Part shown: positions 1 through 20,416 of the stretch, piece after piece
Layout: each line of letters opens with the position of its first letter
Position numbering within the stretch: position 1 is the stretch's first letter
Assembly (NCBI GenBank): GCA_037446475.1
Contig: JBBIIM010000010.1
Coordinates: forward strand, 17,551-37,966
Length of the DNA: 20,416 bases
Direction: 5' to 3'
Origin: Crocinitomicaceae bacterium
GTDB taxonomy: Bacteria; Bacteroidota; Bacteroidia; Flavobacteriales_D; Crocinitomicaceae
The notes under the pieces: model-generated
The model's database searches: none
The model's input: the letters and a program-made list of their open reading frames with translations, nothing else
Told to the model about the DNA's origin: nothing
Program-made: the position numbers and the translations under genes

Positions 1-145
1 TTCGAATTTTCTTAAAAATACGCAAACCATCTGGTTCAAATAACATGAATGGTTCAAAACATGAATCGTAAAATTTAAACCTGCCGATATCCATCGGCAA
101 AGAAGTTCAGGGGTATTAAGTCAAAAAAAACTTTTCCCCGTAAAA

Positions 146-844
146 TTATTGCACCTTGATTCTGATAGGAATAATCATGCTCACATTCACCGGGCGACCA
201 CGATGCTTTCCGGGTTTCCAATCGGGCATGGATTTTACCACGCGCAAAGCCTCCTTGTCTAATTCCGGTGAAATACCGCGCTCAATTTTTGGGTCCTCTA
301 CCTCACCCTTGTGATTCACGATAAATTTCACATAGATGGTCCCTTGCTCGTAAGTGTCCATGAATTTTGGGAATTTGAAACCGGATTGCACAAAACTCAT
401 CATCGCAGGGTCTCCACCGGGGAATTCAGGTAACTCTTGCACGAATTCAATGCCCATGGTCTCGATCACATCCGCATCCCCGGTTCCGAAATCACCCATA
501 CCCACTTCGCCATCGTTGAAATCTACAAAATCAGGCAACTCATCTTGGACTTGATTCACCCAATTATCCTCGGGTTCTTTTTGTTTTTCATCCACTATTT
601 CCGGTGTAAAAACTTGTGGAGCGGGTGGTCGCACTGAGGCAGTTTTGGGTGGCACCGTTTTTACCGCTTCAAACAACTCCGCTGCGACAAGCGGCTTGTC
701 AAAATCCTTTTGACTTTTCTTTTCAATCGGTGTTCCGTATTTGAATGCCGCCAAGGTCAACGAACCGGCCACCAAAAGTCCGAGGTTCAAAAAGAGTGAT
801 TTGCGTTTTTCCAAATCCAAACCGGGTTTTTTTTTCACATTCAT
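146..844 (-). CDS. Energy transducer TonB family protein. It has an N-terminal membrane anchor, a Pro-rich spacer and a C-terminal TonB domain.
   Basis: ORF-track translation shows N-terminal hydrophobic segment LFLNLGLLVAGSLTLAAF, a proline-rich linker (VPPKTASVRPPAPQVFTPE) and a C-terminal TonB-C-like block (FPGGDPAMMSFVQSGFKFP...GTIYVKFIVNHKGEVEDPKIERGISPELDKEALRVVKSMPDWKPG). Start trimmed to internal MNVKKK (track ORF extends to 892). Confidence 0.8.
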   Translation of the reverse strand: MNVKKKPGLDLEKRKSLFLNLGLLVAGSLTLAAFKYGTPIEKKSQKDFDKPLVAAELFEAVKTVPPKTASVRPPAPQVFTPEIVDEKQKEPEDNWVNQVQDELPDFVDFNDGEVGMGDFGTGDADVIETMGIEFVQELPEFPGGDPAMMSFVQSGFKFPKFMDTYEQGTIYVKFIVNHKGEVEDPKIERGISPELDKEALRVVKSMPDWKPGKHRGRPVNVSMIIPIRIKVQ

Positions 845-958
845 AACCGTAAATTTTAAGTTAAACAATGTGAAAAATGCTGCAAAGCACATGCCTGAAA
901 AATGCTGAATATCAAAGAAATAAAGAATTCTCTTTTGAAATGCGTTCCTGAATGATTG

Positions 959-1792
959 TCAGGTATCAATTTGGATGTGTTCGGCTTCAATTGCCGTACC
1001 AATGAATCGCGTGGCAAAGGCATTAAAATCCTCTGCGCGCTCCGTGGTCATGTATTGTACACTTCCGCCTCGGGTCAATTTATTGGCCATAGCGAAATGA
1101 CGCTGCAAATAATCCTTCAAGCTGCGGGCCACGATTTCGCCCTGAGCCACAATTTGAATCTTGCCCTGACCGAGCTGATCCAAAAACTCTTTGATGATTG
1201 GATAATGCGTACACGCGAGCAGTACCGTGTCAATTTGAGGCTGTTTAATTAGCAAATCTTTGAAATCCTCCTCGATAATCAACTGACCACCGGCCGAATA
1301 ATGTTTGTCATTTTCAATCAAGGGCACCCACAACGGGCAAGCCTTTTGTACAATTTCAATTTTTGGATAGTGTTTATGAATCTCGATGAGGTAGGAATTG
1401 GACTGCACCGTTCCCTGCGTGCCCAAAACACCAATAAACTGCGAAGAAGTAAATTTTCCGATTTGCTCTGCGCTTGGTCTAATTACCCCAAGAACGCGCC
1501 TGTCGGGGTCAATTTTGGGCAAATCATTTTGTTGAATGGTGCGCAGCGCCTTGGCCGAAGCCGTGTTGCAAGCAATGATAATCAACTCACAATCCAATTC
1601 AAAAAGTTTCTTCACCGCCTGAAGCGTAAACTGATACACGACCTCAAAAGAGCGCGACCCATACGGCGCACGGGCATTGTCCCCCAAATAGAGGTAATCG
1701 TATTCAGGCAGTAACTTGCGGATGTCTTTCAAGATGGTAAGACCTCCGTAACCCGAATCAAATACACCGATTTTGCCTTTGCTCATGCGCAC
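959..1792 (-). CDS. murI: Glutamate racemase
   Basis: Translation contains the canonical MurI N-terminus IGVFDSGYGGLT, the IIIACNTAS active-site block and the CTHYP motif (LLACTHYPII). Length 277 aa is typical. Alternative start MSKGK at 1786. Confidence 0.9.
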   Translation of the reverse strand: MRMSKGKIGVFDSGYGGLTILKDIRKLLPEYDYLYLGDNARAPYGSRSFEVVYQFTLQAVKKLFELDCELIIIACNTASAKALRTIQQNDLPKIDPDRRVLGVIRPSAEQIGKFTSSQFIGVLGTQGTVQSNSYLIEIHKHYPKIEIVQKACPLWVPLIENDKHYSAGGQLIIEEDFKDLLIKQPQIDTVLLACTHYPIIKEFLDQLGQGKIQIVAQGEIVARSLKDYLQRHFAMANKLTRGGSVQYMTTERAEDFNAFATRFIGTAIEAEHIQIDT

Positions 1793-1823
1793 AAAACTAA
1801 AGATTTATTGTGCATGCCACATC

Positions 1824-2546
1824 CTATTTCCGGACGTATTCTTGCTCCACCAAGCGTTGAACCACCTCATATACAGCATCACCATTTTTGAGAATCTTTT
1901 TACACCAGTCCAATTTGAGGTCCAATTGTTCTTCAGGACTCAAAGCCCAATTTTCAACCTCTCGCTCCATTTTCTGCCGCAGCACCTGTAAACACAAAGC
2001 CACCGATACGCTGATGTTGAAACTTTCTGTAAAACCGAACATGGGAATGTGCACCGTTTCATCCGCTTGGGCAAAAGCCGCGTCGCTCAAGCCATACTTT
2101 TCCGTGCCAAAAAGCAAACAAATTGGTTCTTTAACATCCAAATCGAAGATGCTTTGTTCTGCAGCAGGCGAGGTAGCAACAATTTTATACCCTTTCGCTT
2201 TGATATCGCTCAGACACTTCTCGGACTCACCTTGTTGGTAGCGGAATTCGGTAATCCATTTGGTTGCTCCCATCGCAACATCGCGATTGAGTTTGAATTT
2301 GTGCTTAGCGATTACATACACATCCTGCAAACCGAAACAATCGCAATTGCGAATCACAGCGCTCGTGTTGTGTGATTGGTACAAATTCTCAACGGCTACG
2401 GTAAGATGTCTGGTGCGTCGCGCTGCATTTTTCTCCACCAAGTGCATTTTGGAATCGGACAGCATGTCGAAAAGACGCTTGTAAATTTCTTCTTTCACGG
2501 GACAAAAATAGTGAATCGAAGAAGACCGACTCAAACCCGAGAACAT
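1824..2546 (-). CDS. SpoU/TrmH family RNA 2'-O-methyltransferase, probably tRNA Gm18 methyltransferase TrmH
   Basis: Motifs LTVAVENLYQSHNTSAVIRNCDCFG and LLFGTEKYGLSD plus C-terminal SPOUT-type block. About 240 aa like E. coli TrmH. Exact start uncertain. Confidence 0.75.
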   Translation of the reverse strand: MFSGLSRSSSIHYFCPVKEEIYKRLFDMLSDSKMHLVEKNAARRTRHLTVAVENLYQSHNTSAVIRNCDCFGLQDVYVIAKHKFKLNRDVAMGATKWITEFRYQQGESEKCLSDIKAKGYKIVATSPAAEQSIFDLDVKEPICLLFGTEKYGLSDAAFAQADETVHIPMFGFTESFNISVSVALCLQVLRQKMEREVENWALSPEEQLDLKLDWCKKILKNGDAVYEVVQRLVEQEYVRK

Positions 2547-2614
2547 GCAACCTCAACGTACAAAAATCAGGCTTAAAACTGAGAATAATCAAGTATCAGA
2601 CCATGTGAAATAGC

Positions 2615-2622
2615 TACTTTTG
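2615..2622 (+). promoter_or_regulatory. Candidate Bacteroidota -7 promoter box (TAnnTTTG) upstream of the usp gene
   Basis: tacttttg lies 17 bp upstream of the ATG at 2639, in the divergent intergenic region between trmH-like and usp. Confidence 0.3.
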
Positions 2623-2638
2623 CGGCAAAATTTTACAG

Positions 2639-3460
2639 ATGAAAAAACCTATCTACCTTGTTCCTTGCGATTTCTCAGTCATTTTCAAAAGTGCGCTTCG
2701 TCTGGGCATTGATTTGGCGGAATACAACAAAGGCTCAGTGATGATCTTGCACTTGGCCGCAAAAAAATCCGACAAAGCCGAATCCGAGCAAAAAATGAAA
2801 AAAGTGATGGCTGAACTCAAAGCATCGGAACTTGAATTTGTAGAATGGCGTGTGTTGGTGGGTGATATTTACGAAGACATTGCGCAAGCTGCCGAAATTC
2901 TCGACGCTTCTTTGATTGTAATGTCAACGCATGGTGCCAAGGGTATTCAAAAACTGCGCGGCAGCAACGCCTTGCGCTTGGTGGACAGTTCGTCTGTACC
3001 CTTCATGATTACGCAAGGTTCAAAATATGTGGACAAAATGAAGCAGATTGTGATGCCGTTTTGCGACCAAAAAGAAAGTTTGCAAGTGGCTCAAAGTGCG
3101 GCGGTCATTGCCAAACAGTTCAACAGCACCATCCACTTGGTGGGTTATTTGGACAAAAACGAGCAATCGCGCTCCAAGGCTTTGTCTCACCACAAAATCC
3201 TGTTCAAGTTTTTCTCCGATCAGGGCATTACCGTGAAAACACACAACATCGAATCTAAAGAAGACTATGAAAAGGCGCTTTTTGCCTATGCCAAGGAAGT
3301 AGATGCTGATTTGTATGCCGCTACTTTTTTCAACACCACCATCGTTTCGGGCATCAACAGCTTTTTGCAATCACTCTTGGAAAACGACGACGATATCCCT
3401 GTGCTTACGGTCAACGCAGAAGAATTAGGCGTGAGTTCAGTGACCTCCGTGATGATGTAA
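2639..3460 (+). CDS. Universal stress protein (UspA family), tandem Usp domains
   Basis: Two Usp-like halves, each with the ATP-binding-type motif region (IVMSTHGAKGIQKLRGSNALRLV and the second half HLVGYLD...DADLYAATFFN...). 273 aa is typical for tandem-domain Usp proteins. Confidence 0.8.
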   Translation: MKKPIYLVPCDFSVIFKSALRLGIDLAEYNKGSVMILHLAAKKSDKAESEQKMKKVMAELKASELEFVEWRVLVGDIYEDIAQAAEILDASLIVMSTHGAKGIQKLRGSNALRLVDSSSVPFMITQGSKYVDKMKQIVMPFCDQKESLQVAQSAAVIAKQFNSTIHLVGYLDKNEQSRSKALSHHKILFKFFSDQGITVKTHNIESKEDYEKALFAYAKEVDADLYAATFFNTTIVSGINSFLQSLLENDDDIPVLTVNAEELGVSSVTSVMM

Positions 3461-3476
3461 TATTAATCAGAACAAC

Positions 3477-3893
3477 ATGCAAAGCATCGAACAAATAGAA
3501 CAAGAAATCATCGAAGAATTCAACATTTACGATGATTGGATGGATAAATATGAATTTCTGATTTCCTACGGCAAGGAGCTCGAGCCACTTGATGATCAGT
3601 ACAAAACCGACGACAAATTGATTCGCGGCTGTCAAAGTAAAGTGTGGTTGCATTCCGAATTCGATGGTGAAAAGTTGAATTTCTTTGCGGATGCCGATGC
3701 CATTGTCACGAAAGGCATCATCGGTTTATTGATACGCGTGTTGAATCACCAAAAACCGGAAGATATTGCAAAAGCTGAGCTCAAGTTCATCGACGCCATC
3801 GGCTTGAAAGAACACCTCTCTCCTACCCGATCCAACGGATTGTTGAGCATGGTGAAACAAATGAAAATGGACGCTATTCAGGCCCTGGCATGA
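3477..3893 (+). CDS. sufE: SufE family cysteine desulfuration (sulfur acceptor) protein
   Basis: Conserved SufE block LIRGCQSKVWL with the active-site Cys. 138 aa. The 3' end overlaps the next gene by 4 nt (ATGA). Confidence 0.8.
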   Translation: MQSIEQIEQEIIEEFNIYDDWMDKYEFLISYGKELEPLDDQYKTDDKLIRGCQSKVWLHSEFDGEKLNFFADADAIVTKGIIGLLIRVLNHQKPEDIAKAELKFIDAIGLKEHLSPTRSNGLLSMVKQMKMDAIQALA

Positions 3894-4468
3894 TGGGTAA
3901 ATTGCCCCCATATCTCTTTACTTTACTCGTACTGTTTGGAGCTGTGACATCATGTTCCTCTATCAAAAACAAAAGCGAGGAAAAATTATACCCGGTGACC
4001 TTGTCATTTTTCATCCATACACCCTATTGCGGTGGCGCTTACCCGGGTCCTGAACAACAAAAGGGTTATACCAATCCAATGAATTTGTATGAGTTCGCGC
4101 TGTATGAAGCCGCTGAACAGTTCGGATTTCATCAACATACGAACAAGCTGATACAGAAATTCAAAGTGGACTCAAAAGGTGAGATTCTGTTGAATTTGGC
4201 TCCGGGAAATTATTATGTGGTTCTGGCTGACAAAGCGCTTCCCTTCAAGACATTTTACACGAAAAACGACATAGGCGATGGTGTTACAAACAACAGCAGT
4301 GACGAAGCGTGTTTTTTACAATGGTATAGAACCCCGGATTTTCGCTTCACTGTGATTCGCGCTCCCGAACAAAAACATTCGAGAACATTCAATGCATTTT
4401 GCTACAATGGGTTGAATCCTTGTGTGTACTACATCGGACCTCTTCCTCCGAGCAGTCCGCCAAGATAA
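3890..4468 (+). CDS. Hypothetical lipoprotein
   Basis: Signal peptide with lipobox (LFGAVTSCSS). No recognisable catalytic motifs. Start overlaps sufE stop by 4 nt. Confidence 0.6.
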   Translation: MMGKLPPYLFTLLVLFGAVTSCSSIKNKSEEKLYPVTLSFFIHTPYCGGAYPGPEQQKGYTNPMNLYEFALYEAAEQFGFHQHTNKLIQKFKVDSKGEILLNLAPGNYYVVLADKALPFKTFYTKNDIGDGVTNNSSDEACFLQWYRTPDFRFTVIRAPEQKHSRTFNAFCYNGLNPCVYYIGPLPPSSPPR

Positions 4469-4470
4469 TT

Positions 4471-4797
4471 TTAGAAGCGCCCGTGGTTTTCGGGGTATTC
4501 AAAGTAGCGGCTGTCTCCCAAGAGCGTGCCAAAAGGAATGAAAGCGAGAATGAGGGTGATAGCCGTGGTGGTCCAGCGCCAGTTGAATGCATTTTTAACC
4601 CGGAAAAGCGCCATGACATAAAGCACGAAAAAGATACCGTGAAGTATGCCCAAAACCATATTCGGCCAATGAATGCCGTTGAGGTATTTCAAAGGCATTG
4701 TTAAGCTCACCAATAAAACCAGTGAAACCCCCTCAATGAAGGCAATCACTCGCAGTCTACCGGTTTCCGTTTCTAGAAGCTCTTGTAAAAAATTCAT
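4471..4797 (-). CDS. Small integral membrane protein (DUF3817-like)
   Basis: About 108 aa with three predicted TM segments (VSLVLLVSLTMPL, MVLGILHGIFFVLYVMALF, TTTAITLILAFIPFGTLL). Start trimmed to MNFLQ so that it overlaps the upstream gene stop by 4 nt (ATGA); the track ORF extends to 4818. Confidence 0.6.
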   Translation of the reverse strand: MNFLQELLETETGRLRVIAFIEGVSLVLLVSLTMPLKYLNGIHWPNMVLGILHGIFFVLYVMALFRVKNAFNWRWTTTAITLILAFIPFGTLLGDSRYFEYPENHGRF

Positions 4798-5711
4798 TTC
4801 TTCAGTGTTGTTTTCCAAATATCCAGTGCGGCATCCACTTTAGATTTGTTGTCTGCGCGGCTGTAAAATTCAGCATTATTTTTCATTGATTTTACATTTT
4901 CTGCAAACTCAATGGCTTTTACATAATCTCCGGCTCGAGCCAGCAGTTTTGCATGGACCCATAACATGTGTGCTTCTACATATTCTTTGGAAACATAACG
5001 GCTATCCCATGTTTTGGTCTCCTTGAACATTTTTTCAGCTTGCGTCAACCAGTTGCGCGCTAGGGGAAGCTCGACGTTCAACTCTTCAAAATAGTCTGCA
5101 CCTTGCAAATAAGGCGCCCACTTGGCATCTGCCGCGGCTGCATCTGATTTGGCTTTTACCTCTTCTTTGAGTACATTCACAAAGTCAGTCTCAAAAGGGA
5201 TGGTCAAGTCCAAAAACTCCCACGATAAGGTCAACGAACCATGAATGAAACTGTGCTGTTCGATACTCACGGTCAAGTCTTCGGCGATGTTGGTTCTTTT
5301 TCTCGGCACTACATCCAAGCGAACCACATCCTTGCTTGCATCGTAGTTGTACGCCCCCCATTGCTCATGGTCTTTATTCAAAATCATGGTCCATTTGTGG
5401 TGTGGATTCGGAATTACAAACAGGGCATATTTGCCCGCAGGCACTTTTTTGTTGTCGATGCTTACCGCCGTGCTGAACTCAATGGTAGTGGCGGCGTTAG
5501 CACCGGCGCGCCAGAGTTCATTGTAGAGAACGAGTTCGCCCCAAATTTTTCGACCTTTCACCGAAGGGCTGTTCCAACGTGCCTCCACCTTGGTGTAGCC
5601 CACTTTTTGATAAACGCCTTTTTCCGCACTTGCTCGTGGAAGGAGTGCGCGGTTGTATTGCGCGTTAAGTAAAGCCGGCAAAAGCGTCAACAGTACGACT
5701 AATTTCTTCAT
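4794..5711 (-). CDS. Secreted DUF2911-like protein with C-terminal TPR-like helical region
   Basis: N-terminal signal peptide MKKLVVLLTLLPALLNAQ. Conserved block WRAGANAATTIEF...GKYALFVIPN. C-terminal helical repeats. Start trimmed to the second Met; the track ORF extends to 5741. Confidence 0.6.
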   Translation of the reverse strand: MKKLVVLLTLLPALLNAQYNRALLPRASAEKGVYQKVGYTKVEARWNSPSVKGRKIWGELVLYNELWRAGANAATTIEFSTAVSIDNKKVPAGKYALFVIPNPHHKWTMILNKDHEQWGAYNYDASKDVVRLDVVPRKRTNIAEDLTVSIEQHSFIHGSLTLSWEFLDLTIPFETDFVNVLKEEVKAKSDAAAADAKWAPYLQGADYFEELNVELPLARNWLTQAEKMFKETKTWDSRYVSKEYVEAHMLWVHAKLLARAGDYVKAIEFAENVKSMKNNAEFYSRADNKSKVDAALDIWKTTLKK

Positions 5712-5764
5712 GGTTTTGAGTTTAATATTCTTGTTCAACAATTCACGAGCAACGATGTTTGATT

Positions 5765-6112
5765 TCAGACCCTAAATTCCTCATCCTGACTGAAATACTC
5801 GATGATAGCCTCTTTCATGAGATGTTCTTGAGCGCGTTGATCTAAAACAGGTAAAGGTTTTTTCAATTCGAAATGCGGCCATCCGTCTTCATCTCTTCCG
5901 ACAAATTCATAATAACCTGTGGGCATGAGCACGGTACAAATGGCCACGTGCATCAAATCCACTTTTTCGTCCTTTTTGAATTGGCGATAGCCTTGTCCCA
6001 ACTCTTGAACGCCGATGAGAAAAAGAATCGATTGCACATCAAGCCCTCCACCGAAGCGGTCGTCGAGTTTTTTCACCAATTTTTGAAAACGCAATTCTAC
6101 GTCGAAATCCAT
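5765..6112 (-). CDS. Conserved hypothetical cytoplasmic protein (115 aa)
   Basis: Complete ORF tightly packed between flanking minus-strand genes. No signal peptide and no recognisable motif. Confidence 0.55.
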   Translation of the reverse strand: MDFDVELRFQKLVKKLDDRFGGGLDVQSILFLIGVQELGQGYRQFKKDEKVDLMHVAICTVLMPTGYYEFVGRDEDGWPHFELKKPLPVLDQRAQEHLMKEAIIEYFSQDEEFRV

Positions 6113-6121
6113 TCCTTTTTT

Positions 6122-7585
6122 CTATTTCTGTTCTACGGCAATACGCGCTTGAATCAATCCTTTGTTCGTTTTGATTTCTACCAAATAAGTACTAGGCGCA
6201 AATTCGCGCAAATCCAATGTTTCGATATTTTTTGCTTGCATCAGCAATTGACCCAAATTGTTGTAAACAAGTACCTCAGCAATATTCAAATCCGCGGATT
6301 GGCTGAAATTAAAAATTCCCGGGCTTGGATTCGGATAAATCAAAAAATCGACATTTTCCGGTGCTTGGATGGACAAAATTTGATGTTGGGTCACAGTTTG
6401 CAAACTGGCCACGGTATTGTCCAATTTCAGTAAAAAAGCACTTGAGCCTCCCAGACCGATTCCGGTATCTTTGGTGTAGCCCACCAAAGCAAATCGTCCG
6501 AATGCATCGAGCGTTTTGATGATTCTTTTGGGATAAACCTTTGCCCCATAGGCTTGGTGCGAGTATCCACCGAAGTGCAAGAAATACGTTTGACGGAAAA
6601 TAGCAGAAAACGGCCCGACACTACCCACCAAAGCGGGATTGTCGTTTTGCAGCGCCAAATAAATCGCATCGGGATCCACGGCCGCTCCGGAAACATAAGT
6701 CTGCTGGGTTGTTGTCTCAAAATGTTGGATATTCAAATCTCCGTTTGTTTCAATCACCGCGCGATACGCTCTGTAATCGGCGCTTGAGGCTCCGGTAGGA
6801 TAATAATTGCCAAACACATAAATACGGTCATTGATCATTTCTACTGAACGAAATTCTCCGGTACCCACGCCGTAGAGGTAATCATTTTTACTCCAAAGCA
6901 CATTGCCGTCCAAATCGTACTTGGCCACCCAAGCATTGGAAACAGCTTCGCCCCATTTCCCTGCAACCACATAGGAATTGTTATCGAACAAAGCGCAAGA
7001 ATACAAAACCACATCGTCCGGTCCGGAATAGGTGTTTTGCCACACAACTTCACCCTGATTGTCCGTCCTCACGGCAAATCCGTCTTTGCCTGAATGACCC
7101 AAGCCTTCCACTTCTCCCACCAACAATACGCCTTCATCGGGAAGCAAAATGGCGTCGTGCAACATTTCCCAATTGCCGGCGCCGTAAGTTTTTTGCCATT
7201 GCAACTGAAACTGCTCGTTGAGCTTGACGAGGTAAAAATCAAAATTGGCATCGGTGGTAAAACTGTTGCTGATACCGGCCAACCAAAAACCAACACCGGG
7301 TTTGTGAAGCACCCTGAAGGCTTGGTCTGATCGAACTCCTCCAAAAAAATAAGAATTCAGAAAATTCCCGACTTTGTCCACATGGAGCAGCATCGCTTGA
7401 CTGGGAGCGTCACCCGGGCTGGAACTCGACCCGGCTATGTAGTACGATGAATCGCCCTGCATTTGAATTAAGTCATAGCCGGTGTCGTAGCCATTACCGC
7501 CGTAAGTTTTGTAAAAAACAGCCTGCGCTTTAAGGGATACAAGTGCAAAAGACAGGCAAAGACTGAAAATTATTTTTGTTGCCAT
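6122..7585 (-). CDS. SBBP-repeat beta-propeller protein with T9SS (Por) C-terminal sorting domain
   Basis: N-terminal signal peptide. Several repeats of the form KTYGGxxxDxGxDL...YYIAG / WQKTYG / WQNTYSG / LWSKNDY, which are SBBP-like blades. C-terminal approximately 80 aa with the T9SS CTD pattern (LIYPNPSPGIFNF...VLVYNNLGQLLM...STYLVEIKT). Confidence 0.7.
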   Translation of the reverse strand: MATKIIFSLCLSFALVSLKAQAVFYKTYGGNGYDTGYDLIQMQGDSSYYIAGSSSSPGDAPSQAMLLHVDKVGNFLNSYFFGGVRSDQAFRVLHKPGVGFWLAGISNSFTTDANFDFYLVKLNEQFQLQWQKTYGAGNWEMLHDAILLPDEGVLLVGEVEGLGHSGKDGFAVRTDNQGEVVWQNTYSGPDDVVLYSCALFDNNSYVVAGKWGEAVSNAWVAKYDLDGNVLWSKNDYLYGVGTGEFRSVEMINDRIYVFGNYYPTGASSADYRAYRAVIETNGDLNIQHFETTTQQTYVSGAAVDPDAIYLALQNDNPALVGSVGPFSAIFRQTYFLHFGGYSHQAYGAKVYPKRIIKTLDAFGRFALVGYTKDTGIGLGGSSAFLLKLDNTVASLQTVTQHQILSIQAPENVDFLIYPNPSPGIFNFSQSADLNIAEVLVYNNLGQLLMQAKNIETLDLREFAPSTYLVEIKTNKGLIQARIAVEQK

Positions 7586-8790
7586 GACAGTCTGAATAAA
7601 AGTGAATGACCAAAGCCCAAATTAAAAGCAGTGCCGAGCAAATCCTGCGTGCTTAGTCCTAGGTTGAATTGTCCGAAACGGTAATCGGCGTAAATACCCA
7701 AGCGCGCAGCACCGAATCCACCCAAATGTCCATGCATACCGGAAGAAAATTTATCACCGGCACGCCAATGCACACCAACATACGCTTGAGGCATGTACAA
7801 GACTTGCGTGTACACATTCAGACCGTAAAAGGCTTGCAATGATTTCGGAGAACTGCGATCCACGATTTTCGCCACTTGTACGAATCCGGGAAGCCATTGA
7901 CTGCTTGCACCGGTTTGTCGGACAATATTCAAACTGTCTTGCAAGGAAAATTCCGCGTTGTTGGCAATGTTCTCAATGGTTTGCAAATCAAATCCTGTGT
8001 AGCGGTAATTCGTGTCGAGTTGGTAAGAAAAAGTGTTTTTGTTCATGCGAACCAGCCCGATGTTGCTGGCCAAAACCTGAATGATTACCTCCTTATCTTT
8101 GACCTTGACGGGCATTCTCAAGTCCACATCTATTCCCAGACCCACACCCCGCAAAAACTGCGCGGAATTATTCCCCATGTACGAGCCAATCAAAATAATA
8201 TCCGTGGTGTCTTTGTCCGCGTTCTGGCGAAAAATACCGTTCATCAAATCAAAATTTTGGTAACCTGAAGCACCAATGAGATTCAGCGCAAAGGTTGATC
8301 TTGTCTTTTTGTCAACCACGCCGAAGCCCAACTTGTGGTGGCTCATTTGATAATATCGTGCGTCGGTCAAGTCAATGATTTCAGGCGTATTGGTATTTCC
8401 TTGTGACAAAAGGCGAAAAACATCACTGCGGTAAGACGTTCCGAAATACGTTTGATGACCCGCTGTTATCGCGTAACCCAAGTTCTTCTTTCCGAACAGA
8501 TTTTTCGCGTAATCGGTGTAAATCAAATCTGCATTTACAACAGCTCCCGAAAGGTTCAAGCCTTGGTTTTTCAATTGTTTTGTGGATTTGTCAATTTCAG
8601 CATCCGTGATGAATCCTCCGAAAAGAATTTTTCTACTCACCGGCGCCGCCAAATGGTTGGAATGCACCTGCCCGTTCGCAGAAAGAACAATTTCCCGTTT
8701 AATCGCTGTGGAGTCGAGCCAAATCGGGAGCGTTTGTTGCGCAAAAGTCGTGAAAACAAGAAAATAGCCTAGCAAAAGTTGAAGTCGCAT
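7570..8790 (-). CDS. Putative outer-membrane beta-barrel protein
   Basis: Signal peptide MRLQLLLGYFLVFTTFAQQ. Alternating hydrophobic beta-strand pattern throughout, Gly/aromatic-rich C-terminal half (GVHWRAGDKFSSGMHGHLGGFGAARLGIYADYRFGQFNLGLS). The 3' end overlaps the downstream T9SS cargo gene by 16 nt. Family not identified. Confidence 0.5.
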   Translation of the reverse strand: MRLQLLLGYFLVFTTFAQQTLPIWLDSTAIKREIVLSANGQVHSNHLAAPVSRKILFGGFITDAEIDKSTKQLKNQGLNLSGAVVNADLIYTDYAKNLFGKKNLGYAITAGHQTYFGTSYRSDVFRLLSQGNTNTPEIIDLTDARYYQMSHHKLGFGVVDKKTRSTFALNLIGASGYQNFDLMNGIFRQNADKDTTDIILIGSYMGNNSAQFLRGVGLGIDVDLRMPVKVKDKEVIIQVLASNIGLVRMNKNTFSYQLDTNYRYTGFDLQTIENIANNAEFSLQDSLNIVRQTGASSQWLPGFVQVAKIVDRSSPKSLQAFYGLNVYTQVLYMPQAYVGVHWRAGDKFSSGMHGHLGGFGAARLGIYADYRFGQFNLGLSTQDLLGTAFNLGFGHSLLFRLSWQQK

Positions 8791-8897
8791 GACGCAATGG
8801 GTTGTAGTATGGTTTTGCAAATATAAGGTTTGAGCAGGAATAAACGTCCGCAGGTCTTTCGTGGCAAATTCATTCTTCAGAGATTTGGAACTAATGC

Positions 8898-10730
8898 TTA
8901 ACGCAAGCCTTCATATACAGTCAGCCGGATATTGTCCATTTTAAAAGAACCATTTCCGGCCATCCAAGCGAAACTTTGAATTTCGTCGCGGGTCATATTG
9001 CGGACATCCGCGGAATAAAAAACATGCTCCACTTTGGTCCATGTATTTGCTCGAACATGGGGCTGTTTTTCAACCTCGATGTATTGGTCGTAGTAGGGTT
9101 TGCCGCGATGTAGCATTTTAAACACAACGCGAGGCAAGACCTCCTCCGGCTTACCGTTGCAATACACCCAAGCCTCCAGGCGGAAAATCACGTTGCGTTG
9201 CCTTGTCACTTCGGAGTATTTTACCACAAAGTCCTTGGAATAAATTTGCTCGGAATTTGCCTCAACGCCTTGCCATTCAGCACCCGCATCAGATTCAACA
9301 CCTTGCCAAACGCCCTCCACAACTCGAGCGCGAAGCACTTTTGAAATTTTCAAATTGTCCTGATTACCAGATAAACGGTCGAGCGCCGGGACGTTTTTGT
9401 CCACCAAGAGCATATTGTTAAACTCAGGATTCTTTGCTGTTTTGAGGAAGTGCGCCCAATAAGCTTCAGGCGTCATTCGGGACGGATGCAACAAGCCGTG
9501 GTGGATTTGCCAGGTTTGAAAAAGATTGAGCGCAATACAAGCCACAATTACAACCCCCGTAAGGACTTGCACCGGCCATTTTTTGGTATGAACCTCCTGC
9601 AAAAAGAAACCCGAAGGAATCAGCAAAACCAAGTAAGATTGCACCAAGGCCCGCTGCCCGAAAGATTCCGCATACCACCAACAGGTCCATGAGGAGAGCA
9701 CAAAAATATTGACCATGCTAAACACAAAAAGCGGCAGGAAATCCGGGCGATTTTTGCGTTTCATAAACCAAAAACCAAAAAAACTCAAAGCGAACAAAGG
9801 CGTGTAAACCAGCCAACCTTTGCGAGCGCTGAAAAGAAAATCCAAAGTATGCGGACTCAAAAAATCAAAGCCTTCACCGGCATTGTTGTAGGCATCCACA
9901 AAAAAATGTCCAGTAGCCAGTTTGTAATACACCAACTGAATTGACCCGATGACCATCATAACACCCAACACGAGCCACACGCGATTTTTATGCGCTTTCA
10001 TCCAAAGCCATTTTTGTTTGAGCGTCTCTTTGTTGCTCACATGCCAAAGTGCAGGAATTAAGATCATCAGCAATTCAGTGCCGCGGATAAGTGCAGCAAT
10101 ACCAATTACAAGGCCCAGACTTATGCTGTTTTTGAAATTAGGCGTTTCATGCCAGCCCTTTGTAAACAACAACAGCAGCGCGTAAAACAAAAACAAGTGT
10201 CCGTGAGGCATGGCCACCATAGCCGTGGTTGTAAATAAGAAGTTTGTTCCGGCAAACAACAACAGCAAAAGCAATGCAGTTAAGTGTTGTGAGAAATAAC
10301 AGAGCAATACTTTTCCGGCAAACCACAGTCCAAGCAAAACGTAAAACACATGACCTGTGATGATTGCCCATTGGTAGGGTGCAGAAAATCCATCCTGAGC
10401 GAAGCCGAAGGTCGGCGCCAAATGGTGTCCCAAAAAGAAAAACGGTGCATAAATCAATGCAAAGCCAAGGGGATATTTGATCACGTAATTGCCGGTGTCG
10501 GCTTGCCAAAACTGGTAATAAGTCGGCGTGGCGTTGTACTTCTCATTCATCGCAGTGAGCCAAGACCAATCTGTCAAGAAGGGATCCTTGTAAATAAAAT
10601 TGGCCGGCAAATGTAGGTAGGCACCATAGTTGTCCCACGACAGCACATTAACGGGGAAATGATCGGCAAGCGACAAGAGAAACCAGCAAGCAACAAAAAG
10701 AAAAGTAATATTGAAAACGTGGTTTTTCAT
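8898..10730 (-). CDS. Polytopic membrane protein, possibly a GT-C-fold glycosyltransferase-like enzyme, with a C-terminal soluble beta-sandwich-like domain
   Basis: About 12 predicted TM helices in the first ~440 aa, with a first-loop acidic/aromatic motif (SWDNYGAYLHLPANFIYKDPFLTDW). Final ~170 aa are hydrophilic (VVEGVWQGVESDAGAEWQGVEANS...NGSFKMDNIRLTVYEG), resembling a carbohydrate-binding beta-sandwich. Family assignment is inference. Confidence 0.5.
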   Translation of the reverse strand: MKNHVFNITFLFVACWFLLSLADHFPVNVLSWDNYGAYLHLPANFIYKDPFLTDWSWLTAMNEKYNATPTYYQFWQADTGNYVIKYPLGFALIYAPFFFLGHHLAPTFGFAQDGFSAPYQWAIITGHVFYVLLGLWFAGKVLLCYFSQHLTALLLLLLFAGTNFLFTTTAMVAMPHGHLFLFYALLLLFTKGWHETPNFKNSISLGLVIGIAALIRGTELLMILIPALWHVSNKETLKQKWLWMKAHKNRVWLVLGVMMVIGSIQLVYYKLATGHFFVDAYNNAGEGFDFLSPHTLDFLFSARKGWLVYTPLFALSFFGFWFMKRKNRPDFLPLFVFSMVNIFVLSSWTCWWYAESFGQRALVQSYLVLLIPSGFFLQEVHTKKWPVQVLTGVVIVACIALNLFQTWQIHHGLLHPSRMTPEAYWAHFLKTAKNPEFNNMLLVDKNVPALDRLSGNQDNLKISKVLRARVVEGVWQGVESDAGAEWQGVEANSEQIYSKDFVVKYSEVTRQRNVIFRLEAWVYCNGKPEEVLPRVVFKMLHRGKPYYDQYIEVEKQPHVRANTWTKVEHVFYSADVRNMTRDEIQSFAWMAGNGSFKMDNIRLTVYEGLR

Positions 10731-10849
10731 GCTAATCCAAACAATTTATAAGACAAGACAAATATCCATTTTTCATTGGATTAAAATTCTCGGGAAAGCC
10801 AATCCAAGAACATTTCGTGCACAATACACTCACATTCTCATAAAATATA

Positions 10850-10857
10850 TACTTTTG
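10850..10857 (+). promoter_or_regulatory. Candidate -7 promoter box (TAnnTTTG) for the SRP RNA
   Basis: tacttttg lies 5-6 bp upstream of the predicted SRP RNA 5' end. Confidence 0.35.
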
Positions 10858-10861
10858 CCGC

Positions 10862-10958
10862 GGGGTAAGTCTCACACGACCAGCTCCTGCCTAATCCCCC
10901 AGGACGGGAACGTAGCAAGGGTCGGTGGTCGTAGCGGTGCGATGTGAGTAGCTTGCCC
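10862..10958 (+). ncRNA. ffs: Small (4.5S-type) signal recognition particle RNA
   Basis: Terminal helix GGGGUAAGUCUCACAC pairs with GUGUGAG..UUGCCCC. Domain IV core CCAGGACGGGAACGUAGCAAGGG aligns with E. coli 4.5S CAGGUCCGGAAGGAAGCAGCCAAGG (GGAA tetraloop closed by ACG/CGU, then AGCA and AAGG). Followed by a T-run (10950-10958), and a strong hairpin terminator lies 40 bp further downstream. Confidence 0.65.
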
Positions 10959-10990
10959 CTCTTTTTTTGAACGCAATTGTCAAAATCATA

Positions 10991-11028
10991 GTGAAACCCG
11001 ATGCAAAAGTATCGGGTTTTTTGTTTGG
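10991..11028 (+). terminator. Rho-independent terminator hairpin, possibly bidirectional
   Basis: aaacccgata..(loop)..tatcgggtttttt. It lies downstream of the SRP RNA and 8 bp beyond the stop of the convergent EamA gene. Confidence 0.55.
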
Positions 11029-11035
11029 GGAAAGG

Positions 11036-11956
11036 CTAAACGGCGCTCGCTAATGCCGCCTCATCAGCTTGTTTGTTTTTTCTGGAAATTCGGTTTTTGA
11101 GCACTCCGTTGGTTATTACCGCAGCAACAATGATTGCCGCTCCGACATAAAACAAGGGGTCTTTTTTCTCAGATTCTGCATAAAAAATCAGAGCCAAAAT
11201 GATGGTGTAAATGGGTTCCAGGTTGATGGTCAAACTTACTGTAAACGCACCCAAGTGTTTCGTTGCATTTACCGCCAGGATGAAAGCCACTGAAGTACAA
11301 ATCACGCCAAGAAACAACAATTTCCAAATCAAATCGCTGTCCAAATTAAACATGCCGGCGTGGAAATTTGAGCCCAAAAGCAAAAAGAGCGTCAACACAG
11401 CAAATCCACTGGTCAGCTCGATGAGCGTCAATTGCGGTGATGGCATTTTCTCCACCAAAACGGCGTTGCATACCGAAAAAAGTGCCGCCAAAAACGCAGA
11501 CAACAACCCAATCAAAATGGCTTCAAAATGCGCGGATTCCTGAGCGCTTACCAGCATCATACCGCCCAAGACAGCCACACTCAAGATCAAATCGGCCACG
11601 TTGAACCTCGTTTTTTTCAGCAAGGGTTCAAGCCAGGATACGTGCAACGTCGTGGTCGCCAAACAAATAATTCCCAATGAAATAGACGACAATTTGATGC
11701 TGTGAAAAAAGGTAATCCAATGCAAACCCACCATCACGCCAACGCCCATAGTAAACAACCACAATTTCGGGCTTAAAGCCACCCGAACTTTTTGTATGAA
11801 AGGAAACAACACGCCCAAAGAGGCCACCGCTATCCCCAAACGCCACCAAACCATTTCAGTGGCAGGTAGGTCAATCGCTTTGCCCATAATTCCGGTGTAG
11901 CCCCAGATGATTACTACCAAGTGGATGATGATGGTGTATTGCAGTTTTTTGGTCAT
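11036..11956 (-). CDS. EamA family transporter (DMT superfamily, 10-TM)
   Basis: Two tandem ~140-aa halves, each with 4-5 TM helices. Typical EamA pattern (IIWGYTGI...). 306 aa. Confidence 0.75.
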   Translation of the reverse strand: MTKKLQYTIIIHLVVIIWGYTGIMGKAIDLPATEMVWWRLGIAVASLGVLFPFIQKVRVALSPKLWLFTMGVGVMVGLHWITFFHSIKLSSISLGIICLATTTLHVSWLEPLLKKTRFNVADLILSVAVLGGMMLVSAQESAHFEAILIGLLSAFLAALFSVCNAVLVEKMPSPQLTLIELTSGFAVLTLFLLLGSNFHAGMFNLDSDLIWKLLFLGVICTSVAFILAVNATKHLGAFTVSLTINLEPIYTIILALIFYAESEKKDPLFYVGAAIIVAAVITNGVLKNRISRKNKQADEAALASAV

Positions 11957-12053
11957 TTCAAAAAGTATAAAAGCACAAGCGGAAACCGATGAACCCGATT
12001 TCCGCTTGCAATATTACGACAACAAAGTAATGTCGAAGGTCAAGTTCAGGAAT

Positions 12054-13166
12054 TTACTTCTTGCTGTATTTCTTTTTGAGTTTGGCGGTTTCTTGTTCCA
12101 ACTCCTTTTCTTTCAAATCCAATTTGGCTTGCTTGGCGTTGATTTTAGCCTGACGCGCATTCACATCCTCGACTTGAACTTTGCCTTTGGACACTTCTTT
12201 ATCGAGTTTGTCTTGTTCTTTTTTGATGCCCTCGCGCTCCTTGTTGATCTGGTCTTGTTTTTTGGTGATTTTCTTCACGGAATTGGCGTAGGCTTCCTCG
12301 CGTTTCAGTTCTTTCTTCGCCTCCTTCTCAGCTTTTTCAGCCGCTTTGCGGGCTTCCTCGGATGCTTTTCGGGCTTTTTTCTCTTCTTTCAATTTGGCTT
12401 TAGCTGCTTTTTCTTCTTTTTTCTTGGCTTTTTGTAATTCAGCTTCCCGTTTTTTAGCATCTGCCTCGGCTTGTTTTTTGGCGGCTGCGGCGGCCTGCTC
12501 TGCTTTCTGGCGCTCTTGCTCTTTAGCTAAATTTTTCAAATCTTCCTGACGTTTTCTCTCTGCAGCTTCGCGCTCACGCGCCTCTTGTTCGCGCGCTTGC
12601 TGTTGTGCATCGAGCGTTTGTGCAGACTGTCGGGCTTTATCTTTGATTTCAGATTCTTTGTTGCGTGTTTCTTCGGCCGCCTTCTGTGTTTTTTGCTCGT
12701 TTTCAAGGCGTTGCGTCTCGTTTTTTCGTCGCTCCTCTTCCAATTGCTTTTTCTTTGCCTCGCTCTTTTCCTCAATCTGATTGACCTGATTTTCCGTAGC
12801 TATAATTTCCAAACCTTCACCCTGCACCAAAGCAAAAGGGTAGGAACGACCATTTACCAAAGACACATTTTGCAACTCCTTGCTGATAAATCCGGCTTTG
12901 CTCACACGGATGTTTGTTGGTTCGTGCAAATAGTTACCAATCTCCAAACGAGCCACACCCAACGCACTCGTTTGACCTTGGCTCACAATTTTTCCATGGA
13001 TCATTACCTCAACCTGAGCTCCTTCCAAAGGCTGATTGATGTGATTGACTTGAACAGAAAATACCAACTTGCCATGTGCAGGGCTTTGTGAATTGTCAAT
13101 TTTTACAGCGAAAGCGTTTTGCGCGATTCCCAAGCAAAACAAAAGGAACAATGTGTAAGATTTCAT
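12054..13166 (-). CDS. Secreted protein with an N-terminal CarbopepD_reg-like beta-sandwich domain followed by a ~250-aa Lys/Glu/Ala/Gln-rich coiled-coil tract (TolA-domain-II-like)
   Basis: Signal peptide MKSYTLFLLFCLGIAQNAFA. Residues ~30-120 form a CarbopepD_reg-like domain (GKLVFSVQVNHINQPLEGAQVEVMIHGKIVSQGQTSALGVARLEIGNY). The remainder is highly charged (EAKKKQLEEERRK... through KKYSKK). The low-complexity nucleotide sequence produces long spurious antisense ORFs. Confidence 0.65.
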   Translation of the reverse strand: MKSYTLFLLFCLGIAQNAFAVKIDNSQSPAHGKLVFSVQVNHINQPLEGAQVEVMIHGKIVSQGQTSALGVARLEIGNYLHEPTNIRVSKAGFISKELQNVSLVNGRSYPFALVQGEGLEIIATENQVNQIEEKSEAKKKQLEEERRKNETQRLENEQKTQKAAEETRNKESEIKDKARQSAQTLDAQQQAREQEAREREAAERKRQEDLKNLAKEQERQKAEQAAAAAKKQAEADAKKREAELQKAKKKEEKAAKAKLKEEKKARKASEEARKAAEKAEKEAKKELKREEAYANSVKKITKKQDQINKEREGIKKEQDKLDKEVSKGKVQVEDVNARQAKINAKQAKLDLKEKELEQETAKLKKKYSKK

Positions 13167-13265
13167 CCAATAAATTTTGGGATAAATTTAAAAATTTCGT
13201 CTCGCATTGGAAGAGATTTTGCAGAGCTACTAAGAAAAATCCTGCCTGAGAAAAGAAACTGCTGC

Positions 13266-13940
13266 CTAAATCAAGCGAATCAAATGTTGTAACTCAGCTA
13301 AATCCATGGCTTCATTTTGTTTGTTCCAGGCCGCGGAATGATACCAAGTTGCACCTGTTTTTTTCAAGGAGTCAATGTTGTGTGAACGAACACCGCCGCC
13401 CACAACGATTTCCAAGCGATTGCCTACTTGGTCCACGCAGCGTTTGAGTGCAGGAATGCCTTCCTTGGCTGTGGCACAACCTCCTGATGTAAGCAAGCCC
13501 GTAAAACCCAAATCCACCAATTGCTCAAGCGCTTTTTCAGGATGGGGCACCTGGTCAAAAGCGCGGTGAAAAACGGCTTTTTTGTTCGATTTATCCTTGA
13601 TAACCTCAATAATCTCTCGACATGCCTCCAAATTGATGGTGTTGTCTGAATGAAGCGCCGCAAACACAAAACCATCTGCACCCGCGGATTCAAACTCCGC
13701 AACTTGAGCCTTCATGATGTCAATTTTGTAGGTTGAATAGACAAAATCTCCCTCCCTTGGACGAATCATCACATGGATTTTAGCCTCGGGAAATTGGCTG
13801 CGCAGCAAAATGAATTCATCCAGTTTCGGCGTTACGCCACCTGAGGCATAGTCCTCACAAAACTCTACGCGATGGGCACCTTGCTCCAATGCAATTTTGG
13901 CGTCCTCTGCTCGGAAACATGCAACTTCTAATTTACTCAT
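13266..13940 (-). CDS. cutC: Copper homeostasis protein CutC
   Basis: Translation MSKLEVACFRAEDAKIALEQGAHRVEFCED...IHVMIRPREGDFVYS...GFTGLLTSGG matches the CutC family TIM-barrel. 224 aa. Confidence 0.8.
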   Translation of the reverse strand: MSKLEVACFRAEDAKIALEQGAHRVEFCEDYASGGVTPKLDEFILLRSQFPEAKIHVMIRPREGDFVYSTYKIDIMKAQVAEFESAGADGFVFAALHSDNTINLEACREIIEVIKDKSNKKAVFHRAFDQVPHPEKALEQLVDLGFTGLLTSGGCATAKEGIPALKRCVDQVGNRLEIVVGGGVRSHNIDSLKKTGATWYHSAAWNKQNEAMDLAELQHLIRLI

Positions 13941-14053
13941 GGTTGACTCATTTTTGTTTGACGCTCAAACCTCAAACACCTTTTGTGTTTTCAATTTGGC
14001 GATGGAAAATTAGCCATTATTTTGAAAATGAAGAATTTGAGTTACAACCAGAA

Positions 14054-14776
14054 TCACCGTTTGGCTGTGGCCACTCCCACAACGCTCACCTGAACCTCAG
14101 GGATTTCATCCAAAAGCACGCGGATACAGGCCTCCAAGGTTGAACCCGTAGTGATCACGTCATCCACCAAACAAATGTGTTTGCCCCGCCAGCGCTCAGG
14201 GTTCTTGATTGCGAAAACCGATTCCACGTTGCTCCAGCGCTCGTATTTCCCTTTTTTGGTTTGTGTTTCTGTAAAAACACGTCGTACCAAAATATTCTTG
14301 TCAAAAGCAACATTGAGCTTCTCTGCCATTCCCAATGCGATTAAACTTCCCTGATTGTAGCCGCGCAAATATTCTTTCTTCGGATGTAGCGGCACTGAAA
14401 TAAGCACATCAGGCTTGACAAAATCTGCTTTTTCCAACAAGCCATTCGCAGTTCTCAAACCCAACTCGTGGGCAAGCGCTCTGTTGTTTTTGTACTTTAC
14501 GGCATGAATTAAACTTTGCGTATTCGACCCTTGTACAAAATACAGCAAGGCATAAGTAAAAACGAGGGGAACGCGACCATAGAACAATTTGTCGAGAGAG
14601 GTTGGTTCCTGAAATTTTTCAAAATACGTGTACTGAAAATCAGAAAGGCAAATCGGACAAATTTGGTCAAAACCATCAGGAAGGCCTTCTCCGCAAGCCA
14701 CACAGTCGTATGGAAAAACAAAGTGAACCACAGACTGCATCCAAAGCTTGAGTTGTGACCTGAAGTAAGCGCCCAT
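14054..14776 (-). CDS. comF: ComF family protein (competence protein F, phosphoribosyltransferase-domain)
   Basis: N-terminal zinc-finger-like CxxC..CxxC (CVACGE...CPICLS) and C-terminal PRTase motif ICLVDDVITTGSTL. 240 aa. Confidence 0.8.
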   Translation of the reverse strand: MGAYFRSQLKLWMQSVVHFVFPYDCVACGEGLPDGFDQICPICLSDFQYTYFEKFQEPTSLDKLFYGRVPLVFTYALLYFVQGSNTQSLIHAVKYKNNRALAHELGLRTANGLLEKADFVKPDVLISVPLHPKKEYLRGYNQGSLIALGMAEKLNVAFDKNILVRRVFTETQTKKGKYERWSNVESVFAIKNPERWRGKHICLVDDVITTGSTLEACIRVLLDEIPEVQVSVVGVATAKR

Positions 14777-14888
14777 TTTCGAGAATTGTTAAACGAACTT
14801 AGTAATTCTTTGTGAAATATCACCGCTTCAATAAAATGACTTATTCCCACATTCCGAATTCACTAACTTTGGTTCGAAAAACTCAAGT

Positions 14889-15773
14889 ATGTCAGGGCAT
14901 CACAAAGAACAAATTTTCAAAAATTTTACATGGATTGATATATTGAATCCTGACCGGAGTCAGCTTTCAGAGATTGCCAGCCAATATGGGCTGGACATGC
15001 TCCAAATACGAGACAGTATTGAAGTCGGTCACTTGCCAAAAATTGAGTCTTATCCAGACTATACTTTTCTGATTCTTCGCGCTTTCACTGGACACCTGAC
15101 CGATCGCAATACAAACTTGAACAAACTGACCAATAAAGTGGCATTCTTCGTAAGCGCCAACCGCGTTATTACAATTCGCAGGGTTGATTTCCCTTTCTTG
15201 CATGATATTCCGGATGAAATTCAAAACGCGGACGGCTTCATCATTTTCTTGATTAGAAGTATGTTCAAGACCTTCGAGGAACCACTTCAGATACTGTCCA
15301 AAAAAGTAGATTTATTGGAGAAAACCGTCTTTGTACGCTCAAACATAACCGTATCTTTAGAGGATATCTACTACCACAAAGCACAAACTCGTTTGGTGAA
15401 AAAAATCATGCAGTATTCGCAGCAAGTCATCAACCAAATGGTGGTGAAAGACAAGTTCAAACCGGGATTAGAAGATTTGAAAGACAGAATATTGGGCATC
15501 ACACACGCTTGCGATGATGTGATAGACGACACCAACAACTTGATGACCACCTACCTGTCGTTAAACGCGCAAAAAAACAACGAAGTAATGAAACTGTTGA
15601 CTGTGTTCTCAGTATTCTTCCTGCCTTTGACTTTTATCGTTGGTGTATACGGGATGAACTTTGAAAACATGCCCGAATTGAAAATGAAATACGCTTACTT
15701 TATTGTTATTGGCGTGATGGCGGCCATCGTGGTGTGGATTTACCTTTGGTTTAAGAAAAGGAAAATATTGTAA
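14889..15773 (+). CDS. corA: CorA family Mg2+/Co2+ transporter
   Basis: Cytoplasmic N-terminal domain followed by two C-terminal TM helices with the signature YGMNF (GMN) motif. 294 aa. Confidence 0.85.
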   Translation: MSGHHKEQIFKNFTWIDILNPDRSQLSEIASQYGLDMLQIRDSIEVGHLPKIESYPDYTFLILRAFTGHLTDRNTNLNKLTNKVAFFVSANRVITIRRVDFPFLHDIPDEIQNADGFIIFLIRSMFKTFEEPLQILSKKVDLLEKTVFVRSNITVSLEDIYYHKAQTRLVKKIMQYSQQVINQMVVKDKFKPGLEDLKDRILGITHACDDVIDDTNNLMTTYLSLNAQKNNEVMKLLTVFSVFFLPLTFIVGVYGMNFENMPELKMKYAYFIVIGVMAAIVVWIYLWFKKRKIL

Positions 15774-15794
15774 TGTAATCCGTTTGAAAACTTG

Positions 15795-16451
15795 CTAAAG
15801 CGCCATCTCCGGCACAAGATCAGGCACTACCAAATCGCCTTCAGTTTTGTTCACAATTTCTTCCACAGAAACACCTGGTGCGCGTTCAAGCAAATGGAAT
15901 TTTCCGTCTTTTATTTCAAGTACGCAAAGGTCGGTAACCACTTTTTTCACGCAACCCACACCGGTTAGCGGCAAAGTACAAGATTTCAAAATTTTGCTCT
16001 CCCCTGCTTTATTCGTGTGCATCATAGCCACGATGATGTTCTCGGCGCTCGCCACCAAGTCCATGGCGCCGCCCATACCCTTCACCATCTTACCCGGAAT
16101 TTTCCAGTTGGCAATATCGCCATTCTGAGAAACTTCCATGGCGCCTAGAACCGTGAGCTGCACATGCTGACCTCGTATCATGGCAAAGGATGTTGCCGAG
16201 TCAAAGAAAACAGCACCTTTTCTCACTGTTATGGTCTCCTTACCGGCATTAATCAAATCTGCATCTTCCTCTCCGTCAAGTGGATAAGGACCCATACCCA
16301 AAACACCATTTTCCGACTGAAACTCAACTTCAATGCCTTCCGGAATGTAGTTTGCTACCAATGTTGGAATTCCAATTCCTAAATTGACGTACCAACCGTC
16401 TCTGAGTTCCTGAGCAATGCGCTGTGCAATTTGATGTTTGTCGAGAGCCAT
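15795..16451 (-). CDS. scoB: 3-oxoacid CoA-transferase subunit B (succinyl-CoA:3-ketoacid CoA-transferase beta)
   Basis: Family-characteristic blocks [26 protein letters not shown] and the glutamate-containing active-site region. 218 aa. No A subunit gene is adjacent. Confidence 0.85.
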
Positions 16452-16603
16452 GATTAATTTTTCTACAAAATAAATGATTTAATAGCAAACGGAAGTAGCA
16501 GACCTCTGAGATTTACCGGAATAATACCGGGGAAATTTACACGAAGTTCTTTGAAAGCAAACCAAACACGCAATTCTCCGTTTCTCTAGAACAAACACCT
16601 CAC

Positions 16604-17152
16604 ATGAAACACTTCATTTTTCTCGTCAACTTTATTCTTTCTATCACGCTTTTCGCACAAGCACGCAACCCTTGGAACGACTACAAAAACCCCACGGAGA
16701 CACACAACCTTTTTAAAAAATACACAGGCGACTTCAGCATGGAAATTATAATGTATTTGGAGCATGAAGATTCGATTGTTTATAACGTTGATTCGAAGCA
16801 TGCTATGCTCTTGGGAGGACGATTTTTGGAAATGAATCAAAGAGGTAGCATTCAAGACATGGAATATTTGACGCGCATGACCATAGGCTACAACAATGCG
16901 AGCCAACAAATCACAATGACCGTTTTGACCAACATGGGCACTGGAACCTTGAACCTAGTAGGACATTGGACGGAAAAAGGCAAAAAGGCTGAACTTCACG
17001 GGCACTTGTTGAACCCGGTGACAAAAAACTGGATTCAAGTGAGACAAGAAATCACATTTGTGGATGAAAACACCCTGATTATCGAGAATTTCGACCGCAC
17101 TGAGACCGCACCTGAATCCAAAACGGTGCGTTATACGCTCACACGAAAATAG
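16604..17152 (+). CDS. Secreted hypothetical protein (lipocalin/DUF1579-like size class)
   Basis: Signal peptide MKHFIFLVNFILSITLFAQA. 182 aa, with no catalytic motif recognised. Followed directly by a strong terminator. Confidence 0.55.
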   Translation: MKHFIFLVNFILSITLFAQARNPWNDYKNPTETHNLFKKYTGDFSMEIIMYLEHEDSIVYNVDSKHAMLLGGRFLEMNQRGSIQDMEYLTRMTIGYNNASQQITMTVLTNMGTGTLNLVGHWTEKGKKAELHGHLLNPVTKNWIQVRQEITFVDENTLIIENFDRTETAPESKTVRYTLTRK

Positions 17153-17158
17153 ACACTG

Positions 17159-17191
17159 AAAAAGCCCCTCACAGAAGTAAGGGGCTTTTTG
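17159..17191. terminator. Bidirectional rho-independent terminator
   Basis: aaaagcccctcac..agaagtaaggggcttttt is a GC-rich 9-bp stem flanked by an A-run and a T-run. It sits between the convergent genes ending at 17152 (+) and 17208 (-). Confidence 0.7.
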
Positions 17192-17207
17192 ATATGTAGA
17201 GATCAGA

Positions 17208-18821
17208 TTATTCTACAATTTCCGCGTCCTGGCTATTGTTTGGCTTCTCGCCTTTGTTTCCCTTTTGCTTCGGATGAACCGAATTGCCGTTTTCGGTGCT
17301 TTCTTCTTTGCCGGGCTGCGCCAAATAAGAAGGCAAATTCAATCCGGCAAGGTTAAACAAATCATTGAGCGGCGGCACGGATTTCATCAAACCTGATACA
17401 AAATTGGCCGTTGATGTGCTACCGTTTTCCGCATTACCCCCGTCCCAAACCGTAACTTTGTCAATCTTGATGTTTTTAACCGCATCCACTTGGGTTTTAA
17501 CCAACTCAGGCAACTTCTCAATAAGCAGCAACTGAAAGGCTTTGTTTGGGTCGCCGGCAGCGGCAGCAACCACTTGCTTGTAACCCTCTGCCTGTTTGGT
17601 AAGTATTTCGTACAAACCGCGGGCCTCAGCATCCATTTTTGCGAAAATCGCATCGGCCTCCCCTTTGGCTTGCACCCTGATTTTTTCTGCTTCAGCCTGC
17701 GCCTCTATGATTGCGCGTTGTTTCGCAATTTCCGCCGGAACCACAATATTCGCATTTTGCGTAGCACGCTCGCGTTCAGCACGCTGTGATTCAGCTGTTT
17801 GCTCCGCTTTATACGCTTCCTCCAAGGCTTTCGCTTGTTGCACTTTTTCTGCAGCAATCGCGATTCTAAGTGCCTCGGCCTCTCGCTCTCTTCTTTTCGC
17901 TTCTGAGTCCGCAATCTGTATGCGGGCTTCGTTTTCCCCTTGCACCGCAATCGCGTTGGCCTCGGATATTTTCACACGTGAGTCTCGTTCAGCTTCAGCC
18001 TTTCCGATAGATTCATCACGCCGTGCCAAGGCTATTTGTACCTCGCGATCTTTTTCGGTCATGGCAATTTTGGTGTCACGGTCTCGGTGCGTTTCCGCAA
18101 TCTGCACATCCTTTTCTCTATCCGCCATGGCTTTTCCGGTCTCTCCAAAACGCTCTTGTTCCGCAACACTTACCTTCGCTTCGTTAATTGCTTTTGCAGC
18201 GGCTTCTTTACCCAATGCTTCAATGTAACCCGATTCATCTTTGATATCGGTAACGTTTACGTTGATGAGTTTCAAACCAATTTTTTTCAACTCCGTGTCC
18301 ACATTTTTGGAAATGTTATCCAAAAACTTGTCGCGGTCGGTATTGATTTCCTCGATGGTCATCGTAGCAATCACCAAGCGCAACTGACCAAAAAGAATGT
18401 CTTTTGAAAGTTCCTGAATTTGATCCGGCTTCAAGCCCAACAAACGCTCTGCTGCCGAACCCATCGTGTCTTGATCCGTTGAAATAGCGATCGTGAAGCG
18501 ACAAGGCACATCCACACGAATGTTTTGTCTGGAAAGCGCATTGGTCAGGTTGGCCTCAATGGAAATCGGCTTCAAATCCAAATAGGCATAATCCTGAATC
18601 ACAGGCCAAATGAATGCTCCGCCTCCGTGAATACAACGCGCAGAAGAACCACCTGTTTTACCATAAACCACCAATATCTTATCCGATGGACAGCGTTTGA
18701 AACGGGATAAAATAACCAAAATCAACGCAGCCAAAACTACCGCTGCGACAACGATTAAAGTAACCGGACTGGAAAGTGGGGTTTCCATGTTGTCCAAAGA
18801 AATTTGAAGTAAGGAACTCAT
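17208..18821 (-). CDS. Flotillin family protein (SPFH/band-7 domain, YqiK-like) with a long Ala/Glu-rich coiled-coil
   Basis: N-terminal TM (VTLIVVAAVVLAALILVILS). SPFH core (ILVVYGKTGG...IWPVIQDYAYLDLKPISIEANL...LRLVIATMTIEEINTDRDKF). Extended EA-repeat region (AEQERFGETGKAMADREKDVQIAE...). C-terminal flotillin tail. Start trimmed to MSSLLQ (alternative METPL at 18788; the track ORF extends to 18866). Confidence 0.8.
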   Translation of the reverse strand: MSSLLQISLDNMETPLSSPVTLIVVAAVVLAALILVILSRFKRCPSDKILVVYGKTGGSSARCIHGGGAFIWPVIQDYAYLDLKPISIEANLTNALSRQNIRVDVPCRFTIAISTDQDTMGSAAERLLGLKPDQIQELSKDILFGQLRLVIATMTIEEINTDRDKFLDNISKNVDTELKKIGLKLINVNVTDIKDESGYIEALGKEAAAKAINEAKVSVAEQERFGETGKAMADREKDVQIAETHRDRDTKIAMTEKDREVQIALARRDESIGKAEAERDSRVKISEANAIAVQGENEARIQIADSEAKRREREAEALRIAIAAEKVQQAKALEEAYKAEQTAESQRAERERATQNANIVVPAEIAKQRAIIEAQAEAEKIRVQAKGEADAIFAKMDAEARGLYEILTKQAEGYKQVVAAAAGDPNKAFQLLLIEKLPELVKTQVDAVKNIKIDKVTVWDGGNAENGSTSTANFVSGLMKSVPPLNDLFNLAGLNLPSYLAQPGKEESTENGNSVHPKQKGNKGEKPNNSQDAEIVE

Positions 18822-18844
18822 GATCAAAAATTTATCGTTAATAA

Positions 18845-19411
18845 TTATAGTTTTTCCACAAGGCAAAGATTATCGTCAAGGATTTCAATCACACGGATCA
18901 CCGTGCCGGAATGCAGGCTCTCACCCTGCGTCACCGCTTGAAATTCACGTTGCGAACCTCGGATGCTCACTTGTATTTTGCCAATCCCTGATTTGTTCTC
19001 AGGAACGGTCAAATACACGGAACCTGTTTTCTGCAACGCGTCAGTTATTTTAACAGTATTGTCTTCTTGCAATTTGGTCATTTGCTTCATCACAAAAAGG
19101 AAAACAAAGAGGAATGCCGTTCCAATCAGAAAAGCGACAATGACCAAAATGGTTTTGTTTTCAAATAGATTCCAAAGCGAAATACCGCCCCAACTGAAGC
19201 CCAACAGGAAGTTGATTAGGTTTCTGAGCGAGAAGAGCTGGAAGGGCGTGTCTCCGTCCAAATCGCCACTGAAATCGGCTCCTCCGCCATCATTAGCATC
19301 CGCCCCAATGAATGTCATTACGGTTTGAATCAGAAAAATGACTGAAGTGGGCAGAGCCACATACCAGAAAACTCTTAATTCAGGGGCTGCACTGTCTAAA
19401 AACTCGAACAT
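18845..19411 (-). CDS. NfeD-like / YqiJ-family membrane protein (OB-fold C-terminus), partner of the flotillin
   Basis: Two N-terminal TM segments, an acidic Gly/Asp-rich loop (ADANDGGGADFSGDLDGDTPF) as in E. coli YqiJ, two further TM helices and a C-terminal beta-rich (OB-like) domain (GKIQVSIRGSQREFQAVT...GTVIRVIEI). It sits 23 bp upstream of the flotillin gene, the same arrangement as yqiJ-yqiK. Confidence 0.65.
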   Translation of the reverse strand: MFEFLDSAAPELRVFWYVALPTSVIFLIQTVMTFIGADANDGGGADFSGDLDGDTPFQLFSLRNLINFLLGFSWGGISLWNLFENKTILVIVAFLIGTAFLFVFLFVMKQMTKLQEDNTVKITDALQKTGSVYLTVPENKSGIGKIQVSIRGSQREFQAVTQGESLHSGTVIRVIEILDDNLCLVEKL

Positions 19412-19431
19412 AGCCTATTTGCTTTTATTTA

Positions 19432-19692
19432 TTAAACATGTAAGTTCATGATGTCTTGAAACAAATCGTAGCCTTGTTGCTCGATTTCCTCTGAGAAGCC
19501 GCGTAAATCCTTTTTGGAAGTTGCGTCGTTCAAATGCGCAAGTGATGCATCATGAAAATCGAGTATTCTATCGATAAGCGCATCGCTTTTGTCTTTCAAG
19601 TTGGGCATTTCAATCTGCACGTTGTAAGCTTCATCCACAAGGTGATTTACCGTTTGCTTCAACAATTTTTTGGAATCTCTTATACTCGCCAT
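19432..19692 (-). CDS. Small hypothetical helical protein (about 86 aa), first gene of the putative NfeD-flotillin operon
   Basis: Complete ORF, 20 bp upstream of the NfeD-like gene. Acidic with predicted all-alpha composition and no TM segment. Start taken at MASIRD. Confidence 0.5.
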   Translation of the reverse strand: MASIRDSKKLLKQTVNHLVDEAYNVQIEMPNLKDKSDALIDRILDFHDASLAHLNDATSKKDLRGFSEEIEQQGYDLFQDIMNLHV

Positions 19693-19880
19693 AACCAATT
19701 AATTTGAGTGTGAATTTAGGTATTTTAGCGGATGACCTATTCACAAACTCAAAATAAATTGAAAAGTCAATTTTTTAGAATAGAAAAGGGATTCAAGGTT
19801 TTGTTTTTACCTAAAGACAGCCGACAGCAACTCAAATTTGGAAGAAAAGCACAAAATCGGGCATTTTTTTTCTGGCTTGG

Positions 19881-19909
19881 TTGTGGCAATCGAAAAACAT
19901 CTATCTTTG
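19881..19909 (+). promoter_or_regulatory. Bacteroidota sigma-A-type promoter for tRNA-Phe (-33 TTG ... -7 TAtcTTTG)
   Basis: ttgtgg at 19881-19886 and tatctttg at 19902-19909, with the tRNA 5' end at 19926. The spacing and motifs match the Bacteroidota consensus. Confidence 0.45.
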
Positions 19910-19925
19910 CAGCCACCAAAACGGA

Positions 19926-19998
19926 GGTGATGTAGCTCAGTTGGTAGAGCAAAGGACTGAAAATCCTTGTGTCGGCGGTTCGATTCCGTCCATCACCA
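19926..19998 (+). tRNA. tRNA-Phe (anticodon GAA), no encoded CCA
   Basis: Manual fold. Acceptor GGTGATG/CATCACC (7 bp). D-stem GCTC/GAGC with loop AGTTGGTA. Anticodon stem AAGGA/TCCTT with loop CTGAAAA (anticodon GAA). Variable loop GTGTC. T-stem GGCGG/CCGTC with loop TTCGATT. Discriminator A. Confidence 0.9.
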
Positions 19999-20033
19999 CT
20001 GAAAATCAAGGGAGGCTTAGGTCTCCCTTTTTT
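19979..20033 (+). repeat. Direct repeat copy 1 (tRNA-Phe positions 52-73 plus 33 bp of 3' flank including the terminator hairpin)
   Basis: The 55-bp string ttcgattccgtccatcaccactgaaaatcaagggaggcttaggtctccctttttt recurs exactly at 20362-20416. Confidence 0.9.
20005..20033 (+). terminator. Rho-independent terminator after tRNA-Phe
   Basis: agggaggcttaggtctccctttttt has a 7-bp stem with a GC-rich base and a T6 tail. An identical copy lies at 20388-20416. Confidence 0.6.
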
Positions 20034-20038
20034 GTTGT

Positions 20039-20338
20039 ATGGAACATTTCGTTTACATCCTACAAAGTCAAGTCAACGGCGCTTTTTACAAGGGCTGCAC
20101 GAATGACTTGTATCGCAGACTCCGCGAACATAATAACCGTGAGGAAAAAAGCACTGCCCGTTATGCGCCGTGGAATTTGGTGTGGAAATGCGTAAAACCG
20201 AATAAAACAGAGGCTTTAGTTCTTGAAAAAAAACTCAAAAATCTATCCCGTGAAAGATTGACCCAATTCATCGATAAATATCCCGTAGAAGCTAGTGTCG
20301 GCGGACCTGACGTGACGGGTTACCGTCAGTCAGGATGA
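20039..20338 (+). CDS. Stand-alone GIY-YIG nuclease family protein (99 aa)
   Basis: N-terminus FVYILQSQVNGAFYKGCTNDLYRRLREHN is the GIY-YIG core (GIY ... YxG ... R ... H/N). A downstream conserved Glu (EALVLEKKL) fits the catalytic Glu. No DNA-binding extension. The last 15 codons and the stop lie in a tRNA-3'-half-like sequence. Confidence 0.75.
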   Translation: MEHFVYILQSQVNGAFYKGCTNDLYRRLREHNNREEKSTARYAPWNLVWKCVKPNKTEALVLEKKLKNLSRERLTQFIDKYPVEASVGGPDVTGYRQSG

Positions 20339-20361
20339 TGACCAGCGCTGCTGCGTCATCA

Positions 20362-20416
20362 TTCGATTCCGTCCATCACCACTGAAAATCAAGGGAGGCT
20401 TAGGTCTCCCTTTTTT
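20362..20416 (+). repeat. Direct repeat copy 2 (identical 55 bp; runs to the window edge and may extend further)
   Basis: Exact match to 19979-20033. It is preceded at 20295-20304 by gtgtcggcgg, which equals tRNA positions 44-53, separated from it by a 57-nt two-hairpin insert. Confidence 0.9.

Follow-up and report, generated by a model that had tools for sequence, protein, structure and literature searches.

A GIY-YIG nuclease cassette behind tRNA-Phe in a Crocinitomicaceae bacterium and its relatives at tRNA genes of Bacteroidota: a candidate selfish duplicative element

The Seg genes of phage T4 encode GIY-YIG nucleases, and the DNA flanking these genes is inherited after cleavage of the recipient (PMC2330249); SegB, encoded in the phage's tRNA gene cluster, is reported also to drive segmental amplification, in tandem, of a tRNA region (PMC13096335). 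The cassette analysed here is likewise built around an intron-free GIY-YIG gene lying next to a tRNA gene, and the amplification attributed to SegB parallels the arrays in which the cassette occurs. Differences from the phage genes are nonetheless considerable: Seg proteins and I-TevI possess a C-terminal DNA-binding domain, whereas the cassette protein (99 aa) is a catalytic domain only and stands nearer to Slx1 than to I-TevI; the cassette includes a duplicated target fragment interrupted by hairpins, for which the Seg genes offer no counterpart; and the cassette family is chromosomal in bacteria, unlike the Seg genes of phage T4.

A second resemblance is to genomic islands integrated at tRNA genes. 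Tyrosine integrases of the T-loop sublocation class are reported to duplicate the stretch of the tRNA between the T loop and the 3' end as well (Williams 2002, Nucleic Acids Res), and their islands and prophages likewise occupy the 3' part of a tRNA gene, supply a replacement 3' end that keeps the tRNA intact, and leave the displaced original as a direct repeat whose start is in the T loop. However, such islands span kilobases and include an integrase, whereas the cassette measures ~0.33-0.42 kb, has no integrase, occurs in arrays, and contains a hairpin module and an inner piece of the tRNA (here termed a').

Further parallels concern the protein and the hairpins. Slx1 cuts branched DNA, depends on Slx4, and includes a RING or zinc-finger domain; Slx1 and UPF0213 proteins (YhbQ-like, COG2827) provide the best sequence and structure match to the cassette protein, and a brief literature search on UPF0213 proteins gave no report of tRNA linkage, a pseudo-tRNA or arrays. 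IS200/IS605 elements with TnpB and omega RNA are likewise small, their structured, hairpin-containing ends extending over the 3' part of the nuclease gene, and in these elements as in the cassette the nuclease may aid retention or spread rather than the chemistry of transposition; these elements employ an HUH TnpA, a RuvC-type TnpB and omega RNA, whereas the cassette has a GIY-YIG protein only, gives no match to omega or HEARO RNAs, and targets tRNA genes with duplication of their 3' end. The cassette may also be likened to Penelope-like retroelements, which combine a GIY-YIG domain, tandem units of n plus a fraction, and structured RNA near the unit junction; these encode a reverse transcriptase, whereas the cassette encodes none, gives no match to a known ribozyme, and has prokaryotic hosts. 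We found no description of the arrangement itself in a literature search that covered subscription journals thinly, and an earlier account is possible.

The tRNA-Phe locus

Across the window (the whole analysed stretch of 20,416 nucleotides), ARAGORN detects one tRNA gene, a tRNA-Phe(GAA) on the forward strand, and a repeat search finds the sequence from its T54 to its 3' end, together with the intrinsic terminator that follows, repeated exactly over 55 nt at a start-to-start spacing of 383 nt. An exact repeat of this length cannot be chance. The features of the locus are as follows.

19902-19909, +: promoter box TATCTTTG of the Bacteroidetes -7 type, 17 nt ahead of the tRNA (TANNTTTG scan)
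19926-19999, +: intact tRNA-Phe(GAA) gene (ARAGORN; Rfam RF00005, 75.3 bits)
19979-20033, +: repeat copy 1, opening with the T54-to-3'-end part of the tRNA (19979-19999), followed by a spacer and by the intrinsic terminator, whose stem-loop spans 20008-20029 and whose T run spans 20028-20033
20039-20338, +: GIY-YIG nuclease ORF, 99 aa (PF01541, 61.5 bits)
20295-20304, +: a' segment GTGTCGGCGG, a copy of tRNA 19969-19978 (variable loop and 5' strand of the T stem) inside the ORF tail, read from the sequence
20306-20334, +: hairpin 1, CCTGAC-G-TGACGG / GTTA / CCGTCA-GTCAGG, with a conserved bulged G (fold; covariation)
20335-20362, +: hairpin 2, ATGATGAC...GTCATCAT, the last T of which is T54 of the second tRNA piece (fold)
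20362-20416, +: repeat copy 2, the tRNA 3' end (20362-20382) and terminator, cut by the window end (repeat search)

An earlier reading, made from the sequence without database searches, had proposed a cassette bounded by an exact 55-bp repeat that includes the complete terminator hairpin, with a single same-strand gene for a 99-aa GIY-YIG protein between the copies, and all of this holds, the ORF being the sole one that separates them. Its cassette length of 383 bp stands as the spacing, or period, of the repeat, whereas the unique DNA separating the copies measures 328 bp. Its account of the duplicated tRNA part is right as to the exact 55-nt copy and too short in extent: the second piece contains 10 nt more of the tRNA, the a' segment, and a 57-nt insert (20305-20361) parts a' from the T loop, such that the T arm is split at G53/T54. 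This insert folds as two hairpins (-60.7 kcal/mol, z=-5.7). The earlier reading would, by its own account, have fallen had the second copy proved to be an ordinary complete tRNA gene, a possibility now refuted by the replacement of its 5' half by the ORF and by the hairpins that split its T loop. The resulting hairpin-interrupted pseudo-tRNA, which was absent from the earlier reading, is the most informative part of the locus.

The ATG of the ORF lies 5 nt past the T run of the terminator, and its TGA stop (20336-20338) falls at the start of hairpin 2. The box TATCTTTG is the sole one of its kind serving tRNA and cassette, as no other match to TANNTTTG, which we take to be the Bacteroidetes promoter consensus, occurs on the forward strand from 17461 to the window end; the scan places no promoter box inside the cassette, and a search for a sigma-70-type site found none. 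The nuclease mRNA would presumably arise by read-through of the tRNA terminator.

Covariation among relatives supports hairpin 1. In 24 relatives, this hairpin displays compensatory changes at 8 pairs and 96% of cells are paired, values that 0 of 500 shuffles reach and that collapse in slid controls. The homologue of hairpin 2 (ATGCTGACCGAAGCGTCAGCAT) is nearly invariant among relatives, and the stems have CTGAC/GTCAG and the conserved bulged G in common. Hairpin type tracks nuclease clade, and the flanking a' and 3'-end segments track the local tRNA: these segments read GGCGG..CCGTC in the window versus GGGGG..CCCTC in Cytophagales relatives, where a' is the version of their own tRNA (GGGGG). 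A covariance model of the whole a'-hairpins-3' end module yields one high-scoring match in the window (59.5 bits, 20289-20384) and one other forward-strand match, a weak one (14.4 bits) on the T arm of the intact tRNA itself; in the other loci searched, matches fall where a nuclease unit ends on its 3' side, or on remnants beside a cassette-bearing tRNA (L024, L025, L029, L030).

Several candidate identities for the module were considered and set aside. In Rfam 15, only tRNA passes for the window region (E<=1) and for 20 related loci (gathering scores), with no match to ribozymes, omega or HEARO RNAs or intron families in either set, and a toga_FSE match at 20334-20363 is attributed to chance (24 bits against a cut-off of 40). 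A hammerhead or other self-cleaving ribozyme, suggested by a three-way junction and a CUGAnGA-like string, finds no Rfam match and its junction strands misfit the hammerhead core. A complete tRNA-like fold, examined by eye, would need an upstream 5' acceptor strand, and 20034-20294 holds no GGTGATG-like partner; in relative L058, 4 of 7 pairs at most are possible for such a strand. A group I intron with a homing endonuclease in the tRNA gene is rejected, given the uninterrupted first tRNA copy and the lack of a match to intron families.

The nuclease protein

The Pfam GIY-YIG profile (PF01541) matches residues 3-72 of the window ORF at E=9.6e-17, its score of 61.5 bits exceeding the curated cut-off of 22.6. 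Among 26 homologues, R27, H31, N32 and E63 are invariant and Y6, Y17 and N68 nearly so, and all seven residues are invariant in a closer set of 12 sequences, the alignment of which was used for the locus search since that of the 26 was too diverse. By analogy with I-TevI, we presume these positions to supply the Tyr of GIY, the Tyr of YIG, the Arg, the His, the metal-binding Glu and the Asn of the active site. In the AlphaFold model, pLDDT exceeds 90 for residues 1-80 and falls below 50 for residues 85-99, and the fold is beta-beta-alpha-beta-alpha-alpha (E3-10, E16-21, H24-32, E45-53, H56-67, H71-80). The earlier description of a catalytic-domain-only nuclease is thus upheld: the folded domain comprises residues 1-83, no further domain lies beyond residue 83, and residues 85-99 form a disordered tail, the product of the ORF reading through pseudo-tRNA and hairpin 1.

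The closest proteins by sequence are the UPF0213 members 1zg2 (E=1.3e-10) and 1ywl (2.8e-8), both aligned over the whole domain, and 1zg2 is also the top structural match in Foldseek. Slx1 is matched too, at ~30% identity and with its nuclease domain alone aligned (residues 3-52 by sequence, ~75 by structure); the structural match to I-TevI is poor (E>1 by fold), and TIGR01453 scores 23.2 against a cut-off of 56.05 and covers residues 4-39 only. Profile, active-site pattern and modelled fold place the protein in the GIY-YIG superfamily as a predicted nuclease, and it fits the ~90-110 aa class of stand-alone UPF0213/YhbQ-like (COG2827) URI domains. It has neither the RING/zinc finger domain of Slx1 nor the linker and C-terminal DNA-binding domain of I-TevI and Seg. 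PHROGs and PADLOC return no match for the protein, and a search of 2.9 million viral contigs gives 1 match to the family, a doubtful one.

Related cassettes in Bacteroidota

We find 344 relatives of the nuclease in species-representative genomes, and the family comprises 1146 clusters at 50% identity (E<=1e-10). A same-strand tRNA gene ends <=150 nt upstream of the nuclease gene at 60 of 66 testable loci; the earlier reading had noted that stand-alone genes of this kind are annotated next to tRNA genes in many Bacteroidota. These tRNAs belong to eight species (Phe 32, Asp 16, His 6, Asn 2, and Arg, Leu, Met and Ser 1 each), and the 3' end of the local tRNA, whatever its identity, recurs past the ORF in 52 of 71 tRNA rows (<=1 mismatch across the last 17 nt of the tRNA), standing behind lineage-specific hairpins. 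The repeat begins at positions 51-61 or in other loops, with insertion points in the T loop at 53/54, 56/57, 57/58 and 60/61, in the anticodon loop in L068, and in the D loop in L039. Throughout, the same gene lies in a unit of 330-420 bp, at eight tRNA species and in dozens of genomes.

Variation in number and state of the units is widespread. Tandem arrays of 2-3 units are found in long contigs (L080, of 3.1 Mb; L042; L058), and L095 and L134 have identical flanks with 1 versus 2 units. In L042 one terminator is common to three units and that of the last unit differs, and some loci carry partial ORF fragments of a next unit after the last. Six loci retain truncated genes only and another 6 a full and a partial copy, while the ORF is intact in most loci. 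Across the tRNA-Phe genes that have this exact 3' half, 108 of 121 are empty and 6 of 121 occupied, so that the empty sites anticipated by the sequence-only reading exist, in diverse organisms. Together with the tRNA linkage, the arrays and the polymorphism in unit number, this supports its suggestion of a miniature duplicative tRNA cassette or tandem-array unit. Patchy occupation of a conserved target, accompanied by decayed copies, is the pattern of free-standing or intron-encoded homing endonucleases.

Nuclease clades mostly follow tRNA identity and host order, and the position behind tRNA-Phe is conserved in many Cytophagales along with upstream synteny. The clades that occupy tRNA-Phe number no fewer than three or four and are unrelated to one another, L030 at a tRNA-Arg is nested within the Phe clade, and in L038, at a tRNA-Met, a' keeps the tRNA-Phe anticodon loop (TGAAAATCC), 22 nt from the hairpins as in its tRNA-Phe sisters. 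The displaced 3' end is identical to the tRNA while the adjacent DNA is unrelated, and family members also occur in MAGs labelled as other phyla. We detected no syntenic relative of the window, since none of the fetched loci matches its flank.

The ends of the units are likewise variable. About half of the single-unit loci have unrelated terminators, and their duplication ends at the tRNA 3' end. The terminator ahead of the ORF is similar to one of the two hairpins (1 or 2) in L003, L013 and L016, whereas the distal one is generic, and these patterns, with the shared terminator of L042, support the view that the cassette brings a left-hand 3' end and terminator of its own; a hairpin-like left terminator occurs in L003, L006, L013 and L016, not in the window, and it is the right end that carries the hairpins. 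Loci of the Asp and Asn lineages differ in that the hairpin stands in place of 11-12 nt and is not an insertion. The L009/L014/L019 subclade uses hairpin 2 and a T run as terminator, with no tRNA 3' end after it. L039 is mirrored: its nuclease gene is preceded by a hairpin-interrupted 5' fragment and followed by the intact tRNA. A partial version of this layout occurs in L068. Among the family's gene calls, P0018, P0022 and P0028 run through tRNAs, and P0043 and P0100 are fused tandem 'proteins'.

Origin and significance of the cassette

The existence of a cassette family is well supported, and the mechanism by which it spreads is what we infer. On an even balance of considerations, we read the window cassette as a single unit, perhaps the first in a series, that belongs to a widespread group of small, selfish, duplicative tRNA-gene cassettes in Bacteroidota. 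Its layout is best read as a replacement tRNA 3' end with terminator, a promoterless GIY-YIG gene of Slx1/UPF0213 type, an a' relic, and a lineage-specific two-hairpin module. The anatomy, the eight tRNA identities, the covariation of hairpin 1, the arrays, the copy-number polymorphism, the empty sites, the decay and the switch of tRNA species are all seen directly; what suggests mobility comes from comparing the loci of relatives and not from the window copy. Insertion of the cassette in the T loop at G53/T54 would leave an intact tRNA on the left and shift the 3' end native to the host gene rightwards, beyond the hairpins. The nuclease may nick or cut tRNA genes at the loop that bears the hairpins, or may cut branched DNA that the hairpins form, a hairpin junction or folded tRNA gene being suggested as substrate by the activity of Slx1 on branched DNA. 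Repair of the break by copying of the cassette could then use the 5' part and the 3' end of the tRNA as homology arms, as in homing, and recombination of the repeated 3' ends would homogenise them, thereby accounting for the exact 55-nt repeat in the window, and would build or shrink arrays. A simple target-site duplication of 3' end and terminator does not suffice as a general model, in view of the unrelated terminators at half of the single-unit loci and the ORF fragments after the last unit.

Several considerations weigh against this selfish reading. Every mechanistic step is one that we infer, and the presumed target is kept in the intact tRNA, unlike in classical homing, such that self-cutting must be tolerated or prevented somehow. 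The 83-residue catalytic domain has no obvious means of reading sequence, and its nearest relatives recognise DNA structure. Moreover, both terminators in the window are identical and of ordinary type, and the locus itself consequently cannot tell which copy came with the cassette. Clades that follow tRNA identity and host order would also fit long vertical inheritance with rare switches, the empty sites come from diverse organisms rather than proven close relatives of this genome, pure homing gives the hairpins no role, and the mirrored L039 and partial L068 would be accommodated by analogy only. A more general formulation, which we offer tentatively and regard as rather doubtful, is of a new class of minimal mobile element, in which a domain-only Slx1-like nuclease and its own conserved hairpins (either in the form of folded DNA or as a scaffold RNA whose guide comes from the tRNA) would target the universally conserved loops of tRNA genes, chiefly at G53/T54, and duplicate the 3' end on insertion, with no integrase, transposase or reverse transcriptase.

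The hairpins would have a direct role if the element transposed by virtue of its structure, an explanation that we consider unlikely. Here the hairpins and the hairpin-like terminator would be the element ends on single-stranded or extruded DNA, and the Slx1-like nuclease would cut folded tRNA-gene loops and join the element, the 3' end being duplicated by staggered cuts or repair synthesis, in an IS200/IS605-like logic with a different enzyme. The kinship of the protein with structure-specific nucleases, the insertion points in cloverleaf loops (T, anticodon in L068, D in L039), the likeness of the pre-ORF terminator to hairpin 1 or 2 in several relatives, and the motif and bulged G common to the stems all fit; furthermore, where terminators are identical, as they are in the window, the duplicated block begins in the loop and takes in the whole of the T run. 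However, no GIY-YIG enzyme is known to rejoin DNA. Hairpin borders show no consistent short target duplication, in half of the loci the duplication goes no further than the tRNA end, a better fit to insertion by homology, and the Asp/Asn-lineage hairpin replaces sequence rather than inserting into it.

Equally, there is only a small likelihood that the gene is a domesticated host gene, a structure-specific nuclease co-transcribed with the tRNA, whose 3' UTR hairpins, from a decayed tRNA, stabilise or terminate the mRNA and whose arrays reflect passive unequal crossing-over. The conserved position and upstream synteny in Cytophagales, the clades that track tRNA identity, the predominance of intact ORFs, and the use of hairpin 2 as terminator in the L009/L014/L019 subclade are what such a gene would lead us to expect, yet its occurrence is sporadic even at identical tRNA-Phe genes (6/121), and the unrelated clades at tRNA-Phe, the Met and Arg switches with target-matched 3' ends, the decayed and truncated copies, the members in MAGs labelled as other phyla, and a displaced 3' end identical to the tRNA amid unrelated DNA all argue otherwise.

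It is improbable that the transcript from a' through the hairpins to the 3' end acts as a guide, in analogy to TnpB and its omega RNA at the end of a transposon, with hairpins that would bind the nuclease and a 17-25-nt segment that would pair with the template strand of the tRNA gene. Such pairing would lend specificity to a domain-only nuclease lacking a DNA-binding domain, and the guide-like segment length, the association of hairpin type with nuclease clade, the flank that always matches the local tRNA and often ends at its 3' end, and the overlap of the module with the ORF 3' end, as in omega RNAs, are consistent with it. Nevertheless, an RNA-guided GIY-YIG enzyme would be without precedent, the intact adjacent tRNA would be a permanent self-target, the tRNA match is more simply a displaced host 3' end, mismatches in hairpin 1 have no clear strand asymmetry (G-U versus A-C), and the L009 subclade entirely lacks a tRNA segment.

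A classical integrase island (attL/attR at a tRNA gene) deleted to one small gene is highly improbable: although a direct repeat that starts in a loop (T54) and runs to the tRNA 3' end is what T-loop-class integrases leave, and the repeat therefore does not exclude them by itself as the sequence-only reading had held, the two cases are separated by the 328-bp size and by the lack of any integrase, transposase or tyrosine or serine recombinase, whether in the upstream 20 kb or among the 20 ORFs of the window. Independent deletions cannot give a 330-420-bp unit with the same gene that recurs in dozens of genomes, behind eight tRNA species, and in arrays, and these comparative data contradict this reading.

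The position of the locus at the end of the sequence deserves comment. The last base of repeat copy 2 is the last base of the window (20416), which makes 55 nt a lower bound on the length of the repeat. As 55 is also a common final k-mer in short-read assemblers, assembly probably broke at the repeat. A contig of 2 kb found via the flanking 188-aa protein likewise breaks at the tRNA 3' end, a protein identical to the window nuclease is indexed on two contigs, and a search of metagenomes for an exact 33-nt pattern of tRNA end and terminator gave no match. That the repeat is itself an artefact, a wrongly joined k-mer overlap as its coincidence with the window end might suggest, is scarcely credible, given that the junction of hairpin and T loop (20361/20362) is unique sequence running into the repeat and that the same architecture occurs in >50 independent assemblies, long-read contigs of 3.1 and 6.5 Mb among them.

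If the selfish reading is true, thousands of small tRNA-adjacent genes annotated as 'GIY-YIG nuclease family protein' in Bacteroidota would be of one selfish-cassette kind, with a defined anatomy and a tRNA loop as its target, which colonises an essential gene with neither a self-splicing intron nor an integrase, by bringing a spare 3' end and pushing the original aside. This would also explain frequent contig breaks at tRNA genes in these genomes, gene calls that span tRNAs, and fused tandem proteins. Furthermore, an 83-residue nuclease with a co-evolving nucleic-acid module would be a very small system for the study, and possibly the engineering, of structure- or guide-dependent cleavage, and, should the nuclease prove to cut tRNA genes, instability and changes in copy number at tRNA loci may have in it a source that has so far stayed hidden.

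The tRNA-Phe locus and its interrupted copy

The only tRNA gene of the window, tRNA-Phe(GAA), contains the start of an exact 55-nt direct repeat, which runs from T54 through the tRNA 3' end to the intrinsic terminator, with a single GIY-YIG nuclease gene between the repeat copies, both as the sequence-only reading had described. For the second tRNA piece that reading holds as regards the repeat, but the piece starts earlier, at a short tRNA copy (a') inside the tail of the ORF that had been overlooked.

Features of the tRNA-Phe cassette
19902-19909 (+): Bacteroidetes-type -7 box TATCTTTG, 17 nt upstream of tRNA-Phe
19926-19999 (+): tRNA-Phe(GAA), Rfam 75.3 bits
19979-20033 and 20362-20416 (+): copies 1 and 2 of the exact 55-nt direct repeat (repeat search of the window)
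20008-20029 (+): stem-loop of the intrinsic terminator of tRNA-Phe, with its T run to 20033
20039-20338 (+): GIY-YIG ORF, 99 aa (Pfam GIY-YIG E=9.6e-17), the sole ORF between the repeat copies
20295-20304 (+): a', GTGTCGGCGG, repeating tRNA 19969-19978 (variable loop and T-stem 5' strand)
20305-20361 (+): hairpin insert of 57 nt between a' and the T loop, containing two hairpins
20306-20334 (+): hairpin 1 (H1), CCTGAC-G-TGACGG / GTTA / CCGTCA-GTCAGG
20335-20362 (+): hairpin 2 (H2), ATGATGAC...GTCATCAT

With a' and the hairpin insert ahead of the T loop, the downstream copy is a pseudo-tRNA, in which the ORF takes the place of the 5' half and the hairpins interrupt the T arm between G53 and T54. 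Folded as one strand, 20290-20416 reaches -60.7 kcal/mol (z=-5.7), with a three-way junction closed by the T stem. The translated pseudo-tRNA/hairpin region supplies the last 15 residues of the ORF, where disorder is predicted; since the ORF ends ahead of the hairpins in several relatives, the function of the hairpin module is not a coding one. The second repeat copy ends on the last base of the window, and contigs of k=55 assemblies typically break at repeat length, so that 55 nt is a lower bound on the length of the repeat. In a scan of the window for TATCTTTG-type boxes, that of tRNA-Phe was the sole plus-strand match downstream of 17460, and the cassette itself therefore has no such box. 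No recombinase was found in the window's 20 kb upstream of the cassette, which consist of ordinary housekeeping DNA.

The ATG of the nuclease ORF lies 5 nt past the terminator T run, and the predicted fold is confident for residues 1-83. R27, H31, N32 and E63 are invariant in an alignment of the wider family, where Y6, Y17 and N68 are nearly so (and invariant among the closest relatives). UPF0213 proteins (1zg2, 1ywl) and the Slx1 nuclease domain are its nearest relatives, with I-TevI far off (E>1); the score against the homing-endonuclease model TIGR01453 is under its cut-off, the protein has no DNA-binding domain, and neither PHROG nor PADLOC gave a match for it. Public gene calls for the family often begin inside the upstream tRNA (P0018, P0022, P0028), with N-terminal extensions such as LVEQRTENPCVGGSIPS that are translated tRNA-Phe, and some fuse two tandem units into one 'protein' (P0043, P0100); P0121 and P0168 are among the calls so affected. 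The cassette layout is the cause of these annotation artefacts.

Elsewhere in the window, an SPFH/Band 7 gene (17208-18866, minus strand) overlaps by 22 nt a 188-aa ORF (18845-19411, minus strand) that has no Pfam match and whose protein is exactly conserved in other samples, and an 88-aa ORF without a family (19432-19698) adjoins the tRNA-Phe promoter. A three-gene run at 6122-10730 (minus strand) encodes a T9SS C-terminal sorting domain protein, a DUF5723 protein and, in an ORF of 610 aa, a protein outside all Pfam families; it assigns the window to Bacteroidota and seems unrelated to the cassette.

Distribution and variants of the arrangement

From 344 relatives of the nuclease in species-representative genomes, 80 loci were fetched, and layout was counted in the 66 with enough upstream DNA. 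A same-strand tRNA gene ends within 150 nt upstream of the nuclease in 60 of these 66 (Phe 32, Asp 16, His 6, Asn 2, and Arg, Leu, Met and Ser 1 each), the other six being variants on the same theme, and the last 17 nt of the upstream tRNA are repeated right after the ORF in 52 of 71 tRNA rows. Two homologues with 62-65% identity (L001, L002) share the element order of the window: tRNA-Phe, terminator, ATG, GIY-YIG, then T-stem 5' strand, two hairpins, tRNA 3' end and terminator. The common rule is that the nuclease gene has an intact tRNA gene on one side and, on the other, a copy of that tRNA which is truncated and interrupted by hairpins. We rate the family-level finding as robust, with high confidence. 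The family comprises 1146 clusters at 50% identity (E<=1e-10) and is essentially absent from viral contigs. Its hosts are mostly Cytophagales, Chitinophagaceae, Flavobacteriales and Bacteroidales, with a few MAGs labelled as other phyla (L064 Citrobacter freundii, L074 Desulfatiglandaceae, L068 Patescibacteria, L046 Chlorobiota, L073/L075/L076 Salinivenus); members labelled outside Bacteroidota reflect either horizontal transfer or mis-binned contigs.

Covariation across 24 Cytophagales-type loci supports H1 as a conserved structure: compensatory double changes occur in 8 pairs and 96% of cells are paired, values reached by 0 of 500 shuffles, while slid controls fall to 0-2. Such loci keep the bulged G and the CTGAC/GTCAG stems, and their H2 is nearly invariant; Flavobacteriales carry AT-rich hairpin pairs at the same place, and the Asp clade a single TCCC...GGGA hairpin. 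Strong matches to a covariance model built on a', H1, H2 and the 3' end are confined to the 3' ends of nuclease units and a few cassette-adjacent remnants, with one in the window (20289-20384), and Rfam holds no family for the module in the window or related loci. The point of interruption differs among lineages.

Insertion points in the tRNA
G53/T54: independent lineages on Phe, Arg, His and Met
56/57, 57/58 and 60/61: other T-loop lineages
Anticodon loop: L068, a tRNA-Leu locus
Anticodon-stem 3' strand and variable loop replaced: Asp and Asn lineages
After position 11 (D arm), mirrored arrangement: L039, a tRNA-Arg locus

Several loci depart from this plan in detail. In one subclade (L009, L014, L019, about 3254-3338) a T run directly follows H2 without a tRNA 3' end, the ORF begins only after a spacer of 130 nt behind the tRNA terminator, and the phase of the repeated unit is different. 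In the tRNA-Asp clade (L058 3250-3320, L077 3240-3320, L067 3265-3335) the pseudo-tRNA extends back to the D arm, and in L058 and L077 the ORF stop is the TAG of the D loop (C-terminus ...SSAG); L042 has a TAA inserted between G53 and T54. In L039 (2915-3363) the nuclease gene is preceded by an 11-nt tRNA-Arg 5' fragment with two hairpins and followed by the intact tRNA. L068 (2773-3250) is mirrored as well: its nuclease gene is flanked by a 13-nt repeat in which the first 6 nt of tRNA-Leu are contained, and the copy with hairpins in its anticodon loop comes after the intact tRNA. L030 (2745-2858 and 2896-3317) has a tRNA-Arg copy of full length, with a promoter region of its own, in which the two-hairpin module follows G53 and which breaks off behind the T-stem 3' strand. 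Immediately downstream of this copy come the intact tRNA-Arg, then the nuclease gene and another interrupted copy. For such a product, with hairpins inside a whole tRNA, the simple model predicts lethality on its own.

Signs of mobility and composition of the cassette

Several observations are signs of an unstable, selfish element. Some long contigs contain true tandem arrays (3 units within 3.1 Mb at L080; also L042, L058, L044 and L081), and L095 and L134 have 100% identical flanks around one and two units, respectively. A fragment of the next ORF often follows the last unit, solo hairpin-plus-3'-end remnants were found at L024 and L031, and in 6 loci all the nuclease genes are truncated. 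Among 121 tRNA-Phe genes sharing the exact 3' half of the one in the window, 108 lack the cassette and 6 carry it, with nucleases of at least three distant clades at those six. The relatives' layout, the arrays and the empty sites thus support the earlier proposal of a mobile or duplicative tRNA cassette or a tandem-array unit.

Nuclease clade sets the hairpin type, while the local tRNA sets the flanking tRNA pieces (GGCGG...CCGTC in the window versus GGGGG...CCCTC in Cytophagales relatives). At the tRNA-Met locus L038, a tRNA-Met 3' end follows the hairpins, but a' retains the tRNA-Phe anticodon loop TGAAAATCC, 22 nt from the hairpins as in the tRNA-Phe sister loci L037, L040 and L043. L038 bears the footprint of a move from tRNA-Phe to tRNA-Met, from which a' and the hairpins are seen to be part of the cassette and the distal 3' end part of the target; L030 (tRNA-Arg) is likewise nested inside the Phe clade.

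About half of the single-unit loci have two terminators that are not related to each other, and there the tRNA 3' end is where the duplication stops. At L003, L013 and L016 a generic distal terminator contrasts with a pre-ORF one that resembles H1 or H2, and in L042 three units have one terminator in common and the last unit's differs. The simplest reading is an inserted cassette with a displaced host 3' end: a tRNA 3' end with its own terminator, nuclease, a' and hairpins would be inserted in a tRNA loop, pushing the host's original 3' end and terminator to the right. In loci like the window both copies are identical through the terminator, and there the repeats have been homogenised or the unit recently duplicated. 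The terminator before the ORF is often the H1 or H2 sequence plus a T run (L003 2949-2990, L006 2964-3000; similarly L013, L015, L016, L018, L021, L027 and L031), which may mean that cassette terminator and hairpin module are paralogues, or that each serves as a recognition site.

Candidate mechanisms and known systems

The data show the anatomy and how general it is, the covariation, the arrays and their polymorphism, the empty sites and the switch of tRNA, and around these a course of events may be proposed. Nuclease mRNA would arise by read-through of the tRNA terminator, given an ATG right at the T run and a cassette devoid of promoter boxes. The enzyme would then break tRNA genes at the hairpin-marked loop, or cut branched DNA formed by the hairpins; repair would copy the cassette, with the tRNA 5' part and 3' end as homology arms, and recombination between repeated 3' ends would yield arrays and homogenised repeats. 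We rate the chances of such a homing-type mechanism as about even. It has three weak points: the restored tRNA is still a potential target, the domain-only nuclease has no evident sequence reader, and pure homing gives the hairpins no necessary role. Structure-directed transposition, RNA-scaffolded targeting and a domesticated gene consequently all stay alive as explanations. Slx1, whose nuclease domain is among the best relatives of the cassette protein, is a structure-specific enzyme. Two further explanations, the remnant of an integrase element and an artefact of assembly, can effectively be dismissed.

Among known systems, free-standing homing endonuclease genes come closest to the way the cassette works, an example being T4 SegB (PMC2330249), which is also reported to amplify tRNA regions (PMC13096335); unlike such endonucleases, its protein lacks a DNA-binding domain and falls under the family cut-off. 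In layout it is a miniature of integrase-borne tRNA-targeting islands, with the same insertion geometry but without an integrase or recombinase, and to both kinds of system it adds a conserved hairpin module and a pseudo-tRNA. Full-text literature searches of incomplete coverage turned up no description of the arrangement, and novelty is not thereby proven. We class it as a selfish nuclease cassette, with a real chance that it works by a new kind of mechanism. The architecture behind this simple and very common pattern in genomes is defined, testable and apparently undescribed.

Follow-up and report, generated by a model that had tools for sequence, protein, structure and literature searches.

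The window analysed here, a stretch of 20,416 nucleotides from a Crocinitomicaceae bacterium of the Bacteroidota, ends in a compact cassette beside a tRNA gene. The latter, an intact tRNA-Phe(GAA) gene on the forward strand (19926..19999), is recognized by both ARAGORN and Rfam (RF00005, 75.3 bits) and is the functional copy retained beside the cassette. Its positions 54-73, together with an 8-nt trailer and an intrinsic terminator detected by a terminator scan (stem 20008-20029 followed by a T-run), form the first copy of an exact 55-nt direct repeat (19979..20033, forward strand). Five nucleotides past the T-run lies the ATG of a forward-strand ORF (20039..20338), whose translation and Pfam match (PF01541) identify a 99-aa GIY-YIG protein of the UPF0213/SLX1-like type. 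The last codons of this ORF contain a 13-nt forward-strand copy of tRNA positions 41-53 (A', 20292..20304), which is identical to the gene (19966-19978) at 12 of the 13 sites and comprises the variable loop and the 5' strand of the T-stem. There follow a 57-nt hairpin pair without an assigned strand (module M, 20305..20361), delimited by its folds, covariation, invariant columns and a covariance model match, and the second repeat copy (B, 20362..20416, forward strand) with the T-loop, the T-stem 3' strand, the acceptor 3' strand, the trailer and the terminator, which is cut by the window end. The order at the locus is hence tRNA-Phe with its terminator, ORF, A', M and B, with M lying between tRNA positions 53 and 54.

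An earlier, sequence-only reading had recorded GTGTCGGCGG at 20295-20304 as the tRNA variable loop plus T-stem 5' strand, and the tRNA sequence as resuming at 20362 after a 57-nt insert. Both positions hold: the first match, identical to 19969-19978, extends to 13 nt with the single mismatch, while the repeat that begins at 20362 with TTCGATTCCGTCCATCACCA is longer than was then recorded, including the terminator and reaching the window end. A 2-kb Logan contig of the same organism, retrieved via a neighboring gene, likewise stops exactly at the tRNA 3' end, in the repeat. Such direct repeats of tRNA 3'-segments flank the insert as at integrase att sites, and are general across the loci described below. 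No integrase or transposase is present near the cassette, and neither the unit, which has only the GIY-YIG ORF, nor its housekeeping neighbors include a tyrosine or serine recombinase; the nearby genes code for Band 7, DUF1579, CoA-transferase and CorA proteins. The tRNA calls of ARAGORN and Rfam are limited to 19926-19999: A'-M-B lacks a cloverleaf and has only tRNA positions 41-73, split by 57 nt.

The GIY-YIG protein and the end of its ORF

The exact protein, which ends in EASVGGPDVTGYRQSG at residue 99, was not on record in a database search. It matches the Pfam GIY-YIG profile across residues 3-72 with 61.5 bits (cut-off 22.6), and no other Pfam domain, and no DNA-binding domain, is found in it. 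Homologue alignments show invariance, or conservation of at least 90%, at Y6, Y17, R27, E63 and N68, and by analogy with characterized GIY-YIG nucleases these residues probably have catalytic roles. Profile comparisons against the PDB retrieved 1zg2 (1.1e-10), 1ywl (2.9e-08) and SLX1 (1e-4), and Foldseek recovered 1zg2, 6seh, 4xm5, 7cq2 and 7wme with probability 1.0, I-TevI being far weaker (E ~0.5). Thus, the SLX1/UPF0213 (YhbQ-type) proteins, with 1zg2, 1ywl, 4xlg, 6seh and 7cq2, are its top sequence and fold matches, and it is structurally closer to them than to I-TevI. Judging by its sequence, it is an intact predicted nuclease of the structure-specific lineage. Eukaryotic SLX1, in contrast, has a RING domain and an SLX4 partner, whereas this 99-aa protein has no RING or further Pfam domain and lacks an SLX4 partner.

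The Seg and I-TevI enzymes have a C-terminal DNA-binding domain. We rejected a classical homing endonuclease of this kind, as the match to TIGR01453 (23.2 bits) lies below its cut-off of 56.05, no DNA-binding domain is found, and the protein has no match in PHROGs. A phage origin of the cassette was likewise set aside: along with the PHROGs search, the PADLOC defence models gave no family for the protein at E up to 0.01, and the pattern of M had no match in a viral contig collection.

In an AF2 model the domain (residues 1-80) has a pLDDT above 90, while the tail (residues 81-99), encoded by the tRNA fragment and hairpin 1, has values of 61-65, lacks secondary structure and is predicted to be disordered. 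The last 44 nt of the ORF run into A' and then M, so that in the window the C-terminal tail of the nuclease is indeed encoded by a tRNA-like structured element, as had been proposed. A conserved design is not apparent in this overlap. Across the family the ORF length is 82-105 aa, and among 63 homologous ORFs with a parsed module the stop falls before hairpin 1 in 21, inside it in 24, and downstream of it, up to where hairpin 2 ends, in 18. Moreover, compensatory changes in hairpin 1 alter the peptide, which reads VTGYRQSG here and VAPVRQSGC in relatives. Given the variable stops and the predicted disorder of the tail, the coding overlap looks incidental. Homologous ORFs that end upstream, together with hairpins lacking conservation, had been named beforehand as the pattern that would speak for an incidental overlap; the position of the ORF end is indeed variable, a third of the parsed ORFs stopping before hairpin 1, but the hairpins themselves are conserved.

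A covarying hairpin pair in truncated tRNA copies

The two hairpins have the positions and pairings of the original description. Hairpin 1 (20306..20334) has an outer stem CCTGAC/GTCAGG, a bulged G at 20312, a variable inner stem TGACGG/CCGTCA and the loop GTTA; among homologues, the two strands of the inner stem covary freely (seed columns 18-23 with 37-42). Hairpin 2 (20335..20362), recognized as an inverted repeat, by folding and in the family alignment, has the arms 20335-20342 and 20355-20362 (ATGATGAC/GTCATCAT) with 12 nt between them, and its loop adds four inner pairs. Translation places the ORF stop, the TGA at 20336-20338, in the 5' strand of hairpin 2. Relative to the family consensus GCTGAC/GTCAGC, hairpin 2 of the window shows a compensatory C>A / G>T change, a variant that is not seen among the metagenome matches. 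It is followed by the T-loop copy and not by a T-run, the true terminator being at 20391-20416; at two other loci (L006, L010) a T-run comes directly after hairpin 2. In the window and in L012, the variable helix of hairpin 1 is a copy of the local T-stem; the idea that it might be a general copy of, or guide to, the local T-stem does not hold across the family.

The RNA fold of 20291-20416, which the earlier reading had singled out for structure prediction, is stable beyond chance (z = -6.6; none of 200 shuffles is as stable), with the T-stem predicted to close around both hairpins and the junctions of M being flush helices rather than 3-nt bulges. The insert also folds as single-stranded DNA, and both strands do so equally well (z = -7.2 for the plus strand and -7.1 for the minus strand). 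A covariance model built from homologous loci matches 20297-20382 with 78.4 bits (E = 7.5e-16), and this is the sole match in the window.

In a set of 78 genome loci from Bacteroidota, chosen through protein homology, the model places M directly behind the homologous ORF at nearly every locus; on 117 metagenome contigs there are 122 copies of M. The seed alignment is paired in 98.8% of its cells, and both partners have changed in 16 of its 24 pairs; the covariation score of 0.464 compares with 0.139 in shuffles, none of 500 shuffles reaching the observed value. As a control, sliding the 3' partner by 1-3 columns leaves only 33-47% paired. RNAalifold independently predicts the same fold, and the pairing is reproduced in the independent metagenome set (96.3%). 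The hairpins, then, are conserved and covary across homologous cassettes, and they accordingly represent a functional element and not an incidental scar. The suggestion that they are mere debris of recombination between tRNA copies can be dismissed: the flanking tRNA fragments and duplicated terminators do indicate past recombination here, and to that extent the suggestion is right, but it is refuted for the hairpins by the conservation of M, with its invariant motifs and compensatory changes, across Bacteroidota families and no fewer than 15 tRNA isotypes.

The pairing is strictly Watson-Crick, with no excess of G:U over A:C: against ~3200 Watson-Crick pairs, G:T and A:C in the two hairpins taken together number 14 and 14 in one count and 9 and 3 in a second (23 versus 17 in total), small counts on which this wobble test is based. 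Further, a GACG in hairpin 1 and a CGTC in hairpin 2 are invariant, constituting one motif on the top strand in hairpin 1 and on the bottom strand in hairpin 2 of a dyad-symmetric module, and in one locus (L064) hairpin 1 is nearly the reverse complement of the consensus hairpin 2. The lack of a G:U excess, the presence of the motif on opposite strands and the equal folding of both strands together give M a DNA-like signature. About half of the hairpin 2 loops are of the form C-GNA-G or C-GNRA-G, which is stable in RNA and DNA alike. We also considered a cross-paired four-way junction, in which the 5' arm of hairpin 1 pairs with the 3' arm of hairpin 2 and the 3' arm of hairpin 1 with the 5' arm of hairpin 2, and rejected it: only the invariant GACG/CGTC and GTC/GAC cores fit, and at variable positions the two separate hairpins are paired at 97.6-100% versus 95.4% and 77.6% for the alternative.

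Across the family the tRNA copy that contains M is truncated and has an intact tRNA as its neighbor; at least 15 isotypes are represented. M occupies the edges of the T-loop (53|54 and 59-60|61), D-loop positions and 26|27. Of the 63 loci whose ORF was parsed, 53 have a tRNA on the same strand that ends no more than 200 nt upstream of the ORF (median gap ~38 nt). The tRNA pieces on either side of M correspond in every case to the local tRNA, be it Phe, Gly, Asp, Leu, Ser, Met, Val, Pro, Glu, Lys, Thr, Arg, Ala, Asn or others, and the nearest protein relatives are often at another isotype. The two flanks differ in preservation, with mismatches per site of 3.9% in B versus 31% in A'; the latter is short in the great majority of cases, and its conserved part is only the 6-7 nt adjoining M, although in L191 and L122 it is a nearly full-length tRNA 5' part. 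Where M lies at 53|54, the T-stem on its two sides remains paired (90%, with compensatory changes), and in L080 and L094 the T-arm of the interrupted copy differs from the neighboring tRNA yet stays complementary. In the 59-60|61 arrangement, by contrast, the T-stem 5' strand decays. M has the same orientation toward the tRNA in all cases seen, and it is upstream of a terminator.

Beyond these typical layouts, M is inserted in D-loops of dead tRNA copies and upstream of tRNAs; one locus (L040) shows a mirror arrangement, and others (L049, L022) hold decayed copies. M is also found at non-tRNA sites, two of which (L128, L132) are flanked by 11-13-nt direct repeats resembling target duplications, while another (L088) has the same layout as the tRNA loci. 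Tandem arrays of units that are 92-100% identical occur. In L167 the second tRNA copy begins at position 45 and adjoins the CCA end of the first copy without any spacer. The ORF is absent from 64 of the 122 metagenome modules; some ORF-less units retain remnants of the ORF, and such units can themselves form arrays (L166). A unit measures ~370-430 bp with the gene and ~100 bp without it. In 460 kb of genome loci, modules are present only beside cassettes, and the 20-kb window has a single one. In the loci inspected, no other enzyme gene recurs near M and no other cargo gene was seen between tRNA and M; the loci recovered include no pair of occupied and empty sites from one species. Tandem tRNA genes are common at these loci (e.g., L023, L032, L073). 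At Fluviicola tRNA-Val loci, which are relevant to the question of a native terminator, the upstream flank is syntenic and the downstream flank variable.

A proposed selfish cassette and competing explanations

M apparently marks an undescribed family of tiny selfish cassettes beside Bacteroidota tRNA genes; we found no description of M, or of a link between tRNA genes and UPF0213 genes, in full-text literature searches. On balance, we lean toward M being a cis element that acts at the level of DNA and belongs to a family of selfish GIY-YIG cassettes dependent on homology. The unit would consist of the terminator, the gene for an SLX1/UPF0213-like protein of 82-105 aa and M, which would mark one end and always lie within a shortened copy of the target (in most cases a tRNA gene) at the edge of a cloverleaf loop with an intact copy alongside. 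The tRNA pieces around M would then be target-derived homology and not parts of a split gene, with a short piece on the ORF side (A') and a well-kept 3' piece (B), and the ORF would merely read on through A' and M to the first stop codon. That B is kept while A' decays fits the need for B as a homology arm. Spread and amplification might occur by homology-dependent copying via the tRNA sequence, through repair of a break as in homing or through a Campbell-type crossover in B. The stimulus might be a break made by the nuclease, either at M or beside it or, where a tRNA gene is unoccupied, at the corresponding loop edge. The SLX1-like nuclease might recognize M in extruded form, as hairpins or as a three-way junction, so that the recognition handle for the nuclease proposed in the sequence-only reading may be right, though at the level of DNA rather than RNA. 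Re-cutting with out-of-register repair could yield the tandem arrays, and internal deletions could yield ORF-less units relying on nuclease made elsewhere. Observed are the conservation and covariation of M, its symmetry and positions, the arrays and ORF-less copies, and the variability of the ORF end; from these patterns we infer the action of the nuclease on M, the position of its cut and the copying pathway.

Several known systems offer precedents for parts of this scheme. SLX1 cuts branched DNA near the branch point (PMC6902002). Such activity would, by analogy, suit the hairpin pair or three-way junction as a substrate. To our knowledge, the function of the bacterial UPF0213 proteins has not been established. 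The T4/T6 SegB protein likewise is encoded by a small GIY-YIG gene among tRNA genes; it cuts within tRNA-containing sequence and is co-inherited with its flanks by recombinational repair (PMC2330249), and it also drives tandem segmental amplification of a unit with tRNA and nuclease gene via short homologies (PMC13096335). The cassette arrays look like a product of the same kind. SegB, however, comes from phage and belongs to the homing endonuclease branch, whereas the cassette protein is chromosomal, and we found no report in the literature of SegB being accompanied by a conserved hairpin pair or by derivatives that lack the ORF. Islands and prophages, as Williams is said to have described in 2002 (Nucleic Acids Res), reportedly enter the 3' part of tRNA genes, often at the T-loop, and supply a replacement 3' end, which results in direct repeats and an intact tRNA. 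The cassettes share these 3'-segment repeats and the intact tRNA, but the islands span kilobases and carry a recombinase, whereas the cassette has ~380 bp, a hairpin pair at the junction, and mirror and D-loop arrangements. In collaborative homing, reportedly described by Bonocora and Shub and by Zeng and colleagues in 2009, a free-standing endonuclease gene lies beside an intron that splits its target. Here too a nuclease gene adjoins an insertion that interrupts a conserved target at a defined position and would protect that copy; unlike the intron, M has no signs of splicing, and tRNA function is provided by the adjacent intact copy.

Several points sit uneasily with the homology-dependent cassette. 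The catalytic domain of 82-99 aa has no obvious sequence-reading domain, and a nuclease that cuts loops of tRNA genes should also hit the adjacent intact tRNA, raising a problem of self-cleavage. The T-stem kept paired across M in the 53|54 arrangement exceeds what homology alone requires, and the match of A' to a new target after a jump is not accounted for by the model.

A related and possible, if clearly more tentative, explanation is that M and the SLX1-like protein form a mobile element of a new kind: the structure-specific GIY-YIG nuclease would be the mobility enzyme acting on the dyad hairpin pair or three-way junction, and the element would insert at tRNA loop edges, leaving or regenerating an intact target, with ORF-less, MITE-like units mobilized in trans. 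This would provide the first defined substrate for bacterial UPF0213 proteins. Comparable hairpin-based elements with an enzyme of their own are REP/REPIN-RAYT systems, IS200/IS605 ends and integron attC sites, which have short imperfect palindromes with conserved structure and varying inner sequence, and whose non-autonomous copies outnumber the enzyme gene; integrons, moreover, have arrays of cassettes with one ORF and one hairpin site each. Those systems, however, use an HUH Y1 transposase or a tyrosine recombinase (IntI), whereas only a GIY-YIG protein is associated with M, and M copies are tied to partial tRNA duplications rather than dispersed through the genome.

With its fixed orientation and position upstream of a terminator, M is transcribed and may have an RNA role. 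One could thus view A'-M-B as a structured 3' UTR or trailer, with a T-arm-like three-way junction and an acceptor 3' strand, that stabilizes or processes the nuclease mRNA and tRNA read-through, or offers an RNA handle to the protein or to tRNA enzymes. The strong and covarying RNA fold, an orientation always that of the tRNA and ORF, the common GNRA-like loops of hairpin 2, and the closing T-stem kept in the 53|54 arrangement, complementary even where it differs from the neighboring tRNA, are all in line with this. So is the linkage of prokaryotic Slx1-like proteins by fusion or operon with methyltransferases, one of them read as an ortholog of the tRNA enzyme TrmH, which was taken as a hint of RNA metabolism (PMC1564403). 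That paper mentions only these methyltransferase fusions and operons, and our literature search found no report linking UPF0213 to tRNA genes or to a defined DNA module. We nevertheless regard an RNA element as rather unlikely: G:U pairs show no excess over A:C, the dyad symmetry of the invariant motif would be meaningless for RNA, the 59-60|61 arrangement loses the T-stem 5' strand, and M is also encountered at sites other than tRNA genes, ahead of tRNAs and within the D-loops of dead copies. Further, A'-M-B is not an RNase P or RNase Z substrate since the acceptor 5' strand is absent, and it has no Rfam family match; a permissive Rfam search of 19700-20416 yielded nothing beyond the tRNA and chance matches, the best non-tRNA one being toga_FSE (24.1 bits versus 40). 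Given the missing tRNA positions 1-40, the lack of a G:U excess, the dyad symmetry of M and its presence in ORF-less units, arrays, D-loops and non-tRNA sites, we do not favor the earlier notion of a transcribed tRNA 3'-half with an intron-like insertion. A tRNA intron of the group I or bulge-helix-bulge type was rejected in view of an upstream exon of at most 13 nt, the absence of any Rfam intron or ribozyme at E up to 10, and the flush junctions. By eye, M seems not to match hammerhead, twister, pistol, hatchet or HDV-like cores; a hammerhead core is tentatively set aside, as CCUGAC pairs fully with GUCAGG and is hence a helix.

That over half of the metagenome modules have no ORF, that ORF-less arrays exist and that non-tRNA sites bear repeats like target duplications (L128, L132) could suggest instead that M is an independent miniature insertion element moved by another enzyme, with the GIY-YIG gene as a frequent cargo or neighbor whose product does not act on M. 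This we deem unlikely, because M follows the ORF at a fixed distance and orientation in nearly every protein-chosen genome locus and no other enzyme gene recurs near it; further, the remnants of the ORF inside ORF-less copies indicate that these derive from cassettes.

Finally, the partial duplication could be a matter of survivorship: M, with or without the ORF, might insert in tRNA loops generally and survive only in one member of a pre-existing tandem tRNA duplication, the hit copy then decaying. The nearly full-length A' in L191 and L122, the tandem tRNA genes at many loci and the T-arms that differ from the intact neighbor (L080, L094) would agree with such a history. It is nonetheless improbable in view of the spacer-free second copy from position 45 in L167, the same layout at the non-tRNA site L088, the short A' in most cases, and the arrays of identical units, which need unit-wise amplification.

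If the homology-dependent cassette is correct, it defines a family of minute selfish units that occur widely across Bacteroidota genomes and the scanned metagenome contigs and were probably overlooked because the ORF is annotated merely as "GIY-YIG nuclease family protein" and the hairpins are unannotated. It would tie a bacterial SLX1/UPF0213-type nuclease to a precise and easily synthesized DNA (or RNA) structure, making its biochemistry directly testable, and would show how essential tRNA genes can be occupied and yet escape destruction. It would also account for assembly breaks and tandem repeats beside tRNA genes in these genomes.

The tRNA-Phe locus and its nuclease gene

The locus comprises an intact tRNA-Phe(GAA) gene (19926-19999; ARAGORN and Rfam), an intrinsic terminator recovered 3' of it by a terminator scan (stem 20008-20029 plus T-run) and a 99-codon GIY-YIG ORF (20039-20338), whose ATG lies five bases 3' of the terminator T-run. 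The last 44 nt of the ORF hold the tRNA fragment CTAGTGTCGGCGG (20292-20304), a 12/13 match to tRNA positions 41-53. Between this fragment and an exact 55-nt repeat of tRNA 54-73, trailer and terminator (20362-20416, matching 19979-20033), which reaches the window end, is a 57-nt insert (20305-20361), hereafter the module (M). It contains hairpin 1 (H1, 20306-20334) and hairpin 2 (H2, 20335-20362), the latter carrying in its 5' strand the ORF stop TGA (20336-20338). A three-way junction forms in the minimum-energy fold (z = -6.6), where the copied T-stem encloses both hairpins. The repeat search and the fold agree with the sequence-only reading as to the hairpin pair, the tRNA-fragment coordinates and the stop inside H2, and the finding is real with the anatomy as described there; the tRNA sequence does resume at 20362, in a repeat longer than had been claimed, exact over 55 nt and running through the terminator.

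The window ends 55 nt into the exact repeat, and an independent contig from this organism (L079, Logan) stops exactly at the tRNA-Phe 3' end (19999 in the window); evidently the repeat breaks assemblies at this locus. An anticodon-loop 10-mer, ACTGAAAATC (19956-19965), recurs directly after each tRNA 3'-end copy (19998-20007 and 20381-20390), which could be chance or the relic of an older, longer tRNA-derived piece. The H1 inner helix GACGG/CCGTC (20314-20318/20323-20327) shares its 5-mer CCGTC with the T-stem 3' strand (20369-20373), a coincidence repeated in the homologous locus L012 with its own T-stem and absent in L001, L030 and L048.

The GIY-YIG domain spans residues 3-72 of the protein (Pfam, 61.5 bits). 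Profile and fold comparisons place bacterial UPF0213 and the SLX1 catalytic domain as its closest solved relatives, with I-TevI far remoter, and it scores well under threshold against the intron-endonuclease family model. The putative catalytic residues are kept across aligned homologues. In the AlphaFold model residues 1-80 have pLDDT values above 90, while the tail 81-99, coded by the tRNA fragment and H1, is predicted at 61-65 without secondary structure.

Homologous loci and conservation of the hairpins

With one genome taken per species, a profile-guided scan recovered 78 loci, all titled Bacteroidota except L043, a Chlorobiota-labelled MAG. Of the 63 loci whose ORF was parsed, 53 have the end of a same-strand tRNA gene at most 200 nt upstream (five more are at contig edges), the median tRNA-ORF gap being about 38 nt. 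The nearest homologues adjoin tRNA-Phe and others adjoin Gly, Asp, Leu, Ser, Met, Val, Pro, Glu and Lys tRNAs. The neighbouring tRNA has its 3' part duplicated right after the ORF in most loci, and the hairpin-pair consensus cCCTGACG-(variable helix)-GTCAGGATGCTGACc...gcGTCAGCA stands between the ORF and the tRNA repeat. At least 8 loci hold two or three units (terminator, ORF and module) in tandem, at a period of about 370-430 bp, comparable to the 383-bp repeat spacing of the window.

The three-helix structure in a seed alignment of 29 sequences shows 98.8% pairing, with two-sided changes in 16 of 24 pairs; its covariation score is 0.464 as against 0.139 in shuffles, of which 0 of 500 reach 0.464, and slid controls, with the 3' partner moved by 1-3 columns, pair only to 33-47%. 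Unguided RNAalifold yields the same structure. H2 of the window (GATGAC/GTCATC) differs from the consensus (GCTGAC/GTCAGC) by one compensatory pair. A covariance model built from this alignment has 102 matches, after the ORF in nearly every locus, and a single match within the window. The hairpins are thus selected as structure; the lack of conservation and covariation that the sequence-only reading had allowed for is contradicted by pairing, compensation and model matches alike.

That reading had also proposed that the nuclease C-terminus is built from a tRNA-like RNA signal, which is not borne out. Among 63 ORFs with a parsed module downstream, the stops are scattered: 13 lie more than 13 nt 5' of H1, 8 within the tRNA-derived 13 nt, 24 inside H1 and 18 between the end of H1 and the end of H2. 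TGA is contained in both CCTGAC and GCTGAC. The tail VGGPDVAPVRQSGC of the tRNA-Phe lineage looks conserved yet tracks nucleotide constraint, and compensatory change in the H1 inner helix alters the peptide as well (VTGYRQSG in the window). The variable stops, the compensated helix that rewrites the peptide and the predicted disorder of the tail together indicate that the ORF reads on until the module supplies a stop. Hence, its coding overlap with the hairpins is incidental.

In L024 (2380-2520 and 2810-2950) the hairpin pair is tandemly doubled (H1-H2-H1-H2) in two units of a three-unit array. In L006 (3262-3340) and L010 (3262-3337) a T-run directly follows H2 without a tRNA 3' piece, and H2 probably also serves there as the terminator hairpin.

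Module positions and signs of movement

Mapping both module flanks onto the local tRNA revealed that the most frequent position is 53|54 (tRNA numbering), the T-loop 5' edge, as in the window. A second class, common in Cyclobacteriaceae tRNA-Phe loci and found also at Asp, Met and Val, lies 6 nt further, at the T-loop 3' edge, often with a decayed T-stem 5' strand; both T-loop arrangements are present in the tRNA-Phe clade. A third class interrupts the D-loop at or close to 19|20 to 20|21, with one lineage at 26|27. Its ORF-less modules occupy decayed partial tRNA copies (L064:1200-1300 in locus coordinates; L090:5240-5420, L196:2630-2830 and L101:8220-8500, module-oriented and reverse-complemented if the match is on the minus strand), and here the interrupted copy is upstream of the intact tRNA and bears the native 5' flank. 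L040 (2790-3392) mirrors the window: the 5' flank and tRNA-Ser 1-53 are followed by the module, T-loop, ORF, a repeated 5' flank and intact tRNA-Ser. In every mapped case the module is inside a truncated target copy with an intact copy alongside. The left flank mostly ends in G and the right flank starts with TT in 81 of 101 parsed cases.

The pairing of a truncated with an intact target copy is shared by a few non-tRNA sites (L088, L132). Module sites also include a non-tRNA class gCCAGt|M|TTTGGnGCCAGG; the form gCCAGt|M|TTTGGnGCCAGGATTTG, with an 11-nt direct repeat flanking the module, is found on about 19 metagenome contigs (L083, L099, L105, L106, L111, L126, L128, L133, L134, L137, L139, L143, L147, L150, L157, L159, L189, L190, L193). 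At gCCAGt sites the module is usually just 3' of a terminator T-run, and the right flank, when reverse-complemented, is similar to a T-loop and T-stem strand, without a tRNA call there.

Scanning metagenome contigs for the H1/H2 junction yielded 122 modules on 117 contigs: 37 have a GIY-YIG ORF directly upstream, 64 lack one with no contig edge near, and 21 are too near an edge to judge. The family is widespread in Bacteroidota genomes and the scanned metagenome contigs. ORF-less units may directly follow a tRNA, as in L167 (tRNA-Val 1-76, then 45-53, module and 54-76), or be repeated, as in L166, with three 97-bp units 3' of tRNA-Arg (L156 and L145 are similar). Recognisable ORF remnants in some (L102, L127) indicate that ORF-less units derive from full cassettes by deletion, and decayed or partly deleted modules are also found (L049, L022, L085).

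Protein identity among units of one array is 92-100%. Outside the tRNA-Phe clade, nearest neighbours (60-68% identity) are often at another tRNA isotype; despite this, the tRNA pieces on either side of the module agree with the local tRNA in each instance. Units are present at two or more tRNA genes in several genomes (Draconibacterium sediminis L032, L073 and L075; one MAG, L024 and L044). The tRNA piece 3' of the module (B) nearly always equals the tRNA (3.9% mismatches per site over 16 nt), while the short piece 5' of it (A') is kept only in the 6-7 nt adjoining the module (31% mismatches over 13 nt).

In the ORF-less tRNA-Leu units L080 (3790-4000) and L094 (925-1110; both module-oriented, as above), the module is flanked by T-stem halves (GCCGG/CCGGC) that are unlike those of the intact neighbour (GTGGG/CCCAC) and remain complementary; either cross-module pairing is selected or the unit derived from another tRNA-Leu gene.

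Nature and spread of the element

In functional RNA helices, G:U is as a rule far better tolerated than A:C. In H1 and H2, G:T pairs are not commoner than A:C mismatches (14 versus 14 in the genome set and 9 versus 3 in the metagenome set, with about 3200 Watson-Crick pairs), pointing to DNA. The invariant motif GACG is on the top strand in H1 and, as CGTC, on the bottom strand in H2, making the module two-fold symmetric; H1 of L064 approximates the reverse complement of consensus H2. Such symmetry would be meaningful for a dimer on DNA and meaningless for RNA. The two strands fold alike as single-stranded DNA (-22.4 and -21.5 kcal/mol; z = -7.2 and -7.1), and the module is also found within dead gene fragments, at non-tRNA sites and upstream of promoter-proximal tRNA 5' ends, which likewise favours DNA. 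An RNA-level role would accord with the fixed orientation relative to the tRNA, the terminator downstream of the module, the frequent GNA or GNRA type H2 loops and the T-stem retained in the 53|54 class; we consider a DNA-level role the likelier. Among 172 parsed H2 loops, CGAAGC is the most frequent (36) and about half are C-GNA-G or C-GNRA-G, whose complements read C-TTCG-G, so both strands would form unusually stable mini-hairpins.

On balance, we lean towards the view that the tiny nuclease gene runs into a conserved DNA hairpin module, and that this module marks the junction of a selfish cassette and the tRNA gene occupied by it. The element behaves most like a free-standing homing-endonuclease cassette; its ORF-less, MITE-like derivatives, its dedicated module of dyad hairpins and its minimal SLX1-like enzyme are unusual for that type. 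REP/RAYT, IS200/IS605 and integron systems differ in enzyme class, an integrase att site is excluded with no recombinase in the unit or its neighbourhood, and the element is neither a tRNA gene nor a tRNA intron (ARAGORN, Rfam), matching no Rfam family. The cassette family seems undescribed: neither the module nor a link between tRNA and UPF0213 genes turned up in a full-text literature search of partial coverage, and a 2006 GIY-YIG superfamily survey mentions only methyltransferase fusions (PMC1564403).

How the cassette spreads we infer with far less confidence, whichever pathway is considered. For a target A|B, the downstream layout is A-B'-(terminator, ORF)-A'-M-B and the mirror layout A-M-B'-(spacer or ORF)-A'-B. 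An A'-M-B' unit might join the target through a single crossover on either side of M; alternatively, a broken target might be repaired by copying an occupied donor, the new strand re-annealing within B. Both routes would yield both layouts, require B to remain identical to the tRNA, leave A' free to decay and spare an intact tRNA; repeated with out-of-register annealing, either would give tandem arrays. A precedent is phage SegB, a GIY-YIG endonuclease among tRNA genes (PMC13096335; PMC2330249) that drives microhomology-mediated segmental amplification of a tRNA-plus-segB unit (PMC13096335). The enzyme's likeness to SLX1, a nuclease that cleaves branched DNA close to its branch points (PMC6902002), and the insertion points at cloverleaf loop edges suggest that it reads structure rather than long sequence. 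That structure might be either the module in extruded form or the DNA of a tRNA gene when folded.

In the Fluviicola tRNA-Val loci (L047, L048, L050, L051, L061, L070) the upstream flanks are syntenic at 76-86% identity, while the DNA 3' of the module is offset by about 0.5-1 kb or differs from genome to genome; variability on the 3' side of the tRNA thus extends beyond the cassette itself.
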